Source of the DNA: an uncultured Dehalococcoidia bacterium
Lineage (GTDB): Bacteria > Chloroflexota > Dehalococcoidia > Lucifugimonadales > JAAXIE01
Reading direction: 5' to 3'
Assembly: GCA_951813255.1 (NCBI GenBank)
Contig: OX638353.1
Coordinates: forward strand, 3,084,782-3,148,781
Length of the DNA: 64,000 nucleotides
Position numbers and translations under genes: made by a program
In this document: positions 1 to 64,000 of the stretch, one piece after another
Layout: every line of letters starts with the position of its first letter
Numbering within the stretch: position 1 is the stretch's first letter
The notes under the pieces: model-generated
What the model was told of the DNA's origin: nothing
The model's database searches: none
Seen by the model: only the letters and a program-made list of their open reading frames with translations

Positions 1-52
1 TTGGAGGCTGGGCGTTGTGGGCACATCACCGGGTTCCCTCCTGCTAGGGAGA

Positions 53-892
53 TCAGTTAGTGGGTGTGAGCGTGTACCACAGGGCGCGCACCTGGCGCTG
101 GATTTCCGCTGCGTCATTGGCGTTGGGAGCCAGTTCCAGGTACTTGGCGAGATCGGCGGCAGCTAGGCTGTGACGGCCCCCTTGGGCGAACAGGGTAGCC
201 CGTTCTTTGTAGTTCGACGCGACCCGGGGATCGGTAATCACGATCAGGTCCATGACTGCCAAGGCTTGGCGCAACTGCCTCTGGCGCGTGTAGTTGATTT
301 TCAGGTTCCCTAGCAGGCGGACCAGTATCTGGCGATTGGAGTACGGTAGCAGGTGTTCCAAACGGAGGTTGAGCCGTCCCCGGAACATCGATTGCACCGA
401 CTGCAGGCACTCCCGGCCAGTCATCAGTCGCCCTTGGTGATAGGCGTCGACATAGAGACCTTCCCCCTCGCCATCGATACGCACGATGAAGTGGCCCGGC
501 AGCCCCACGCCCTCGGCCGGCAGCCCCAAGCGTCGCCCCACCTCCATGTAGACAAGCGACAGGGTGATAGGGATTCCCAAGTGGCGGTCCATTACCTGGC
601 TCAGGTAGCTGTTCCGGGGGTCATAGTAGTCGTCCTGGTTGCCGGTGAAGCCACGGCGTTGGAACAGGTACTCGCTGACGGCAGTGGCAAGCTCTCTTCT
701 ATCCTGGCTTGCGGTCGTGGACACATGGATGTCAGTGGCCATGGAGTCGAGTGCATTTAGATAACGCTGCACATCAATGGCAGGATAGATCTCGCCGCTG
801 ATCAGCAGCGCTGCCCGGGCCAAGTCGATGTCTTCGTCGCGATCCTGCAGAAGGCGCTGGTACTGCCTGCGAAAGGCAATGGGGGTTGGCAT
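53..892 (-). CDS. transglutaminase-like / SirB1 (UPF0162)-type protein with C-terminal TPR-like helical region
   Basis: 279-aa ORF. Central GLPGHFIVR...YVDAYH block resembles the transglutaminase-like core and the C-terminal part looks like helical repeats. Recognition by eye only. Confidence 0.55.
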   Translation of the reverse strand: MPTPIAFRRQYQRLLQDRDEDIDLARAALLISGEIYPAIDVQRYLNALDSMATDIHVSTTASQDRRELATAVSEYLFQRRGFTGNQDDYYDPRNSYLSQVMDRHLGIPITLSLVYMEVGRRLGLPAEGVGLPGHFIVRIDGEGEGLYVDAYHQGRLMTGRECLQSVQSMFRGRLNLRLEHLLPYSNRQILVRLLGNLKINYTRQRQLRQALAVMDLIVITDPRVASNYKERATLFAQGGRHSLAAADLAKYLELAPNANDAAEIQRQVRALWYTLTPTN

Positions 893-951
893 AAATGTTA
901 TCCCCTAAGAAAGGGTAGGTCTGCTCGACCTCCCACACATGGCACATTATA

Positions 952-2316
952 TCAACCTGACACAGCAGCAGTCAGGTCGAGAATCGTGCCCAGATCCGGC
1001 AGCCTTTCCAGCCTGCCCACCTGCTCCACCAGCTTGGCTCGCGCGGGTTCTGAGAGGACCGGCCCTGCCAAACGGTGGAACTTCTCCTCCACCTCTGTGT
1101 CGCTGAGGGGATTCCGCGGATGCCCCTTCGGGTAGATCGCTTCCTCAACTACGTTCTCCCCGGAACGTGTGGTCAGCGTCATGGTCGACGGCTGGGATTC
1201 GGGGTACCGCTCCGTATAGCTCGCCCGCTCGCTGATCGTTATCCGGTCCATCAGAGGTCGCAGTTTGGGGTCGTGTAGGCGTTCATCTTTGAAGGATGAG
1301 GGTGTGACCGTTCCATCGGTGAGGGCCACGGCTATCAAATACGGGAGGCTGTGGTCGGCAGTCTCGCGGGTCCGAGGGTCCCATTTATTGGGGTCGTTCC
1401 CTGCGCTGCTCCAAGCTGCGTGATACGTCTCCAAATGGATGGACTGGATATCATCCGGTGCAATCCTCTCTCGCAGTGCAAGGGCCATCCAGATGGCAGA
1501 TTGGGTGTGTATCTGAGAGGGGAAATACTTGAATCCCGGCTCCACCACCTTGAAATCGCTGCCCTTACTATCCAAGGGCTCCAAGTCGGCCGACCACCCC
1601 AGTTGTTCCCAAAGTCCTCGTCGTCCCTCGAAGGGTTCCGTAGGGCCACTCATGCCCTCGCGCGCCAGCATGGCGGCGAATACCCCGGCCCGGGCGGCCG
1701 CTGCGGTGGCACATCCCTTCCACATGGAAAGCTCGCCCACCCGCGTCTGCCCCAAGGCCAAGTTGGGAGTCACAGCTAGAGAGATGGCCTCACGTGTCTG
1801 CTCCAGCGAAAGGGACATCACGTTGGACGCGGCGCAGGCCGAACCCAGTGCTGCGAGCACTCCCTGATCCCAGCCCAGCTCTCCCAATGGTATCTGTTCC
1901 GCTATAGAGCAGAAGGCCTGGTAGGCCACTGCGATGGCGGTCATGGCCTGCGCCCCGCTGGCGTGGGTGGAGTCGGCGACGGCCAAGGCTGCCGGAATCA
2001 TGTCGCTTGGGTGGCCGCCTGCTACGGAGAAGAAGTTATCGTTGCAGTCGAGGTAGCGCACCATCACCGAGTTGGCAAAGGCCGCCATGTCGGGTGACGT
2101 GGCTTGTCCTGACCCTATGACGCGGGCTGGCTGGGAATGGGAGACCTGCCCCGCCAGCTTGCGGGCAATGCGCGCTGGCTCGCTGTCGTAAGCACCCAAG
2201 GCGCACCCCAGGGAGTCCAGCAGCCTGCGTCGCACATGGTGTGCGGCTTCAGGTGTGAGGTCCTCGTAGCTGAGGGATGAAGCATAGTTGGCCAACACGT
2301 CTACGGTACGGTCCAT
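952..2316 (-). CDS. MmgE/PrpD family protein (2-methylcitrate dehydratase-like)
   Basis: 454-aa ORF. N-terminus YASSLSYEDLTPEAAHHVRRRLLDSLGCALGA and overall length are typical of the MmgE/PrpD family. Confidence 0.85.
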   Translation of the reverse strand: MDRTVDVLANYASSLSYEDLTPEAAHHVRRRLLDSLGCALGAYDSEPARIARKLAGQVSHSQPARVIGSGQATSPDMAAFANSVMVRYLDCNDNFFSVAGGHPSDMIPAALAVADSTHASGAQAMTAIAVAYQAFCSIAEQIPLGELGWDQGVLAALGSACAASNVMSLSLEQTREAISLAVTPNLALGQTRVGELSMWKGCATAAAARAGVFAAMLAREGMSGPTEPFEGRRGLWEQLGWSADLEPLDSKGSDFKVVEPGFKYFPSQIHTQSAIWMALALRERIAPDDIQSIHLETYHAAWSSAGNDPNKWDPRTRETADHSLPYLIAVALTDGTVTPSSFKDERLHDPKLRPLMDRITISERASYTERYPESQPSTMTLTTRSGENVVEEAIYPKGHPRNPLSDTEVEEKFHRLAGPVLSEPARAKLVEQVGRLERLPDLGTILDLTAAVSG

Positions 2317-2450
2317 ATCATGCGCCCCTAAGCGTCCCCATAGCGGAGACGACGGCGATATGTTAGCATCTTGGCGGCTTCCCCGGCGTCAACACATTGG
2401 GTTGGGGCATGCCCCATCTGGCGGGCTTGTAACTTGGGAAGGAGCGCGAA

Positions 2451-2987
2451 ATGGCACGAGTCCCATTGAAAAATCGCGAGGATCTGTCGCCTGAAGACCA
2501 GCCGATATGGGATGAAGTAGGCAGTAGTCGTGGAGGCGTGGCCCCTAACTTCCAAGCCATATTCAACAACCCCCAAGCCGCGGGCAACCTAGCCCACTTG
2601 GGAGGCTACGTCCGCTTTGGCAACAGCCTCGACGAGAAGACCAAGTCCCTTGCAGCCCTCACCACTGCCCGCGAGGCTAATGGAGAGTACGTCTGGACGG
2701 TGCAGGTGCCCGGTGCCAAGCGAAACGGCATCAGCGATGCGACCATAGAGGCCATCCACCAGCGCACCGCTCCCGCGGGGCTCAGCGATGACGATGCCAT
2801 CATAGTGCGCTTCATCCAGGAATTGCAGCGTGACCACCATGTGTCCGATTCTGCTTATGCTGCCGCTGAGGGCAAGCTCGGCACAGCAGGCGTGGTGGAC
2901 CTTCTCATTCTCACCGGCTACTACTGGGGCTTGGCCCATACCCTGAACGGGCTGCAGGTAGACCCTCCTGGGGGCTCCATTCTGTAG
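2451..2987 (+). CDS. carboxymuconolactone decarboxylase (AhpD-like) family protein
   Basis: 178-aa ORF with GGAAGGAG RBS. Helical CMD-like sequence (FQAIFNNPQAAGNLAHLGGYVRF..., LILTGYYWGLAHTLN). Confidence 0.7.
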   Translation: MARVPLKNREDLSPEDQPIWDEVGSSRGGVAPNFQAIFNNPQAAGNLAHLGGYVRFGNSLDEKTKSLAALTTAREANGEYVWTVQVPGAKRNGISDATIEAIHQRTAPAGLSDDDAIIVRFIQELQRDHHVSDSAYAAAEGKLGTAGVVDLLILTGYYWGLAHTLNGLQVDPPGGSIL

Positions 2988-3057
2988 TCTCCTATCTGCT
3001 GGTCGTGCCCAGTCCTCAGCTGACAGCCCTTCATATCGCGAGTCCAGGAGGTTCCCA

Positions 3058-3441
3058 ATGCCAGGAGAGCCCATCATTCCCGCCGGTTCGGCTCCGCCTC
3101 TTGCACCATATTCCCCCGGCATGAAGTCGGGCAACACCATCTTCGTTTCCGGCACCATTCCCAACGACGCCAATGGCAACGTGGTGGGAAAGGGCGATAT
3201 CGTTGCCCAGACCGAGCGGGTGCTGGAGAGCGTCAAGGCTATCCTGGAGGCTGGCGGTGGCAGTATGGAGGATGTGGTGATGAATCACGTCTTCATCACC
3301 GATTACGCCAACTATGCCGCGATGAACGAGGTCTACGGCCGTTACTTCGGCAACACCCGCCCAGCGCGCTACTGTATCAAGTCAGAGTTGGTACATCCCG
3401 ACTGGCTGGTCGAAATCGCTTCCGTGGCGGTGCTGTCCTAG
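3058..3441 (+). CDS. ridA: RidA (YjgF/L-PSP) family enamine/imine deaminase
   Basis: 127 aa with AGGAGG RBS. PLAPYSPGMKSGNTIFVSGTIP...ARYCIKSELVHPDWLVEIASVAV is canonical RidA. Confidence 0.85.
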   Translation: MPGEPIIPAGSAPPLAPYSPGMKSGNTIFVSGTIPNDANGNVVGKGDIVAQTERVLESVKAILEAGGGSMEDVVMNHVFITDYANYAAMNEVYGRYFGNTRPARYCIKSELVHPDWLVEIASVAVLS

Positions 3442-3508
3442 TCTTCGCGCCAGAGCCACCTGAAAGCATTCTTTTCCACAGAAGTACAGCGAGAAGAAGG
3501 AGGTGCCC

Positions 3509-4381
3509 ATGCCTGATGGTAGAATCCGTGTAGGAAACGTGGAGGTTATCGGGCTGACCGACGCCTCCTTGGACTTTCCCCTGCCCCTCAGTGCCCTCTT
3601 CCCCGGCGTCCCAGCCCCCGCGTGGGACCCCTTCCGCCAGCGTTACCCCGACATCTTCCCCAGCCCCGATTCAGCCCACTTCCATTTTGGCTGTTATCTC
3701 ATCCGCTCAGAAGGCCAGACAATTCTGGTAGATACCGGCATCGGCAATGCCACCACAAACCCCGGCATTCAAGGGATGATGAGAGTGGACGGTCGCCTTC
3801 CAGCGGAGTTGCTCTCGCTCGCGGTGCGTCCCAGCGACATCGATACCGTTTTCTTCACTCACCTGCACATCGACCATGTGGGCTGGAACCTGAGCCAGCA
3901 TGGCCCCAATGCCAAGGCCACCTTCCCCAGCGCCCGGCATGTGATGCACCGAGCCGATTGGGAGTTCTTCCAACAGCCAGCCCAGCAGGAAGCGGCCAAG
4001 TACTGGGATGAGACCCTCGGCCCACTCGAGAGCTTGGGCTTGGTGGACCTTCTCGACGACGAGAAAGCCCTCACCAGTGAAGTGACTGCTGTTCCCTACC
4101 CCGGCCATACACCTGGCCACATGGTGCTGTCCATCGCCTCCCAAGGGGAGCATGCACTGGTGATCGGGGATGCTGCGATACATCCTGCACAAATTACTGA
4201 ACTCAACTGGGGCGTCATCTTCGAGTCGGACCAAGCGATGGCTGCGACCTCTCGACACCTGCTTTTCAGCCGGGCCGAGCATGACGACGCCACGCTGGTA
4301 GCCTGCCACTTCCCCGGCAAGGGCTTTGGCAAGCTCATCCGCGTCGAAGGGCGACGCTACTGGGAGAGCCTCGACATCTAG
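3509..4381 (+). CDS. MBL-fold metallo-hydrolase
   Basis: HxHxDH motif (FFTHLHIDHVGWN) and a later GHTPGH. ATG at 3509 preferred over GTG 3503 because the GAAGGAGG RBS ends at 3503. Confidence 0.8.
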   Translation: MPDGRIRVGNVEVIGLTDASLDFPLPLSALFPGVPAPAWDPFRQRYPDIFPSPDSAHFHFGCYLIRSEGQTILVDTGIGNATTNPGIQGMMRVDGRLPAELLSLAVRPSDIDTVFFTHLHIDHVGWNLSQHGPNAKATFPSARHVMHRADWEFFQQPAQQEAAKYWDETLGPLESLGLVDLLDDEKALTSEVTAVPYPGHTPGHMVLSIASQGEHALVIGDAAIHPAQITELNWGVIFESDQAMAATSRHLLFSRAEHDDATLVACHFPGKGFGKLIRVEGRRYWESLDI

Positions 4382-4437
4382 AGCGACTACATTTCATCCA
4401 AGCCCATCCAGCAACACATTTTGATAGGAGGCCCCCC

Positions 4438-4905
4438 ATGCAAGTAGAAGCCAAGCTCAAGGAAATGGGGATCGAGTTGATTTCTATGCCCAACAGGTCA
4501 ACGGGCAACTTCATTGGCGCCCGGCGCACCGGCAACTTGGTGTACACGTCCGGTCACGGCGCTGGAATACCCGAAGGCGGTTTCCTTCACGTAGGCAAGC
4601 TGGGGAGCGACCTGACCATCGAGCAGGGATACGCCTGCGCCCGCCAGACCATGATTAACCTGCTGACCACCCTCAAGGCTGAGATCGGCGATTTGGACAA
4701 GGTGAAACAGGTGGTCAAGCTGCTGTGCATGATCAACTGCGCGCCAGACTTCGGCGACACCCCAAGCGTAGCCAACGGCGCGTCTGACCTGCTGATTGAA
4801 CTCTATGGCGACTCCGGCCGTCATGCCCGCTCAGCAGTCGGCATGGGCTCCCTTCCCTCGGGTATGCCCGTGGAGATTGAGATGATCGTCGAAATCGAGG
4901 ACTAG
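4438..4905 (+). CDS. RidA/YjgF-like family protein (second, divergent paralog)
   Basis: 155 aa with AGGAGG RBS. ARRTGNLVYTSGHGA...ARSAVGMGSLPSGMPVEIEMIVEI resembles the YjgF fold family. Confidence 0.7.
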   Translation: MQVEAKLKEMGIELISMPNRSTGNFIGARRTGNLVYTSGHGAGIPEGGFLHVGKLGSDLTIEQGYACARQTMINLLTTLKAEIGDLDKVKQVVKLLCMINCAPDFGDTPSVANGASDLLIELYGDSGRHARSAVGMGSLPSGMPVEIEMIVEIED

Positions 4906-4909
4906 TGCC

Positions 4910-5995
4910 ATGAAGTTCGCCCACTTCTCCCAATTGTTCAACAAGGTGGGGATGGAGACGCCGGCGCGTTACGAGCAGATGTGGCGCGAGGTGGAATTGG
5001 CGGACGAGCTAGGCTTCGACTACGGTTTTCAGTCGGTACACCACTTTCACAAGCTGCGTCCCACGCCCGCGGTCTACTGCACGGGTGCGGCAGCCCGCAC
5101 TAAGCATTTGCGTTTGGGGCCCATGGGGTATACCGCAGGGCTGCATGACCCCATCAGCATCCTCGAAGAGGCCTTGGTGCTGGACAACATCACCAACGGC
5201 CGCTTCGAGTTGGGCCTGGTTTTCGGCGTCTATCCCGACTACTTCCGGGTGAAGGGCGCACAGCCGTCCATACGTCGCGAATGGGCAAAGGAGACGGTGC
5301 AGCTTGTAAACGCCTTCTACAAGCACGCCCGAGAGGCCCCCACCGACGGTGCGGGTCTCTTCAGCTTCCACGGCCCCATCCACAACTACGAAGAAGTGGA
5401 GTTCGCCATTCGCCCCGTGCAGCAGCCCGGGCCGCCCATCTGGCTCGCCTCTACCCAGCGGGAGACGATGCAGTTCCTAGCCCAAGAGGGTGCCCACGGT
5501 GGCTACCTGCACCTCAGCGACCGTCAGGAGATGTCGCCGCGCATTCAGGAGTTCCTAGCGTGGTGGGGTGAGGCGGGACACCCACAGCCACCCAACATCG
5601 GATACCTCTGCTTCGTCTACGTCGATGAGACCGATGAGTTGGCCATTCAGAAAGCCACACCGTGGGTGATCGCCAGCACCCGCGAGGTGTACGAGAACAC
5701 ACCTCGCCAAGGAGGCGTTTTCTCCCAATCTGAGGAGAAAGTTGGCCCACGCAGCGACGAGATATTCCGGAACAAGACGGACATCGACTTCCTGTTGCAA
5801 CGTAACCTAGTCTTCGTGGGCTCTCCGGAGACTGTGGCCAACCGCATCCGCGAAGCCGCTGGCGAGGGCATGTTCAACACGGTGATGGCGGAGTTCAATA
5901 TCGGCGCTGTTGGTGAGGAAGACCTGATGCGCTCCATCAATCTATTCGGCCAGCAGGTCATTCCCGCCCTGAGGGGATTCGATCCCACCTTGTAG
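4910..5995 (+). CDS. LLM-class (luciferase-like) flavin-dependent oxidoreductase
   Basis: 361 aa. MKFAHFSQL...YEQMWREVELADELGFDYGFQSVHHF is a typical LLM N-terminus. Confidence 0.8.
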   Translation: MKFAHFSQLFNKVGMETPARYEQMWREVELADELGFDYGFQSVHHFHKLRPTPAVYCTGAAARTKHLRLGPMGYTAGLHDPISILEEALVLDNITNGRFELGLVFGVYPDYFRVKGAQPSIRREWAKETVQLVNAFYKHAREAPTDGAGLFSFHGPIHNYEEVEFAIRPVQQPGPPIWLASTQRETMQFLAQEGAHGGYLHLSDRQEMSPRIQEFLAWWGEAGHPQPPNIGYLCFVYVDETDELAIQKATPWVIASTREVYENTPRQGGVFSQSEEKVGPRSDEIFRNKTDIDFLLQRNLVFVGSPETVANRIREAAGEGMFNTVMAEFNIGAVGEEDLMRSINLFGQQVIPALRGFDPTL

Positions 5996-6005
5996 GGGAG
6001 GGCCC

Positions 6006-7358
6006 CTATAGCTCAGTGGCGCCGTCGAAGTCGATGATCTCGGCGCGCTGGCGCTGGTAGGATATGTAACGCTTGGCGTCCATCGGTGGTTTGGCTTGGT
6101 CGAGGACGCCGTGGGCTTGCTCCGCGTCCTGGGCCAACAGGTCAATGGCCACCATGGCCATGATCTTGGCCGGGGTGATTACTGCCTTCTCGTAGTCGGC
6201 GATGATGTAACTCTTGCTGTGGCCCGGACCCGTGGCCCCACCAGCATAGGGGTGGCACACCGGTATCACATGGCTCAGGTCGCCCATGTCGGTTGAGCCG
6301 CCACGGTTGCGCCGGCTGGGTATCACGGCCACTCGCTCCGGCCCGAGCAGGTCTGAGGCGTTGGACTGGAAGAGGCTTTGCAGCATGGGGTCGTGGCGCA
6401 TGGGGAGGTAGCCAGGGATGTTGGTGATTTTCACCTTGGCGCCCACAGCCAAGGCGCCCGCCTTGAAACAGCGGTCCACCATGGAGTTGTTCTTCACCAC
6501 AGCTTCCGGGCTTGAGGAGCGGACCCTCCACTCCAGCCGGACATCGGCAGGGACCGCATTCACCGCCTCGCCACCCTTGGTGACAATGCCGTGGAAGCGC
6601 CCGGTCTCGTTCTCCCGGACCGTCTCCCGGTTGGCGTGAATTGCATTCAAAGCCCAAGTGGCGGCGTTCAGGGCGTTGATGCCCAAATGAGGAGCGCCAC
6701 CGGCATGGGCGGCGCGGCCGATGTATTGCACGTACTTCACCATGTGGCCGTTGCTGGTGCCTCCGACGGAGAAGGACTGCTCGCCCATGTCGCTGGCGGT
6801 GTGGCACATCATGGCCATCTGCACATCGTCAAAGGCCCCGATGCGGATTAGTTCCTGCTTGCCGCCGAGGAACTCCAGCTTGCCCTCTTCCCGCATTCGG
6901 AGGCGTCCTTCAACGTCGATGAACTCCTCGGCAGGGACGGCGAAGGGAGCGAGAGAGCCTGAGAGATGGGGCTTGATTTCGTCATCCACCAGACCGAGGG
7001 TAGCGCCCAGCATCATGCCGATCTGGCAGTTGTGACCGCAGGCGTGGGCTGCACCGGTATCGGAATCAGCGTTAGGGTGCTCGGTGACCACCAAGGAGTC
7101 GAGTTCTCCGATGATAGCCAGCCTTGGGCCGGGCCCGGCACCGAAGTCCACTTGCCCTTTGACACCGGTGATGGCGAGCCCGTCGGAGTAGGGCACGCCC
7201 ATGGCTTGGAACTTGTCCTTGACGATGTTGGCGGTACGATGCTCGTTGAAGCCGGTCTCCGGGTGCTCCAGGATATCGCGGGCGATGCCGATGAGTTCAT
7301 CCTTGCGACGGTCGATGGCTTGGCATGCCTTGCGCTTAAGTTCCTCCTTGGTGGGCAT
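6006..7358 (-). CDS. M20-family amidohydrolase (M20D-like)
   Basis: 450 aa. Metal-binding AAHACGHN, a later MMCHT, and GGSTDMGD near the C-terminus. Confidence 0.8.
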   Translation of the reverse strand: MPTKEELKRKACQAIDRRKDELIGIARDILEHPETGFNEHRTANIVKDKFQAMGVPYSDGLAITGVKGQVDFGAGPGPRLAIIGELDSLVVTEHPNADSDTGAAHACGHNCQIGMMLGATLGLVDDEIKPHLSGSLAPFAVPAEEFIDVEGRLRMREEGKLEFLGGKQELIRIGAFDDVQMAMMCHTASDMGEQSFSVGGTSNGHMVKYVQYIGRAAHAGGAPHLGINALNAATWALNAIHANRETVRENETGRFHGIVTKGGEAVNAVPADVRLEWRVRSSSPEAVVKNNSMVDRCFKAGALAVGAKVKITNIPGYLPMRHDPMLQSLFQSNASDLLGPERVAVIPSRRNRGGSTDMGDLSHVIPVCHPYAGGATGPGHSKSYIIADYEKAVITPAKIMAMVAIDLLAQDAEQAHGVLDQAKPPMDAKRYISYQRQRAEIIDFDGATEL

Positions 7359-7393
7359 CGAGACTCCTCTCTGATAATCGAAACAGGCAGGGC

Positions 7394-8728
7394 TTAGGCC
7401 GCGCCGTCGAACTCCTCTTCTTTGGCTAGGTTGCGCATGAACTTCAGGTACTCGTCGCGGGACATTTCGGGTTGGTGGCGAGACAGCACGTTGCGGCCTT
7501 GGCTTGCACCGTCGGCGAGCAGGTCGACAGCGGTGGTGGCTAGGGCCTTGGCCGCCGTAATTACTGCCAAGCTGTAGTCGCGTATCACGTAGTCGGCGCC
7601 GTGACCCAAGCCCGTGGCCCCGCCTACGTAGGGATGGAGGACGGGCATCAGGTAGCTCACGTCGCCCATGTCGGTGGAGCCGGTGCGGTGGGCTGCGTAG
7701 CCGACGTTGTCCTCGCCCACGAGGGACATGGCGTTGGAGCGGAACAGGTCGGCTAGGTTGTTGTCCTGCTTCATGGGGAGGTAGCCGGGGATGGTCTGGA
7801 TGTTGACCTTGGCGCCGACAGCCATGGCGCCGGCACGAAGGGCGCGGTCGACCTTGGCGTTGGCGTCCATGATGGCGTCGAGGGTCTTGCCACGGACGAA
7901 GGTCTCCATGCGGACATCGGCAGGCACGGCGCTGACCGCCTCGCCACCCTTGGTGATGATGGGGTGGACGCGGACGGTGTCGTCGTCCTTGAAGGTCTCG
8001 CGGTTGGCGTGAATGCCAGCCATGGCGAGGTGGGCAGCGTTCAGGGCGTTGATGCCGAGGTGGGGCGCGCCTCCGGCGTGGGCGCCCCGGCCTATGAACT
8101 GGATTTTCTTGGCGACGGTGCCGTTATTGGTGCCGCTGATGCAGAGTTGGCCTTCGTCGTGGTTGCTGGTGGTGTGGCACATCATGGCCATGTGGACGTC
8201 GTCGAACTCACCGAGGCGTATGAACTCGGGCTTGCCACCTAGGAACTCGATCTTTCCCTCACGGCGGAGGCCGTCGCGGTACTCGATCTCGATGTACTCC
8301 TCGGCGGGGACTGCCATGAATATCAGGCGGCCGCTGAGTTCCTCCAGCACGCGGGACTGGCGGAGGGCCGCTGCTGCACCCAGCATCATTCCGATCTGGG
8401 CGTGATGCCCGCAGGCATGGGCAGCGCCGGTCTGAGGGTCGGCATGGGGGTGCTCATTCACGATGAGGGAGTCGAGCTCGCCGATGATGGCGAGGGTAGG
8501 CCCGGAAGTTGCGCCCGTTATCTCGCCCCGCAGCCCCGTCATTGCTAGTTCCTGCCGAAAGGGTATGCCTAACTCGGCGAAGCGGTCAGCGACGACCTTG
8601 GCGGTCTTGACCTCGCGGAAGCCGGGCTCGGGGTGGCCGAGGATGGTGGTGGAGGCGCGGACGATTTCATCGGCGCGGGCGTCAATTTCGTCGATGACCC
8701 AGGCCTTGAGTTCCTCACGGGAGGCCAT
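7394..8728 (-). CDS. M20-family amidohydrolase, tandem paralog of 6006-7358
   Basis: 444 aa, collinear with the neighbour (AAHACGHHAQIGMMLGA, VHMAMMCHT, FIGRGAHAGGAPHLGINALNAA, GSTDMGDVS). Confidence 0.8.
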   Translation of the reverse strand: MASREELKAWVIDEIDARADEIVRASTTILGHPEPGFREVKTAKVVADRFAELGIPFRQELAMTGLRGEITGATSGPTLAIIGELDSLIVNEHPHADPQTGAAHACGHHAQIGMMLGAAAALRQSRVLEELSGRLIFMAVPAEEYIEIEYRDGLRREGKIEFLGGKPEFIRLGEFDDVHMAMMCHTTSNHDEGQLCISGTNNGTVAKKIQFIGRGAHAGGAPHLGINALNAAHLAMAGIHANRETFKDDDTVRVHPIITKGGEAVSAVPADVRMETFVRGKTLDAIMDANAKVDRALRAGAMAVGAKVNIQTIPGYLPMKQDNNLADLFRSNAMSLVGEDNVGYAAHRTGSTDMGDVSYLMPVLHPYVGGATGLGHGADYVIRDYSLAVITAAKALATTAVDLLADGASQGRNVLSRHQPEMSRDEYLKFMRNLAKEEEFDGAA

Positions 8729-9081
8729 GGCATCCTCCTAGTGGCACAGAGTGGGGCCGGCAGCAAGTCGGTTGGATTCTAGCAGAGGGAAGGCCAAAAG
8801 CAACCTGAGGGTTCTAGCGTGGGCTTTGAACGGCGGGGCGTAAAAGGGCGAGGATATCGGGCGCTAGAGGGGCAGGGCTGCCTCTCCGGGGTAGAGAATT
8901 TTGCGTACAACAGCGTAGCTGTGGCGCATGTTTTTGTATCTGGAATTGTATGCATTGTCCGCATTTTCCTTTCTGCGCAGCTAGGGCAATTTGTCCGCAT
9001 TTTGCGGCCCGACTGTGTCGGGTGTACCGGCTGAGGCTGTCTGCGATCCCACGGGCACTGCCTCCTGAAGGATGGGGCAAG

Positions 9082-9129
9082 AAGAGAGCGCAGGGGAGCC
9101 CCTGAAGGGTCAGTCCCCTGCGCTCTCTT
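9082..9129. terminator. perfect 16-bp inverted repeat (candidate bidirectional terminator at islet border)
   Basis: AAGAGAGCGCAGGGGA (9082-9097) pairs with TCCCCTGCGCTCTCTT (9114-9129) around a 16-nt loop. It lies downstream of the minus-strand nuclease gene. T-tracts are weak. Confidence 0.4.
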
Positions 9130-9236
9130 GGATTACTGTAGAACTAATGTGTGCAGAGTGTCACGGAGTTTGGGGTCCGGTGCGGAGCTGGTAATCAGTC
9201 ACTCGTGACCCAATCAGGGGGCACAGTCCATAGAAT

Positions 9237-10034
9237 TTAGTCTAGCGAATGTTGGATGCGGTAACGTCCGGATTTGACTAGGTTGATGCTATTGTAGTCA
9301 TTTGAGTCTTCAAAGCGGAATTGCCAAAGGTGATATTCATCGTTAGCTGTGCGTTGAAAGAACAAGGTGTACACTGGTTTCCTGGTCTGGATCTGCCATT
9401 GTCGGAAAGGGTAATAGAGCTGCCTGATGATAGTGTTGTCGGCGTTCCCGTTTTTGGCTTCAATCAGTACGACCTTGTCCTTTCCCTCATAGCCGGCATC
9501 CACCTCCGTTTGGACTCCCTCCGCAGCGATCTGGAAACCACCAACCATGAACTTGAATCCGGAGGTGTATTTTCTGCCTCGAATGGTGAGCACGAGAGAA
9601 GTATCTTCCATGAAGTGTCGGATTAGACTTAGCGCATACGCGTGATCTAGATGCTGCATCTCCGAGTTACCAACTCGGGAAGTCTCCAATTCAAACGGAA
9701 AAGTACTGTTGTAGCTTAGTAGAGCGGACGTGATGGGTGGGATATCAACGTATCCTTCACCCTTGACAATTGTGTACTGGCCGTTTTTCACCGGCAGGAT
9801 AAACAGCCCTCTATCTTGGAAGACCGTCGGGCGGCTCTCTCGGGTATCTTGCTTGCACAGGATGCGAACTTCTTTTTCTGCCGTCCTCTTGAAGTCCTGA
9901 CACGCGGTTTTTATCTGCTGAGCAGACAATGAGTATGGTGCCTTTTCGAAGTCATGGTCATGGATCAAACCATGATCGAAGATAGCTCTCCAGCTAGGCG
10001 AGTTACCATAAGTGGCCTGCATATCACCGATCAT
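9237..10034 (-). CDS. putative type II restriction endonuclease (PD-(D/E)xK-like)
   Basis: Last gene of the operon with the methyltransferase. VDAGYEGKDKVVLIEAK fits D...(E)xK. AT-rich (about 42-45% GC in the lines counted). ATG at 10034 has a GGAG RBS, and the long ORF start at 10115 would overlap the upstream ORF. Confidence 0.5.
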   Translation of the reverse strand: MIGDMQATYGNSPSWRAIFDHGLIHDHDFEKAPYSLSAQQIKTACQDFKRTAEKEVRILCKQDTRESRPTVFQDRGLFILPVKNGQYTIVKGEGYVDIPPITSALLSYNSTFPFELETSRVGNSEMQHLDHAYALSLIRHFMEDTSLVLTIRGRKYTSGFKFMVGGFQIAAEGVQTEVDAGYEGKDKVVLIEAKNGNADNTIIRQLYYPFRQWQIQTRKPVYTLFFQRTANDEYHLWQFRFEDSNDYNSINLVKSGRYRIQHSLD

Positions 10035-10056
10035 CACGGCTCCGCCAGTGCGAGGT

Positions 10057-10422
10057 CTACACGTGGTCGCCCAAAATTCTAATCTGGCAAGGTCGCACTG
10101 GCTCCCTGTTGTCAAACGCGAGTAGGAATTGCTCGCCTGCTCTATCGAGCCAATAGTAGTAGTCCCAATCGGCTATTATAGTTTCAGACACAACAGCACC
10201 GGTATTATCGACAAACCAGTCGTCGGCGTCGTCAAGCTTTATTTCGTTGACAGCGTGAGCAATCGGACACTCGTGCATTGAGCCGACGAGTCCGGCATCG
10301 ATGTGCCTTTGTTCGATGTTGACAAGGATGCCTTCCCCGTCATCTTCGTCGCCTAGAGGCTCGGAGAAGCCAATGTTCTTGTCTATGGTTAATGCTTCTC
10401 CAGGAAGCATGATAGTGACCAT
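10057..10422 (-). CDS. hypothetical hyper-acidic protein between the MTase and nuclease genes
   Basis: 121 aa with a very strong RBS (GGAGGAGGAAGG). About 25 Asp/Glu versus about 7 Lys/Arg. No motif recognised. Confidence 0.5.
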   Translation of the reverse strand: MVTIMLPGEALTIDKNIGFSEPLGDEDDGEGILVNIEQRHIDAGLVGSMHECPIAHAVNEIKLDDADDWFVDNTGAVVSETIIADWDYYYWLDRAGEQFLLAFDNREPVRPCQIRILGDHV

Positions 10423-10466
10423 TTGTTCCTTCCTCCTCCTCTGTTGTTATCCCGCGGAAGAGCTTG

Positions 10467-11357
10467 TCATCGGCAATGAGGGACGTAAGTGCCTCTTGTC
10501 TCCAACAACCGTCTCTGGACTGGGTGCTCATCTTGGAGACCATGGTTCTCCTGTGGTTGAGACGGACCGCACTCTGCTTGCAGGCGTCGGATGGTTAGGT
10601 CCACATACTCCGGCTCATTCTCGCAGACTATGAAAGGTCTATTCAAACGGAGGGCCGCTATCCCGGTTACCCCTGAGCCTGCGAATGGGTCCACGACTAG
10701 GTCTCCGGCCGTCGTGGAGGCACGGAGACATCGGTCAACAAGAGCAAGAGGCTTCTGTGTGGGATGTTTGCCGAAAAGCTTCTCGTCCCTCCCAGGGGGA
10801 AGGATGTTCCAGACGCTCTTCATTTGCCTGCCGCCGTTCTCCTGACGCATCTCCCCGTAGTTGAATGTGTACTTGTGCCGACTACCTTTAGGGGCTTTCG
10901 TGGCCCATAGGACTGTCTCGGTAGAGTGGGTGAAGCAGCGACAGCCGAGATTCGGGGGCGGATTGGGTTTCTCCCAGGTGATGTCGTTCAGGATACGGTA
11001 GCCTAGCTCGAGCATGGCCATCCCGACGCTCAAGTACACATGCAGAGTACCGGTCACCCAAATGGTCCCAGTTGGCTTAAGAATCCGGTGACACTCAGCC
11101 AGCCAACTACGATGGAACTCGTGGTCGAGTTGGAGGCCCTGACTCTTGTCCCAGGTGCCCTTGTTAACGGTGGTGCGCTTGCCAGCGACGCAGGTTGTCC
11201 CGTCGTTGGACAGAAGATAAGGAGGGTCGGTCCATATGCAGTCCACGCTGTCGGAAGGCAGGGTTTGCATAAAGTCCAATGCGTCCGCATGGAAGACCTG
11301 TGAAAGTCCATCGTCCGATGCCCAGACAGGTTCTACGAGAACTGGTTGTATTCGCAC
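10467..11357 (-). CDS. site-specific DNA methyltransferase, beta-class (N6-adenine or N4-cytosine)
   Basis: Motif IV DPPY (CIWTDPPYLL) is N-terminal to motif I (VVDPFAGSGVTG), and HPTQKPLAL is present. This is the circular permutation typical of beta-class amino-MTases. Confidence 0.85.
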   Translation of the reverse strand: MRIQPVLVEPVWASDDGLSQVFHADALDFMQTLPSDSVDCIWTDPPYLLSNDGTTCVAGKRTTVNKGTWDKSQGLQLDHEFHRSWLAECHRILKPTGTIWVTGTLHVYLSVGMAMLELGYRILNDITWEKPNPPPNLGCRCFTHSTETVLWATKAPKGSRHKYTFNYGEMRQENGGRQMKSVWNILPPGRDEKLFGKHPTQKPLALVDRCLRASTTAGDLVVDPFAGSGVTGIAALRLNRPFIVCENEPEYVDLTIRRLQAECGPSQPQENHGLQDEHPVQRRLLETRGTYVPHCR

Positions 11358-11533
11358 TCATCAGCCTTTGTCTATCAAGGTTGTGGCTTGTGTACCATCG
11401 TCTCCCCAGCGGTGTCAACGCGCAGATGGCATGGTCTAAGTGGCGCGCTGTTCGCCACGTTGCTTCGTTCGACGGGCCGGGCCTTCGATTGTGGTACCAT
11501 ACTTAAGACCATATCACTGGGAGGAGTGAGATC

Positions 11534-12193
11534 ATGATTTATGACGTTCGGACTTATGAGATTGCGCCGGGGCGGGTGCCTGATTACATGAAGAATGTGA
11601 AGGAGATTGCGATCCCCATACGGAATGACTATGGGGTGAAGCTGGGCGGGTGGTACCACTCGGAGGCGGGGCCACTGAACCAGGTGGTGCATATCTGGGC
11701 GTATGAGGACATCAAGCATATGGTGGAGGGCGCCGAGGCAGTGCGTGCCGACAAGCGGTGGACGGGAGAGTATATGCCGGCCAACCTTGGTCTGGTGCAG
11801 TCGCAGCGGGACTCCATCTCGGTGCAGGCGCCCTTTGCGCCGGAGTCGTACGAGACGGTGGAGTCGGCGGAGCCGCGGTTGTATGACATGCGGATTTACG
11901 ACATCAAGCCGGGGCAGATTCCCGTTTACATGGAGGCTGTGGAGCAGGTGGGGCTGCCGATACGGGAGGAATTGGGGGTGAAGCTGGCGGGGTGGTTCTA
12001 CAGCGACGTAGGTACACTGAACCAGGTGATGCATATCTGGGCATACAACGACTCGGACGACCTGTCGCGCAAGATGCGGGCGGTGTACCAGCATCCGGGT
12101 TGGACGGGCGAGTACATGCCGCGGGTGCGGGGCGTGATTGATGTGCAGCGGGACCAGTTGATGAGGGGTGGGGACTTCTTCCCTGGGCCGTAA
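11534..12193 (+). CDS. NIPSNAP family protein (two NIPSNAP domains)
   Basis: 219 aa. Internal duplication: MIYDVRTYEIAPGRVPDYM...LNQVVHIWAYED and LYDMRIYDIKPGQIPVYM...LNQVMHIWAYND. Confidence 0.8.
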   Translation: MIYDVRTYEIAPGRVPDYMKNVKEIAIPIRNDYGVKLGGWYHSEAGPLNQVVHIWAYEDIKHMVEGAEAVRADKRWTGEYMPANLGLVQSQRDSISVQAPFAPESYETVESAEPRLYDMRIYDIKPGQIPVYMEAVEQVGLPIREELGVKLAGWFYSDVGTLNQVMHIWAYNDSDDLSRKMRAVYQHPGWTGEYMPRVRGVIDVQRDQLMRGGDFFPGP

Positions 12194-12204
12194 AGGCCGG
12201 GATT

Positions 12205-12558
12205 TTGACTGAAGAGAGTGCGACAATTCAAGCTGGTGGACGGATCTTTACGAAATCCGCCCACTTGTTTACAGGGCTACATCCGGAGATGAACGACCAG
12301 ATCAGGGCCTACATCCTAGAGAATTGGGTGATAGCTGGCGACCGTCAGGACCCCGAGACTGGCAAGCGGTCACGGAACTACATGGTAGAGGTACCCGAAT
12401 TAGGTAAGATGGCCATGGTGGCAGTATCGCTGGAGGAGGACTCTCCTACCAACTTCATCACCACGTCCCATCCGGTCGGGAAGCTGACAGCAAAATGGCG
12501 GCAAGGTGGCTTGGACTACTTCTATCGCCGTTTCGAGCGCGTGGAGATACGGAGATGA
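12205..12558 (+). CDS. hypothetical protein, 4-bp-overlapped partner of the DUF2283 gene (possible toxin-like partner)
   Basis: 117-aa ORF from TTG (first ATG at 12289). Its stop overlaps the downstream ATG (ATGA). No family motif securely recognised. Confidence 0.4.
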   Translation: MTEESATIQAGGRIFTKSAHLFTGLHPEMNDQIRAYILENWVIAGDRQDPETGKRSRNYMVEVPELGKMAMVAVSLEEDSPTNFITTSHPVGKLTAKWRQGGLDYFYRRFERVEIRR

Positions 12559-12947
12559 GCAATCTCACGGTGTCGTATGACCCGGTAGCCGACTCCCTAC
12601 TAGTCACAACAGGCGAGGCCGCGGTATGCAGCGACCAGATGGTCTCAGAGGCCGCACATGTCGTGTTGGACTTTGCGAAAGACGCGTGTTACAGCGAAGT
12701 GGTTTGTGTGGAGGTGTTAGGGGCTTTAGCCCTGTTCCCGCTAGGAAGAAAGGGATACGACAAAAGCACGGACACTCTTGTGCTGGGCACGAAAAAAGGG
12801 GCGACCGCAGTGGTGAACGGAGACCTGGTAGTTTACTGGGGCCGAGACCCGGAGGACCCCGATGATGCCGCAGACTGGCCTATAGGCTTGGAGGTCCGTG
12901 CCGCCAGCAAGTGGTTCCAAAGCCTCCACATGGAACACTGCCCCTAG
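12555..12947 (+). CDS. DUF2283 domain protein
   Basis: Begins MSNLTVSYDPVADSLLVT, matching the YDxxxDxL signature of DUF2283. Start chosen at the internal ATG that overlaps the upstream stop. Confidence 0.6.
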   Translation: MSNLTVSYDPVADSLLVTTGEAAVCSDQMVSEAAHVVLDFAKDACYSEVVCVEVLGALALFPLGRKGYDKSTDTLVLGTKKGATAVVNGDLVVYWGRDPEDPDDAADWPIGLEVRAASKWFQSLHMEHCP

Positions 12948-13050
12948 TCACAGCATCTCTTCCGTTAACCCTCCAAGTGGCTCATCCCAGCGCGAACTTA
13001 CAGCGATGTGAGCTACCTCCTGTCCCTTCTTTCAGGCACAGGCCGGACTC

Positions 13051-14076
13051 CTAGTGGCTGAGCACCAGCTTGCCGAAGAAGTCGCGGCTGGCCATGGTGC
13101 GGTGGGCTTCGGCGGCTCCTTCCAAGGGGAAGGTGCGGCCTACCACCCCACGCAGGCCGCCAGCGTTGACCACTTTCATCATTTCGCCGAAGGTGCGGCG
13201 GGGGCGGCCTCCGCTGCCCATGAGGGTGAGGGGTCGGCCCTGCAGGATTGAGAGGTCCATGTCGGTGCGGTTGCCGGAGGTGGTGCCGGTGATGACGAGG
13301 CGGCCGCCGGGCTTGAGGCTGCGGAGGTTCTGTTCCCACACGGCTGCTCCGACCACGTCGAAGACCATGTCGACACCACGGCCGTTGGTGAGTTCCATGA
13401 TGCGCTCGCTGAAGTTGGGCGTGTCGTTGTAGTTGATGACCTCGTCGGCGCCGAGTCCCTTGGCGCGCTCCAGCTTCCAGTCGCTGCCTGCGGTGGTGAT
13501 TACGCGGGCGCCAATGTGCTTGGCGATCTGGATACCGGTGCTGCCGACGCCACTGCCAGCGGCTTGGATGAGGATGTCCTCCCAAGGCTGTAGCTGGCCG
13601 CGGGTCATGACGCAGTGCCACGCGGTGTGGCCAGCGATGGGGAGGGCGGCGGCTTCTTCGAAAGACATGTCGTCGGAGAAGCGGTAGACGTTGATGGCGG
13701 GGACTACGCAGTACTCGGCGTGGCCGCCGTCGATGTCGGCGCCGAGGCGCTTCTGATTGGAGCAGTACTGGTCGATGCTCTGGAGGCAGTTCTCGCAGGT
13801 CCCGCACTTGACGCGGTTGTCGACGAGGACGCGGTCACCTGGCTGGAGGCCAAGGGAGTCGGAGCCTGCCTGCACCACTTCTCCGGCCATGTCGAGGCCG
13901 AGGATGCGGGGGAAGCCGCCGGTGGCGCCACGGGAGCGGACACCGAGGTCGGCGAAGTTGATGGCACTGGAGCGGACGCGAATCAGCACCTCGCCCGGCT
14001 CGGGTTCTGGGTTGGGGCGGTCGCCGTAGATCATGACTTCGGGTCCGCCAGCCTCGTTGATGTAGACCGCTTTCAT
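13051..14076 (-). CDS. zinc-type alcohol dehydrogenase / quinone oxidoreductase (MDR superfamily)
   Basis: 341 aa. GEVLIRVRSSAINFAD, CGTCENC structural-Zn-like motif, AAGSGVGS Rossmann motif. Confidence 0.85.
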   Translation of the reverse strand: MKAVYINEAGGPEVMIYGDRPNPEPEPGEVLIRVRSSAINFADLGVRSRGATGGFPRILGLDMAGEVVQAGSDSLGLQPGDRVLVDNRVKCGTCENCLQSIDQYCSNQKRLGADIDGGHAEYCVVPAINVYRFSDDMSFEEAAALPIAGHTAWHCVMTRGQLQPWEDILIQAAGSGVGSTGIQIAKHIGARVITTAGSDWKLERAKGLGADEVINYNDTPNFSERIMELTNGRGVDMVFDVVGAAVWEQNLRSLKPGGRLVITGTTSGNRTDMDLSILQGRPLTLMGSGGRPRRTFGEMMKVVNAGGLRGVVGRTFPLEGAAEAHRTMASRDFFGKLVLSH

Positions 14077-14141
14077 GGGGGACCTCCGTACCGGGCGTCG
14101 GGTGAGAATCGCGGATTTCGAGGTATGGTATCATACCTGCC

Positions 14142-14825
14142 ATGACTAATCGGATAGCTTGGTTCAGGTTGGCGGTCGTAGCTGTGGGGGCAGCATTTCT
14201 GATGTCCTGTGGGGATGCTGCGACGCCGTTAGCGACTCAGGAACCTACTCGCGCGGCCACTCCGACAGTAGCTCCCACACCAGTTGAGACGCCAATCACC
14301 GAAGGAGGCAGCACCATTACTCAGTACTCAGCACCGCCCCCAATGACCATCGACCAGGATAAGAGCTACACCGCCACCATACAGACCAACCATGGGGACA
14401 TGGTGATTGACCTCTTCCCCAAAGAGGCGCCCATTACGGTCAACAACTTTGTGTTTCTTGCGCGGGAGGGGTTCTACGACGGGGTGGTGTTCCACCGGAT
14501 CATTGCCGACTTCATGATCCAGGGTGGCGACCCTACCGGGACGGGGCGTGGCGGTCCCGGATACCGTTTCCAAGACGAGAAGGTGATGCGGCCCTATTCG
14601 AGGGGCACGCTGGCGATGGCGAATGCAGGGCCGAACACCAATGGCAGCCAGTTCTTCATTGTGCACCAGGACTACCCGCTGCCGCCGAACTACAACGTGT
14701 TCGGGTTGGTGAGGGAAGGGCTGGATGTGCTGGATGCGCTGGCTAGCGTAGCAGTGGGTGGGCCGCAGCGGTCGGACCCGCTGGAGCCGCAGGTGATACA
14801 GACTATCCAGATAACTGAGGAATAG
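14142..14825 (+). CDS. cyclophilin-type peptidyl-prolyl cis-trans isomerase, lipoprotein
   Basis: Signal peptide with lipobox (FLMSCG), Thr/Pro/Ala linker, FHRIIADFMIQGGDP and NGSQFFI cyclophilin motifs. Confidence 0.9.
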   Translation: MTNRIAWFRLAVVAVGAAFLMSCGDAATPLATQEPTRAATPTVAPTPVETPITEGGSTITQYSAPPPMTIDQDKSYTATIQTNHGDMVIDLFPKEAPITVNNFVFLAREGFYDGVVFHRIIADFMIQGGDPTGTGRGGPGYRFQDEKVMRPYSRGTLAMANAGPNTNGSQFFIVHQDYPLPPNYNVFGLVREGLDVLDALASVAVGGPQRSDPLEPQVIQTIQITEE

Positions 14826-14892
14826 GCGCGTCCTCCGTCATACCGGTGCGTGCCGGTGTCCGGGGTCCTGATTCGGAGATGGGGGTAATGAG

Positions 14893-15087
14893 ATGGTAGG
14901 AATGCGTGATGATGGCAGCGTCGAGGCCATGGCGCAGGAGCTTCAGGAAAAGGCTGCGGATCTCTGGGGACAGGAGCGAGCGAGTCGTATGGGGCCCGCG
15001 ATGCGGCAGGCTGCGGAGTACCTGCAGCAGGTGGCGAACAATCTTCCCAAGCGGGAGGAGGAGCCGGCGTTCTTCTTGGGGAGGTAG
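14893..15087 (+). CDS. hypothetical small helical protein upstream of the retropepsin-like gene
   Basis: 64-aa ORF on the same strand, 48 bp upstream of 15136. No motif. Coding status uncertain. Confidence 0.3.
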   Translation: MVGMRDDGSVEAMAQELQEKAADLWGQERASRMGPAMRQAAEYLQQVANNLPKREEEPAFFLGR

Positions 15088-15135
15088 TGAGGGGCTGGTG
15101 ACCGGCAGGGTGCTACAATCCCTTCGAGGGGCTGT

Positions 15136-15486
15136 ATGGGAATCTTCGACGTTACGATTGGCATCGGCCACCCCGAAGGCGGTGATTTGGCCGAAGCCTC
15201 AGCTATGGTCGACACTGGATCGATTCATACCATGTTGCCAGCGGGGTTCCTAGAAGGACTCCGCATAAGGCGAGACAGACTGGGAATCTTTGAGATTGCC
15301 GACGGGACTGAAGTTGAGTATGGATATGGTACTGCGCGCATATCCATAGGTGGGGACGAGTGGGCCTGCCCGGTAATCTTCGGGCCGGAAGGGCAATACC
15401 TGGTTGGGGCGACCACACTGGAGATATTCGGATTGGCCGTTGACCCACGGGGACAACAGCTGATCCCGCGTCCTCGCCGCATCTGA
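15136..15486 (+). CDS. stand-alone retropepsin-like (clan AA) aspartyl protease domain protein
   Basis: 116 aa. Catalytic-type VDTGS motif and C-terminal LVGATTLEIFGLAVDP. Homologous to 39573-39929. Confidence 0.65.
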   Translation: MGIFDVTIGIGHPEGGDLAEASAMVDTGSIHTMLPAGFLEGLRIRRDRLGIFEIADGTEVEYGYGTARISIGGDEWACPVIFGPEGQYLVGATTLEIFGLAVDPRGQQLIPRPRRI

Positions 15487-15562
15487 ATTTCTGCGCTCGT
15501 CCATACCCGACCCATCTCATGCGTTTACCCAATTGCGACCCGATTGCGAATGGAGGTGACCT

Positions 15563-16912
15563 ATGGCCGAGGCTTATGAGTTGAGCTTGTCAGAGTCGGC
15601 TCAGGAGATTGCGTCGGGACGGCTTTCGCCAGTGGAATTGTCGCAGTCGCTGCTGGGGCGGATCGATGCCAAGGAGAACCTGCAGGCGTGGGTCACTGTG
15701 GACCGGGAAGAGGTGCTGGGAGCGGCGTCGAGGGCTGAGGAGGCCATCGGCAAGGGGGAGTCGCTGGGCGCGCTGCATGGGGTGCCCATTGGGCTCAAGG
15801 ACATCTTCTATACGGCAGGCATGAAGACGACTGCGTGTTCGCCTTTATATTCCGACTTTGTGCCGGAGTACGATGCTACGGTGGTGGCCAAGCTCAAGGA
15901 GGCTGGGGCCATTGTGCTAGGGAAGGCGGTTACTACGGAGTTTGCGACGGCGGACCCGTCGCCGACGCTCAATCCTTGGAACCATGCACATACGCCGGGT
16001 GGGTCGAGCAGCGGGTCTGCTGTGGCGGTGGCTACGTCCATGTGTGCGGGGGCTTTGGGGTCTCAGACGGGCGGGTCGACCTGCCGGCCTGCGTCCTACA
16101 ACGGGATTGTGGGGTTGAAGCCGACCTATGGGCGTCTCAGCAAGTATGGGGTTATTCCGGCGTCTTGGTCGCTGGATACGGTGGGAATACTGGTACGCGA
16201 TGTGATCGACGCCACCCTGATGCTGCAGGTGATGGCGGGGTATGACCCCAATGACCCGTCGTCGGCGCATGAGCCGGTGCAGGACTATGTGGGGCCCGTG
16301 GCGAACTACCCGATGGCGCCGCGGGTGCGACTGATACGGCAGCACTTTCTTGAGGTGTGCGACGATGAGACGCGGGCCAACACTGAGTGGGCTTTTGACA
16401 AGTTTGCTGACCTAGGGTGCGAGGCTGATGAGGTGGGGCTGCCTGCCAGCTTCGACACCTGCTACTCGGCGCACCGCGTGGTGATGGATGTGGAGTGCGC
16501 CACCTTCCACGAGGAGTTGTTCCGTCAGCACCCTGACCAGTATGGTCCGAAGCTGCGTTCCACCATTGAATCGGGCATGCTGATGCCTGGGGTGCGCTAC
16601 CTGCAGGCGCAGCGAATGAGGAGCGCCTTTGCCCGCGACATGCGGGAGTTGGTGGCAGGTGGGGCGATACTGGTGACGCCGACGACTCCAGCGGTGGCGC
16701 CGCGGGACTTGGGTACCACGGGTGATCCCGTCTTCCAGAGCCCCTGGACATCCTGCGGACTGCCCACCATCACCCTCCCCTCGGGACTGAACGCCGACGG
16801 CTTGCCGTTCGGGGTGCAGCTTATCGGGGCCCCGTTCCGTGAGGATGAGTTGTTGTGTGCTGCGCGCTGGTGTGAGGCAGCACTGCGACAAAGCTTGCGC
16901 CCGCCGGAGTAG
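15563..16912 (+). CDS. amidase (amidase-signature family, GatA-like)
   Basis: 449 aa. GGSSSGSAVAVA signature and LHGVPIGLKDIF. Confidence 0.9.
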   Translation: MAEAYELSLSESAQEIASGRLSPVELSQSLLGRIDAKENLQAWVTVDREEVLGAASRAEEAIGKGESLGALHGVPIGLKDIFYTAGMKTTACSPLYSDFVPEYDATVVAKLKEAGAIVLGKAVTTEFATADPSPTLNPWNHAHTPGGSSSGSAVAVATSMCAGALGSQTGGSTCRPASYNGIVGLKPTYGRLSKYGVIPASWSLDTVGILVRDVIDATLMLQVMAGYDPNDPSSAHEPVQDYVGPVANYPMAPRVRLIRQHFLEVCDDETRANTEWAFDKFADLGCEADEVGLPASFDTCYSAHRVVMDVECATFHEELFRQHPDQYGPKLRSTIESGMLMPGVRYLQAQRMRSAFARDMRELVAGGAILVTPTTPAVAPRDLGTTGDPVFQSPWTSCGLPTITLPSGLNADGLPFGVQLIGAPFREDELLCAARWCEAALRQSLRPPE

Positions 16913-16968
16913 GGTCATTTGTGCACTAACGATGGGACCTATTTCGCCGCATATACGGGAGAACTGAC

Positions 16969-17196
16969 ATGGCTGACTCCAGAGTAGCTGACTTGACGAT
17001 TGGGGAGTTCAAGACCCTCGTGCGGGAGTCGGTCGCCGAATCGATCGCTGAACTGCTGGGGGATCCTGATGAAGGGTTGCCCTTGCGGGATGACTTCGCG
17101 GAAGAACTCAGGCAATCTCTTAAGGAAGTCCGCGACGGTGGTGGAACTTCCAGTCTAGCGGAGTTCGTGCTACGCGAACCCGAGCCGGAGGGTTGA
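16969..17196 (+). CDS. putative antitoxin of the RelE/ParE-type pair
   Basis: 75-aa acidic ORF. Its stop (TGA 17194-17196) overlaps the TTG start of the toxin gene. Confidence 0.5.
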   Translation: MADSRVADLTIGEFKTLVRESVAESIAELLGDPDEGLPLRDDFAEELRQSLKEVRDGGGTSSLAEFVLREPEPEG

Positions 17197-17456
17197 ATCC
17201 GGATGTTGAACTGACTTCCAAGGCCAGTGCCGACCTGCGGCGCTTGGATCCCTCCGTCGCGCGTCGGGTCATCGACAAGCTGCAGTGGTTGGCAGATAAC
17301 TTCCATGTACTGAGACACGAACCATTGAGTGGTGACTGGGAGCGCGTGTTCAAGCTCCGCGTCGGAGCCTACCGTGTTTTGTATTCCATTGAGGGCGACC
17401 AGAGGGTAGTCGTTCACTTTGTTAGGCATCGAAGAGAGGTGTACAGGAGACCATGA
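17193..17456 (+). CDS. type II toxin, RelE/ParE family
   Basis: 87 aa. LTSKASADLRRLDPSVARRVIDKLQWL...KLRVGAYRVLYSIEGDQRVVVHFVRHRREVY is typical of RelE/ParE. TTG start with GGAG RBS. Confidence 0.75.
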   Translation: MNPDVELTSKASADLRRLDPSVARRVIDKLQWLADNFHVLRHEPLSGDWERVFKLRVGAYRVLYSIEGDQRVVVHFVRHRREVYRRP

Positions 17457-17480
17457 CTCGACCTCGTTACGTTGTGGGTA

Positions 17481-17534
17481 GCGCGTTGGTGCGAGGCCTC
17501 GTTGCGCCAGAACCGGCGCCCACCGGAGGGGTAG
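17481..17534 (+). repeat. copy B of the amidase 3'-terminal coding segment (relic)
   Basis: Translates in frame as ARWCEASLRQNRRPPEG*, compared with the amidase end ARWCEAALRQSLRPPE* (16862-16912). It lies directly before the MNT start codon. Confidence 0.75.
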
Positions 17535-17536
17535 TG

Positions 17537-17854
17537 ATGACCTCGGACGGTACAGTCGCAACCATGGTGGAGCGTATCGTGGAGCGGTTTCAGCCATGCC
17601 GTGTAATGCTTTTTGGGTCTCGCGCCAAGGGCACGGCCACCGAGTGGAGTGATGTGGACCTGCTGGTGGTACTGGAAGGGGTGACGGACAAGAGGCAAGC
17701 AACAGTGGAAATGCGCCGTGCGCTCGGGGACCTAATGGTTAGCAAGGACATCGTGGTGACTACTGAAGATGAGATCCAGCTCCGTGGTCATGTGTTGGGA
17801 ACTGTCCTCCACGCTGCGCTCAGTGAAGGCAAAACCGTCTATGAGCGACGTTGA
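17537..17854 (+). CDS. nucleotidyltransferase (MNT) antitoxin-type protein of an MNT-HEPN pair
   Basis: LFGSRAKGTATEWSDVDLLVV (GSx10-11DxD pol-beta NTase motif). ATG 17537 has a GGAGGGG RBS and matches the start of the relic copy at 18337. Confidence 0.8.
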   Translation: MTSDGTVATMVERIVERFQPCRVMLFGSRAKGTATEWSDVDLLVVLEGVTDKRQATVEMRRALGDLMVSKDIVVTTEDEIQLRGHVLGTVLHAALSEGKTVYERR

Positions 17855-18257
17855 CCCCACGGTAGACGAAGCCCGCCGCTGGCTCCGCTTTGCGGAGGAA
17901 GACCTCAAGGCTGCGCACATTCTCATGTCGGCTGCCGAGCCTTCGTCGCGACACGCTTGCTGGCTATCCCAACAAGCAGCAGAGAAGAGCCTCAAGGCCG
18001 GGCTAATACTTGAGAGCATTGCATTTCCATTCACACATGACCTTGATGTCTTGCGCAATCTTCTCCCCAGTGGATGGTCGGTGAAGGAAACACACTCGGA
18101 TCTGGCGGACTTGACGGAGTGGGCGGTAGAGGGCAGGTATCCCGGAGATTGGCAGGAACCCACGTTGGACGACGCTATTCGTGCCGAATCAGCGGCCACT
18201 CTGGTCTACGAGTTGATAAGTTCAGAAATGACCCGTCGTGGTCTGACCCCAAACTAG
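17841..18257 (+). CDS. HEPN domain protein (toxin-type partner of MNT)
   Basis: RRWLRFAEEDLKAAHIL...AAEKSLKAGL...FPFTHDLDVL matches the HEPN Rx4-6H region. Overlaps the MNT gene by 14 bp. Confidence 0.8.
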   Translation: MSDVDPTVDEARRWLRFAEEDLKAAHILMSAAEPSSRHACWLSQQAAEKSLKAGLILESIAFPFTHDLDVLRNLLPSGWSVKETHSDLADLTEWAVEGRYPGDWQEPTLDDAIRAESAATLVYELISSEMTRRGLTPN

Positions 18258-18277
18258 AGTTCACTATATGACCGTGC

Positions 18278-18334
18278 GCGGCGCAGTGGTGTGAGGCGGC
18301 GTTGCGACAGAGCCTGCGCCCGCCGGAGGGGTAG
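18278..18334 (+). pseudogene. copy C of the amidase 3'-terminal coding segment (relic of a displaced amidase allele)
   Basis: Reads AAQWCEAALRQSLRPPEG*. It differs from the live gene end mostly at synonymous positions (gca/gcg, ctg/ttg, caa/cag, ttg/ctg). Confidence 0.7.
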
Positions 18335-18336
18335 GC

Positions 18337-18450
18337 ATGACGTCAGACGGGACAGTCGCAACCATGGTGGAGCGGTTCCAGCCAAGCCGAGTTCTACTGT
18401 TCGGCTCCCGCTCTCGAGGCACTTGCAGTGAGCGGACGATGTTGATTCCT
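18337..18450 (+). pseudogene. truncated, frameshifted MNT nucleotidyltransferase remnant
   Basis: MTSDGTVATMVERFQPSRVLLFGSRSRGT parallels intact MNT MTSDGTVATMVERIVERFQPCRVMLFGSRAKGT. It then loses frame before the DxD motif and is cut off by the convergent oxidoreductase gene. Confidence 0.7.
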
Positions 18451-18451
18451 T

Positions 18452-19426
18452 CTACGGACGCAACAACACCTTCCCAAAGCTTCTCCTGTCCGCTAGATGG
18501 CGGTGGGCGTTGCCTGCCTCGCTTAGGGGGAAGACGCGGTCGATTACGGTGCGGAGCTTGCCTTGAGCGCAGAGGTCGAGAATGGTCTGGAGTTCCTGCA
18601 TGACTCCTCCGGAGCTCATCTGGGCGGCTAGGGAGAAGCCCTGAAGGGTGAGGAGGCGGTTGAGCATGAGGCCCGGTTCGACGGTGGCGGGCTGGCGGCT
18701 GGTGTTTCCGACGGTGACGGCGCGGCCACTCATGGCTAGGGCTTGGATGCTCTTGGTAAGCACCTCGCCGCCAACGGCCTCAAGTACAACATCAACACCT
18801 GCCCGGTCCGTGATGGACATCGTCTCGGTGAGGAAGTCGGCTTCGGTGTAGTTGATGCAGTGGTCTGCGCCGAGTTCGCGGGCCTTGTCGAGTTTGTCCT
18901 GGGAGCCGGCGGTGGTTATGACGGTGCAGCCCATATGCTTGGCGATCTGGATGCCTGCCATGCCCACGCCACTGCCTGCAGACTGGATGAGGGCCGTCTC
19001 GCCTTGCTTGAGGTTGGCGACGTTACGAAGGGAGAACCAAGAGGTGAGGAAGACTATGGGGATGCTGGCGGCCTCGTCGAAGGAGACCCCATCGGGTATG
19101 GGAACGGTGCCTGCCTCGTTGACGGCGGTCATCTCGGCGTAGCCGCCGTGGGGCAGAGTGGCGACCACCCGCTGGCCGACTTGCCGGGTGCTGACTTCGG
19201 AGCCGACGGCGACAATCGTGCCAGCAACGTCCCAGCCGATGATCAGGGGCAGAGAGGGCGCTGCGCCACCGCCATAGCTGCCATCGCGTCGGAAGAGGTC
19301 GCCACGGTTGACGGAGGCCGACTCGATGCGGAGGAGCACTTGGCGGGGGCGGGGCTCAGGGTCGGGGACATCCTCGTAGCGGAATACGTCCTCGTTGCCT
19401 GTCTCGTGGATGATGGCGGCTTTCAT
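18452..19426 (-). CDS. NADPH:quinone oxidoreductase / MDR-family dehydrogenase
   Basis: 324 aa. VLLRIESASVNRGD and SAGSGVGMAGIQIAK. Confidence 0.85.
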   Translation of the reverse strand: MKAAIIHETGNEDVFRYEDVPDPEPRPRQVLLRIESASVNRGDLFRRDGSYGGGAAPSLPLIIGWDVAGTIVAVGSEVSTRQVGQRVVATLPHGGYAEMTAVNEAGTVPIPDGVSFDEAASIPIVFLTSWFSLRNVANLKQGETALIQSAGSGVGMAGIQIAKHMGCTVITTAGSQDKLDKARELGADHCINYTEADFLTETMSITDRAGVDVVLEAVGGEVLTKSIQALAMSGRAVTVGNTSRQPATVEPGLMLNRLLTLQGFSLAAQMSSGGVMQELQTILDLCAQGKLRTVIDRVFPLSEAGNAHRHLADRRSFGKVLLRP

Positions 19427-21063
19427 TGCGTCCCTCCACTGGTCGTTGGTGCCGTTGGTGCCGCGCTGGCATATTGCTGGCGCAGCACCTTCTTATCGAA
19501 CTTGCCCACGGCAGTCTTGGGCATTTCATCGATGAATATCACGTCGTCGGGGAGCCACCAGCGTGCGAACTTGTCCTCCAAGTGGGCGAGCACGGTATCG
19601 CGGTCCAGGGAGTCCCTGTGCTCGGCGGTGGGCACCACGTAGGCCAGTGGGCGTTCCTGCCAGCGATCGTGGGGGATGCCAATGACGGCGGCTTCGTAGA
19701 CGGCGGGGTGGGCCATGATGGCTGCTTCGAGATCGACGGAGGAGATCCATTCGCCACCGCTTTTCACCATGTCCTTGGCCCGGTCGACGATCTGGACATA
19801 GCCCTCGGGATCGACGGTGACCACATCACCGGTGTGGTACCAGCCGTCGATGAAGGTGTCGCCAGAGCGCTCGTCGTCCAAGTACTCGCCGGCGACCCAA
19901 GGGCCACGGACAAGGAGTTCGCCTGAGTTCACACCGTCCCACGGGAGGTCTGTGCCGTTTTCGTCTACCAGCCGTATCTCCAAACCGGCAACGGGTAGGC
20001 CCTGCTTGACGCGGACATTCATTTTGGCGTCGTCGTCCCATGATTCCATGTGGCTCTTGTAGTTACAGATGGTGACGAGAGGAGTTGCCTCGGTCATGCC
20101 GTAGGCATGGGTCATGGGGATGCCCATGTCGTCGAAGGCCCGGAACATGTAAGGAGGTACGGCAGACCCACCGCTGACCAGGGAGCGCAGGCTACTCAAG
20201 TCGCAGGAACCTTCAGAGCGGGCGACGTAATCCAGCACGCCAATCCAGATGGTGGGGACGCCGAGGCTGATGGTGACCTTTTCCTGCTGGATGAGGTTGC
20301 AGACGGCGGCGGCATCGGGCCGGGGTCCGGGAAGAACAAGTGTGGCGCCGAGGAAGGCCGAGGTGTAGGGGACGCCCCAGGTGTTGGCGTGGAACATGGG
20401 GACCACCGGGAGAATCACATCGCGCTCGCTGAGGGAGAGGGAGTCGGTCATGCACTGCGTCAGAGTGTGGAGGTAGAGGCCACGATGGGAGTATGTCACG
20501 CCCTTGGGGTCCCCAGTGGTGGCTGAGGTGTAGCAGAGGCCAGCAGGGTCGTCTTCTCCGAGTTCCGGGAAGTCGTAGCTGTCGGAGGCCTGTGCCATGA
20601 GAGTTTCGTAATCGTGGGCGTTGGGCAGGCCTTGGGACGCGATCTCGTCATCGGTCATCACTACGAACTGCTTCACCGTTTCCAGCCGTGGCGCGATGGC
20701 TTCGATGGCGGGGAGCAGGTCCTCGTCTATGAGAAGCACCTTGTCTTTGGCGTGGTTGATGATGTGGACGAGGTCGTTGGGGGCGAGGCGGATGTTGATG
20801 GTATGGACTACTGCACCCATACAGGGGGCGGCGAAATACGCCTCGAGGTAGCGGTAGGTGTTCCAGCCGAAGACTCCGACGCGGTCGCCCTTTTCGACGC
20901 CGAGGGATGACAGGACGTTCGACAGGCGGCAGACGCGTGTGTAGAGGTCGGCATAGGAGTAGCGGTGGATGCTGCCGGGCAGACGGGTGACGACTTCCTT
21001 GCGCGGGAAGTAGATGCGCGCACGATTCAGGATGCTGGTTATGGTCAACGGGTATTTCATCAT
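19423..21063 (-). CDS. AMP-dependent acyl-CoA synthetase (fatty-acid-CoA ligase family)
   Basis: AMP-binding motifs YTSATTGDPKGV, YGMTE, GWYHTGD, GGEWISS. ATG at 21063 (MMKYPL...) has a GGAGA RBS; the ORF can extend to 21114. Confidence 0.85.
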   Translation of the reverse strand: MMKYPLTITSILNRARIYFPRKEVVTRLPGSIHRYSYADLYTRVCRLSNVLSSLGVEKGDRVGVFGWNTYRYLEAYFAAPCMGAVVHTINIRLAPNDLVHIINHAKDKVLLIDEDLLPAIEAIAPRLETVKQFVVMTDDEIASQGLPNAHDYETLMAQASDSYDFPELGEDDPAGLCYTSATTGDPKGVTYSHRGLYLHTLTQCMTDSLSLSERDVILPVVPMFHANTWGVPYTSAFLGATLVLPGPRPDAAAVCNLIQQEKVTISLGVPTIWIGVLDYVARSEGSCDLSSLRSLVSGGSAVPPYMFRAFDDMGIPMTHAYGMTEATPLVTICNYKSHMESWDDDAKMNVRVKQGLPVAGLEIRLVDENGTDLPWDGVNSGELLVRGPWVAGEYLDDERSGDTFIDGWYHTGDVVTVDPEGYVQIVDRAKDMVKSGGEWISSVDLEAAIMAHPAVYEAAVIGIPHDRWQERPLAYVVPTAEHRDSLDRDTVLAHLEDKFARWWLPDDVIFIDEMPKTAVGKFDKKVLRQQYASAAPTAPTTSGGTQ

Positions 21064-21184
21064 GGTGCTGTCTCCGAAAGCCCGCTGGATGGATTCCATT
21101 CTATTCGGGTGCATGGGAAGCGTACAACGTCGTCGTCACGATGACTCTAGGAAACGGAAAATGTATAAGTTCATCAAAAACGTA

Positions 21185-21214
21185 TTGACTTAACATTGAA
21201 GTACATGCTAGTGT
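21185..21214 (+). promoter_or_regulatory. sigma70-like promoter candidate for SBP gene 1
   Basis: TTGACT, 18-nt spacer, TAGTGT, about 85 nt upstream of the ATG. Confidence 0.35.
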
Positions 21215-21298
21215 CGCGCTGTTTGTGGTGAGCATTCGACTTCCATAAGCTGCGATTGATCTACGGTATCGTCCTTATCTTCCAACTGGAGGTGGCCG

Positions 21299-23215
21299 AT
21301 GGTAGGTTCAAGAAGATTCAGGGCAGCGATAATCGGAGTAATGCTGCTGATGCTGGCGGTGATCATCGCCTGCGGCGAGGAAGCCACGGAGACAGCGGCG
21401 CCAACTGCCGCGACCGCCGCGCCCCCGGCGGCGGAAATTGTGACCCTTCCCCCATCGGTCACGGGACAGACTCCTGTTGCGACCGCCACCACAGCCGCCG
21501 CAGTTCCCGCTACACCCACTCCCGGAACCGTGCCCGAAGGCACCTTGGACGTGGGCATGGCAGTTCTTGGCCCTTACGTAGCGACCAACTACGAGGCGGG
21601 CTACTTCCAGAACAGGTTCGCTGAGCTGGTGACCCACGAGACCCTTTTCATCATGGGGTATGACGGCGAGTGGGAGCACCGCTTGGTGACAGGGTTTGAC
21701 GTCTCGCCTGATGGGCTGACCTACACGATCAGACTACAGGAAGGCGCCAAGTGGCATAACAGGACCAACCCCGGCGAGTGGGGTGAGTTCAACGCCGACG
21801 ATTTCATCTGGTCAATCGGTGAGATTGCCCGTGAAGGCGGGTCGCACGTGCAGAACGGCAACACCCGTAAGGTGTTCAGGTGCGATGGGTGCGAGCTGAC
21901 CAAGATTGACGATTACACGGTGCAACTCAAGCGCCCCACCCCCACTTTCCAGCTTACCTGGTACAGCCAAGCCCCCATCCCCGGCTTCTCCATGAACAGC
22001 AAGAAGCATTTCGACGCTGTGACCCCGGAAGAAGCGGTGTTGCAGGATGTGGGCACTGCCCCTTGGGAGATGGTGGAGCACAAGACCGACGAACTCCGCC
22101 GGATGCGCGCAGTCGAGGACCACTGGCGGCACGTCCCGGAGTTCGCCGAGATGATCTGGTGGGACATACCGGAAGAGTCCACCAAGCTGGCCAACTTCCA
22201 AGCTGGACAGCTGGATACGGGCATCTTCAACTCGGACTCCATACAGGCCATGAAGGACGACCCCGTCAATAACCTGACCTTTATGGTCTTCCCCGCCGCC
22301 ATCATCCAGATGATGTGGTTTGAGGCAAATCACTACACACCCGACTCCCCGCACCACCAGCCGGATGCGGAAGGCAAGGTCAAGGTGCCGGTGGACCCAC
22401 ACTACTCCGACTATCGGAATCTGTGTGACAACGGCGAGAACGGTGATGACACCCGTCCTTGGGTTGCCTGTGACCGGGATGTGAACTCTGCGGAGTGGGA
22501 GCGGGCACGCAAGGTGCGCGAGGCGATGCTCCGGGCCATCAACCGCGACGAGTTGATTAACAACATCGCCTTTGGAGAGGGCGAGCCTTGGTACATCGGC
22601 ATCTGGGCGAACCGTGGGCGGATGCAGCAACTCGGCTTGGACAAGCTGGGGCCGCCTGATGGGCCTAGGCCGATGGACTACGATCCTGAGTTGGCTAAAC
22701 AGTTATTGGTAGAAGCAGGCTACCCCGACGGTTTTGAGGTACCTATTGCCAAGAGGCTGGGTACGGGCACCCTGCTCACAGTCAAAGAGGCCGTTGCAGG
22801 CATGTGGGAGAAGATCGGCCTCACGACCAAGCTGCGGAACGAGCAGCCCGCCTCCTACCGTGTGAAGAGCCAGCAACGTACAGCCATAGACATCTATGGG
22901 CTGAACGACGCGCCCAGCTTCCCGGAACCGCTGCGGGTGTACAGCACGGTCTACACCTCATCCAGTGGTGGCATGTTCGGTGTCAATCACCCCATCATGG
23001 ATGACCTCATTGCCAAGGCGGAAACCACGTATGACACTGACGAGCGTTGGAGGGTGCAGGGAGAGCTGGCTGAGTTCATCTTCGAGAACGTTCTCAGCAT
23101 GCCCCTGTACGCTGAGAACGCGGTCTGGCCTCTCAGTGGCGAGGTGGATTCCTGGCAGGTAGCTCCGGCCGAGTTGGACTGGCTCAGCTACTGGGATATG
23201 CCACGCCGGAAGTAA
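21299..23215 (+). CDS. ABC-transporter family-5 (peptide/oligosaccharide-type) substrate-binding lipoprotein, paralog 1
   Basis: 638 aa. Lipobox LAVIIACGEE, Ala/Thr/Pro tether, then an SBP_bac_5-like body. GGAGG RBS. Confidence 0.8.
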   Translation: MVGSRRFRAAIIGVMLLMLAVIIACGEEATETAAPTAATAAPPAAEIVTLPPSVTGQTPVATATTAAAVPATPTPGTVPEGTLDVGMAVLGPYVATNYEAGYFQNRFAELVTHETLFIMGYDGEWEHRLVTGFDVSPDGLTYTIRLQEGAKWHNRTNPGEWGEFNADDFIWSIGEIAREGGSHVQNGNTRKVFRCDGCELTKIDDYTVQLKRPTPTFQLTWYSQAPIPGFSMNSKKHFDAVTPEEAVLQDVGTAPWEMVEHKTDELRRMRAVEDHWRHVPEFAEMIWWDIPEESTKLANFQAGQLDTGIFNSDSIQAMKDDPVNNLTFMVFPAAIIQMMWFEANHYTPDSPHHQPDAEGKVKVPVDPHYSDYRNLCDNGENGDDTRPWVACDRDVNSAEWERARKVREAMLRAINRDELINNIAFGEGEPWYIGIWANRGRMQQLGLDKLGPPDGPRPMDYDPELAKQLLVEAGYPDGFEVPIAKRLGTGTLLTVKEAVAGMWEKIGLTTKLRNEQPASYRVKSQQRTAIDIYGLNDAPSFPEPLRVYSTVYTSSSGGMFGVNHPIMDDLIAKAETTYDTDERWRVQGELAEFIFENVLSMPLYAENAVWPLSGEVDSWQVAPAELDWLSYWDMPRRK

Positions 23216-23249
23216 TAACGCAGCATTCGCGAAAAAAGTGACCGAACGA

Positions 23250-23287
23250 AAGAGCCCCGGCTAGTGTGGCCGGGGCTCTTCTGGTTT
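23250..23287 (+). terminator. terminator hairpin after SBP gene 1
   Basis: AAGAGCCCCGGC (23250-23261), 7-nt loop, GCCGGGGCTCTT (23269-23280), then CTGGTTT. Confidence 0.55.
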
Positions 23288-23404
23288 CGAAAGGAGCAAC
23301 TTCGCCATATTACGCGCAATGGCATAGGCTCTCACAAGGGCTGGGACGGGTCCGTTGTACTCCCAGGTGTGCAGGAATGCGGTAAACAACAGACCATTTA
23401 TGGA

Positions 23405-23433
23405 TTGACGAGGGGCAAAGGCTCTGCTAACCT
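23405..23433 (+). promoter_or_regulatory. sigma70-like promoter candidate for SBP gene 2
   Basis: TTGACG, 17-nt spacer, TAACCT. The -10 region CTCTGCTAACCTACACCGTCGC is conserved with promoter 3. Confidence 0.4.
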
Positions 23434-23510
23434 ACACCGTCGCCTTGAGGGGCGCCTATTTGATGTTGGGTGCCTCACTGGGTATTGGCATACTTGATTG
23501 GAGGTCACGG

Positions 23511-25460
23511 ATGTTAGGTACTTGGAGAGGCAAATCCGTGATAGTAGGGGTGCTGCTCCTGCTGTTAGCGGTGATCATAGCTTGCGGAGAAGAGGCAACG
23601 GATGCGCCGGCCCCGGCTGCAACAGCCACGTCGGCAGCTGAGGTCGTAACTCTGCCCCCATCGGTTACCGGTCAGACACCGGTTGCCACACAGGCTCCGG
23701 TAGCGGCAACGCCTGAAGCCGACGATGCAATGATGGCAATGAAACCCGAAGGCACGTTGGACGTCGGCATGGCCAACCTTGGTCCCTATGTGGCCACCAA
23801 CTACGATGCTGGCTACTTCCAGAACCGCTTTGCAGAGCTGGTTACCCACGAGACCCTGTTCGTCATGGGATACGACGGTGAGTGGGAACACCGCTTGGTG
23901 AAGAGTTTCGATGTTTCGCCCGATGCCCTCACTTACACGATTCGTCTGCAGGAGGGCGCCAAGTGGCACGCTGGAGCTGAGTCCCAAGGCGATTGGGGCA
24001 ATCTCAATGCCGACGACTTCATATGGTCCATCGGTGAGATATCTAAAGAAGGCGGGAAGCATGTGCAGCGCGGAAACACCGAAAAGGTGTTCGGCTGTGA
24101 CGGTTGCAGCCTGACCAAGATCGACGACCTGACTGTTGAGCTAAAGCGACCGACCCCCACCTTCCAGCTCACTTGGTTCAGCCAAGCCCCCATCCCCGGT
24201 TTCTCCATGAATAGCAAGACGCATTACGACACTGTAGGTCAGGATGTGGCGTTGCTGGAGGACGTGGGTACCGCTCCTTGGGAAATGGTAGAACACCGCA
24301 CGGACGTGCGTCGCCACATGAAGGCGGTTGAGGACCACTGGAGGCACACTCCTGAGTTCGCCGAAATGATCTGGCACGACATACCGGAAGAGTCCACCCG
24401 CTTGGCCAACTTCCTAGCTGGCGAATTGGACACCGGTATCTTCAACTCGGACTCACGTCAGGCGATCCAGGATGCCATCAGCTCCGGCACCCACCCGGAC
24501 ACGAAGTTCATGGTCTTCCCTGCTGCCATCATCCAGATGATGTGGCATGAGGGCGGACACTACACCCCGGACTCCAAGCACCACCAGCCCAACGAAGAGG
24601 GCGACATACCCAACGACATCGACGATTTCATTGGTAACTTTGAGAACATCTGCGACGACTCCGAGATCGTAAACGGTGTTGCGACGGAGATGAGCTCTGA
24701 CGATCGTCGGCCGTGGATTTCCTGCGACCGCGATGTCAACTCCCCTGAGTGGGAGCGAGCGCGGAAGGTCCGCGAGGCTATGCTGCGCAGTATCGACCGC
24801 GATAGCCTCATCAACAACATCGCCTTCGGCGAGGGCGAGCCTTGGTTCGTCGGCATCTGGGCCAACCGTGGCCGGATGCAGCAACTGGGATTGGATACGC
24901 TGGGCCCTGGCGACATGGACTATGACCCTGTCGCTGCCCAGGAACTCCTGGCAGAAGCCGGTTACGCTGACGGGTTTGCCGTTCGCGTGAACAAGCGCCT
25001 AGGCACGGGCACCCTTCTGTTGGTAAAGGATGCTGTGGCCACTGACTGGCTCGAAATGGGCTTGGATGTGACACTGCAGAACCAGCAGCCCGCTGCATAC
25101 CGTGTGACTAGCCAAGCACGGAAAGTAAACGACATCTACGGGTTGAACGACGCTCCCAGCTTCCCCGAGCCCCTCAGGGTTTACAGCACGGTGTACACGT
25201 CTTCAGGGACCAACCTGTTCGGTATCAACCACCCGGACATGGACCAGTTCATCCTGGACGCGGAAGCCGAGCTGGACACCGATGCACGGTGGGGGATACA
25301 GGGTGAATTGGCTAAGTTCATCTACGAGAACGTGCTGAGCATGCCTCTGTACGCTGAAAACGCCGTATGGCCTCTTGGGCCTGAGGTAGACTCCTGGCAG
25401 GCCTCCCCTGCCGAGCTCGACTGGCTGAGCTACTGGGACCACCCACGGCGTCGCCAGTAA
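23511..25460 (+). CDS. ABC-transporter family-5 substrate-binding lipoprotein, paralog 2
   Basis: Start moved to ATG 23511 (GGAGGT RBS; MLGTWRGKSVIVGVLLLLLAVIIACGEE). Collinear with paralogs 1 and 3. Confidence 0.8.
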   Translation: MLGTWRGKSVIVGVLLLLLAVIIACGEEATDAPAPAATATSAAEVVTLPPSVTGQTPVATQAPVAATPEADDAMMAMKPEGTLDVGMANLGPYVATNYDAGYFQNRFAELVTHETLFVMGYDGEWEHRLVKSFDVSPDALTYTIRLQEGAKWHAGAESQGDWGNLNADDFIWSIGEISKEGGKHVQRGNTEKVFGCDGCSLTKIDDLTVELKRPTPTFQLTWFSQAPIPGFSMNSKTHYDTVGQDVALLEDVGTAPWEMVEHRTDVRRHMKAVEDHWRHTPEFAEMIWHDIPEESTRLANFLAGELDTGIFNSDSRQAIQDAISSGTHPDTKFMVFPAAIIQMMWHEGGHYTPDSKHHQPNEEGDIPNDIDDFIGNFENICDDSEIVNGVATEMSSDDRRPWISCDRDVNSPEWERARKVREAMLRSIDRDSLINNIAFGEGEPWFVGIWANRGRMQQLGLDTLGPGDMDYDPVAAQELLAEAGYADGFAVRVNKRLGTGTLLLVKDAVATDWLEMGLDVTLQNQQPAAYRVTSQARKVNDIYGLNDAPSFPEPLRVYSTVYTSSGTNLFGINHPDMDQFILDAEAELDTDARWGIQGELAKFIYENVLSMPLYAENAVWPLGPEVDSWQASPAELDWLSYWDHPRRRQ

Positions 25461-25488
25461 ACCAGTCTCAACCCAGAGTGCAAATGCG

Positions 25489-25522
25489 GAGCCCCGGCCA
25501 TGTGGCCGGGGCTCTTCTTTTT
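25489..25522 (+). terminator. rho-independent terminator after SBP gene 2
   Basis: GAGCCCCGGCC, 4-nt loop, GGCCGGGGCTC, followed by TTCTTTTT. Confidence 0.7.
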
Positions 25523-25553
25523 CGAGTGGTCAGTCCCGGCCCGTACGAGCCAT

Positions 25554-25582
25554 TTGACTAAGTATTGGCGCTCTGCTAGCCT
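25554..25582 (+). promoter_or_regulatory. sigma70-like promoter candidate for SBP gene 3
   Basis: TTGACT, 17-nt spacer, TAGCCT. CTCTGCTAGCCTACGCTGTCGC is conserved with promoter 2. Confidence 0.4.
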
Positions 25583-25661
25583 ACGCTGTCGCTTTAGGTC
25601 ACTCGGCGTTCGGCTTGCTCCGACCAACGCGGCAAGAACTATTTGTAATGGAGGTCTCTGA

Positions 25662-27608
25662 ATGTTTGGTAACAGAGGATCCAAGGCCGCCATAGTGGGG
25701 ATTTTGCTGCTATTGTTGGCGGTCATTATCGCGTGCGGTGAGGAGGCAACGGCTACGCCAGCGCCCGCAGCCACTGCTGCACCCGCTGCCCCTGCAGCGA
25801 CGGCAGCGGCTGCCCAGCCCGCCGCGACGGCAGCCCCTGCAGCCCCTGCAGCACCGGCACCCGCGGCCACCCCCGGAGCGGTGCCTGCGCCAGCCCCGGC
25901 AACGCCTGCGCCGACGGCTGCCATGATGGACGGCGAGAAGCCCGAAGGAACCTTCAACGTGGGCATGTCGGGTCTCGGCCCCTACGTGGCTACGCTCTAT
26001 GATGCAGGCTACTTCAAGAACCGGTTTGCCGAGTTGGTCACACACGAGACCCTCTTCATCATGGACTATGAGGGTGAGTGGGCCCCCCGGCTGATTAAGA
26101 GCTTTGATATCTCCCCCGACGGACTGACCTACACCATGTACCTGCAAGAAGGTGCCAAGTGGCACGCAGGTGCTTCGGCCGCGGGCGACTGGGGTGAGTT
26201 CAACGCCGACGATTTCATCTGGTCAATCGGTGAGATCGCCCGCGAAGGCTCGAACCATGTGCAGTCGGGCAACACTCGCAGGGTGTTCGAGTGCGATGGC
26301 TGCGCGTTGACCAAGATCGACGATTACACAGTGGAGCTCACCCGCCCAGCTCCAACGTTCGAGTTGACGTGGTACAGCCAAGCTCCCATCCCCGGCTTCT
26401 CCATGAACAGCAAGAAGCACTATGAGGCCGTGGGCCAAGACGTGGCGTTGCTGGAAGATGTAGGCACCGCCCCTTGGGAAATGGTGGAACATATCACCGA
26501 CGACCGCCGCGTTATGAAGGCAGTGGAAGACCACTGGCGCCATGTCCCCGATTTTGCGGAGATGGTCTGGCACGACATGCTTGAAGAGTCCACCCGCTTG
26601 GCCAATTTCCAGGGCGGTCTTCTGGACACGGGCATCTTCAACTCGGACTCCGTCCAAGCGATGAAGGACAGTCCCGTTGAGGGGCAGACCTTCATGGTAT
26701 TCCCTGGGGCCATCGTCCAGATGCTGTGGTTCGGTGGCGGCCATTACACACCCGACTCCCCACACCATCATCCTGATGCTAATGGCGACATCCGGGTAAG
26801 GGTGGATGAGGAAGGAACCAGTTACACGTACTTCTGCGACGATGGCAGCGGTGAGGACCAGAGGCGCCCGTGGGTGTCTTGTGATCGGGAGGTCGGCTCT
26901 GAGGACTGGGAGAGGGCTCGCAAGGTACGCGAGGCCATGACCATATCCATCAACCGGCAAGCGCTGATCAACAACATCGCGTTTGGCGAGGGCGAGCCGT
27001 GGTACATCGGCATCTGGGCCAACCGTGGCCGGATGCAGCAACTGGGCCTAAATGACCTGTCGTGGGAATACAACCCCGAGCGGGCCAAGGAACTGCTGAC
27101 TGAGGCAGGTTACCCCGACGGCTTCAAGGTGCCCATCGCCAAGAGGTCCGGCACCGGCACGCTTCTCCTGGTGAAAGACGCCGTGGCCGGTATGTGGGAA
27201 CAGATCGGACTGGAGACCGAGCTACGCAACGTGCAGGCAGCGTCCTACCGGACGATAAGCCAAGCCCGCAAGGCCAACGACATATACGGCCTGAATGATG
27301 CTCCCAGCTTCCCCGAGCCTCTAAGGGTGTATGGCACAGTTTACAGTTCCGACACCAACGACATGTTCGGAGTCAACCACCCGGAGATTGACCGGCTCAT
27401 TGAAAAGATACGGGCGACCTTGGACACCGACGCGCGGTGGGGGGTCCAAGGAGAGTTGGCGGAGTTCATCTTCGACCAGGTATTCAGCATGCCTCTGTAT
27501 GCTGAGAATGCCGTCTGGCCCCTCAGTGGCCGGGTGGGCCCTTGGCAGGCTGCCCCCGCTGAGCTGGACTGGCTGAGCTACTGGGAGATGCCTCCGCGCA
27601 AGAACTAG
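25662..27608 (+). CDS. ABC-transporter family-5 substrate-binding lipoprotein, paralog 3
   Basis: 648 aa. Lipobox LAVIIACGEE, the longest Ala/Pro tether, and a conserved body (NIAFGEGEPWYIGIWANRGRMQQLGL, SMPLYAENAVWPL). Confidence 0.8.
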   Translation: MFGNRGSKAAIVGILLLLLAVIIACGEEATATPAPAATAAPAAPAATAAAAQPAATAAPAAPAAPAPAATPGAVPAPAPATPAPTAAMMDGEKPEGTFNVGMSGLGPYVATLYDAGYFKNRFAELVTHETLFIMDYEGEWAPRLIKSFDISPDGLTYTMYLQEGAKWHAGASAAGDWGEFNADDFIWSIGEIAREGSNHVQSGNTRRVFECDGCALTKIDDYTVELTRPAPTFELTWYSQAPIPGFSMNSKKHYEAVGQDVALLEDVGTAPWEMVEHITDDRRVMKAVEDHWRHVPDFAEMVWHDMLEESTRLANFQGGLLDTGIFNSDSVQAMKDSPVEGQTFMVFPGAIVQMLWFGGGHYTPDSPHHHPDANGDIRVRVDEEGTSYTYFCDDGSGEDQRRPWVSCDREVGSEDWERARKVREAMTISINRQALINNIAFGEGEPWYIGIWANRGRMQQLGLNDLSWEYNPERAKELLTEAGYPDGFKVPIAKRSGTGTLLLVKDAVAGMWEQIGLETELRNVQAASYRTISQARKANDIYGLNDAPSFPEPLRVYGTVYSSDTNDMFGVNHPEIDRLIEKIRATLDTDARWGVQGELAEFIFDQVFSMPLYAENAVWPLSGRVGPWQAAPAELDWLSYWEMPPRKN

Positions 27609-27630
27609 ACCAAGTGTAGCGCTTGCTGCA

Positions 27631-27668
27631 AAAGAGCCCCGGCCGCAATGGCCGGGGCTCTTGTTTTT
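27631..27668. terminator. bidirectional rho-independent terminator (SBP gene 3 / convergent AKR gene)
   Basis: AAAA-GAGCCCCGGCC, 5-nt loop, GGCCGGGGCTC-TTGTTTTT. A-tract on one side and T-tract on the other. Confidence 0.7.
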
Positions 27669-27725
27669 GGGCGACGTTGTCACTGTGCAGGGCGCATACA
27701 TCCCTGGCTACCGGCGTCTATGGTG

Positions 27726-28559
27726 TCAGGCGACGCGGTTTAGCATCTCAATCTGGTCCATGGTCAGGACGATGTCCGGGGACGCACAGTTCTGCTCCAC
27801 CCGCTCCACCTTGTCCGACTTGGGGATGACGACGACATTGGGGCGTGACAGGCACCATGCAAGGGCTACCTGCGCCCAACTTGCGCCCACCTCGGACGCT
27901 ACCTGCTCCAAGGCATCTATTGCAGGGCGTCGCGTGATGAGAGACCGGGCCGTCAACCCGCCACGATCCAAGGGTGTGTGGGCGATCAGGGTCACATCGT
28001 TATCCTGGCAATATGGCAGGAGTTCGGCCTCGACGTCGCGACGGGTCAGGCTGTATCGCACTTGGTTGGACACTATGGGATGGCGTGAGGTCGCCTCCTG
28101 GGCTTCAACCAGCTGGGATGTCGAAAAGTTGCTGACGCCGATGAAGCGCACCTTGCCTTGGTCCACCAGTGTCTCCATGGCTCCCATGGTCTCTGCGATG
28201 GGTACGCGGGTACTGGGGAAGTGGACCTGGTAGAGGTCGATGTAATCGGTACTCAAGCGTCGTAGGCTGGCGTCGGCCGCTCTCAGTAGGGAGTGGTATT
28301 CCAAGTGGCCGGGAGAGACCTTGGTGGCCACGAAAACTCGCTCTCGCTGGTGTGCCACAGCCTCGGCTACGATTCCTTCGCTGCCGTAGCTCTCCGCGGT
28401 ATCAATCCAGGCACCCAGTTCGATACCCCGACGGAGTGGGCCCGCGCCACCGTGGTAGCGCGAGGTCCCCAGCCCTATGCTGGGTAGGTCCGCTCCGCTC
28501 GAGCCCAACGGCCTAAGCTTCACTGACGAAATACCCCTCTTCAATGGCGTTGGTGACAT
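27726..28559 (-). CDS. aldo/keto reductase
   Basis: 277 aa. LGLGTSRY, IDTAESYG, LSTDYIDLYQVHFP. The start may be the downstream GTG (about 28523), because the long ORF overlaps yraN by 47 bp. Confidence 0.85.
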   Translation of the reverse strand: MSPTPLKRGISSVKLRPLGSSGADLPSIGLGTSRYHGGAGPLRRGIELGAWIDTAESYGSEGIVAEAVAHQRERVFVATKVSPGHLEYHSLLRAADASLRRLSTDYIDLYQVHFPSTRVPIAETMGAMETLVDQGKVRFIGVSNFSTSQLVEAQEATSRHPIVSNQVRYSLTRRDVEAELLPYCQDNDVTLIAHTPLDRGGLTARSLITRRPAIDALEQVASEVGASWAQVALAWCLSRPNVVVIPKSDKVERVEQNCASPDIVLTMDQIEMLNRVA

Positions 28560-28902
28560 GCTGCAGGTCGGAAACTGCCCCGTCTGCCGCCAGAAGCACG
28601 GCTACTAGGTCGATGCGCCAGTCGGCTGTCCCCGGCTCGCGTTCCTGCAGGTAGGTCTCAGCGGTGGCTGTGAGCCTGGCAATCTTGCCTTTGGAGAGGG
28701 ACTCCTGTGGGGTGCCGTAGCTCAGGCGTCGCCGGGTGCGCACCTCCACGAAGACCAACGTATCGTCTTCCTGAGCGACGATGTCGATTTCGCCCCAACG
28801 GCAACGGTAGTTGGCTTCCAGGACTCGATAGCCCTGCGCCTCCAGGTGCTTGCGGGCTGTGTGCTCGCCGAAGGCCCCCGTACGGCTCCGGGCGGTGGGC
28901 AT
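28513..28902 (-). CDS. yraN: YraN family (UPF0102) endonuclease-like protein
   Basis: GEHTARKHLEAQGYRVLEANYRCRWGEIDIVAQEDDTLVFVEVRTRR. ATG 28902 shares one nt with the rnhB stop (TGATG). Confidence 0.75.
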   Translation of the reverse strand: MPTARSRTGAFGEHTARKHLEAQGYRVLEANYRCRWGEIDIVAQEDDTLVFVEVRTRRRLSYGTPQESLSKGKIARLTATAETYLQEREPGTADWRIDLVAVLLAADGAVSDLQHVTNAIEEGYFVSEA

Positions 28903-29573
28903 CAGGAGGAGACCTCGGTCATGATTTCCGTCGCGCCTGGCCCTGGCATGGTAAAAAGGGGCATGGTGCGAAGAGGAGCAAAGGAGCGGCGGTGCATGGG
29001 ACAAGGACCGCGGTCAGATAACTGCCGCAGGTGTTGGGGGGTGGCGTATCCCTTATGGCGCGAGAACCCGTAACCGGGGTAGTTGCGGTCTGCTTCTTCC
29101 ATCAAGGAGTCGCGCGTGACCTTGGCTACGATGGATGCAGCGGCTATCGAGTAGGAGAGCCCATCCCCGCTCTTGATGGTCTGGTACGGTACACCGGGTT
29201 CGAAGAGGGGAACGTAGTCGGCCAGCACGTAGTCCGCTGGGCGCATCAGGTCAGCAAGGGCGCGGTACAGTGCCCGGCGGGTGGCGTTGCCAATGCCGAT
29301 GGCATCAATCTCGTCGCGGTGGGCAATGCCTACGCCGATGCCCAAGGCGTGGCTCCTGATTTCCTGAAGGCAACGATTTCTCTGGCGAGCAGTGAGCTTC
29401 TTGCTGTCGTTCACGTCGACGAGCCAGTCGGGCACATCAGGAAGCCCTTGGGGAAGCACGACAGCGCCCGCTAGCACCGGGCCAGCCAGCGGCCCGCGCC
29501 CCACTTCATCGACACCCGCAACCCGGTGATACCCCTTGCGCTCCAGTGACCTTTCGAACTCAAGCGAGGGCAT
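28902..29573 (-). CDS. rnhB: ribonuclease HII
   Basis: VAGVDEVGRGPLAGPV and DSKKLT motifs, 223 aa. Confidence 0.9.
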   Translation of the reverse strand: MPSLEFERSLERKGYHRVAGVDEVGRGPLAGPVLAGAVVLPQGLPDVPDWLVDVNDSKKLTARQRNRCLQEIRSHALGIGVGIAHRDEIDAIGIGNATRRALYRALADLMRPADYVLADYVPLFEPGVPYQTIKSGDGLSYSIAAASIVAKVTRDSLMEEADRNYPGYGFSRHKGYATPQHLRQLSDRGPCPMHRRSFAPLRTMPLFTMPGPGATEIMTEVSS

Positions 29574-30679
29574 TACGTTCGCTGGCCCACCGCCGCGGGG
29601 ATGCGTTGGGATTCGATATACCCACCACCTAGCACGTAGTCTTCTTGGTAAAAGACTGCCGCCTGTCCTGGCGTCAGGGCCCGCTGCGGGGCATCGAATT
29701 GGACCACTGCGCTCCGGTCTCCTTGGGGATGGAGAATAGCAGGCGCTTCCGAGGCCTTGTATCGCACCTTCACGGACACTTCAGTGGGACCTTCTGGAGG
29801 ATACGACGCCACGTAGTTTATGCCTGAGACTTGAAGCGTGTCGCTATACAGGTCTTCCTCAGGGCCGACCACCACCTCCGAGGTCTCGGCATCAATGGCT
29901 ACGACATACATGGGGTGATCAGTTTGCAGACCCAAGCCACGGCGCTGACCCACGGTGTAGAGGTGGATGCCTTGGTGCTGGCCCAGCGTGTTTCCTGCAG
30001 TGTCCACAATACGGCCTGCATTGCCCTCCAGCCGCTGCGACAGAAACTCGCGGTAGTCCCCCAAGGGGATGAAGCAGATGTCCTGGCTGTCCGGCTTGTC
30101 AGCGTTGGGGAACCGGGCCTCTAGGGCCAGCCTGCGAGTTTCTTCCTTGTAGTGTGTGCCCAGTGGCATTAATGTGTGCGCCAACTGCTGCTGCCTCAGA
30201 CCGAACAGAACATAAGACTGGTCCTTGGTGGGGTCGACCGCCTTCATCAGTGAGAACCGGCCAGCGTGCTCGGTCACCCGCGCGTAATGCCCGGTGGCCA
30301 CGTAGTCTGCATCAAGGGCGCGAGCGCGCTCCAATAGGAACGAGAACTTGATTTTGTCGTTGCAGGCAATGCAAGGATGGGGCGTGCGCCCGGAGGCGTA
30401 CTCGCTCGTGAAGTAGTCGATGACGTGGCTGCGGAACTGGTCCTGCACGTTCAGCACATAGTGGGGGACTCCCAATTGCCGGCATACTGCCCGCGCGTCT
30501 TCTACGTCGTCTATGGTGCAGCAGCCACGGTAGTGGGAGGGCAAGTCCGCCTGCTCCAAGCTGTACAGCTTCATCGTGACGCCAATCACGTTATAGCCAG
30601 CATTCTTCAGCAGCAGTGCAGCCACCGAAGAATCGACCCCGCCGCTCATCGCGACAACTACTGTTGTGGTGGTGTTCAT
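29573..30679 (-). CDS. mnmA: tRNA 2-thiouridine(34) synthase MnmA
   Basis: VVVAMSGGVDSSVAA PP-loop, DQSY, conserved Cys residues. ATG 30679 (MNTTTTVVVAMSGG) preferred over 30709. Confidence 0.9.
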   Translation of the reverse strand: MNTTTTVVVAMSGGVDSSVAALLLKNAGYNVIGVTMKLYSLEQADLPSHYRGCCTIDDVEDARAVCRQLGVPHYVLNVQDQFRSHVIDYFTSEYASGRTPHPCIACNDKIKFSFLLERARALDADYVATGHYARVTEHAGRFSLMKAVDPTKDQSYVLFGLRQQQLAHTLMPLGTHYKEETRRLALEARFPNADKPDSQDICFIPLGDYREFLSQRLEGNAGRIVDTAGNTLGQHQGIHLYTVGQRRGLGLQTDHPMYVVAIDAETSEVVVGPEEDLYSDTLQVSGINYVASYPPEGPTEVSVKVRYKASEAPAILHPQGDRSAVVQFDAPQRALTPGQAAVFYQEDYVLGGGYIESQRIPAAVGQRT

Positions 30680-30758
30680 ACTGGGAACCCTCTGGCAAAT
30701 GCAATACAAAGAGCGAGCGTGCCTCTAGGACAACCGGAACCTGAAGAAGTCGCCAAGA

Positions 30759-31028
30759 TCATTGTGCATTGAGGTCATCGATCAAACGAGCGACCTCCGC
30801 TAATTGGACGTCAGAGAGCTCCTGCAATCTGGCTGTCAGGTTGGACGGTACGCTCGCCGATTCATCCAGCCTATCTTGGACGTCATCGTAGTCTCCACTG
30901 GCTAGGCGTTCCTGCTCTTGCTGGGCCTCATGATCATCGGGAGCGTCGGGATGCCGGTCAGGGTCGATGAGTCGGAATATCTCTTCCTCATCATCGCCGC
31001 TTCCATATATGGACCTAATGCTGGTCAT
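30759..31028 (-). CDS. hypothetical hyper-acidic 89-aa protein coupled to the Panacea-domain gene
   Basis: ATG shares one nt with the upstream TAA (TAATG). About 24 Asp/Glu, 0 Lys, 7 Arg. The C-terminal LQELSDVQLAEVARLIDDL helix is reminiscent of addiction-module components. Confidence 0.45.
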   Translation of the reverse strand: MTSIRSIYGSGDDEEEIFRLIDPDRHPDAPDDHEAQQEQERLASGDYDDVQDRLDESASVPSNLTARLQELSDVQLAEVARLIDDLNAQ

Positions 31029-31492
31029 TATCCTTGCTGTTGTTCGATCAGCGCAGCGTAGTAGTCTCTGATAACGTGGTTGTGGATGATCTGCCTTCGC
31101 TTATCCCGTCGATAAGTCTGTTCCCACGGCGAGTTTTCTACGTGGGTCATCCGGGATAGGCGAGTCCCGTCAAGTTCCCCATATCGCTTCCAAACAACCC
31201 GAATCACTTTCTCTTCCTGATCACTGAAGGTGGTCTCCTCCGTCAAGATAGGCTCCGTGATCCGGTCTCCACCGTAGTGTTTCAGCTCGTGGTATAGTGC
31301 CCTGATGACTGGGCCATGTTGCCATGATTCGACGGCGTCTTGGAACAAAGGTCCATTGCCTAGCCCTAGCATCCATGCGTGGCAGAAGTACGTCAGCTTC
31401 TGTGCCTTCATGGGCGTGATGGGGGTCTCGTCTACTATAGATAACCGGATTAGTTTATCAGCGACTGCTAGGGCACTATGCCGCGCACCCAC
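31028..31492 (-). CDS. DUF4065 / Panacea-domain protein (SocA/GepA-like antitoxin-type)
   Basis: 154 aa from GTG with GGAGGTG RBS. ITPMKAQKLTYFCHAWMLGLGNGPLFQDAVESWQHGPVIRALYHELKHYG matches the DUF4065 core (KLxKLxYfa...fxAWxxGPV). Confidence 0.7.
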   Translation of the reverse strand: MGARHSALAVADKLIRLSIVDETPITPMKAQKLTYFCHAWMLGLGNGPLFQDAVESWQHGPVIRALYHELKHYGGDRITEPILTEETTFSDQEEKVIRVVWKRYGELDGTRLSRMTHVENSPWEQTYRRDKRRQIIHNHVIRDYYAALIEQQQG

Positions 31493-31652
31493 GGTGCACC
31501 TCCAAGGTCGGAGTGGCGCGATTGTACCACCGATAATCTGACGCGTCTAAGTTATGTTCAAACAGGTAACAGAAACTTAGGTCACTAACGGAAGCTACAC
31601 ACCACTCGTTACTATGGGTGAAGTTGGGCACCTTGGCAAGAGGAAAATGTCG

Positions 31653-31682
31653 TTGACCCCTTCCAGCGGGCAGGACTAGAAT
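31653..31682 (+). promoter_or_regulatory. sigma70-like promoter candidate for rsfS
   Basis: TTGACC, 18-nt spacer, TAGAAT, 33 nt upstream of the rsfS ATG. Confidence 0.35.
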
Positions 31683-31714
31683 GGAACTAATAACTCCCTT
31701 GAAGCGAAGATTGT

Positions 31715-32065
31715 ATGGCCCTCACCCCTGATGAAATTGCCCACACCGTGGTGGAGATAGCCTCCGACAAGCTGGCGGAGAATATCGTCATGCTGGATAT
31801 CCGGGGCATGACGACCTTTGCCGACTACTTCGTGATCCTGTCCGCGGGCAGCAGCCGGCAGGTCTCTGCTTTGCAGGAGGACTTGGAGAAGGGGATGAAG
31901 GATGCAGGGGTGCCCCTCCACCACCGTGAGGGCAGCGCCGCGTCGGGTTGGATGCTGCTGGACTTCAGCGATGTCATCGTCCACATCTTCGGCGAGGAAG
32001 AGCGGGAGCACTACCAGTTGGACCGGCTCTGGTCGGGAGCGCCACAGGTCGTTACTGTTCTATGA
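31715..32065 (+). CDS. rsfS: ribosome silencing factor RsfS
   Basis: 116 aa. DYFVILSAGSSRQVSALQEDL...GWMLLDFSDVIVHIFGEEEREHYQLDRLW. Confidence 0.85.
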   Translation: MALTPDEIAHTVVEIASDKLAENIVMLDIRGMTTFADYFVILSAGSSRQVSALQEDLEKGMKDAGVPLHHREGSAASGWMLLDFSDVIVHIFGEEEREHYQLDRLWSGAPQVVTVL

Positions 32066-32516
32066 CCCAGGGGTCCACCGACCTGCTGTAGTCCACTATC
32101 TCCGATTCCTCAAAAAATAGCGCGATTTCGCGCTGTGCCGCTTCCAGCGAGTCGGAACCATGCACCAGGTTGCGCCCGATGTCAGTGGCGAGGTCGCCCC
32201 GTATGGTCCCCGGCGATGACTGCAAGGGATTGGTTGCCCCCATGGTGTTGCGTACCATCTCCACTACGTTGGGGCCCTGCAAGACCATGGCCACCAGAGG
32301 GCCCGAGGTAATGAAGTCGACCAAGCCTGGGAAGAACGGGCGCTCGACATGGGCCTCGTAATGGCGTGAGGCCATGGCCTTATCCATGTGGATCAGCTTC
32401 ATCGCTGCTATGAGTAGTCCCCGGCCTTCCAGCCTGCCGATGATGGTGCCCACCAGCCCGCGCTGCACCGCATCGGGCTTCAGTAGCACCAGAGTGCGCT
32501 CTTTGTTATCCGCCAA
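32052..32516 (-). CDS. ndk: nucleoside-diphosphate kinase
   Basis: ERTLVLLKPDAVQRGLVG and NLVHGSDS. Its 3' end overlaps the rsfS 3' end by 14 bp. Confidence 0.95.
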   Translation of the reverse strand: MADNKERTLVLLKPDAVQRGLVGTIIGRLEGRGLLIAAMKLIHMDKAMASRHYEAHVERPFFPGLVDFITSGPLVAMVLQGPNVVEMVRNTMGATNPLQSSPGTIRGDLATDIGRNLVHGSDSLEAAQREIALFFEESEIVDYSRSVDPWVIEQ

Positions 32517-32571
32517 GGCGGTCCTCCTGTATCCAACTATGTCTTTATATCGTGGGGAATGTCAGACTTAC

Positions 32572-33285
32572 CTAGCTGCTAACGACCCGTGGCGTTGCGG
32601 GGCGCCCGATGGTGGGGCGTCGCAGGTAGAAGGGTTGTAGGGTGGACAAGTCCTCGGTCCTGCCTTCTGCCAGTCTGCTCCACCCCAGCTCTGCCAGAGC
32701 CCAGAGGCGTCCTGAATGGCCTCCATTGATTACCAGTGCGCGTTCTCCCAGTGCTTCTTTCAAGTGCTGTTCGCGCCCAGGGACGCCTTCGCCGCAGAGC
32801 ACGAGGTCGGAGGTCAAATTATCAGCAAGCGTTTCCAGGTCTTCGGGGCCGCATATGCGTTCCTCCGCGATACGGCTCCAAGTATCCCCCTGTTGAAATG
32901 TGGCTGTGGCTACCTCGTTCCGCCCCACGTCCAGCAACGAGCATACGGGGAGTCCGGTCGACGCATAGGGCCAAGCCTCGCATTCGAGGGTCCCCACGGC
33001 CACCACAGGAACGCCGTGGGGCATGGCCAACCCCTTGGCTGCGCTCATGCCCACGCGCAGTGCGCTAAACCCCCCAGGACCCGAAGCGACGGCGATCCCC
33101 TTTAGGTCCGCACGGCCCGCCCTGGCGCGTTGCAGAACACTCTCAATGGCGGGGAGCAACTCTTTGGTATGGTTCTGAGTCGAATGCCACGAGAGGCTGC
33201 AGACAACCCTGTCCTGGTTGCGCAGGGAGACTCCCGCGTAGCGGGTGGAAGTATCAATGGCCAGCAATAACTGATTGAGTTCCAA
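32572..33285 (-). CDS. tsaB: tRNA t6A37 biosynthesis protein TsaB
   Basis: LLAIDTSTRYAGVSL and VASGPGGFSALRVG. Confidence 0.8.
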   Translation of the reverse strand: MELNQLLLAIDTSTRYAGVSLRNQDRVVCSLSWHSTQNHTKELLPAIESVLQRARAGRADLKGIAVASGPGGFSALRVGMSAAKGLAMPHGVPVVAVGTLECEAWPYASTGLPVCSLLDVGRNEVATATFQQGDTWSRIAEERICGPEDLETLADNLTSDLVLCGEGVPGREQHLKEALGERALVINGGHSGRLWALAELGWSRLAEGRTEDLSTLQPFYLRRPTIGRPATPRVVSS

Positions 33286-33304
33286 GGGTGATCAGGCTCC
33301 AGCG

Positions 33305-33796
33305 TCAACTCTTGGCATGGGTGGGGAACTGTCCATGAATCGCTTCCAGATGTGGCCGGTAACGTCCACTGGCATCTTCAAACTCCACAAGACGGGAGGA
33401 AGGCCCGTCCAACTGCCCCAGCGTCACCACAAGGGCATCCACTTGGTACATCCCTTGGGCTCTTTCCGCCCACTCCACCACACCCACGCCGTCCCTGCCC
33501 AACACCTCGTCGAGGGCCAAATCCCATATCTCCATGGGGTCTTCCAGACGGTACAGGTCGATATGGTGCAGGGTGCAGCGCCCCTGGTACCGGGTGGCTA
33601 TGACAAAGCTGGGGCTGCGCGTGTAGGCCTGTACCCCCAAGCCTGTGGCAATTCCCTGGGTTAGGCAGGTCTTGCCAGCGCCAAGCTGACCGTTCAAAAG
33701 AAAGACATCTCCCTCGCTGGCGGCGCTTCCCAGACACGCTCCAAGATCGCGGGTCTCTTCCGGGCTGTGAGTGACTATCTTGAGAGGGGAGTCCAT
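33305..33796 (-). CDS. tsaE: tRNA t6A37 ATPase TsaE
   Basis: LNGQLGAGKTCLTQGIA P-loop and HIDLYRL. Confidence 0.85.
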   Translation of the reverse strand: MDSPLKIVTHSPEETRDLGACLGSAASEGDVFLLNGQLGAGKTCLTQGIATGLGVQAYTRSPSFVIATRYQGRCTLHHIDLYRLEDPMEIWDLALDEVLGRDGVGVVEWAERAQGMYQVDALVVTLGQLDGPSSRLVEFEDASGRYRPHLEAIHGQFPTHAKS

Positions 33797-34798
33797 CTAC
33801 TTGAAGTGGTCCCAGCCACGGACATTTACGTCCCTAGCCTCCCCGGAGGGTTCAAGGAGACGCACTGTACCAGCAGGCCCGTCCGTGATCTCACCGATGA
33901 TGGCCGCCGGCGGCCCCAGCTTTTCTATGGCCCGTGACATCACATCAGCCGGAGCCGCAAATAGCAGCAGGTAGTCCTCACCCCCATTCAGGGCCATATC
34001 CAGCGCATCGTGGGGAAACGCTCTCTGCAACAGCGGGTGTACCGGCACAGCATCGCTGCGTACTTCGGCGCCCACTCCACTGGCAGTGCACAGCTTGCTG
34101 AGGTCGTCCAGCAGTCCGTCGCTCACATCCATGGCGACGCCAACTCCGGCTTGGGAGATAAGCAGGCCCTGCTGCACATGGGGTTCAGGCCGCCGGTGGG
34201 CGCGTCTCAAGAAGGCGTCCGCCTCTGCATCGGCTTCCATGCCCTCCAGCATGAGGCGCAGGCCCCCAGCGGAGGAGCCCAGATACCCGCTGACCGCAAC
34301 CTGATAACCCGGCTGGGCAGTGGAACGCAGCATGGGCTTACCCGAGTGTACGCCGTTCAGGGAGAGAGTGATGAACATCGTCGGCGAGCGAACGATATCG
34401 CCGCCCACGATGGAAACGTCGTACTTGCGGGCCGCCTCCAGCATCCCCTCATATAAAGCGCGTATGTCTTCCACCTGCGTGTCGGCTGGCAGACCCAGGG
34501 TGACCAGTGAATACAGAGGAAGTCCTCCCATGGCAGCGATATCGCTCACGTTGGCCGCCATCAGCTTCCAGCCCAAGTCCGCCCAAGGTGTGGTGTCCCG
34601 CGTGAAGTGGACGCCCTCGACCACCGTATCGGTGGTAGCAAGCTCGGTAGCCCATGAAGTCTCCCAAGCAGCAGTGTCATCACCTATACCCAGAGTCAGA
34701 CGGAACCCATTGGCCCCAGCCCCCTCAGGGTCAGGGCCAATCACCCCGGCCAGAACCTCAATAAGCCCGAACTCGCCAACTTCACTTACCAGCATCAC
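33797..34798 (-). CDS. thiL: thiamine-monophosphate kinase
   Basis: GIGDDTAAW, VEGVHF, and the SDIAAMGG AIR-synthase-like fold. Confidence 0.85.
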   Translation of the reverse strand: MMLVSEVGEFGLIEVLAGVIGPDPEGAGANGFRLTLGIGDDTAAWETSWATELATTDTVVEGVHFTRDTTPWADLGWKLMAANVSDIAAMGGLPLYSLVTLGLPADTQVEDIRALYEGMLEAARKYDVSIVGGDIVRSPTMFITLSLNGVHSGKPMLRSTAQPGYQVAVSGYLGSSAGGLRLMLEGMEADAEADAFLRRAHRRPEPHVQQGLLISQAGVGVAMDVSDGLLDDLSKLCTASGVGAEVRSDAVPVHPLLQRAFPHDALDMALNGGEDYLLLFAAPADVMSRAIEKLGPPAAIIGEITDGPAGTVRLLEPSGEARDVNVRGWDHFK

Positions 34799-34906
34799 GA
34801 GAGAGATTATAGCCTCGGCACCTATGGGGGCTCAAATGAGATGACATGCGAAATGGGGCGTGCAAGAATGCTCCGGGCAGAAGCTCTGAGCGAATGGGGG
34901 AGTCTC

Positions 34907-36034
34907 ATGCAGCCTGGTACCTCAGGGTCAAACTTCGAGCGGGTCGGCAGCGTCGAGCCGGAACGCGACAGCTTGGGCGCGATTATCGAAGCAGGACCGC
35001 AGACGAATCAGCCACTCCACAAGTATGGCCGAGGTCCGTTCTGTAGGTTTCGGATTGCTCAGGGGCATAACTGGCAGCGTAGCGGAGTATACGTTCTGAC
35101 AGTGAACGGAGTGGCCCACTACGTGGGCGAGTGCAAGAACCTGGCTATGATTTGGGGGCACGTCGGTCACATAGGGACGCGAGCGGTCGAGGCGGGCGGG
35201 CAGCAGACCTTCTGCCGTTTGAACACGTTGATACTTGACGAGGCGAAACGGGGATCTGAACTGGTCTTGTGGTTCCAAGCCGTTGAAGATGCTGGCGAGC
35301 GCCGAGCTTTGAAGGCCCAACTGATTGGCTCGCGGAATCCGGCTTGGAACCTGCCTGTTCGAGACTCCTCGCGCGCCATTTCACCTCCTCCCCGACGTCG
35401 TCACGCACCTTCGCGGATTGAGCAGCCTTCTCAGGTGGTAACTCGCCCGTCTGTTGCTCCGGAGGAGGCGGAGACTCCTACACGTCAGGGGCCGGGCATT
35501 CTTTCCGCAATCAAGAGCCTTCTCGGCATGGAGCGCCCCGACATAGAAGAAAGTGCATCCTCAAACGACCGTCGCTTCGGCGGTTTGCTATTCTCGTACG
35601 TCGGCCGCATCCAGCCAGAACAGGATGCTCGCGGTCAGGTTATCGAGGAGTATCCGCAACGCAAGTTCCGCAACGTGAAGAACCTGCCTCTTAGCAGATA
35701 CGGCTCCGGGCCCTTCTGCCGCTTTCGAGTGGGGCAGGGATGGCAGCGCAGCGGAGTCTATGCCCTCGTGTGTGGCACCGAGGTCCGCTACATCGGAGAT
35801 GCGGTGAACTTGGAACGTCGATGGGGTTACATGGGTTATGGGCAGATATCGCCCCGAGCCTGCTACCAAGGAGGCCAAGACACCAACTGTCGCATCAACA
35901 ACCTAATTCTTCAGGAGACCAAAGCTGGTAGAGAGTTCCACCTGTGGTTCCATCCAGTAGAGGGGCAGAAGCACGTCCGACGCGCTGTTGAAGCGCAACT
36001 GATGGCGTCCCTTCAACCCCCATGGAACCGGTAG
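34907..36034 (+). CDS. internally duplicated GIY-YIG-like nuclease-domain protein
   Basis: Two units of about 145 aa (about 34934-35353 and 35591-36031), each with YGxGPFCRFR, GVYxL-x8-Y(V/I)G and (K/E)AQL(I/M)xxxxPxWN, joined by an Arg/Pro/Ser-rich linker. ATG 34907 has a GGGGGAG RBS; the ORF can extend to 34841. Confidence 0.6.
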   Translation: MQPGTSGSNFERVGSVEPERDSLGAIIEAGPQTNQPLHKYGRGPFCRFRIAQGHNWQRSGVYVLTVNGVAHYVGECKNLAMIWGHVGHIGTRAVEAGGQQTFCRLNTLILDEAKRGSELVLWFQAVEDAGERRALKAQLIGSRNPAWNLPVRDSSRAISPPPRRRHAPSRIEQPSQVVTRPSVAPEEAETPTRQGPGILSAIKSLLGMERPDIEESASSNDRRFGGLLFSYVGRIQPEQDARGQVIEEYPQRKFRNVKNLPLSRYGSGPFCRFRVGQGWQRSGVYALVCGTEVRYIGDAVNLERRWGYMGYGQISPRACYQGGQDTNCRINNLILQETKAGREFHLWFHPVEGQKHVRRAVEAQLMASLQPPWNR

Positions 36035-36087
36035 CGTGAATATCTAATCCAGTTGGAACCAGCAGGCATCATTATCCGTGCCTGAAA

Positions 36088-36339
36088 TCAATTGTCACCT
36101 GCTTGAGGGTGAGAGGGGCTTGTGGCAATGGAACGGGCCTTTTGCAAGAAATCGCGCAGCGACCAGGACGCCCCGTCTATCTCGATGGCTACGACATGAT
36201 CTTCGGCATCGTAGTCCAACACCACCCCTCCCGCTACCTCAATTGAGTAGGTGCTGGGAGACTCGCCGATTTGAACACGCAGCATGTCAGAAGTGATGTC
36301 GTAGACGACTTCGGGTTCTTGTACTATCTCCTTAGCCAT
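36088..36339 (-). CDS. DUF2283 domain protein
   Basis: VVYDITSDMLRVQIGE...VVLDYDAEDHVVAIEI, immediately downstream of valS on the same strand. The ORF may extend to 36357. Confidence 0.55.
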   Translation of the reverse strand: MAKEIVQEPEVVYDITSDMLRVQIGESPSTYSIEVAGGVVLDYDAEDHVVAIEIDGASWSLRDFLQKARSIATSPSHPQAGDN

Positions 36340-36359
36340 TTCTCTGCTTCCGAACATCT

Positions 36360-39143
36360 TTACCCCAGCTGCGCCAGCAACTCCTCCAGTTGTTCCTTCC
36401 GCGTAAGGTGGGCCTGCTGCTGGTTTTCCATCCGCTGCCGCACCTCCGCGGGGGCCTTGGCGCGGAAATCCTCGTTGCCCAGTTGACCCGTCAGTCTGTC
36501 GATCTGCTTGAGGAGGTCGCTGTGTTCCTTCTCCAGCTTGATGCGGTCCTGACCTTCGGGCTTCGTGTCTGCTAGGGGCAGCCAGATACGGGCGCTGGCG
36601 TAGCCGTGGGCCTCAGCGCCTCCCGCATGGAAGAGAGCATACTGAGTGGTGTCCGTGCTGGGGGTGGCGCCTCCGGGCTGGACCACCGTTAGGTCCGATA
36701 TACGGGCCAAGCTCTTGATCGCCGCAGCTTCGGAGGATATTGCCTCGTAGAAGGATGCTGCCACCGCCGCTTGCACCTGCTCACTCGGCCCGTCGATGGC
36801 AACAGTGGCCTCGATTTGCTGTCCAGCGGGAATCTTCTCCTCGGCGCGATAGTTCCGCACTTGGGTGATGATGTCCTGTACCAGGTTCAACTCGGCCTCG
36901 ACGGCTGCGTCGATGGCAGCGCGTTCGGCCTTGGGATAGTCGGAGACCATGATGGAATCGGGCAGGCTTGCCGGGTTGGGGACATGAGGCTTGAGCCTCT
37001 GCCATATCTCCTCCGTGATGAAGGGCATGAAGGGGTGGAGCAGACGCAACGTCTGCTCCAACACGTGGGCAAGCACCGGCAGCGGGGACTCGGATTCAGG
37101 GTCCCGCAGACGCAGCTTGGCCAGCTCAATGTACCAGTCGCAAAACTCGTGCCAGATGAACTCGTACAGCTCGCGTTGAGCTTCACCCAGTTCGAAGTGT
37201 TCCAGATAACCGTTGACGGCGTCGGCGACCTGGTTCAAGCGACTGATTATCCAGCGGTCTTCACGGTGTGTCGGGGCCAGTGGGGAGGCGTGGCCATTGG
37301 AGGCATCAGCCCCCTCCATGCTCACCAGCAGGAAGCGCGAGGCGTTCCACAGCTTGTTGGCGAAGTTGCGGCTGGCTTCCAGCTTGCCATCGGTCAACCG
37401 CAGGTCGTTCCCCGGCGAAGTGCCAGTCGTGAGAGCGAAGCGCAGGGCATCGGTGCCATACTGGTCGACCAGGAGCAGGGGGTCCATGGCGTTGCCCCGG
37501 CTCTTGCTCATCTTGGCCCCGTTGGCGTCACGAATCAGGCCGTGCAGGTAGACAGTGTGGAAGGGCTCGTGGCCCATGTTCTCAATGCCGAGCATGATCA
37601 TGCGGGCTACCCAGAAGAAGAGGATGTCGTAGCCCGTCTCCATGACCGCAGTGGGATAGAAATAGTCCAAGTCCTCGGTGTTATCAGGCCACCCAAGCGT
37701 TGAGTGAGTCCACAGCCCGGAGCTGAACCAAGTGTCCAGCACGTCCTGGTCCTGCTCCACATTGGCAGAACCGCACTTGCTGCACTGCCCAATCTCATCC
37801 ACCGATGCCATCTCGGCCCCACAGGCACGGCAGTACCACACAGGAATCCGGTGGCCCCACCATAGCTGGCGGCTGATGCACCAGTCGCGTATGTTCTCCA
37901 GCCAGTTGAGATACACCCGGCCAAAGCGGTCAGGCACAATGCGGATGCGCCCTTCGGCCACGGCTGCATACGCCCGCCCAGCGATGGAGGCTGGGTCATC
38001 GTGGCTGCCCACGTTCAGGAACCACTGCACGCTGATCAGGGGCTCCAAAACACTGGAGCAGCGCTGGCACTGCCCCACGGAGTGGTTGTACGGTTCGACT
38101 TTTTCCAGCAGGCCTTCCCGCTCCAGTTGGGCCACGACTTCGCGACGCGCTTCGAAGCGGTCGTACCCTGCATAGGGCCCGCCCTCTGACGTGATGTGCC
38201 CGTTCGGCCCAATCACCGTTACCGCGGGAAGGTTGTGGCGCTGCCCGATTTCGAAGTCGACGGGGTCATGGCCAGGGGTGACCTTGAGGCATCCGGTGCC
38301 GAACTCAGGCTGTATGGCCTCATCGCCCACGATGGGTATGGAGCGCCCAATGATGGGCAGGGTCGCATCGCGCCCCACCAAGTGGCTGTACCGCTGGTCA
38401 TCCGGGTGCACTGCGACGCCCGTGTCGCCCAGCATCGTCTCGGGCCGGGTGGTGGCAACGGTGACGTGACCATCGTCGCCCCCGTCCTTGGAGGCCAGCG
38501 GATAACGGATGTGGTAAAGAGCGCCTTCGTGCTCCTCGTGCTCCACCTCAAGGTCGGAAAGGGCCGTGGAGCAGCGGGGACACCAGTTGATGATGCGCTC
38601 GCCACGGTAGATGAGGCCCTTGTTGTAGAGGTTGACGAAGGTGGTGCGGACAGCCTTGGCCGGGCCGGCGTCCAAGGTGAAACGCAGGCGGGACCAGTCG
38701 CAGGATGCCCCAAGGCGCTTGTGCTGCTCGTCGATGGTGTTCCCGTACAGTTCGACCCACTGCCATACGCGGTCCAGAAAGGCTTCCCGCCCCAGTTCCT
38801 CGCGGCTGGTGCCCTCGGAGGCAAGCTGGCGCTCCACGACCCACTGGGTGGCGATGCCAGCATGGTCCTTCCCGGGCAACCAGAGGGCAGAGTCGCCCAT
38901 CATGCGGTGCCAGCGGATGAGAACATCCTCCGTGGCTGCGGTGAGGGCATGCCCAAGATGCAGCTCGCCAGTCACGTTGGGCGGGGGCATAATCACCACG
39001 AAGGGATCCTTCCCCGACTCGATCTTGGGAGTGAACCAGCCGCCGTCCTCCCAGAGCTGGTAGATACGTGGTTCAACGTCGGCAGGGCTATAAGCCCGTG
39101 GAATATCCGCCCCAGGGCGCTCGTCAGGTCCTCGTTCTGTCAT
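36360..39143 (-). CDS. valS: valine--tRNA ligase
   Basis: 927 aa. PPPNVTGELHLGHA (HIGH) and KMSKS motifs, C-terminal coiled coil. Confidence 0.95.
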   Translation of the reverse strand: MTERGPDERPGADIPRAYSPADVEPRIYQLWEDGGWFTPKIESGKDPFVVIMPPPNVTGELHLGHALTAATEDVLIRWHRMMGDSALWLPGKDHAGIATQWVVERQLASEGTSREELGREAFLDRVWQWVELYGNTIDEQHKRLGASCDWSRLRFTLDAGPAKAVRTTFVNLYNKGLIYRGERIINWCPRCSTALSDLEVEHEEHEGALYHIRYPLASKDGGDDGHVTVATTRPETMLGDTGVAVHPDDQRYSHLVGRDATLPIIGRSIPIVGDEAIQPEFGTGCLKVTPGHDPVDFEIGQRHNLPAVTVIGPNGHITSEGGPYAGYDRFEARREVVAQLEREGLLEKVEPYNHSVGQCQRCSSVLEPLISVQWFLNVGSHDDPASIAGRAYAAVAEGRIRIVPDRFGRVYLNWLENIRDWCISRQLWWGHRIPVWYCRACGAEMASVDEIGQCSKCGSANVEQDQDVLDTWFSSGLWTHSTLGWPDNTEDLDYFYPTAVMETGYDILFFWVARMIMLGIENMGHEPFHTVYLHGLIRDANGAKMSKSRGNAMDPLLLVDQYGTDALRFALTTGTSPGNDLRLTDGKLEASRNFANKLWNASRFLLVSMEGADASNGHASPLAPTHREDRWIISRLNQVADAVNGYLEHFELGEAQRELYEFIWHEFCDWYIELAKLRLRDPESESPLPVLAHVLEQTLRLLHPFMPFITEEIWQRLKPHVPNPASLPDSIMVSDYPKAERAAIDAAVEAELNLVQDIITQVRNYRAEEKIPAGQQIEATVAIDGPSEQVQAAVAASFYEAISSEAAAIKSLARISDLTVVQPGGATPSTDTTQYALFHAGGAEAHGYASARIWLPLADTKPEGQDRIKLEKEHSDLLKQIDRLTGQLGNEDFRAKAPAEVRQRMENQQQAHLTRKEQLEELLAQLG

Positions 39144-39356
39144 GCTATTGCCTTCCGGCCCTTTGCCTTCCCATCAGAAAGAACCATGATACACCCAAGC
39201 TGTACGAGGAGGAACATTGTGCTATCTGGCCAGATACGCGCACACTGCGACATTTTGGTAGGCTTTGTGAGTGGCAGCCGGGCCTTCCTTAACCCGATAG
39301 GCGGAGGTTCAGTGGGACAGAACATCGCCTCCCAAATGCTCACCCGAGATAAATGA

Positions 39357-39569
39357 ATGCGCCGACACTTGCTGCCCATCGCTTTGCTCATAGCCATGGC
39401 CCTGCTGTGCTTCCTTGCCCTGTATTTGGTGATGGGTATGCTTGAAGGAGAGAACCACGATTCCTATTGGGAGGAACGAGGACTGGGTAACTGCAACCGG
39501 ATACATGCAGAGGTGAAGGGCGGTGTGTGGGTATATGAGTGTCGGGACAGACCTGATGACTTCCAGTAA
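39357..39569 (+). CDS. hypothetical small membrane protein
   Basis: 70 aa with an N-terminal TM helix (LLPIALLIAMALLCFLALYLVMGML). AT-rich region. Confidence 0.35.
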   Translation: MRRHLLPIALLIAMALLCFLALYLVMGMLEGENHDSYWEERGLGNCNRIHAEVKGGVWVYECRDRPDDFQ

Positions 39570-39572
39570 GCG

Positions 39573-39929
39573 CTACCCTCTCAGTGGGACGGACTCAAGC
39601 TCTTGATCTATGGGATTGACCTTGAATCCAAGAATCTCCAAAGACGTGGCCCCAAGTAGGACTTGAGTGTCCTCCGGCCCAAACCATATGGGGCACGGAG
39701 ACTTCTTACCCTGGCACTCTATCATCACCATGCCAACATCCCGCCACTCGATCGAGTCATTGCCAATTACTACCATATCCTTTTCAGGTAAGGGGTGGAC
39801 GCTCAGTTCATGCAACATAGTCGCAGGAGCCTTGGACTTGGTAGCTCCGGTATCGACCAACACCTCAACCTGTCTGGCCTCACCACCATTGACATTGGAT
39901 ATATGTATATACGTTACGACTGATCCCAC
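39573..39929 (-). CDS. stand-alone retropepsin-like (clan AA) aspartyl protease domain protein, second copy
   Basis: VLVDTGAT, CPIWFGPE and LLGATSLEILGFKVNP align with 15136-15486. GTG 39929 (AGGAAG/GAGGAG upstream) gives 118 aa, matching the paralog's 116 aa. The track ORF extends to 40196. Confidence 0.6.
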   Translation of the reverse strand: MGSVVTYIHISNVNGGEARQVEVLVDTGATKSKAPATMLHELSVHPLPEKDMVVIGNDSIEWRDVGMVMIECQGKKSPCPIWFGPEDTQVLLGATSLEILGFKVNPIDQELESVPLRG

Positions 39930-40322
39930 ACTTAAAGCTTCCTGCTCCTCATAATTGGATCGAGCGGGGTTCGACGTCGGCTGGGTTGTAAGCGCGTAGA
40001 ATGTCAGCGCTGGGGCGCTGCTCACACACACACGCATGGGGAACGCCGTGACGGAGGCATCACCCAGGAACGATGAACTAATGGCAAAGACTTCCGGCAA
40101 GGAAGCATGCAGGGCTGGACCATGGTTCATCTGGGGGCCTACCACCAAGAAGAAGAAGGATACGACCATAGTGGCGGCGACGGGCAGGTCTGGCATTGGG
40201 CCATCCTGTTACCCTCATGCGATACTCATACATTGGAGCGAGCATCGAGCTGAGGGAGCGCACCGTCACTTCGGAGCGCGAGAAATGGACCATCCCAACC
40301 GGATAACTGAGGATGATTTGTC

Positions 40323-41024
40323 ATGAAAACCATCACAAACAGGCGAGCTCTGGCAACGGTGACTCTGATTGTACTGATGGCAGGATCGATACTGGGATAC
40401 ATGGTTTATCTCAGTGGAGATCAAACGGTGTCTGCTCAAGAGGCAGGACGAACGGCCCTGGGCGAGCGCGACAGTCTGATCGACAGTCTCACCGAAAACT
40501 CCGTCCTATATCAGAAGTTCCAGCTGACTAGACAGTTGGAAGGTGACTATCCCAACGTGGTGACTCAAGAATCGTGGCAACAGGTGGACTCTGACGGTAA
40601 TATGTCAGCTGAGTACACCGAGACCCGAAACCAGAAGGGTGTGCTGGTCGCGACCTCCCGCAGTACAAGCGAGATCACCGTCTTCACTGACCTCATATCA
40701 GGTCGGTCAGAGGAAATGTCGTCTCTGGTAGGCAGTGATCTAACCTCATGGATAACCCACATCTGGACACTCCCGCAGATATTGGGGGATGGTGACTACA
40801 CATCCAGTGGTAGTGGGACGCTGAATGGTCAAAGCAGCAGCATCTATGAGACCACAGTCCGCCTACCAGCAGATGAGTTTGGACCAGCAAGGACGTTCAG
40901 GAAGGAAGTGGAGTTAGTCACCGACCGACCTCTCCTGTACAGACAATCCACATACGATCAAAGTGGAACCCTCTTAAATGAGACAACCTTGCTGAGCTAT
41001 AAGGTAGTGCAGGAAATGCCCTAG
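40323..41024 (+). CDS. hypothetical membrane-anchored or secreted protein
   Basis: 233 aa. N-terminal TM/signal anchor (ALATVTLIVLMAGSILGYMVYL), Ser/Thr-rich body, about 47% GC. Confidence 0.5.
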   Translation: MKTITNRRALATVTLIVLMAGSILGYMVYLSGDQTVSAQEAGRTALGERDSLIDSLTENSVLYQKFQLTRQLEGDYPNVVTQESWQQVDSDGNMSAEYTETRNQKGVLVATSRSTSEITVFTDLISGRSEEMSSLVGSDLTSWITHIWTLPQILGDGDYTSSGSGTLNGQSSSIYETTVRLPADEFGPARTFRKEVELVTDRPLLYRQSTYDQSGTLLNETTLLSYKVVQEMP

Positions 41025-41056
41025 AGAGTTCCCTGAACATAGTGTGCTGAACCTGT

Positions 41057-41099
41057 GGCGTCTGATATCAGCGATCACGTAACGCTGATATCAGACGCC
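41057..41099. terminator. perfect 17-bp inverted repeat between convergent genes
   Basis: GGCGTCTGATATCAGCG (41057-41073), 9-nt loop, CGCTGATATCAGACGCC (41083-41099). Each arm also contains the palindrome CTGATATCAG. Confidence 0.45.
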
Positions 41100-41391
41100 T
41101 CCACCAGCCCCTCCTCCGGTCAGACTCATGGGTGAACACCTTAGTACTGGATGCTCGACGCACTACCCCATGTTCGCGTACCCATAGTGTGAGTTCCTCA
41201 TATGGGATAGGTGGCCCACTCCACACCACCTCATTATTCTCTCGAGTCACGAAGACCTCTACCATGGCATCCTCTCCTGAGGGAAAGACTTCAGGGTTGA
41301 TCCACACAGGATCAGTGTCTTGTCCCATCTTCATCTGACCGCTCCTTACATCGACCAGTTGTTGACATCCAAACGGCCGGACAGATACCAT
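41068..41391 (-). CDS. hypothetical protein
   Basis: 107-aa ORF (possible internal start MKMGQDTDPVW). No motif recognised. Confidence 0.4.
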   Translation of the reverse strand: MVSVRPFGCQQLVDVRSGQMKMGQDTDPVWINPEVFPSGEDAMVEVFVTRENNEVVWSGPPIPYEELTLWVREHGVVRRASSTKVFTHESDRRRGWWRRLISALRDR

Positions 41392-41840
41392 TTGAAACGA
41401 GCCACCCTAGGTTGTGTTGGCAGGATTGGCTGCATACTAAGCAGTTCCCGCCTTGGGCCTAGGGTGGCTCTTCTGGATAATACACAAATGCTCAAGAACC
41501 CTGTCAAGCCCTGATATCAAATGACACCGAGAGAGAAAATCGAGTGTGTGATCCTAGGGATGTTCATTCTAGGATGTGTTGGATTCGTCTTGGCTTACCT
41601 AGGCGCTGCGTGGCTGTCAGTTCTGAGGCAGTGGACAGTATGGTGAGGGCATGATTACGCCGCCTCCGCTGCTGCACCTGCTCCGACCGAAGGAGCATTG
41701 GGTCGATGATGAGGTGTCCTACTGTACTGCCAAGGCCAACGCCCTGCGCCGGTACACCCACAAGGTGACGGAGTTCTCTCGGGAGCACTACCATCGTCGG
41801 CACAGTCGGAGATATCGGAGTTCCAGAGGCTCCACCCCGC

Positions 41841-42248
41841 GTGTCCGTGGAGACTCGCATCAACAGGGGTTACTCCGAGCGGGACTTGGACAACGCGATG
41901 GAGGCCATTCATTTCGCCCTGCTACAACAGGACGAGGTGGAGGACGCCGTTACGTCGTTTGACGACGGAACCATCGCGTCTCGCGTGGTGCTCTCCATCG
42001 GGACTCCAGCCGACAGCGCCCTCCGAGACCTGAGACGGTTGTCGGGGGAGATGCTGGTTCAAGACAAGTCCAACTTGGCCGACTACATCAGCGTCACCGT
42101 GGATGAGGTGGAGTCGACCGACGAACTCGGCGGAGAGGAGATCAGCAGTTACCACTATGGCGGTGAGGTGATCTCTGGATGCACGCCAGTACCGGATTTT
42201 TGCATTAATGCCCCCAACCCCTTGACAACCCCGAACCATATGTTCTAA
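41841..42248 (+). CDS. hypothetical acidic protein
   Basis: 135-aa ORF from GTG, followed by a terminator-like hairpin. No motif recognised. Confidence 0.4.
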   Translation: MSVETRINRGYSERDLDNAMEAIHFALLQQDEVEDAVTSFDDGTIASRVVLSIGTPADSALRDLRRLSGEMLVQDKSNLADYISVTVDEVESTDELGGEEISSYHYGGEVISGCTPVPDFCINAPNPLTTPNHMF

Positions 42249-42295
42249 CATACTCCTAGATGCACTAGAACAGTGCGTCAATTGCGCGCACTTGG

Positions 42296-42336
42296 GGACT
42301 GACCCCAAACAGGTCGGTCCCGGTGCGTCTTTTTTT
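42296..42336 (+). terminator. rho-independent terminator candidate
   Basis: GGACTGACC, 7-nt loop, GGTCGGTCC (one G-U pair), then a run of 7 T at 42330-42336. Confidence 0.45.
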
Positions 42337-42388
42337 GCCCGCATTCCTGCCGGGGCCACCACCAAAATCTCTTGGAGGTGCCCGCCCC

Positions 42389-43015
42389 ATGGACCAACAG
42401 CCCACGCACAACACCCCTTTTCGCTGCCGCCCCTGCGTCCTCATCTTCAGGCCCAGCCCCAACCCCACCATCGACGTCGTCCGTCTCCGCAAGTCCCTCA
42501 GTTACGACAACGACGTCTTCCGTTGCGCCCGCTGCGGCCTCCTCTTCAGCCCCCCAACCCTCTCTCACCTCTCCGTTCGTCCTGAAGTCGAAGGACACGC
42601 TCCTCAGCTACGACGTGAGACAAAAAAACCCAAGCTGAACAGCTACGAGCGTGAGACAAATGAGACCGCTTCCGCCCCCGAAAAAAAGTGCGCCAGCTAC
42701 GGCATAGGCCGCCCCTCGGCGCCTCGGTTCGTCCCGAATCGCCCCCCAAACTGCTTCTCCCAGATACGGCGTGAGACAGCAAAATCCAAGCTGAACAGCT
42801 ACGCACGTGAGACAGATGAGACAGGAAATAGCTACGAAAAACAAACTTTCAGCTACGACCGTTGTCTTACCCCTATCTGCAAGTCACCCCAGACCCGTCC
42901 CCAAAATCACGCCTCCCAGCTACGGCGTGAGACAGCAAAATCCAAGCTGAACAGCTACGCACGTGAGACAAGTGAGATCCGCCCCTCATTCCACACCTCG
43001 GAGGTGACAAGATGA
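42389..43015 (+). CDS. possible zinc-ribbon protein whose 3' half spans the repeat array (coding status uncertain)
   Basis: ATG 42389 with GGAGGTG RBS. N-terminus FRCRPC-x27-FRCARCG (CxxC...CxxC). The stop overlaps the terS ATG (ATGA). The C-terminal half is encoded by the 156-bp-period repeats. Confidence 0.35.
   Translation: MDQQPTHNTPFRCRPCVLIFRPSPNPTIDVVRLRKSLSYDNDVFRCARCGLLFSPPTLSHLSVRPEVEGHAPQLRRETKKPKLNSYERETNETASAPEKKCASYGIGRPSAPRFVPNRPPNCFSQIRRETAKSKLNSYARETDETGNSYEKQTFSYDRCLTPICKSPQTRPQNHASQLRRETAKSKLNSYARETSEIRPSFHTSEVTR
42603..42978 (+). repeat. array of three ~64-bp conserved blocks at an exact 156-bp period, each with two CAGCTACG-N2-3-CGTGAGACA motifs
   Basis: Full motifs start at 42605, 42640, 42761, 42796, 42917 and 42952. 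Degenerate half-sites at 42694, 42829 and 42850. 42765-42814 is identical to 42921-42970. Confidence 0.85.
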
Positions 43016-43434
43016 GTCGCAAGCAGGACCGGAAGAAACGCGCCTCCAAGAAGATTGCCAACAACACGGGGACCGTCTACGACGCCAGCCGCCGCTCAGC
43101 TAGCCAGCACAGGTTCCTCACTGCCCACCAGTTGGGTGCTCCCACCACGCAGGCCGCCCAAATCGCCGGAGTCTCCAGGGCCACCCTCTACCGCTGGCGC
43201 GATGAGGACCCCGAATTCGCCCAAGCCTGGCTCGAGTCCCGAGACAAGTCCATGGAGGACCTCGAGGTCGCAGCCTACAGGCGTGCCATCCAAGGCAACG
43301 ACCGCCTCCTCATGTTCCTCCTCAAGTCCCACATGCCCCTTACCTACAACAAGCGTCAACAGCCCATCACGCCTGACAAGTCCAAGAGCTTCAATTTCTC
43401 CGACATCGCCGAGAGGTTCCGCCAATGTCAGTAA
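43012..43434 (+). CDS. terminase small subunit-like HTH protein
   Basis: 140 aa with GGAGGTG RBS. HTH (TTQAAQIAGVSRATLYRWRDEDPEFAQAW) followed by an EDLEVAAYRRAIQGNDRLLMFLLKSHMP helical region typical of small terminases. Overlaps the terL start. Confidence 0.6.
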   Translation: MSRKQDRKKRASKKIANNTGTVYDASRRSASQHRFLTAHQLGAPTTQAAQIAGVSRATLYRWRDEDPEFAQAWLESRDKSMEDLEVAAYRRAIQGNDRLLMFLLKSHMPLTYNKRQQPITPDKSKSFNFSDIAERFRQCQ

Positions 43435-44912
43435 AACTCGTCCCTCCCAGACCCACCGTCAAGCAGGACGTCTCCACGCCGGATCTCTCCGGCTCCCCCC
43501 TCCCCATCTCGGATGATGAGGGCCTGATTATGGAGCGTTGCCTCCGCTCCCCCAGCCTCTTCGCCCGCAATATCCTCGGCGTCCAGCTCTGGAGCAAGCA
43601 GGAAGAGGTGCTGAAGGCCCTCCAAGGCCACAGGCGCGTCGCCGTCAAGGCCGGAAATGGCCTCGGCAAAGGCTTCACCGCCGCCGTGGCCGTCCTCTGG
43701 TTCCTCACCTGCCACTCCCCCGCCATCGTCCTCACCACCGCCCCCACCGCCCGGCAGGTCCGGCACGTCCTCTGGCGGGAGATCCGCCGTCTTCATGGCA
43801 ACCATGCCGACCTTCTGGGTGGCAGGATGTTCAACACCCGGTTCGAAATTGCCGACGATCGTTTTGCCCTAGGCCTGTCCACCGACGAGGCGGACCAGTT
43901 CCAAGGGTTCCATTCCCCCAACATGCTGATCGTGGTGGACGAGGCGGAGGGTGTAACCGAACCCATCTACGATGCCATCGAGGCAGTGATGACCACGGGC
44001 AACTGCAAGCTGCTGCTCATCGGCAACCCCACCAGCGACTCCGGAACATTCCGACGCGCTTTCCACGAAGACCGGCGTATCTTCCAAAACATCACCATAT
44101 CAGCCCTGGAGTCGCCCAACGTGGAGCAACAGGACGTGGTCATCCCTGGGCTGACCACAGGCGAATGGGTGGCGGAGCGCAGAACGATGTGGGGCGAGGG
44201 AAGCCCGATGTACCAAGCGCGGGTGCTGGGCAACTTCTGCGACCACCCCCAAGACAACCTCATTCCCCTGAGCAAAATCGAGCAGGCTATTTCTCTCTAT
44301 GCCGAGGGCTGCGATGATGACCCGCTGGCAGAGGAAGAGGAAGGAGCGAGTGAGCCGGCTGTGCTGGCGCCCACCGTACTGGCGCCCACCGTACTGGCAG
44401 TAGACGTAGCGCGCTTCGGCCCCGACCAGAGCGTGCTGCTGCTAGCCAACTCCAACAGGGTCCTGGACATTCAGACTCACCAAGGACTGGACACCATGGA
44501 ACTGACAGGCCGCATCGTGGACGCGTACCGCCAGTGGGCCCCCGAACGGATCGTGGTGGACGAAATCGGCATCGGAGCAGGCGTATTGGACCGCCTGAAG
44601 GAGCTTGACCTGCCAGTGTCGGGCATCAATGTAGGACGGCCCGCCCGGCAACGGCGTCAGTTCGCCAACCTGCGGGCCGAAGGCTACTGGAGCCTCTACG
44701 AGCTGTTCAACCAGGGAGCGATAGCAATCCCCAACGACCCCGAACTTGCCGGCCAGCTATCCTCCCTGCGCCACCGCTACAACAGCAAGGGCCAGTTCCT
44801 CATCGAACCCAAAGAGGAAACCCGTACCCGGGGCCTGCCATCCCCCGACAAAGCAGACGCCCTCATGCTGGCGTTCTTGAGGAACACGGGCGGTGTGAGG
44901 TTGCATACGTAA
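43425..44912 (+). CDS. terminase large subunit-like ATPase-nuclease
   Basis: Deviant Walker A (KAGNGLGKGF), Walker B (MLIVVDEAEG), LLLIGNPTS coupling motif. C-terminal RNase-H-like nuclease acidic motifs (LAVDVARFGPD, VVDEIGIGAG, SPDKADAL). Confidence 0.75.
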   Translation: MSVKLVPPRPTVKQDVSTPDLSGSPLPISDDEGLIMERCLRSPSLFARNILGVQLWSKQEEVLKALQGHRRVAVKAGNGLGKGFTAAVAVLWFLTCHSPAIVLTTAPTARQVRHVLWREIRRLHGNHADLLGGRMFNTRFEIADDRFALGLSTDEADQFQGFHSPNMLIVVDEAEGVTEPIYDAIEAVMTTGNCKLLLIGNPTSDSGTFRRAFHEDRRIFQNITISALESPNVEQQDVVIPGLTTGEWVAERRTMWGEGSPMYQARVLGNFCDHPQDNLIPLSKIEQAISLYAEGCDDDPLAEEEEGASEPAVLAPTVLAPTVLAVDVARFGPDQSVLLLANSNRVLDIQTHQGLDTMELTGRIVDAYRQWAPERIVVDEIGIGAGVLDRLKELDLPVSGINVGRPARQRRQFANLRAEGYWSLYELFNQGAIAIPNDPELAGQLSSLRHRYNSKGQFLIEPKEETRTRGLPSPDKADALMLAFLRNTGGVRLHT

Positions 44913-44992
44913 GGCACGTTGTCAGTGCTGGCCCATCCGTTGGATATAATGGCAATCAACACGCGGTATCAGAAATAAAACAGGGGGACAAC

Positions 44993-46006
44993 ATGGCGGA
45001 GTTCAAGATTGTGGCTCAGGGGCGTCCCAACTTTGTTGACGACTACAGGTTCGAGATGGAGGGGCTGCAGGGTCTGGATTATGAGATTACCGAGGTTCCG
45101 GCCGCGTCGGACGATGAGTTCCTAGCCGGGGCCCATGACGCGGACGCGATCATAACCAGGGACATGCCCCTATCCCAGAATGTGGTCAACGGGTTGGAGA
45201 AGTGCAGGATCATCGCACTGGACAGCGTCGGCACCGACTTGGTGGACGTCCGGGCGGCTACGGCCAAGGGCATCCCCGTAACCAATTGCCCGGACACCTT
45301 CGTCCAAGAGGTGGCCGAGCACACGGCGGCCCTGATCTTGGGCGCACACCGGCGGCTGTTGGCCGTGGACAGACTGGTCCGGGAGGGCCGCTGGGCGGAA
45401 GGGAGGCCGGCATTGTACCAGTTCCCCCGGCTCTACGGTCAGACGCTGGGGCTGATCTCCTTCGGGAACATCGCCAGGGCCGTAGTACCTTTGATGAAGC
45501 CCTTCGGACTCCGAATCCTAGCCCACGATCCCTTCGTCAGGGAGACCGTGATGGTCCAATTCGGCGTGGAGCCAGTGGGACTGAGGGAATTGCTTCAACG
45601 ATCGGATATCGTCTCAAACCATCTTCCCGGCACCGGCGGCACCAGGAGGATGATTGGGGAGGAGCAGTTCAGGATGATGAAACCCTTAGCGATTTTCGTC
45701 AACACCGGCAGGGGCTCCACCGTGGACGAGGCTGCCTTGGCAAGAGCCCTGGAAGAGGGCTGGATCAGTCACGCCGCGCTGGACGTGATGGAGACGGAGC
45801 CGCCGGACTCCGGCAACCCCCTCCTTGGCTTGGAAAACGTCACGTTGAGTGCCCACGTCGCCTCGGCGTCGGGCAGATTTGCAGAGGGAGCTAGGACCAG
45901 GGCAGGGAGGGAGATCGCGCTGGTGCTGAGGGGCCGCTGGCCCATGTCATGCGTAAACCCTTCAGTGCTGGACGACTCCGGCCTCCTCAGATGGCAGCCC
46001 GCGTAG
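44993..46006 (+). CDS. D-isomer-specific 2-hydroxyacid dehydrogenase family protein
   Basis: 337 aa. NAD-binding GLISFGNIARAV and catalytic-region FVNTGRGSTVDE...ALDVMETEP...SAHVAS. Confidence 0.85.
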   Translation: MAEFKIVAQGRPNFVDDYRFEMEGLQGLDYEITEVPAASDDEFLAGAHDADAIITRDMPLSQNVVNGLEKCRIIALDSVGTDLVDVRAATAKGIPVTNCPDTFVQEVAEHTAALILGAHRRLLAVDRLVREGRWAEGRPALYQFPRLYGQTLGLISFGNIARAVVPLMKPFGLRILAHDPFVRETVMVQFGVEPVGLRELLQRSDIVSNHLPGTGGTRRMIGEEQFRMMKPLAIFVNTGRGSTVDEAALARALEEGWISHAALDVMETEPPDSGNPLLGLENVTLSAHVASASGRFAEGARTRAGREIALVLRGRWPMSCVNPSVLDDSGLLRWQPA

Positions 46007-46087
46007 TTGGCTGGGTCCCAGGTCACTGCTCCGTAAAGAAATCCCCCTGAAAACAGGTCCTCCGCCTCCAGCCTCCTAAGCTGGGTT

Positions 46088-46122
46088 GATACGGCCTCCA
46101 CCGCCCAACTGGAGGCCGTATC
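46088..46122. terminator. 13-bp perfect hairpin (terminator candidate without T-tract)
   Basis: GATACGGCCTCCA (46088-46100), 9-nt loop, TGGAGGCCGTATC (46110-46122). Confidence 0.3.
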
Positions 46123-46277
46123 ACGTTCTATGCCAGACCGCGGGCGGAATTCCCAGAGGGGTCACTCAAGAATCAACACATCCGAGGTGAGCGCGCCGGA
46201 CACCAGAATCCCAACGATTACTGCTACCATCAATGCCAACCCCAGCAAAATAAGAATGCGAACCATCTCTGGGCCAT

Positions 46278-46745
46278 TCAGTCAGTCAGAATGTCGACAT
46301 TCAAGGCATTGTCGATAAAGTCCGCCCGTGAGAAAACCGACCTGTCAAATGGCCACGGGTCATATACCTTGCCTGTGTGAAGGCCGTATGCCGTGGTACT
46401 CCAGTATACGGGCCCACCACTATCACCGTCCTCCGAGTCGTGGGTCTCCATCATCAGCAGATTGCATGCGTCATTCATGCAAACATCCATCCGGCGCACA
46501 TCATTGCACTTCCGATTAGTCGATGCCCCGTTTCGGCAAAGACGCTGGCCATTCTCAGGAGTGCCTACCGCAGTGATAGACCTGCGATAGTCGGCGAGGC
46601 CCTTCCTTGGGAAACTGCAAGTATGTGCCTGAAAACTGCTAGTGGGTGTGCCGACGCCTGTCCGTCGCTTCAAGTTACTGATAGTCGGCGAGGCCTCCTT
46701 GGGTAAACCGCTCAGGACGAACGGAGGAGTAGCGGGCATTTCCAT
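46278..46745 (-). pseudogene. C-terminal fragment of a chymotrypsin-fold (S1, alpha-lytic/streptogrisin-like) serine protease
   Basis: 155-aa ORF carrying the Ser motif DSGGPVYW (preceded by GD) with C-terminal-barrel-like context. No canonical TAxHC His motif, and too short for a complete S1 domain. Confidence 0.45.
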
Positions 46746-46769
46746 AGCGATGACCTAGGTGGCTGATTG

Positions 46770-48008
46770 CTACGGGTGACGACAGGGGTGGTCTTGGGGT
46801 TCAGGATGGGTCTTGCGTTGGAGGATGGCAGCGACGCGGTCTAGGACTTGGTGGGCTACTTCGGGTTTGGACATTAGGGGGAGGTCGTCTACTTGGTTGT
46901 TGGGGTGGATCAGGAGGACTTTGTTGGTGTCGGCGCCGAAGCCTGAGCCTTCGGCGGTGACGTCGTTGGCTACGATGAGGTCGAGGTTTTTTTCGGTGAC
47001 CTTGGCGCGGGCGTTCTGTAGGAGGTCGTTGCTTTCGGCGGCGAATCCGATGCGGACGAGGGGGTTGGTGGCTTGGGCTAGGATGTCGTCGGTTTTTTCG
47101 AGGTCGAGGGCCCACTGATTGGAGCTTTTCTTGACCTTGGACGGAGCGACAGAGGCGGGGCGGTAGTCGGCCACGGCGGCGGCCATTATCAGGGCGTCGG
47201 CTTGCGATGTGGCATTGAGGACGGCCTGCTTCATCTGCTCGGCGGTCTCGACGCGGACCATTTCAACGGCAGGCGGGTCGTCCAAGCCTTGGACGGTGGA
47301 GACGAGGATGACGCGGGCGCCTCGATCGCGGGCGGCCTCGGCCAAGGCGTAGCCCATCTTGCCGGAGGAGCGGTTGGTGATGACGCGGACGGGGTCGATG
47401 GGTTCACGGGTGCCTCCGGCGCTGATGACGATGGTGCGGCCAGCCAGGTCGCTGTTGCGGCCGAGGACGGCTTGGATGTGTCCTAGTATCTCGGTGGGCT
47501 CGGCGAGGCGCCCCATGCCGACGAGGCCTGAGGCTAGGCGTCCTGCGCCGGGGCCGACCACGACGGCGCCACGGTCGCGGAGGAGGGACATGTTGTGCTG
47601 GGTGGCTGGGTGGTCCCACATGTGGGCGTCCATGGCTGGCGCAAGCAGCAGAGGGGCTTCGGTGGCCAAGGCGGTGGCTGTGAGGGCGTCGTCGGCTAGG
47701 CCTTGGGCGAGGCGGGCAAGGGTGTGGGCGGTGGCCGGGGCGATGGCGAGTATCTCTGCACGGCGGGCGAGGGCGACGTGCTCGACAGCCAGTTCAGAAT
47801 GGGTGTCGAACATGTCGGTGACCACTGGGCGGTGGGTGAGGCTGCGAAAGGCCAGGGGGGTGACGAACCTGGCGGCGTCGGTAGTGAGGATGACATCTAC
47901 ACTCGCGCCCTGCTGGGCAAGCTTGCTGGTGAGGTCCAGGGCTTTGTAGCAAGCGATACTGCCGGTGACACCGAGGACTATGTTCTTGTCTTGAAGGACT
48001 GAAGGCAT
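46770..48008 (-). CDS. coaBC: bifunctional phosphopantothenoylcysteine decarboxylase / phosphopantothenate-cysteine ligase
   Basis: 412 aa. NIVLGVTGSIACYKALDL flavoprotein N-terminus and ISAGGTREPIDPVRVITNRSSGKMG ligase motif. Confidence 0.9.
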   Translation of the reverse strand: MPSVLQDKNIVLGVTGSIACYKALDLTSKLAQQGASVDVILTTDAARFVTPLAFRSLTHRPVVTDMFDTHSELAVEHVALARRAEILAIAPATAHTLARLAQGLADDALTATALATEAPLLLAPAMDAHMWDHPATQHNMSLLRDRGAVVVGPGAGRLASGLVGMGRLAEPTEILGHIQAVLGRNSDLAGRTIVISAGGTREPIDPVRVITNRSSGKMGYALAEAARDRGARVILVSTVQGLDDPPAVEMVRVETAEQMKQAVLNATSQADALIMAAAVADYRPASVAPSKVKKSSNQWALDLEKTDDILAQATNPLVRIGFAAESNDLLQNARAKVTEKNLDLIVANDVTAEGSGFGADTNKVLLIHPNNQVDDLPLMSKPEVAHQVLDRVAAILQRKTHPEPQDHPCRHP

Positions 48009-48011
48009 AAA

Positions 48012-48806
48012 TCAGTCCTCCTGTTTTTCTGAGTCATGTGGGTCATGGTTGAGGTCGTAAATCATGCGGAGGCCGAGGAGCGTGAGGTCGGGGTTGACGG
48101 CGTCGAAGACGGAGGTCTCACCGGCCATGAGGTCGGCTAGCCCGCCGGTGGCGATGACCTTGGCCTCCTGGCCCAACTCGCTCTTGAAGCGGGCTACCAT
48201 GCCCTCGACAAGACCAGCGTAGCCGAAAATCAGGCCAGACTGCATGGCGGTCACGGTGTTGCGGCCGATGGCTGCTGCCGGGGGCGTCAACTCGACGCGG
48301 CGCAGTTGGGATGTGCTCTGGTAGAGGGCATCGGCCGACAGGTTCATGCCGGGGGCCAAGGCCCCTCCGAGGTACTTGCCATCGGCGGAGATGGCGTCGA
48401 AGACAGTGGCGGTGCCGAAGTCCACTACGATGACGGGTCCGCCGTAGAGCTTGAGGGCGGCCACCGCGTCGGCCACGCGATCGGTGCCGACGTCACGGGG
48501 GGAGTCGTACTGGATGGAGATGCCGGTCTTGACACCAGCGGACACGGTGAGGGGTTGCACAGAGAAGTAGTTGCGGCAGACCTCTTCGAAGGTGGGGATC
48601 AGGGGAGGCACCACGCTGCAGATGCAGGCACCGGTGATGTTTGAAGGGGGGACCCCCCGATAGGACATGATGTTGGCCATGAGCAGGCCGTATTCGTCGG
48701 GCATGCGGCGGGCGTCGGTGGCCAAGCGCCAAGTGGACTTGAGGGTCTGGGCCTCGAAGACGCCCAGGGTGACATTGGTGTTGCCTATGTCGAGAACTAG
48801 GAGCAA
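48012..48806 (-). CDS. coaX: type III pantothenate kinase
   Basis: MLLVLDIGNTNVTLGVF, VVDFGTATVFD, GGLA. Confidence 0.9.
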   Translation of the reverse strand: MLLVLDIGNTNVTLGVFEAQTLKSTWRLATDARRMPDEYGLLMANIMSYRGVPPSNITGACICSVVPPLIPTFEEVCRNYFSVQPLTVSAGVKTGISIQYDSPRDVGTDRVADAVAALKLYGGPVIVVDFGTATVFDAISADGKYLGGALAPGMNLSADALYQSTSQLRRVELTPPAAAIGRNTVTAMQSGLIFGYAGLVEGMVARFKSELGQEAKVIATGGLADLMAGETSVFDAVNPDLTLLGLRMIYDLNHDPHDSEKQED

Positions 48807-49006
48807 GAGAAGCGCCTACCGTGTGGTATCGTGCTAATAGCGATTGATGGCACCAGTGTAGCACAGCGCACGTACCGGGAATTAAGGCCTTCACGGCCGG
48901 CTCTTCCGTCGATGTCCAGGTCTAGAGAGGGTCCACCAAGGGGGGCAATTCTTGACCCTCCCAGATAGGCAGGATAGACTGTGCTAGCTTTACACATGGG
49001 CGAAGC

Positions 49007-50722
49007 GTGAGTTGCTGCCGCCCAATTTGTGTGCATAGGGAGGGACTCTTGGCAGAAGTTAGCGGTGGTGAAATCGCTGCAAAGGCACTCCTGAACGAAG
49101 GAGTGGATACTATATTTTTCCTGACGGGTGGGCCTATTACGCCCATCATCGTGGAGGCCAACAAGCTCGGGATACGCTGTGTCGATGTGAGGCATGAGCA
49201 GGCTGCTGCGATGGCGGCCCATGGATATGCTCGGAGCACCGGCAAGCCGGGTGTCTGCATCTGTGCGTCGGGCCCCGGTACCACCAATGCCGTGACCGGC
49301 ATAGCCAATGCGTTCGTTGATTGCGTGCCGATTCTGACCATCGGTGGGGCCAGCCCGGCCATCCAGTTCGGGATGGGCGGGTTCCAGGAAATCGATCAGC
49401 TGGCCATGATGAAGCCAATCAACAAGTGGTCGGACCGGGTGCTGCAGACCCACCGGATACCGGAGATGATCAGCACCGCTTTCCGGCAGGCCACTACCGG
49501 CAAGCCCGGCCCTGTCTACCTGGACTTCCCCAAGGACACCATTGATGAGGTGGCGGACGAGGAGCAGGTTGTGTATCCCAGCAAGCCCCGCACTACGGCG
49601 CGGGCTGAGGGCGACAGGCAATTGATCAAAGAGGCCATTGAGATACTGTCCAAGGCGGAGAGGCCGGTTATTCTTGCGGGCACCGGGACCTACTGGTCCC
49701 AGTCCGGGACCGAGTTCCAGGAATTCGTCGAGATGAGCAAGATTCCTTTCTACACGATGCCCCAGACCCGCGGCATCGTGCCCGATGACCACCCGATGAG
49801 CTTCCTTGGTGCACGCACGAAGGCGTATGCAGAGGCCGATGCGGTGCTGGTGATGGGGACGCGGTTCAACTACATGGTGGCGTTCGGACAGTCCCCGCGG
49901 TTTGCGCCCGACGTCAAGTTCATACAGGTGGACATCGACCCTGCTGAGATCGGTCACAACCGCGACGTTGAAGTGGGGATCATAGGCGACTGCAAGGCTG
50001 TGTTCCAGCAGTTGATCTATGAGGGACGCCCTGTCTTTGAGGGACGGGATGAGTTGCCCTGGGTCGACGAACTGCGGGCACGTGACGCCGCCAACCGGGA
50101 GCGCTCCGAGGTGCAGATGGCCTCGGACCAGACGCCGATTCATCCGCTGCGGTTGTGCCGCGAGGTGCGGGACTTCCTGGACCGGGATGCTACGCTGATT
50201 GTGGACGGGCAGGAGATATTGAACTTCGGGCGCCAGTCCATACCGACGTTCACGCCGGGCAGCCGGTTGAACTCGGGGCCCTTCGGCAATATTGGGACCG
50301 GTGTGCCATTCGGCATGGCGGCCAAGATTGCCCGGCCCGATAAGCAGGTGCTGGTGCTCACGGGGGACGGATCCTTTGGATTCAATGGCATTGAGCTGGA
50401 CTCGGCGGTACGCAACAACATCCCCTTCGTGACGGTGATCAGCAACAACGCAGGCTGGGCCTCAGGTGCGGTCTCTCGTCAGGATGAGCCGGGTCGGTTC
50501 CTCGGCTTCAGCAACTACGAGCAGATGGCCGAGGCGTTCGGCTGCTACGTGGAGAGAGTGGAAGATCCTGAGCAGATACGCCCCGCTCTGGAGCGGGCAT
50601 TCGCTGCGGGCATTCCCGCCTTGGTAAACGTGGTGGTCGACTCGGAGGTAAAGGTGGTTACGCAGCCCTTCTCGGCGTATCAGAAGGGCGCTGTGGGAGT
50701 GAAACAGAGCTACAAGGACTAG
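49007..50722 (+). CDS. thiamine-pyrophosphate-dependent enzyme (acetolactate synthase / oxalyl-CoA decarboxylase-like)
   Basis: GGEIAAKALLNEGVDTIFFLTGGP and TPP motif GDGSFGFNGIELDSAVRNNIP...NN. The true start may be the in-frame TTG at 49049. Confidence 0.85.
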   Translation: MSCCRPICVHREGLLAEVSGGEIAAKALLNEGVDTIFFLTGGPITPIIVEANKLGIRCVDVRHEQAAAMAAHGYARSTGKPGVCICASGPGTTNAVTGIANAFVDCVPILTIGGASPAIQFGMGGFQEIDQLAMMKPINKWSDRVLQTHRIPEMISTAFRQATTGKPGPVYLDFPKDTIDEVADEEQVVYPSKPRTTARAEGDRQLIKEAIEILSKAERPVILAGTGTYWSQSGTEFQEFVEMSKIPFYTMPQTRGIVPDDHPMSFLGARTKAYAEADAVLVMGTRFNYMVAFGQSPRFAPDVKFIQVDIDPAEIGHNRDVEVGIIGDCKAVFQQLIYEGRPVFEGRDELPWVDELRARDAANRERSEVQMASDQTPIHPLRLCREVRDFLDRDATLIVDGQEILNFGRQSIPTFTPGSRLNSGPFGNIGTGVPFGMAAKIARPDKQVLVLTGDGSFGFNGIELDSAVRNNIPFVTVISNNAGWASGAVSRQDEPGRFLGFSNYEQMAEAFGCYVERVEDPEQIRPALERAFAAGIPALVNVVVDSEVKVVTQPFSAYQKGAVGVKQSYKD

Positions 50723-50885
50723 GCTCACGCAGCCGATGGGCCAAGAGGACTGAAGAAGCGAGCGCCTGGACAAGCGTCCGGGCGCTCGTTGCGCATGTGG
50801 CTTACTTGTCGCCTTAGCCATGCCTCGGATGTAGAATCCACTGGTCGTTTTACCCGATGATTGATCACTGACAAGGAGCCCTTTC

Positions 50886-52046
50886 ATGACAACCACGACC
50901 CCAGAAGAGGCACGCAGTCAGATTGTGAATATGGTGCGCGATTTTGTGCGACGTGACGTTCTGCCAATTGCGGATGAGCATGAGCAGAAGGACATTGTGC
51001 CTCTGGGCCTCATCGAGCAAATGAAGGGTATGGGGTTGTTCGGCATCACTGTTCCGGAAGAATGGGGCGGAATGGGGCTGGACTATACGACCTTCGCCAT
51101 GATTTTCGAGGAGATTTCCAAGGGGTGGATGAGCGTAGGCGGCATCATCGGCACCCACCACATCATGACCTACGTCATCTCGAACTTTGGGACGGAGGAG
51201 CAGAAGTCGAGGTTCCTGCCTGCGATGGCGCGGGGTGAGATGAGGGGTGGGCTGGCTCTCACTGAGCCGGATGCAGGGAGCGATGTTCAATCACTGTCTT
51301 TGTCGGCCACCAAGGATGGTGAGGAGTATGTGCTGAACGGGACCAAGATGTTCATCACGAATGGGCGCCATGGCGATACGTTTGCGGTGCTGGCCCGAAC
51401 TGACCCCAATGTTACGCCGAAGCACAGGGGTCTTAGCTGCTTTATAGCGGAGAAGGGGCCGGGGTTTGAGGTTGGGAGGGACTTGGACAAGCTGGGGTAC
51501 CGCGGGCTGGATACCTGTGAACTCATATTCAAGGACTACAGGGTGGCGGCTGACAGGCTGGTTGGCGGGGAGGAGGGCCACGGTTTCCAGCAGGTGATGA
51601 GCGGGCTGGAAACCGGGCGGATCAATGTGGCGGCCCGGTCGGTGGGGGTAGCAACGGCTGCCTTCGAGGCCTCCATCAAGTATGCTCAGCAGCGTGAGAC
51701 TTTCGGGAAGCCCATCAGCCAGCACCAAGCTATACAGCTCAAGCTGGCGGACATGGCGACCAAGATCGAGGCGGCACGCCTGCTGACCTACCAAGCTGCT
51801 GAGAAGAAGGACCGGGGGGAGCGGGTGGACCTGGAGGCGGGGATGGCCAAGCTCTTTGCGAGTGAGATTTGCGCTGAGGTTACGTTGGAGGCCATGCGTA
51901 TCCATGGTGGTGTGGGCTACATCAAGGAGTCCCCGGTTGAGCGTTATTACCGGGATGCACCGCTGATGATAATTGGAGAAGGCACGAACGAGATTCAGAG
52001 AATACTGATAGCGAGGCAATTGCTACGGAGGTACCCCGTAGATTAG
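50886..52046 (+). CDS. acyl-CoA dehydrogenase
   Basis: 386 aa. GLALTEPDAGSD, FITNG, QRETFGKPI, IGEGTNEIQR. Confidence 0.9.
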   Translation: MTTTTPEEARSQIVNMVRDFVRRDVLPIADEHEQKDIVPLGLIEQMKGMGLFGITVPEEWGGMGLDYTTFAMIFEEISKGWMSVGGIIGTHHIMTYVISNFGTEEQKSRFLPAMARGEMRGGLALTEPDAGSDVQSLSLSATKDGEEYVLNGTKMFITNGRHGDTFAVLARTDPNVTPKHRGLSCFIAEKGPGFEVGRDLDKLGYRGLDTCELIFKDYRVAADRLVGGEEGHGFQQVMSGLETGRINVAARSVGVATAAFEASIKYAQQRETFGKPISQHQAIQLKLADMATKIEAARLLTYQAAEKKDRGERVDLEAGMAKLFASEICAEVTLEAMRIHGGVGYIKESPVERYYRDAPLMIIGEGTNEIQRILIARQLLRRYPVD

Positions 52047-52128
52047 AAGGCAGTCGTCCGCGTGAAGCGCAAAAAGCGAGGCCACCCCAGACGGGGTGGC
52101 CTCAATGTTTCCGGCTGATGGTTGGCGG

Positions 52129-52644
52129 CTATACCTTACCGAGGGCCGCCTCGACCTCGGGCAACTGGCCCCAGCGCATGCCGTGGGGGTCGTTGGTCAG
52201 TTGCATGCGTTGGCCCTTGGAGTTCTTCAGGCCGTTGGGGTGATAGACAAGCTCGATCATGTTGCCGTCGGGGTCGTGGATGTAGGTGTAGAACTCGCCG
52301 TTGTCCTCGCGGTTGCCGTACAGAGGATGGTCGCCACCGATGAGACGGGAGGCAGCGCCGCCGCCCATGCGGGAGTATTCGACTCCCTCCTTGTCCAAGT
52401 GGGCCAGCATCTCGTCCCAGTTCTGCACTTCTACGGCAAAGTGTACTGAGGGATGTAGGGTCACCTCGTTCACCTCGCTGAAGTGCATCTCGGCATTGCC
52501 GAGATTCAACTGTAGCTGGCGCTTGTTGAGATCGCCTCGATCGAGGAAGGTGCAGCCCAGTACCCTCTCGTACCAGTCGCGGGTCCGCTGGCGGTCTGTG
52601 ATTTGCACATTCAGGTGGTGAACCATGATAACTTTGCTGCCCAT
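52129..52644 (-). CDS. VOC (glyoxalase/bleomycin-resistance/dioxygenase) family protein
   Basis: 171 aa. HHLNVQITD...HFAVEV...DPDGNMIEL. Confidence 0.75.
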   Translation of the reverse strand: MGSKVIMVHHLNVQITDRQRTRDWYERVLGCTFLDRGDLNKRQLQLNLGNAEMHFSEVNEVTLHPSVHFAVEVQNWDEMLAHLDKEGVEYSRMGGGAASRLIGGDHPLYGNREDNGEFYTYIHDPDGNMIELVYHPNGLKNSKGQRMQLTNDPHGMRWGQLPEVEAALGKV

Positions 52645-52736
52645 GTCATCGCCTCCTAATTCCTATATTCCGTTGTTCCTCCCGATGTTGGGACATATTG
52701 TATTGCGGCTTTTCTATTGCTGCAATCCTGAACCTA

Positions 52737-53582
52737 CTAGTGGGAAGCGGTGAATTCCAGTATCCAGTCACGCACTCTCTGGGGCGTCTGCTCGGGTACG
52801 GTGTAGTCCTTGTAGTCCACGTTGGGCAGGCACTCTTCGAGGTAGCGGGCTGCTGAGGTAGCGTGGAAGGGGTCGTGACCGGGGATGACGATGGCGGGGA
52901 TGTCCATCCCCATCAGCTCTTCGGGTTCGCCTCCGGGGGAAGTGTCGCGGTCGTATAGCTTGCGCTGGGTGGCCATGACCGCGGCAGAGTAGAGGTCCAC
53001 GTCCTGGGCTAGGAAACCCTCGGTGAATGCCTCGTCCCGGGATATGACCGTGGCCCAAGGGCCTGCCTCGGGCGCGACGTTGAATCCGCCCTTTTCCTTG
53101 GCTACCTCCACCACACCCTGCAAGCCCTTCTCGCGAACGCAGGCTAGGTGCGCGCCGAAGTTGCGTTCGCCGTACTGGCGCCAGCGGACGCCACCGGTGG
53201 GCCAGTGGAGCACCAAGCCACGAGTGGTCTCGGGGTAGCGCAGGCCGAAGGCTACTGCGAGGTTGCAGGCCATGCAGCCGCCCATGATGTAGGCTTGGGA
53301 GATACCCAGATGGTCGAGGAGGCCCTTGGCTTGAACGCAGTATTGGTCCCAGCCCAGAGCTTCCACGCGGCCGCCCGACTCACCTGCCTCGCGGCGGTCG
53401 TAGATGATGCAGGTATGGTTCTGGGTGAAGTGGTCGAGGGGTTCGATGGCGGTCCAGGCACCGAAAGTGCGCCAGTTGGCGAGCACGGAGTTGAATCCGC
53501 CGTGGGCCATCATGAGCATCGGAGGCCCTGACCCGTGGACCTCGTAGTGGGTGCTGATGCCGTCAATCTCAACGTGTGGCAT
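52737..53582 (-). CDS. alpha/beta hydrolase
   Basis: ATG 53582 with GGAGGA RBS (MPHVEIDGISTHYEVHGSGPPMLMMAHGG). Nucleophile-elbow-like GGCMA. The long ORF extends to 53714. Confidence 0.75.
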   Translation of the reverse strand: MPHVEIDGISTHYEVHGSGPPMLMMAHGGFNSVLANWRTFGAWTAIEPLDHFTQNHTCIIYDRREAGESGGRVEALGWDQYCVQAKGLLDHLGISQAYIMGGCMACNLAVAFGLRYPETTRGLVLHWPTGGVRWRQYGERNFGAHLACVREKGLQGVVEVAKEKGGFNVAPEAGPWATVISRDEAFTEGFLAQDVDLYSAAVMATQRKLYDRDTSPGGEPEELMGMDIPAIVIPGHDPFHATSAARYLEECLPNVDYKDYTVPEQTPQRVRDWILEFTASH

Positions 53583-53722
53583 TGGGAGTCCTCCAGCGTC
53601 TCTGTGGTTTAAGGCAGCCTGATATGCCGTTTGTGACGGAAGTATAGCACTAGGGCTATAATGCCTTTTTCCGGGACCGGATAGACCGTTATCTCCTTCC
53701 GTAGAGGTTCCCAAGGGAGGTT

Positions 53723-54769
53723 TTGGTGAGCAAGATTGCCATAATGGGTGCGGGGGCTCTGGGCTGTTATATCGGGGCCTTTTTCATTCGCGAGGGAATG
53801 GACGTCACGTTTCTCGACATGTGGCCTGAGCATGTGGAGACCTTGAGGCGGGACGGGTTGCGAGTCAGCGGCAGCCAGGGCGAGTTCTCTGTGCCTGCCA
53901 AGGCGTTACACCTCACGGATGCCCAAGGTATCGATGAACCCTTCGACATCGCATTCGTGGCTGTGAAGTCGTATGACACTGAGTGGGCGACTCACTTCAT
54001 CAAGCGGTACGTCAAGCCTGACGGGTATTTCGTGTCGGCGCAGAACAGCATGAACGACCAGACCATTGCTTCCATCGTTGGTTACCAGCGGGAGTTGGGG
54101 TGCATCGCTTCACACATTGAGGTGGCCCTCTGGGAGCCGGGGCACGTTACCCGTGGTGGGTCGGTGGGCCGTGACCATGGGCACGTGGTGTTCCGAGTGG
54201 GCGAGATGAACGGGCACATCAGCCCCCGAGCCCAGGAAGTGGCGGGTTGGCTGGACTGCATTGATGCTGCCAAGGCTACGAGCAACCTGTGGGGTGAGCG
54301 GTGGGCCAAGCTGGCGCAGAACAGCATTGGCAATGCGGTCTCGGCCATGTCGGGTCTGGGGTCGCAGGGCATGGCTGAGAGCCCGGATGCCCGTTCCGTC
54401 CGGATTCACATCGGCAAAGAGACAGTGCAGGTAGGCAAGGCACTGAACTATCAGATTGAGGAGATCAGCGGCATGGACCCGGACCTTTGGGGCGCAGCCG
54501 ATGACCCTGATGCGTTCAACCAACTGGATGAGATGCTGAAGGCACGGGGTGGCCGGGTGGACTGGCGAGCCTCGATGGCGCAGGACGTGGCCAAGAGGCG
54601 GCGCTCCGAGATTGACCATCTGAACGGGCTAGTGGCAGCCAAGGGGCGGGAAGCGGGCATTGCGACGCCGGTGAACGAGGCCACGGTAGACGTGATGCAC
54701 GATATCGACGCGGGACATGTCGAGCCAGATGCCAGTCTGCTGGACCGCTTGGTACAGGCGCAGCCGTAG
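53723..54769 (+). CDS. panE: 2-dehydropantoate 2-reductase (ketopantoate reductase, ApbA/PanE family)
   Basis: IAIMGAGALGCY Rossmann motif, VAVKSYD, 348 aa. GTG 53726 is the likelier start. Confidence 0.7.
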   Translation: MVSKIAIMGAGALGCYIGAFFIREGMDVTFLDMWPEHVETLRRDGLRVSGSQGEFSVPAKALHLTDAQGIDEPFDIAFVAVKSYDTEWATHFIKRYVKPDGYFVSAQNSMNDQTIASIVGYQRELGCIASHIEVALWEPGHVTRGGSVGRDHGHVVFRVGEMNGHISPRAQEVAGWLDCIDAAKATSNLWGERWAKLAQNSIGNAVSAMSGLGSQGMAESPDARSVRIHIGKETVQVGKALNYQIEEISGMDPDLWGAADDPDAFNQLDEMLKARGGRVDWRASMAQDVAKRRRSEIDHLNGLVAAKGREAGIATPVNEATVDVMHDIDAGHVEPDASLLDRLVQAQP

Positions 54770-54809
54770 TCCCATTACCGCAAATCCCACGTTAGGGCAG
54801 GAGCTACAG

Positions 54810-55298
54810 ATGATCGTCCACACCGAGCCCAAGGACTTCTTCATGTTCACGGTGCACTTCATCTTCAACCGGGAACATCCGGACGCTGAAGACGAAGGGG
54901 TTAAGGCTTACCTGGAGGAAAAGCAGCTATACCCCAAGCGTACCAGCAAGACTGAGCACCAAGGGTGGCCGGCAGACGTGTGGTCTTTCGGGGGCTGCTA
55001 CTTGGGGCGTCACCTGGGCGCCATTGGTGAGATGCAGCGGAAGACCGTGGAGCGAGAACTGGTGACTGCCCAAGTGGAGCGATTGGTGAGGCAGGAACCG
55101 CAACAGGAGATGCTATCGCTCACTGCCGGCATGTCGGAGCCTGACCTGCAGGGTCTGGTCGCGGGCTTGGTGGAGGAGTTTCACCAAGACTCGTCTTTTG
55201 GCCTCGACGACAAAGGGCAGCTTGTGCTGACGCTGGAAGACAGCGTCGTGGAGTCGCGCGCCAAGGAGTTGGTGGGACGTAGGGCTGGTTGTCGTTAG
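54810..55298 (+). CDS. hypothetical protein
   Basis: 162-aa ORF from ATG 54810. No motif recognised. Confidence 0.4.
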   Translation: MIVHTEPKDFFMFTVHFIFNREHPDAEDEGVKAYLEEKQLYPKRTSKTEHQGWPADVWSFGGCYLGRHLGAIGEMQRKTVERELVTAQVERLVRQEPQQEMLSLTAGMSEPDLQGLVAGLVEEFHQDSSFGLDDKGQLVLTLEDSVVESRAKELVGRRAGCR

Positions 55299-56158
55299 CC
55301 CTGAATGCCATTGGCGAAAGCGATAATTGCCTCGGCCAAGAGTTGCGGGCGCTGTAGCGGGATATCGTGGATGGATTCTTCCATCCACAAGACTTGGCAG
55401 TCCTTCAGCAGGTCCTGTGCCATGCTCACCATCCTTACCTTAGAGTTGGTGAACAACGCCTCCCGGTCGCCCCTAGGCTCCCGCCATGCGGGTACTATCA
55501 GAACCGGTGCTTCCACTCTGCGGAATAGCTGGCTCGGTTTGTGCTCCCACAAAGCTCGAACGCACTGCATGTGATTTTCACGGGTCAGGTAAGGGCTTAC
55601 TTCGCCTGCGGGGCCGATGTGGAAGTTTGCCTGGAAGAACTCCTCGACCTCGGGGCACCACAGGGTCCCCAAGTCTCCTGCCTTGACGCGCTTCAGCAGG
55701 GCGTCCCAAGTGGTTCCGGTGAAGTCGGGCGGGGCCATCCGCAATTGGGCGTTGTCCCAGTTCATTCCCGGCATGCTGGCCACTTCGATGGTCCCACCGT
55801 CCACCATGATGATTCCTGCGGTGGAGTCGGGGTGCTCGACGGCGTACTGGAGGACGACGTTTCCGCCCCAAGAGTGGCCAGCCAGCAGAGGGCGGTTCAA
55901 GCCGATATGCTCCGTGAAGGCTTGGAGGTCACTGCAGATGGACTGGAAATCGTAGCCGCGGTCGGGTCCTTCGGTCTGGCCGTGGCCCCGCTGGTCCAAG
56001 GCGTAAACTGTGAATCGCGATGTTAACTGTGGAGCAGTCAGATCCCAAATACGGCAGTTGGATGCCAAGCCGTGGAGCAGCACGAGCGGAGGGCCGTTGC
56101 CGCCCCAATCGCGGTAGTGGAAATTCAGGCCGCGTAGTGCCACTTGTTTGTCTTGCAC
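55295..56158 (-). CDS. alpha/beta hydrolase
   Basis: PPLVLLHGLASN and GHSWGG nucleophile elbow. Confidence 0.8.
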   Translation of the reverse strand: MQDKQVALRGLNFHYRDWGGNGPPLVLLHGLASNCRIWDLTAPQLTSRFTVYALDQRGHGQTEGPDRGYDFQSICSDLQAFTEHIGLNRPLLAGHSWGGNVVLQYAVEHPDSTAGIIMVDGGTIEVASMPGMNWDNAQLRMAPPDFTGTTWDALLKRVKAGDLGTLWCPEVEEFFQANFHIGPAGEVSPYLTRENHMQCVRALWEHKPSQLFRRVEAPVLIVPAWREPRGDREALFTNSKVRMVSMAQDLLKDCQVLWMEESIHDIPLQRPQLLAEAIIAFANGIQG

Positions 56159-56357
56159 CTAGCTACCTCTCGGTGATGTCGTAGTCAGAACGTGCTGTTG
56201 GGTCACCATCTCTAGTGGCCGCGTCTATATGGGCGCATACATTCGACAGGTGATGATGAACGCCAGGAACAGGATTCCGAAGAAGATGGCAAACACCAGA
56301 AACCAACGGTGTGCTTCCATTATCGCGCCCGATGGCTAGCTGGAAAAGAGGCTAGCA

Positions 56358-57152
56358 TCATGCATTCAGGAAGGCGGTGACTCGCTCGGTAAACTGCACT
56401 GGCTGTTCGAGCATCAAGAGGTGCCCCGCGCTTTCAAGGGTCTCCACCTGCGACCCGGGCAGGAGTCTCTGCAAGGCGGGGGCATATGCGGGAGAGATTA
56501 TCTTGTCCTGTGCGCCCCAGAGGATGAGTGTGGGGGCGTTCACACGGTAGAGTCGGCGCTTCAGGCCTTTATCGGGTATGGGCCAGAGGAACTTGCCCAC
56601 GGCGGAGAGTCCCGAAATCCGTTCCAGCGCGAGAATCGCGCGTGTCTCGTCGTTCTCTTCTTGGGAACGTGCTTCCTGCGCTGCCGGGCTGTCGGGATCG
56701 GCCCAGAGAGCATCGGAAAGATCCTTGGGGTTCATGCCGAAGAAGTCAGCCACCGGGGCCTCGTCCAACCAGAGGCCGGCAGCGCTGGCGAGCACGAGTT
56801 TATTCACGCGATGAGGGTCCAAGGCAGCCACCTCGGCGGCGGCCATGGCGCCTATGAAATGTCCTACAATGTGCGCCGAAGAAAGGCTGAGGGTATCCAT
56901 GAGCTCCATGTGGTAGAGGGCGAGGTCGGTGGTATCTTCCAGATATTCTATGCCTTGGGTCTCGCCGTAGCCGGGAAACCAAGGTGCGTATACGGTGAAG
57001 TCGTTAGCTAGTTGGTCGAGGAAGGAGGACCAACCACCTGCTGGTCCCAAGGCGCCGTGCAGGTAAAGGAGGGGTTCGCCTGAACCAGCCTTCAAGAGGC
57101 TGGTTGAGAAGCGCCCGCCTGCGAGGGAGAGAGTGAGCTTTTCTGGGACCAT
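56358..57152 (-). CDS. alpha/beta hydrolase
   Basis: EPLLYLHGALG, the elbow variant GHFIG, and a C-terminal GHLLMLEQP His motif. Confidence 0.75.
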   Translation of the reverse strand: MVPEKLTLSLAGGRFSTSLLKAGSGEPLLYLHGALGPAGGWSSFLDQLANDFTVYAPWFPGYGETQGIEYLEDTTDLALYHMELMDTLSLSSAHIVGHFIGAMAAAEVAALDPHRVNKLVLASAAGLWLDEAPVADFFGMNPKDLSDALWADPDSPAAQEARSQEENDETRAILALERISGLSAVGKFLWPIPDKGLKRRLYRVNAPTLILWGAQDKIISPAYAPALQRLLPGSQVETLESAGHLLMLEQPVQFTERVTAFLNA

Positions 57153-57161
57153 GCTCTTTCC

Positions 57162-58391
57162 CTAGCCGGTCTTGCCGGGCACAGATGGCTGACGTACGTG
57201 CTGCAGGGGTTGGGGCCACCAACGGTTGTCGTACTCTTCCCACAAGTCGCGCAGATATGGGAGGACTTCGGTGCCGAAGAGGTGGGTGTTCTTGAAGGCC
57301 CGTTCTCGTGGCATGTCGCCGAACTGAAGGAGGAGCATAAGGTTGCCAACCCTGAGCTCCTTGATGGCGTGGCGCAGTTCCTCACGCACGGTGGCGGGGC
57401 TACCTGCTATGACGTTGCCGGCGTCGATGAAGTCCTTCCAAGTGAACTCGGTATTCTGTTCGCGTCGTGCTGCCACCGTCGCTTGACTCAAGCCGCTGCG
57501 TACGCTGCGCTCGCTGCGATAGCCGGGGGCGCTAGCGTAGGACGCTGGGACGTGGAGGCACTTCTTGAAGAAGTACTCGATGTCGTCCTTGTACTCGTCG
57601 ATCTGGTTGTCCTGCTCTGAGACGGCGACCAACTGAAGGAAGCCAGCGTGGTAGGGGTTGAACTCCTTTTCGCGGCGGTCCAGTTCTTCCCAGAAGCCAT
57701 CGAGGACCATCTTGCCGACCTTGTAGCCCTGGTAGCTGAGGTAGCAATAGACGTAGTCGTAATCGATGGTGAAATCCCAAGTCTCCAGACTACCGGACCC
57801 GGGCACCCAGATGGGGGGATGGGGCTGCTGGTAGGGGCGGGGCCAGATATCGACGTACCGTGTCTGGGTGTGCTTGCCGTTGAAGGCGAAAGGCTTCCGC
57901 TCCGTCCACGCCTTAATCACCAAGTCGTGGGCTTCCAGGTATTTCTCTCGGAGGGTGGCAGGGACCTGGCCGTAGGCGAACACTGTGTCCATGGAGGTGC
58001 CGAGGGGGAAGCCGGCGATGAGACGCCCACCGCTCATGACGTCCAGCATGGCGAATTCTTCGGCCACGCGCGTCGGCGGATTGTATAAGGCCAAGCTGTT
58101 GCCAAGCACAACCATGGCTGCCTGGGATGTGCGTCGCACCATGGAGGCTGCCATCAGGTTGGGGGAGGGCATGAGCCCGTAGGCGTTGTTGTGGTGCTCG
58201 TTGACGCACAGCCCGTCGAAGCCCATGGTCTCGGCGTATTCAAGCTCATCGAGGTAGTCGTTGTAGAGTTCGTGCCCCTTGGCTGGGTCGAACAGGTCAT
58301 TGGGGACGTCCACCCAAACGCTGCCATACTGCTTCTCAAAATCGGGAGGGAGGAACTGATAGGGCATCAGGTGGAAAAAGCATAGCTTCAT
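57162..58391 (-). CDS. LLM-class flavin-dependent oxidoreductase
   Basis: 409 aa. MKLCFFHLMPY...YAETMGFDGLCVNEHH. Confidence 0.85.
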   Translation of the reverse strand: MKLCFFHLMPYQFLPPDFEKQYGSVWVDVPNDLFDPAKGHELYNDYLDELEYAETMGFDGLCVNEHHNNAYGLMPSPNLMAASMVRRTSQAAMVVLGNSLALYNPPTRVAEEFAMLDVMSGGRLIAGFPLGTSMDTVFAYGQVPATLREKYLEAHDLVIKAWTERKPFAFNGKHTQTRYVDIWPRPYQQPHPPIWVPGSGSLETWDFTIDYDYVYCYLSYQGYKVGKMVLDGFWEELDRREKEFNPYHAGFLQLVAVSEQDNQIDEYKDDIEYFFKKCLHVPASYASAPGYRSERSVRSGLSQATVAARREQNTEFTWKDFIDAGNVIAGSPATVREELRHAIKELRVGNLMLLLQFGDMPRERAFKNTHLFGTEVLPYLRDLWEEYDNRWWPQPLQHVRQPSVPGKTG

Positions 58392-58586
58392 GGCGGGCTT
58401 CCCCCTTCCGGGGCGGGTTGAGTTGCGACAGGTGGGATTCTACACCTTAGGGGATGTTTGGAGCGAGGGGATTAGACAATTTGGCGGCTTAGCATTATCG
58501 GACTCAACACCGTCTATCGTGGGATGAGGGGACGCGTTCGCGTCCATTAGCCGGGACCCGGTATGGGCTCAGACCTTGGCGGGGCC

Positions 58587-59276
58587 TTACTCCTGCCCCA
58601 CAGGTGGGGCCTTGGGGAGTGACAGCGCCCCGAGCAGGAGAAGGCCGCTTCCGACCAGTGTCAGCGCGAGGGCACCTTCCGTGGGGGTCATGGCGTTGCT
58701 AGTGCATGTGCCGCGTATGTCATGGACTGAAAGGCTCTGGGAGGAGCGGAACGTACTGCCAGAGCGTTGGATGTTGGGCTCGCGCTCCTCCCAATAGTAC
58801 TGGCCTCCTTCATCTGTTGTAAGCACCCAACATCTGGCATCTTGACTCATATTCAATGCAAGCAGTGAGACGCCGACCATTGCTGCCGCGACTATGGCGC
58901 CTACCGTGAGAAATGGAAGTCCGGCAGTCCCGGGCGGGAGCATGTACCCACGAGCCGCTGCCGCCCCCAAGAGAAGAACGGAAGGAACGAACAGGAGTCC
59001 CACGGAGAAGATGGCAACGAAGGTGAGGGCCATCGACAAAAGGACTGCTGCAAGGAGTAGCGGGCCTTCAGCACTACTCCCAGGCCGAAGCCAAACGTAA
59101 CCAGCGATGAAGGCGGGAGACATGAGGGCCAATCCCAATGCCAACCGACCAAGGGCTTCGGGTACCAAGGGGCCGCCCCAATCGTTGATGATAGGGATAG
59201 CGATGGCGACTACAGCAGGGACGCCAGCTGCGATGGCGGCAACGAGTGCGAGCCAGTTGCGGCGGTAGTTTGTCAT
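58587..59276 (-). CDS. hypothetical polytopic membrane protein
   Basis: 229 aa with about 5-6 hydrophobic helices, a Trp/Glu-containing loop and a final TM segment. Confidence 0.5.
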   Translation of the reverse strand: MTNYRRNWLALVAAIAAGVPAVVAIAIPIINDWGGPLVPEALGRLALGLALMSPAFIAGYVWLRPGSSAEGPLLLAAVLLSMALTFVAIFSVGLLFVPSVLLLGAAAARGYMLPPGTAGLPFLTVGAIVAAAMVGVSLLALNMSQDARCWVLTTDEGGQYYWEEREPNIQRSGSTFRSSQSLSVHDIRGTCTSNAMTPTEGALALTLVGSGLLLLGALSLPKAPPVGQE

Positions 59277-59291
59277 TAGGAAGGGAACAGG

Positions 59292-59366
59292 TGGAGCGGG
59301 CGATGGGGATCGAACCCACGACGGCTAGCTTGGAAGGCTAGCGCTCTACCACTGAGCTACACCCGC
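59292..59366 (-). tRNA. tRNA-Gly (anticodon UCC), CCA encoded
   Basis: The reverse complement GCGGGTGTAGCTCAGTGGTAGAGCGCTAGCCTTCCAAGCTAGCCGTCGTGGGTTCGATCCCCATCGCCCGCTCCA folds as a cloverleaf. The anticodon loop is CTTCCAA. Confidence 0.9.
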
Positions 59367-59436
59367 ATCGTTTCTATTTTAGGCGAGGGGGCCGCTCTTT
59401 TTCCAGACCGAGCGGCCCCGCTCTTTCGACCCTGGG

Positions 59437-61515
59437 CTAGAGGAGATTCCAGAGGCCTGCCCCATCCTGGACCTGTAGCAACACCGGCGCGAACACGAGG
59501 GATACGATGGCCATGAGCTTGAGCAGGATGTTCAACGAGGGGCCGGAGGTGTCCTTGAAAGGGTCGCCAACCAAGTCGCCTTCCACGGCGGCTTTGTGAG
59601 GCTCAGAACCCTTGCCTCCGAAGTGGCCCAACTCGATGTACTTCTTGGCGTTGTCCCAAGTGCCGCCAGAGTTGGCCATGGTGATAGCCAGGATGAACCC
59701 GGCTGCCACTGCTCCGATGAGGAGACCTCCCAAGGCTTCCGCTCCCAGCAGGAAACCCACCACCAGAGGGACTGAGACGGCCATGATGCCGGGCAGGACC
59801 ATTTCTCGCAGCGAGCCCCGGGTACTGAGGTCAACACACCTTGCATAATCGGGGCGCCCGGTGCCTTCCATGATGCCGGGTATCTCGCGAAACTGGCGAC
59901 GCACTTCGTTGACCATGTGGTAGGCTGCCCGGCCGACTGCTTTCATGGTCATGGAGGCGAAAAGGGAGGGGAGCATTGCACCGATGAGCAGGCCGACGAG
60001 GGTGGTGACGCTGAGCAGGTCCAGAACATCCAGGTCTACTGCCTGGGCATAGGCTGCCATCAGTGCCAGTGAGGTGAGAGCCGCCGACCCGATAGCGAAT
60101 CCCTTGCCGGTGGCAGCGGTGGTGTTGCCCAAGGCATCCAAGGCGTCGGTGCGCTGCCGTACTTCGGGGGCCAGTTGGGCCTGCTCGGCTATTCCTCCAG
60201 CATTGTCGGCCACGGGGCCGTAGGCGTCGGTGGCTAGGGTGATGCCTAGGGTGGAGAGCATCCCCACGCCCGCCATGGCCACGCCGTAGAAGTCAGCGAG
60301 AACGTAGGCCGCCAAGATTGCTCCGACGACCATGAGTAAGGGCAGCATCGTGCTCTGCATGCCCGATGCCAAGCCACTGATGATGGTGGTGGCGACACCG
60401 GTCTCCGCCGATTCGGCCACGTTCTTGGTGGGGCCATAGTCGTAGGAAGTGTAGTACTCGGTGCCCACGCCGATTATGACGCCCGCTCCGAGGCCGGCGA
60501 CGATACACCAGAAGATGTCGAAGTCGCTCACGTTTGGCGCGATGATGCCGTCCAAGTCGAGCCACCACACCACGAGGAAGGAGAAGACGAGCACCAAGAT
60601 GGCGGCGCCGAAAATTCCACGGCGCAGGGCCCACAAGAGCTCGCCGAAAGATGCCCGCTCACCGCTTCGGACGATGAAGGTGGCCAGCATAGAGGCCACG
60701 ATACCGCCTCCGGCGATGACCAGGGGCAGCAGGGCCACATGGCTCTTCCAGCCTGCGGTCAACCCGGCTGCGGCAACAGCCGTGCCAGCCAGGGCGATGG
60801 CTGCGATGATGGAGCCAACGTAGGACTCGAAGAGGTCGGCCCCCATGCCGGCAACGTCACCGACGTTGTCGCCGACGTTATCGGCGATGACGGCGGGGTT
60901 TCGCGGATCGTCTTCCGGTATGCCAGCTTCGACCTTGCCCACTAAGTCGGCTCCGACATCGGCTGCCTTGGTGTATATGCCCCCGCCCACCCTAGCGAAC
61001 AGGGCGATGGAGGATGCGCCGAAGCCGAACCCGACCACGTAGTTGATATCCTCATATACGAAGTAAAGGATGGTGACGCCCAACAGGCCGATGCCCACCA
61101 CGGTCATGCCCATCACTGCGCCACTGGAAAAGGCGACCCGCAGGGCAGGATTCAGGCCGCGCATGGCATTGGCTGCGGTGCGTCCGTTGGCACGGACAGC
61201 CACGCTCATGCCTATGAACCCGGCTGCGGCGGAACAGATAGTACCCGCCAGGTAGGCTATGGCAGTGCGGGGAATTATTTCGTCGTAGGAGTACCAGTCG
61301 ACCAGGACCCATATCGCAGCGAATACAAGCACTATGAAGGGGACCAGCACGAAGTACTCGCGCTTGAGGAAGGCGTACGCTCCCTCGCGGATGGCTTCGC
61401 CGATGCGTCGGATGTGGGCATTGCCCTCGTCCACCATCATGACACGCGCTGCCAGAGCAGCGGAGAAGGCCAAGGCTACGGCTCCACAGATTATGGCTAT
61501 AAGGATGGCGGTAAT
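59437..61515 (-). CDS. hppA: membrane-bound ion-translocating pyrophosphatase
   Basis: [65 protein letters not shown]. The 5' end is extended to an in-frame ATT at 61515 (see findings). The canonical-start ORF begins with TTG at 61473. Confidence 0.9.
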
Positions 61516-61695
61516 TGCTTTACCTCCAGATTAAAGAACTAGGGTGCAGACAAAAAATCAGGCGCCCTTTGGGCACCTGTGGCTATGTACGGGGCTCATA
61601 ACATCAGTGTTGTCTGCGCCCCCACGGGCAACTGCGGAATCTAGCATGACGGCCGCAAGGTGTCAAGAATTCGTAATCCACGGAGGCGCGCCGGG

Positions 61696-62349
61696 TCAGG
61701 AGGACCCTTGGGATTTCTGCCACTCGGCAAGGCGGGCTTCTAGGTGGCTCTGTCTCATGGCCATGGTCAGATCGCCGCGGGTGCGCTCCAGGACGCCCCG
61801 CATGGCGTCGGTGGAGTGGCGCAGACCTCCGGTGACGCCTTCCGGGAAGTCCATAGTAACCAGCAGGGTGTATATCTCGTCCATGATGCCGAGGAAGGGC
61901 TCGCAATCGGCTGGGTCGTCGTGACGCAGGCGGTCGAGGATGAAACGGCGCAACTCGCCGATGGACTCGGCCATGCCGTTGAGGTAGGGGGCTGCGTCCA
62001 CTCCCAAATCGGCTGGATAAGGGAGAGGGGTACCGGAGATGAGGGCCAAGGTGATGTTGCCTTCGGTGTACTCTTTGCGAGCATCGGAGAGGAAGCCTGC
62101 GAAGTATATATCCGGGTTGTTTTCGAGTATGGGGGCAGTATCCGCCAACTGTTCCTGGGCCTCCTGAAGCAGGCGGCGTGCGGTGTCGAAGTCCAAGCGA
62201 TGTACTGCCCGGATGGCATTGGCGGAGAGGCGTATGACTCCGCGGGATATGCGCAGTCCTTCTTCGCGGGCCCTGTGCTTGGACGAGAGTTCGGCGTGGG
62301 CAATGGAAGCCACTTCGTCCAAGCCAGAGAGTCTGCCTGTTTCGGTCAC
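61696..62349 (-). CDS. translin family protein
   Basis: 217 aa, all helical. DARKEYTEG...YLNGMAESIGELRRF matches the translin QEYxEA...YLxGxxDxxGELxR pattern. Confidence 0.6.
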   Translation of the reverse strand: MTETGRLSGLDEVASIAHAELSSKHRAREEGLRISRGVIRLSANAIRAVHRLDFDTARRLLQEAQEQLADTAPILENNPDIYFAGFLSDARKEYTEGNITLALISGTPLPYPADLGVDAAPYLNGMAESIGELRRFILDRLRHDDPADCEPFLGIMDEIYTLLVTMDFPEGVTGGLRHSTDAMRGVLERTRGDLTMAMRQSHLEARLAEWQKSQGSS

Positions 62350-62351
62350 CC

Positions 62352-63320
62352 TTATCCTCCAGCTGAGGCGATGCGGTCCGACAACCGCCGGGCTGCTGCC
62401 TGGGGGTCGGTGGCAAGGCCGATGGCGCTGCTGACGCAGAGTGCGTCGGCTCCTGCCTGCACCACCTCGGTAACGTTGTCTTCGTTGATGCCGCCAATGG
62501 CTACGACTTTGGCCGGGATTTCCTGGGCCGCGAGGGTTGCCTTGATGCGACGCACCGGCTCGCAGCCAACGGGAGCGCGACCAGTTGACTTGGTGCCTGT
62601 GGGGTAGATGGGCCCGATGGCGATGTGGTCTGCGCCTTGGGCCGCTGACTCAGTGGCGTGGTCGGGGGTGGGATTCGAGCGGCCCAGTAGCTGGGAAGGC
62701 CGCAGCATTTTGCGGGCTTCACCTATGGGCAGGTCCGTCTGCCCCACATGCAGCCCGTCGGCCTCCGAGAGCCGGGCGACATCGGCATGGTCGTTGATGA
62801 TGAGCAGGGCCCCATGCTGATGGCACAGGCGTTGCAGGTCGCGGGCGAGGGGGAAGATCATTCCCTTGTCGCGAAGCTTGTCGCGTAATTGCAGGACCCG
62901 AACGCCGCCAGCCAAGGCGGCGGCGGTGACCTCGACGGGGTGTCGACCGGCAGTCACTTCGGGGTCGATGATGAAGTAGAGGCCGCGGAGACGCTGGGCG
63001 CGGTCCTGACGCCAGCGGGCACCGACCTCCCGGTGCATGGCCTCCAAGGCGGTGCCGATGGCGGGGGTCCAGTTTCCCAAGCGGACGGTAAGGTCGCGCA
63101 GGACGCTGCGGGTGGTGGTGAGCATGTCCCAGATGCTGCCGAAGGAGGGGACGGCGCCCAAGGTCTCGTGGGGTACAACGGACAACTCGGGGGGGGTGGC
63201 GGAGGCGAGATTCCGGGCCAGTTCGTCGGATAAACCGAGTTGGCCCCAACCTTCGGTCAGAGCTTGGAGGCACTCGGCGAAGTATGCCAAGCCAGCTGTA
63301 GTGTCGAGGGGTGTGGTCAC
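62352..63320 (-). CDS. thiE: thiamine-phosphate synthase with an N-terminal extension of about 110 aa
   Basis: The C-terminal ~210 aa is ThiE-like (LYFIIDPEV, VLQLRDK, LIINDHADVA, GRSNPT, GPIYPTGTK, AIGGI). The N-terminal 110 aa has no recognised motif. Confidence 0.8.
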   Translation of the reverse strand: MTTPLDTTAGLAYFAECLQALTEGWGQLGLSDELARNLASATPPELSVVPHETLGAVPSFGSIWDMLTTTRSVLRDLTVRLGNWTPAIGTALEAMHREVGARWRQDRAQRLRGLYFIIDPEVTAGRHPVEVTAAALAGGVRVLQLRDKLRDKGMIFPLARDLQRLCHQHGALLIINDHADVARLSEADGLHVGQTDLPIGEARKMLRPSQLLGRSNPTPDHATESAAQGADHIAIGPIYPTGTKSTGRAPVGCEPVRRIKATLAAQEIPAKVVAIGGINEDNVTEVVQAGADALCVSSAIGLATDPQAAARRLSDRIASAGG

Positions 63321-63658
63321 AGATCCATTCCCTTGGGCAGATCGCCGTCGCGGGCTGCCTTGATAGTTTCCTGTACGCTGTCGGGGACATCCATGCCGTG
63401 TTTGCGGAAGGACTCTTCGACGTTGCGGCCTATGTTGCGCGGGTCGCTGTAGTAGTTGGGGTCAGCGTAGCCGGGTGGCGGGCCGGACTCCTGGTGGATG
63501 GTGGCAACGGATTTATGGTGGGCAAAGGAGGAGATGAGGCGTCGCATATTGGCAGAGGCGCAATGGGAGCACTGGGCCTCGACCTCCTGGCCCACTGACT
63601 TGGTAAGGACTGAGGAGCGCTTTCCGCATTCGAGGCAACGGTACTCATATATGGGCAT
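63317..63658 (-). CDS. FmdB-family zinc-ribbon protein
   Basis: MPIYEYRCLECG...CSHC (CxxC-x17-CxxC). Overlaps the thiE start by 4 bp. Confidence 0.7.
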   Translation of the reverse strand: MPIYEYRCLECGKRSSVLTKSVGQEVEAQCSHCASANMRRLISSFAHHKSVATIHQESGPPPGYADPNYYSDPRNIGRNVEESFRKHGMDVPDSVQETIKAARDGDLPKGMDL

Positions 63659-63672
63659 GCAGGTCTCCCGGT

Positions 63673-64000
63673 CTACTCGAAGTCGTCGTAGCTGTCGTCC
63701 GAGCTGAAGCCGTGTTCTTCGGCGAAGGCCTCGGCTTCCAATTCGTCGATGGTGTGGTCGAAGTCGGGACCGACTGCACCGCTCAGTTCGCGGCGCATGT
63801 GCCTGAGATAGGCTGCCATCTCGCGGGGGTCGCCGTCGTCACCGCCCAGGCCTGTGGTGTCGGGGAGGCTGTCACCCCAGGACTTGTGGATGGCGACCCT
63901 GGAGATCAGCTTGGACATATCCTGCCCACCGCAGTGGTCGCATTTAGGGGCAGGCTCTTCGGAGAAAGTGCGCACCAGCACCGAGGAGCGGCGACGGCAG
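63673..64000 (-). CDS. FmdB-family zinc-ribbon protein, 5' end beyond the window
   Basis: The in-frame sequence ...CRRRSSVLVRTFSEEPAPKCDHCG runs to the window edge and aligns with CGKRSSVLTKSV...CSHC of the neighbour. Acidic C-terminal tail. Confidence 0.6.
   Translation of the reverse strand, partial: CRRRSSVLVRTFSEEPAPKCDHCGGQDMSKLISRVAIHKSWGDSLPDTTGLGGDDGDPREMAAYLRHMRRELSGAVGPDFDHTIDELEAEAFAEEHGFSSDDSYDDFE

Follow-up and report, generated by a model that had tools for sequence, protein, structure and literature searches.

In phage lambda the cosB region carries the sites R3, R2 and R1, which are bound by the small terminase gpNu1. Other phages harbour pac sites inside the small-terminase gene terS itself, as seen for gene 3 of P22 and for pacL, pacC and pacR of SPP1, and the pac site of P1 is characterized by phased hexamers. 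Repeated words are also present in the origins of P4 and SaPI-type satellites: here, two sets of iterons are arranged around an AT-rich or alternating centre, just 3' of the primase or rep gene. The pneumococcal BOX elements represent modular intergenic repeats.

The locus described here belongs to an uncultured Dehalococcoidia bacterium and lies in a stretch of 64,000 nucleotides, hereafter the window. It contains a regular array of short words directly before a pair of terminase genes. The original prediction had viewed the array as a cos or pac recognition region, with an iteron-type origin as the main alternative.

Architecture of the array

The array spans positions 42605-42979 of the + strand and is composed of six bipartite motifs, distributed over three blocks with an exact 156-bp period, an order far above chance. 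It is built from the following elements.

Opening each block, + strand: type-A motif, CAGMTACG-N-CGTGAGACA
35 nt after type A, + strand: type-B motif, AAGCTGAACAGCTACG-NN-CGTGAGACA-NN-TGAGAYM
42632-42645, 42788-42801 and 42944-42957, no strand: imperfect palindrome AAGCTG-AA-CAGCTA (equivalent to AAGCTG-AA-CAGCTACG)
42616, 42772 and 42928, + strand: single heptamers, word TGAGAC(A/C)
42808-42823, + strand: pair of TGAGACA heptamers (B2 and B2') in 9-nt phase, with equivalents at 42652-42667 and 42964-42979
42863-42871, + strand: the sole inverted heptamer, TGTCTTAC, with TGTCTTA at 42863-42869

The first halves of the motifs, CAGCTACG or CAGATACG, start at 42605, 42640, 42761, 42796, 42917 and 42952, and extra half-sites of the same kind are located at 42694, 42830 and 42850. 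The second half, CGTGAGACA, occurs six times in the 64-kb window and on the + strand only (42614, 42650, 42770, 42806, 42926 and 42962); the chance expectation is 0.68 copies, and six were reached in none of 100 shuffles. Within a pair, 35 nt lie from one start to the next and 36 nt from one CGTGAGACA half to the next; the first motif has an internal gap of 1 nt, the second one of 2 nt. Each second motif is followed in 9-nt phase by a third heptamer (42661, 42817 and 42973), and every 156-bp block accommodates one half-site-plus-heptamer (A) and one palindrome-plus-phased-heptamer-pair (B). A repeat search of the window recovered an 89-nt block in three copies at spacings of exactly 156 and 156. 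Tandem Repeats Finder did not report the array, because the spacers have diverged. The base counts are 122 C, 116 A, 83 G and 55 T, equivalent to ∼55% G+C, and the G+C content of the 42-43 kb interval is 0.58. In the window, the array stops 33 nt short of the terS ATG.

Word counts and the repeat search agree with the motif positions, the 35-bp pair spacing and the 156-bp recurrence as first read, and the identity of blocks 2 and 3 holds over exactly 50 nt (42765-42814 = 42921-42970). Two details require revision: the gap within the motif had been given as 2-3 nt, and the core ACG-N-CGT, taken for a dyad, is not a symmetric element, the imperfect palindrome being AAGCTG-AA-CAGCT. A Chi-like oriented octamer was considered and discarded: the five further copies of CAGCTACG in the window are all on the minus strand, and AGC-TAC codon usage explains them equally well.

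The terminase genes and related loci

Three features of the window define the neighbourhood of the array.

43012-43434, + strand: terS, small terminase-like HTH protein of 140 aa (phrog_4044, E = 2.6e-18; HTH families in Pfam)
43425-44912, + strand: terL, large terminase of 495 aa (phrog_2, E = 1.8e-32)
39221-39253, + strand: degenerate remnant of a type-I cluster (see below) adjoining the start of valS, a perfect palindrome TATCTGGCCAGATA followed by ACGCGCACAC and then TGCGACA

The large terminase shares 33-38% identity with phage terminases over 90% of its length, and its relatives are widespread in Chloroflexi, with ∼1950 matches on contigs of up to megabases. The pair is flanked by valS upstream and a 2-hydroxyacid dehydrogenase gene downstream, and Pfam and PHROG scans of the window neighbours disclosed no portal, capsid or tail genes near it. 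No PDB sequence matched TerS at an E-value under 0.27, exact-protein look-ups of TerL and of P0008, a paralogue that represents a second copy in the genome of the window, returned no record, and a viral scan based on TerL detected no relatives.

The words and the 156-nt period are kept in 13 related Dehalococcoidia loci. In five loci the array is found directly before terS (the window, L002, L006, L012 and L019), and in two solo copies remnants of the 5' part of terS follow it (L010 and L015). Promoter-led arrays devoid of any terminase trace, yet with the words kept, occupy at least five contexts (L007, L008, L018, L009/L017 and L014), where they precede genes for an amidohydrolase, a glyoxalase, a PNPOx protein, NfeD and gyrB. 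L008 and L018 seem to have been copied from an array that was solo before, and beside the array of L008 lies a capsid and prohead-protease operon. The association with terminase genes is therefore inconsistent, as solo arrays exist and so do terS-terL loci without an array. The original prediction held that a generic dispersed repeat would speak against a recognition region. That objection applies only weakly: the array is dispersed, but at low copy number and within one narrow lineage.

Four terS-terL loci have no array and contain instead a related cluster, in which words of these types are arranged differently. This type-I cluster (L001, L003, L004 and L005, also L015) extends over ∼200 bp outside any ORF, with ∼7-12 TGTGACA/TGTCACA heptamers in both orientations, and its palindrome CTAGCTGGCCAG(A/C)TA(C/G)G is the counterpart of the array element AAGCTGAACAGCTACG: the words of the two are homologous. 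The remnant at 39221-39253 was identified by BLAST match to L001, L004 and L005. The genomic contexts of L004 and L001 differ, and the stretch that they share runs exactly from the left edge of the cluster to ∼30 nt before the terL stop; judged by these boundaries, the type-I cluster travels with the terminase genes. The start and 5'UTR of the array ORF are homologous to the start and 5'UTR of terS in the type-I loci.

Similar words are found in phages. A scan of viral contigs for phased TGTGACA pairs, made without terminase information, turned up phased TGTCACA pairs in two phage lineages, placed 35-60 nt before terS homologues with 31% identity; relative to terS, the array heptamers are oriented opposite to these phage pairs, which limits the packaging reading. 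The scan also located dense clusters upstream of terS, HNH-terS or terL in L121, L133, L138 and L078, and a scan for TGAGACC added a similar cluster in L246, ∼0.7 kb before an unknown ORF and terL. The type-I clusters and the phage contigs share the 9-nt phasing of TGTGACA words. Where the word is TGTGACA, in the type-I loci and both phage lineages, the recognition helix of TerS reads xRRTxYRW, and where it is TGAGACA the helix reads S(R/K)ATLYRW, a helix-word match that comes from one derived lineage, a further limit on the packaging reading. In five loci the B-type heptamers have drifted to TGCGGCC, and all five are without an intact terS, which favours the recognition-region reading. IMG/VR yielded neither the A-to-B motif pair nor the palindrome plus heptamer, and a metagenome scan for the motif pair yielded one chance match within an unrelated gene.

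An open frame conserved as nucleotides

The whole array is enclosed by an open frame, which was absent from the first reading.

42389-43015, + strand: 208-codon open frame preceded by GGAGG (42374-42378), its stop codon and the terS start codon overlapping in ATGA
42389-42604, + strand: N-terminal part of the frame, with two CxxC knuckles (zinc-ribbon-like), an internal 99-nt duplication and gene-like base composition

Homologous products have been predicted by gene callers in 17 other clusters. Most loci keep the frame open, together with its Shine-Dalgarno sequence and start codon; frameshifts truncate it in L009, L015 and P0008. The frame has no Pfam match and nothing meaningful in PHROGs. 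The N-terminal part resembles the neighbouring genes in G+C at codon positions 1, 2 and 3 (0.63/0.49/0.78), and AlphaFold2 predicts short beta strands in it (pLDDT 56-71). About half of the related loci do not have it intact (it is absent from L008, L018, L009 and L017 and degraded in L007 and L019). The product of the repeat region is predicted to be disordered, with a pLDDT of ∼50.

Sequence differences in the array frame are evenly spread over the three codon positions (12, 14 and 14; 14, 22 and 19; 18, 23 and 17), as are its variable columns (0.53/0.59/0.59), and those in terL number 65, 45 and 191. The dN/dS ratio is 0.58-0.92 for the array frame (0.6-1.4 at its widest) versus 0.15-0.21 for terL and 0.19 for terS (against L012). 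The octamer CAGCTACG is conserved in two reading frames: type A reads it as QLR, type B as SY. Substitutions that create a stop are depleted in each of the three frames, but the strand is T-poor and this test of selection on the ORF frame is therefore weakly informative. The array frame is under no protein-level selection, and the nucleotide words are the conserved units. This bears out the original view of the conserved islands as a sign of DNA-level constraint. Words and register are retained across 12 aligned loci. Whatever its function, the locus clearly illustrates that a seeming ORF can stay open although it is the nucleotides that are selected, which matters wherever 'hypothetical proteins' of metagenome-assembled genomes are annotated.

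A covarying helix

The inverted heptamer at 42863-42871 is complementary to the B1 heptamer at 42651-42658 and to the B2 heptamer at 42807-42815. Across the loci, 95.4% of cells are paired and both sides have changed in 16 cells; the observed value was reached in none of 500 shuffles, and slid controls remained at or below 49%. This helix of 9 bp is well supported; among the others of 5 bp or more, none reaches 90% pairing over the 12 loci. Its compensatory changes point to an additional constraint, exerted through RNA or a hairpin, that the first reading did not foresee. Rfam 15 gave no match at E <= 1 over 41000-45000, and at the gathering threshold it reported a single tRNA in the whole window and nothing in four related loci. 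Two further RNA candidates were rejected: the long-range AGCU-AGCU pairs proposed by RNAalifold lie in invariant columns and therefore carry no evidence, and a hammerhead-like reading of CUGAAC...GAAA fails on a misfit of the core, lack of conservation across loci and the silence of Rfam.

Promoter and leader

Upstream of the open frame lie two further conserved elements.

42222-42251, + strand: promoter-like site TTGACA-N18-TAACAT, from a promoter scan, with a conserved GTTCTA just 5' of the -10 element
42284-42336, + strand: leader hairpin of ∼13 bp, GGGGACTGACC...GGTCGGTCCC extended by GCGCAC/GTGCGT and followed by T7, from reading of the sequence

TTG[AC]C.-N-TTCTAnnAT has a single match in the 64-kb window, and each related locus has either one match or two that form a divergent pair. 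The window and L010 are homologous from 42221 onward, the left boundary of the module being the -35 element. The hairpin, which resembles an intrinsic terminator ∼30 nt past the likely transcription start, is kept in 11 loci, including terS loci without an array, and has no Rfam match. The homologous promoter-bearing segment precedes non-homologous genes, in eight distinct genomic contexts. It is not obvious what the conserved promoter, Shine-Dalgarno sequence and start codon would contribute to packaging, which sets a limit on that reading of the locus. Two regulatory elements were dismissed: a LexA or Cheo box in the promoter, where GTTCTA alone is conserved and no inverted repeat is present, and a T-box upstream of valS, for which Rfam gave no match.

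Possible functions of the array

Tentatively, and with the chances placed a little below even, the array is read as an expanded candidate small-terminase recognition region, pac- or cosB-like, inside a split-off 5' part of terS. Its words would be recognized on DNA by one or more sequence-specific proteins belonging to a phage-derived, orphan terS-terL module, most likely by the HTH small terminase encoded immediately 3' of the array, and binding may serve DNA packaging. The array would occupy the former 5' end of terS: its frame starts at the terS start of array-less relatives and its stop is coupled to the start of terS, and for these reasons it would stay open, kept so by translational coupling, with nucleotides conserved and amino acids not. 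Pairing of the inverted heptamer with a B-type heptamer, in a transcript hairpin or in unwound DNA, would impose a second, structural constraint. Terminase-less copies may be orphaned or hitch-hiking, and could be read in trans. The cos/pac reading of the original prediction gains from the same words beside array-less terS-terL genes, from the phage pairs upstream of terS and from a helix that differs with the word; it loses from an array that is not terS-specific, from the four array-less terS-terL loci, from the absence of both scanned motifs in IMG/VR and from the lack of virion genes beside the pair in the window.

The competing explanations that place the function in a gene product fare less well. 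A coding tandem repeat, that is, a zinc-ribbon protein with a repetitive disordered tail in which the peptides QLRRET, KLNSY and ETNET matter, would agree with a 156-nt period that corresponds to 52 codons, with a frame-preserving deletion of 12 nt in L014, and with the retention in most loci of an open frame with Shine-Dalgarno sequence, start codon and stop/start overlap; the N-terminal part offers gene-like GC3 and a plausible zinc ribbon, and GC3 within the array is highest in the ORF frame. This explanation is nonetheless very unlikely, given the flat codon-position variation and high dN/dS, an 8-mer conserved across two frames, an invariant rare CTA codon, radical changes (ET to AA, L to R) tolerated where base pairing is preserved, locally shifted frames (L009, L017 and L015) besides the truncating frameshifts in L009, L015 and P0008, no predicted fold at a pLDDT of ∼50, no family matches, and a depletion of stop-creating substitutions in which the ORF frame is not special. 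That the array acts mainly as RNA is improbable, though less so. It would then be a structured mRNA leader or a non-coding RNA, in which a switchable helix between B1 or B2 and the inverted heptamer controls translation or stability and repeated single-stranded words (CAGCUACG and UGAGACC) bind a protein or RNA partner. The 9-bp helix has four pairs changed on both sides and a 7-bp core that is never broken, its G.U pairs occur on the + strand only, and it survives the heptamer change to UGCGGCC; the remaining words are all oriented along transcription, and folding is slightly more favourable for the array than for its shuffles (z = -2.6). Against this, covariation is confined to one helix over ∼420 nt, the local hairpin does not exceed shuffles in stability (z = -0.9), no Rfam family applies, the palindrome with its 2-nt centre is unable to self-fold and suits double-stranded DNA, and the words occur in both orientations within the related type-I cluster. 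Covariation of a word with its inverted copy is also possible if a single protein reads both.

The alternative named in the original prediction, an iteron-type origin from which a satellite or a defective element would replicate, is barely credible for the window. Inverted, 9-nt-phased heptamers (TGTGACA/TGAGACC) do follow primase or primase-helicase genes directly in viral contigs L121, L199, L209 and L091, where they are more probably origin iterons, and heptamer sets adjoin the gene for an origin-nicking protein in viral contig L198; with such sets behind primase genes, architecture alone cannot identify a packaging site. But no rep, primase or helicase gene is near the array in the window or in 13 related loci, an AT-rich unwinding region is lacking at ∼55% G+C, the words are nearly all in one orientation, several chromosomal copies exist per genome or sample, and the array is embedded in a transcribed open frame. 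A possibility of more weight, though still doubtful, is that the array belongs to a portable promoter-leader cassette. Its strong, unusual promoter, terminator-like hairpin and long word-bearing leader would work together in cis, and a trans-acting factor binding the words, as a DNA roadblock or operator or on RNA, would control the downstream gene, be it terS-terL or a host gene. The conserved unit runs from the -35 element to a few nucleotides past the last heptamer, the promoter type is unique there within 64 kb and present in every related locus, and a co-oriented gene lies 0-300 nt away in seven of the eight genomic contexts, a proportion that falls short of significance given how compact the genome is. 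In two unrelated contexts (terS in the window and the amidohydrolase gene in L007) the stop and the following start overlap, Shine-Dalgarno sequence, start codon and words are all retained in solo copies, and the type-I cluster has a divergent twin promoter on one side and the leftward gene on the other. Promoter regions that are reused by unrelated downstream genes have been described (PMC3575422). On the other hand, the L010/L011 context offers no downstream gene to control, operators 350-750 nt 3' of a promoter would be unusual, the downstream genes have no common theme, and the only candidate regulator found is the TerS-like HTH protein.

Should TerS bind the words, they would amount to a sequence-defined recognition code for a TerS family, made of heptamer, palindrome and a word-linked helix residue; the 5' end of terS would exemplify a packaging signal that has grown by tandem duplication in frame, and a handle on the role of orphan terminase pairs would be at hand. 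If the segment is a portable regulatory leader, it would be an unusually large and elaborate example of promoter reuse. A wider scenario is speculative and improbable: a narrow Dehalococcoidia lineage may have domesticated a stand-alone terS-terL pair, for which the scattered arrays would act as packaging-initiation signals in trans. Solo arrays would be GTA-like entry points or hitch-hiking selfish cassettes, and the element would be triple-coded, as DNA words, hairpin and coupled frame.

Comparison with known systems

The array and modular repeats or mobile promoters have in common a modular build, with a homologous promoter-plus-leader segment before non-homologous genes, and a variable number of internal units: three blocks are the rule and L006 has five. 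Unlike such repeats, the array has a low copy number of ∼2-3 per genome or sample, and its segment measures ∼0.55-0.8 kb, carries an open frame and is tied by homology to the terminase module. With P4 and SaPI-type origins it shares 7-mer words at a 9-nt phase, and viral contigs with such words display the post-primase architecture; in contrast to those origins, the window lacks a replication gene, an AT-rich centre and symmetric inverted sets, and its words alternate with a palindrome and recur every 156 bp.

The likeness to lambda cosB and HK97-type cos regions lies in several short words just upstream of the small-terminase gene and in the adjoining HTH-type TerS. As in lambda cosB, words appear in more than one orientation, here in the related type-I cluster. 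The array differs in its length of ∼375 bp, much longer than cosB, and strict 156-bp period, in its position inside an open frame with no virion genes near the terminase pair, and in its occurrence without terminase genes; it also shows no sign of a nicking site or of cohesive ends. The comparison with the pac sites of P22, SPP1 and P1 is one of layout. The array segment is split from terS by the stop/start overlap and expanded by tandem duplication, unlike those sites; like them, it presents short repeated words in phased groups, situated in what is, in evolutionary terms, the 5' coding part of terS.

Architecture and setting of the array

The array sits within an open frame that runs directly into an orphaned terS-terL pair (small and large terminase genes), with valS upstream and a 2-hydroxyacid dehydrogenase gene downstream; scanned neighbours of the pair gave no matches to head, portal or tail genes. 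The elements of the region are:

39221-39253: degenerate remnant of a word cluster, described below
39573-40196, minus strand: retropepsin-like protease gene
42222-42251, plus strand: consensus-like promoter TTGACA-N18-TAACAT, upstream of the frame (promoter scan)
42284-42336, plus strand: 13-bp hairpin, then T7, upstream of the frame and ~30 nt past the likely transcription start
42389-43015, plus strand: open frame holding the array; GGAGG 10 nt before its ATG, its stop overlapping the next gene's start as ATGA
43012-43434, plus strand: small terminase-like helix-turn-helix protein (terS), first gene after the array frame; phrog_4044 match
43425-44912, plus strand: genuine large terminase (terL); phrog_2 match, and over 90% of its length 33-38% identical to phage terminases

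The window contains six copies of the word CGTGAGACA, exclusively on the plus strand and between 42614 and 42962, against 0.68 expected by chance; occurrences of CAGCTACG likewise cluster in the array region. A repeat search of the window returned an 89-nt block three times, at spacings of exactly 156 and 156 nt, and 42765-42814 is identical to 42921-42970 over exactly 50 nt. The six sites, three blocks and 50-nt identity of the original prediction are thus confirmed; the gap within the motifs, put there at 2-3 nt, is 1 nt in type A (the first motif of each pair) and 2 nt in type B (the second). Three elements had been missed: an imperfect palindrome, AAGCTG-AA-CAGCTA, before every type-B motif, an extra TGAGAC-type heptamer after each of them in 9-nt phase, and a single inverted heptamer at 42863-42869. 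At a related locus, L006 (4822-5531), the array runs to five blocks of 156 nt; three of these are identical, pointing to recent expansion in tandem. The promoter and the first zinc knuckle are missing there, and terS carries a frameshift.

The promoter type (TTGACA-N14-GTTCTAnnAT) and the hairpin with its U-run are highly conserved (window 42222-42336, L001 5268-5365, L003, L004, L005 and L018). As the hairpin and U-run lie so close behind the likely start of transcription, read-through seems to be required for expression. The 64-kb window has a single copy of this promoter type, and each related locus a single copy or a divergent pair; in several loci the twin promoters stand back to back, pointing opposite ways. 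The promoter-hairpin segment matched no Rfam family.

Other features of the neighbourhood recur. The retropepsin-like aspartyl protease gene (gag-asp_proteas / Asp_protease_2) is found, in varying positions and orientations, at most a few kb from the terS-terL module (L004 8302-8760, L012 2674-3030, L019 2016-2369). Between the remnant cluster and the promoter, 39300-42200 is a ~3-kb stretch where G+C is lower (0.54-0.55) and the ORFs resist annotation; at the equivalent place L015 carries inserted Mrr-like and AAA_15 genes, and this gap is apparently a hot spot for insertions. Another family of dispersed repeats is represented by ~125 nt at 46586-46711, inside or beside a putative ORF (46278-46745, minus strand), matching six tandem ~94-nt copies in L001 (8682-9218) at 85-91% identity and further copies in L006 (10102-10290). 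A search with the orphan terL at E <= 1e-5 gave about 1950 relatives (protein hits P0019-P0138 noted); many show 59-60% identity and lie on contigs of up to megabase length named Chloroflexi or SAR202, which suggests that it may be a chromosomal terminase gene widely kept across the phylum.

Related loci

Related loci were gathered from Dehalococcoidia by TerL-based and protein-based look-ups; all are metagenome assemblies, in which strain variants or assembly duplicates may account for several of the 'copies per genome' (for example L001/L005 and L002/L006), and perhaps five or six independent lineages are represented. Twelve loci align almost gap-free over the array, with the 156-nt register and the words kept and the spacers diverged, as foreseen for motifs conserved while spacers drift. 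The conserved unit spans the -35 element to a few nucleotides past the last heptamer.

The order valS-terS-terL-dehydrogenase is found in five loci (window, L002, L006, L012, L019), and L010/L011 and L015, at other genomic places, retain short terS 5' remnants. Arrays with no trace of terminase precede genes for an amidohydrolase (L007), glyoxalase (L008), PNPOx (L018), NfeD (L009/L017) or gyrB (L014). These differing contexts mark the array as a dispersed element of low copy number found in one narrow lineage: the generic dispersed repeat considered at the outset holds for the dispersal, terminase-less contexts included, and fails for the abundance. Two scans of IMG/VR found no match to the A-to-B motif pair or to the palindrome plus heptamer, and a motif-pair scan of JGI metagenomes found one match only, judged to be chance. 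Beside the terminase-less array of L008 stands a divergent operon (2955-5152, minus strand) with prohead protease (Peptidase_S78) and major capsid genes, so that in these organisms head and terminase genes seem to lie at separate loci.

Constraint on nucleotides

In the array frame it is the nucleotides that are conserved, not the protein. Homologous 'proteins' come out of gene calling in 17 other clusters, and stop-creating substitutions are depleted; since this depletion affects all three frames, the open frame is only moderate evidence of translation. In an ungapped alignment of seven loci, variable columns amount to 0.53, 0.59 and 0.59 at codon positions 1, 2 and 3, and pairwise dN/dS is 0.6-1.4, a rough guide only where nucleotides themselves are constrained. 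Pairwise comparisons of the array gave 12, 14 and 14, 14, 22 and 19, and 18, 23 and 17 differences at the three positions; the controls gave 65, 45 and 191 (terL, dN/dS 0.15) and 6, 11 and 24 (terS versus L012, dN/dS 0.19). Furthermore, CAGCTACG is translated Q-L-R in type A but S-Y-x in type B: one 8-mer is kept in two reading frames. The frame is locally shifted in L009, L017 and L015, and truncating frameshifts occur in L009, L015 and the protein match P0008. The DNA-level constraint originally proposed is therefore upheld by the flat codon-position variation, a dN/dS far above both controls and the 8-mer kept across frames; the array lacks the synonymous-site pattern of a mere coding repeat.

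G+C at codon positions 1/2/3 is gene-like in the zinc-ribbon-like N-terminal part (0.63/0.49/0.78) but not in the array (0.50/0.53/0.61), and AlphaFold2 on the family alignment predicts a small beta-structured N-terminus only (pLDDT 56-71), the repeat region being unstructured (pLDDT ~50). The first CxxC knuckle in the ORF of the window, which differs in relatives, arose by an internal duplication of 99 nt (33 codons; 42408-42454 versus 42507-42553, 72% identity). P0008, from elsewhere on the 3.4-Mb contig to which the window belongs, is a second, frameshifted copy of the array-bearing frame (129 aa) and reads PSYGVRQQNP across a type-A motif.

A word cluster in array-less loci

L001, L003, L004 and L005 carry terS-terL with the same promoter and leader hairpin and no array; the start of their terS corresponds to that of the window's array-bearing frame. 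Some 100 bp upstream of a divergent twin promoter, each has a 200-bp cluster of ~7-12 TGTGACA/TGTCACA heptamers in both orientations, often in 9-nt phase, with a palindrome CTAGCTGGCCAG(A/C)TA(C/G)G. Cluster and type-B motif have a composite in common: heptamer, AGCTG-NN-CAG(C/A)TACG palindrome, heptamer. The window retains the degenerate remnant at 39221-39253, and in L015 a complete cluster precedes the array by 3 kb. L004 and L001, in different contexts, have in common a stretch reaching exactly from the cluster's left edge to a point ~30 nt short of the terL stop, which makes the cluster a part of the terminase module. As it lies outside any ORF, with words running both ways, the best reading of the words is as DNA sites bound by protein, and by homology those of the array would be candidate sites of the same kind.

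A covarying helix

RNAalifold and an exhaustive alignment scan agree on one helix only, in which the inverted heptamer pairs with the type-B heptamer of the second block (B2) or, equally, with that of the first (B1). Four pairs show two-sided changes (AU to CG, AU to GC, CG to AU, GC to AU), the 7-bp core has no broken pair, and 95.4% of cells are paired, against 49% or less with the partner slid; none of 500 shuffles reached the observed covariation. G.U pairs favour the plus strand, and the hairpin alone is not unusually stable (z = -0.9). All five loci whose B-type heptamers have turned into TGCGGCC (matching GGCCGCA) lack an intact terS, which fits a relaxed protein reading with the hairpin retained. 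The covariation could in principle also come from one protein reading the word and its inverted copy.

Comparable words in phages

An IMG/VR scan for phased TGTGACA pairs, which used no terminase information, found such a pair 35-60 nt before the start of a terS homologue in two phage lineages (L079/L055/L131 and L082), an association based on few contigs; the homologues are 31% identical to the window's TerS, and in L082 a terL homologue follows. The same scan picked up dense inverted clusters ahead of terS, HNH-terS or terL (L121, L133, L138, L078), and a TGAGACC scan found a similar one ~0.7 kb before an unknown ORF and terL (L246). The same architecture, built of TGTGACA or TGAGACC words, lies directly 3' of primase genes (L121, L199, L209, L091) and near an origin-nicking protein gene (L198); in these places it is more likely an origin. 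Standing beside both primase and terminase genes, the architecture marks the junction of replication and packaging genes and does not, on its own, distinguish packaging sites from origins. In the recognition helix of TerS, all three TGTGACA lineages have xRRTxYRW and the TGAGACA lineage has S(R/K)ATLYRW, a suggestive sign, with one derived change in all, that it may track the word.

Inverted triplets of 7-mers (TGTGACA or TGAGACC) in 9-nt phase, flanking an AT-rich or alternating CG/CA centre, were seen in the following phage contigs:

L121, 4985-5240
L133, 75-330
L199, 3195-3510
L190, 640-910
L209, 6295-6600

They often lie directly after the primase gene and before packaging genes, and resemble a general architecture of origins or genome ends in which the word varies between phages.

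Interpretation

The main rival reading, a portable promoter-leader regulatory cassette, accounts better for the conserved promoter, Shine-Dalgarno sequence, start codon and downstream genes; it makes the link to the terminase module a coincidence or shared regulation, and we consider it doubtful. Three further readings are less well supported. A role as RNA only, to which the helix would speak, is unlikely; a coding repeat, despite the open frame, is quite improbable given the flat codon-position variation; and an iteron origin, of which the primase-side phage sets are reminiscent, is the most improbable of all.

Our tentative preference is for an expanded recognition region of the small terminase. 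A word-bearing segment would have been inserted in the 5' end of terS and duplicated in tandem, in frame, and later separated from terS by the coupled stop and start; terminase-less arrays would be orphaned or hitch-hiking copies. The constraint on nucleotides, the homology of the words to the terminase-linked cluster, the heptamer pairs before phage terS and the helix are observed; the reader, the packaging function and the status of these solo copies we infer. In this reading the array would be comparable to the pac or cosB sites of phages.
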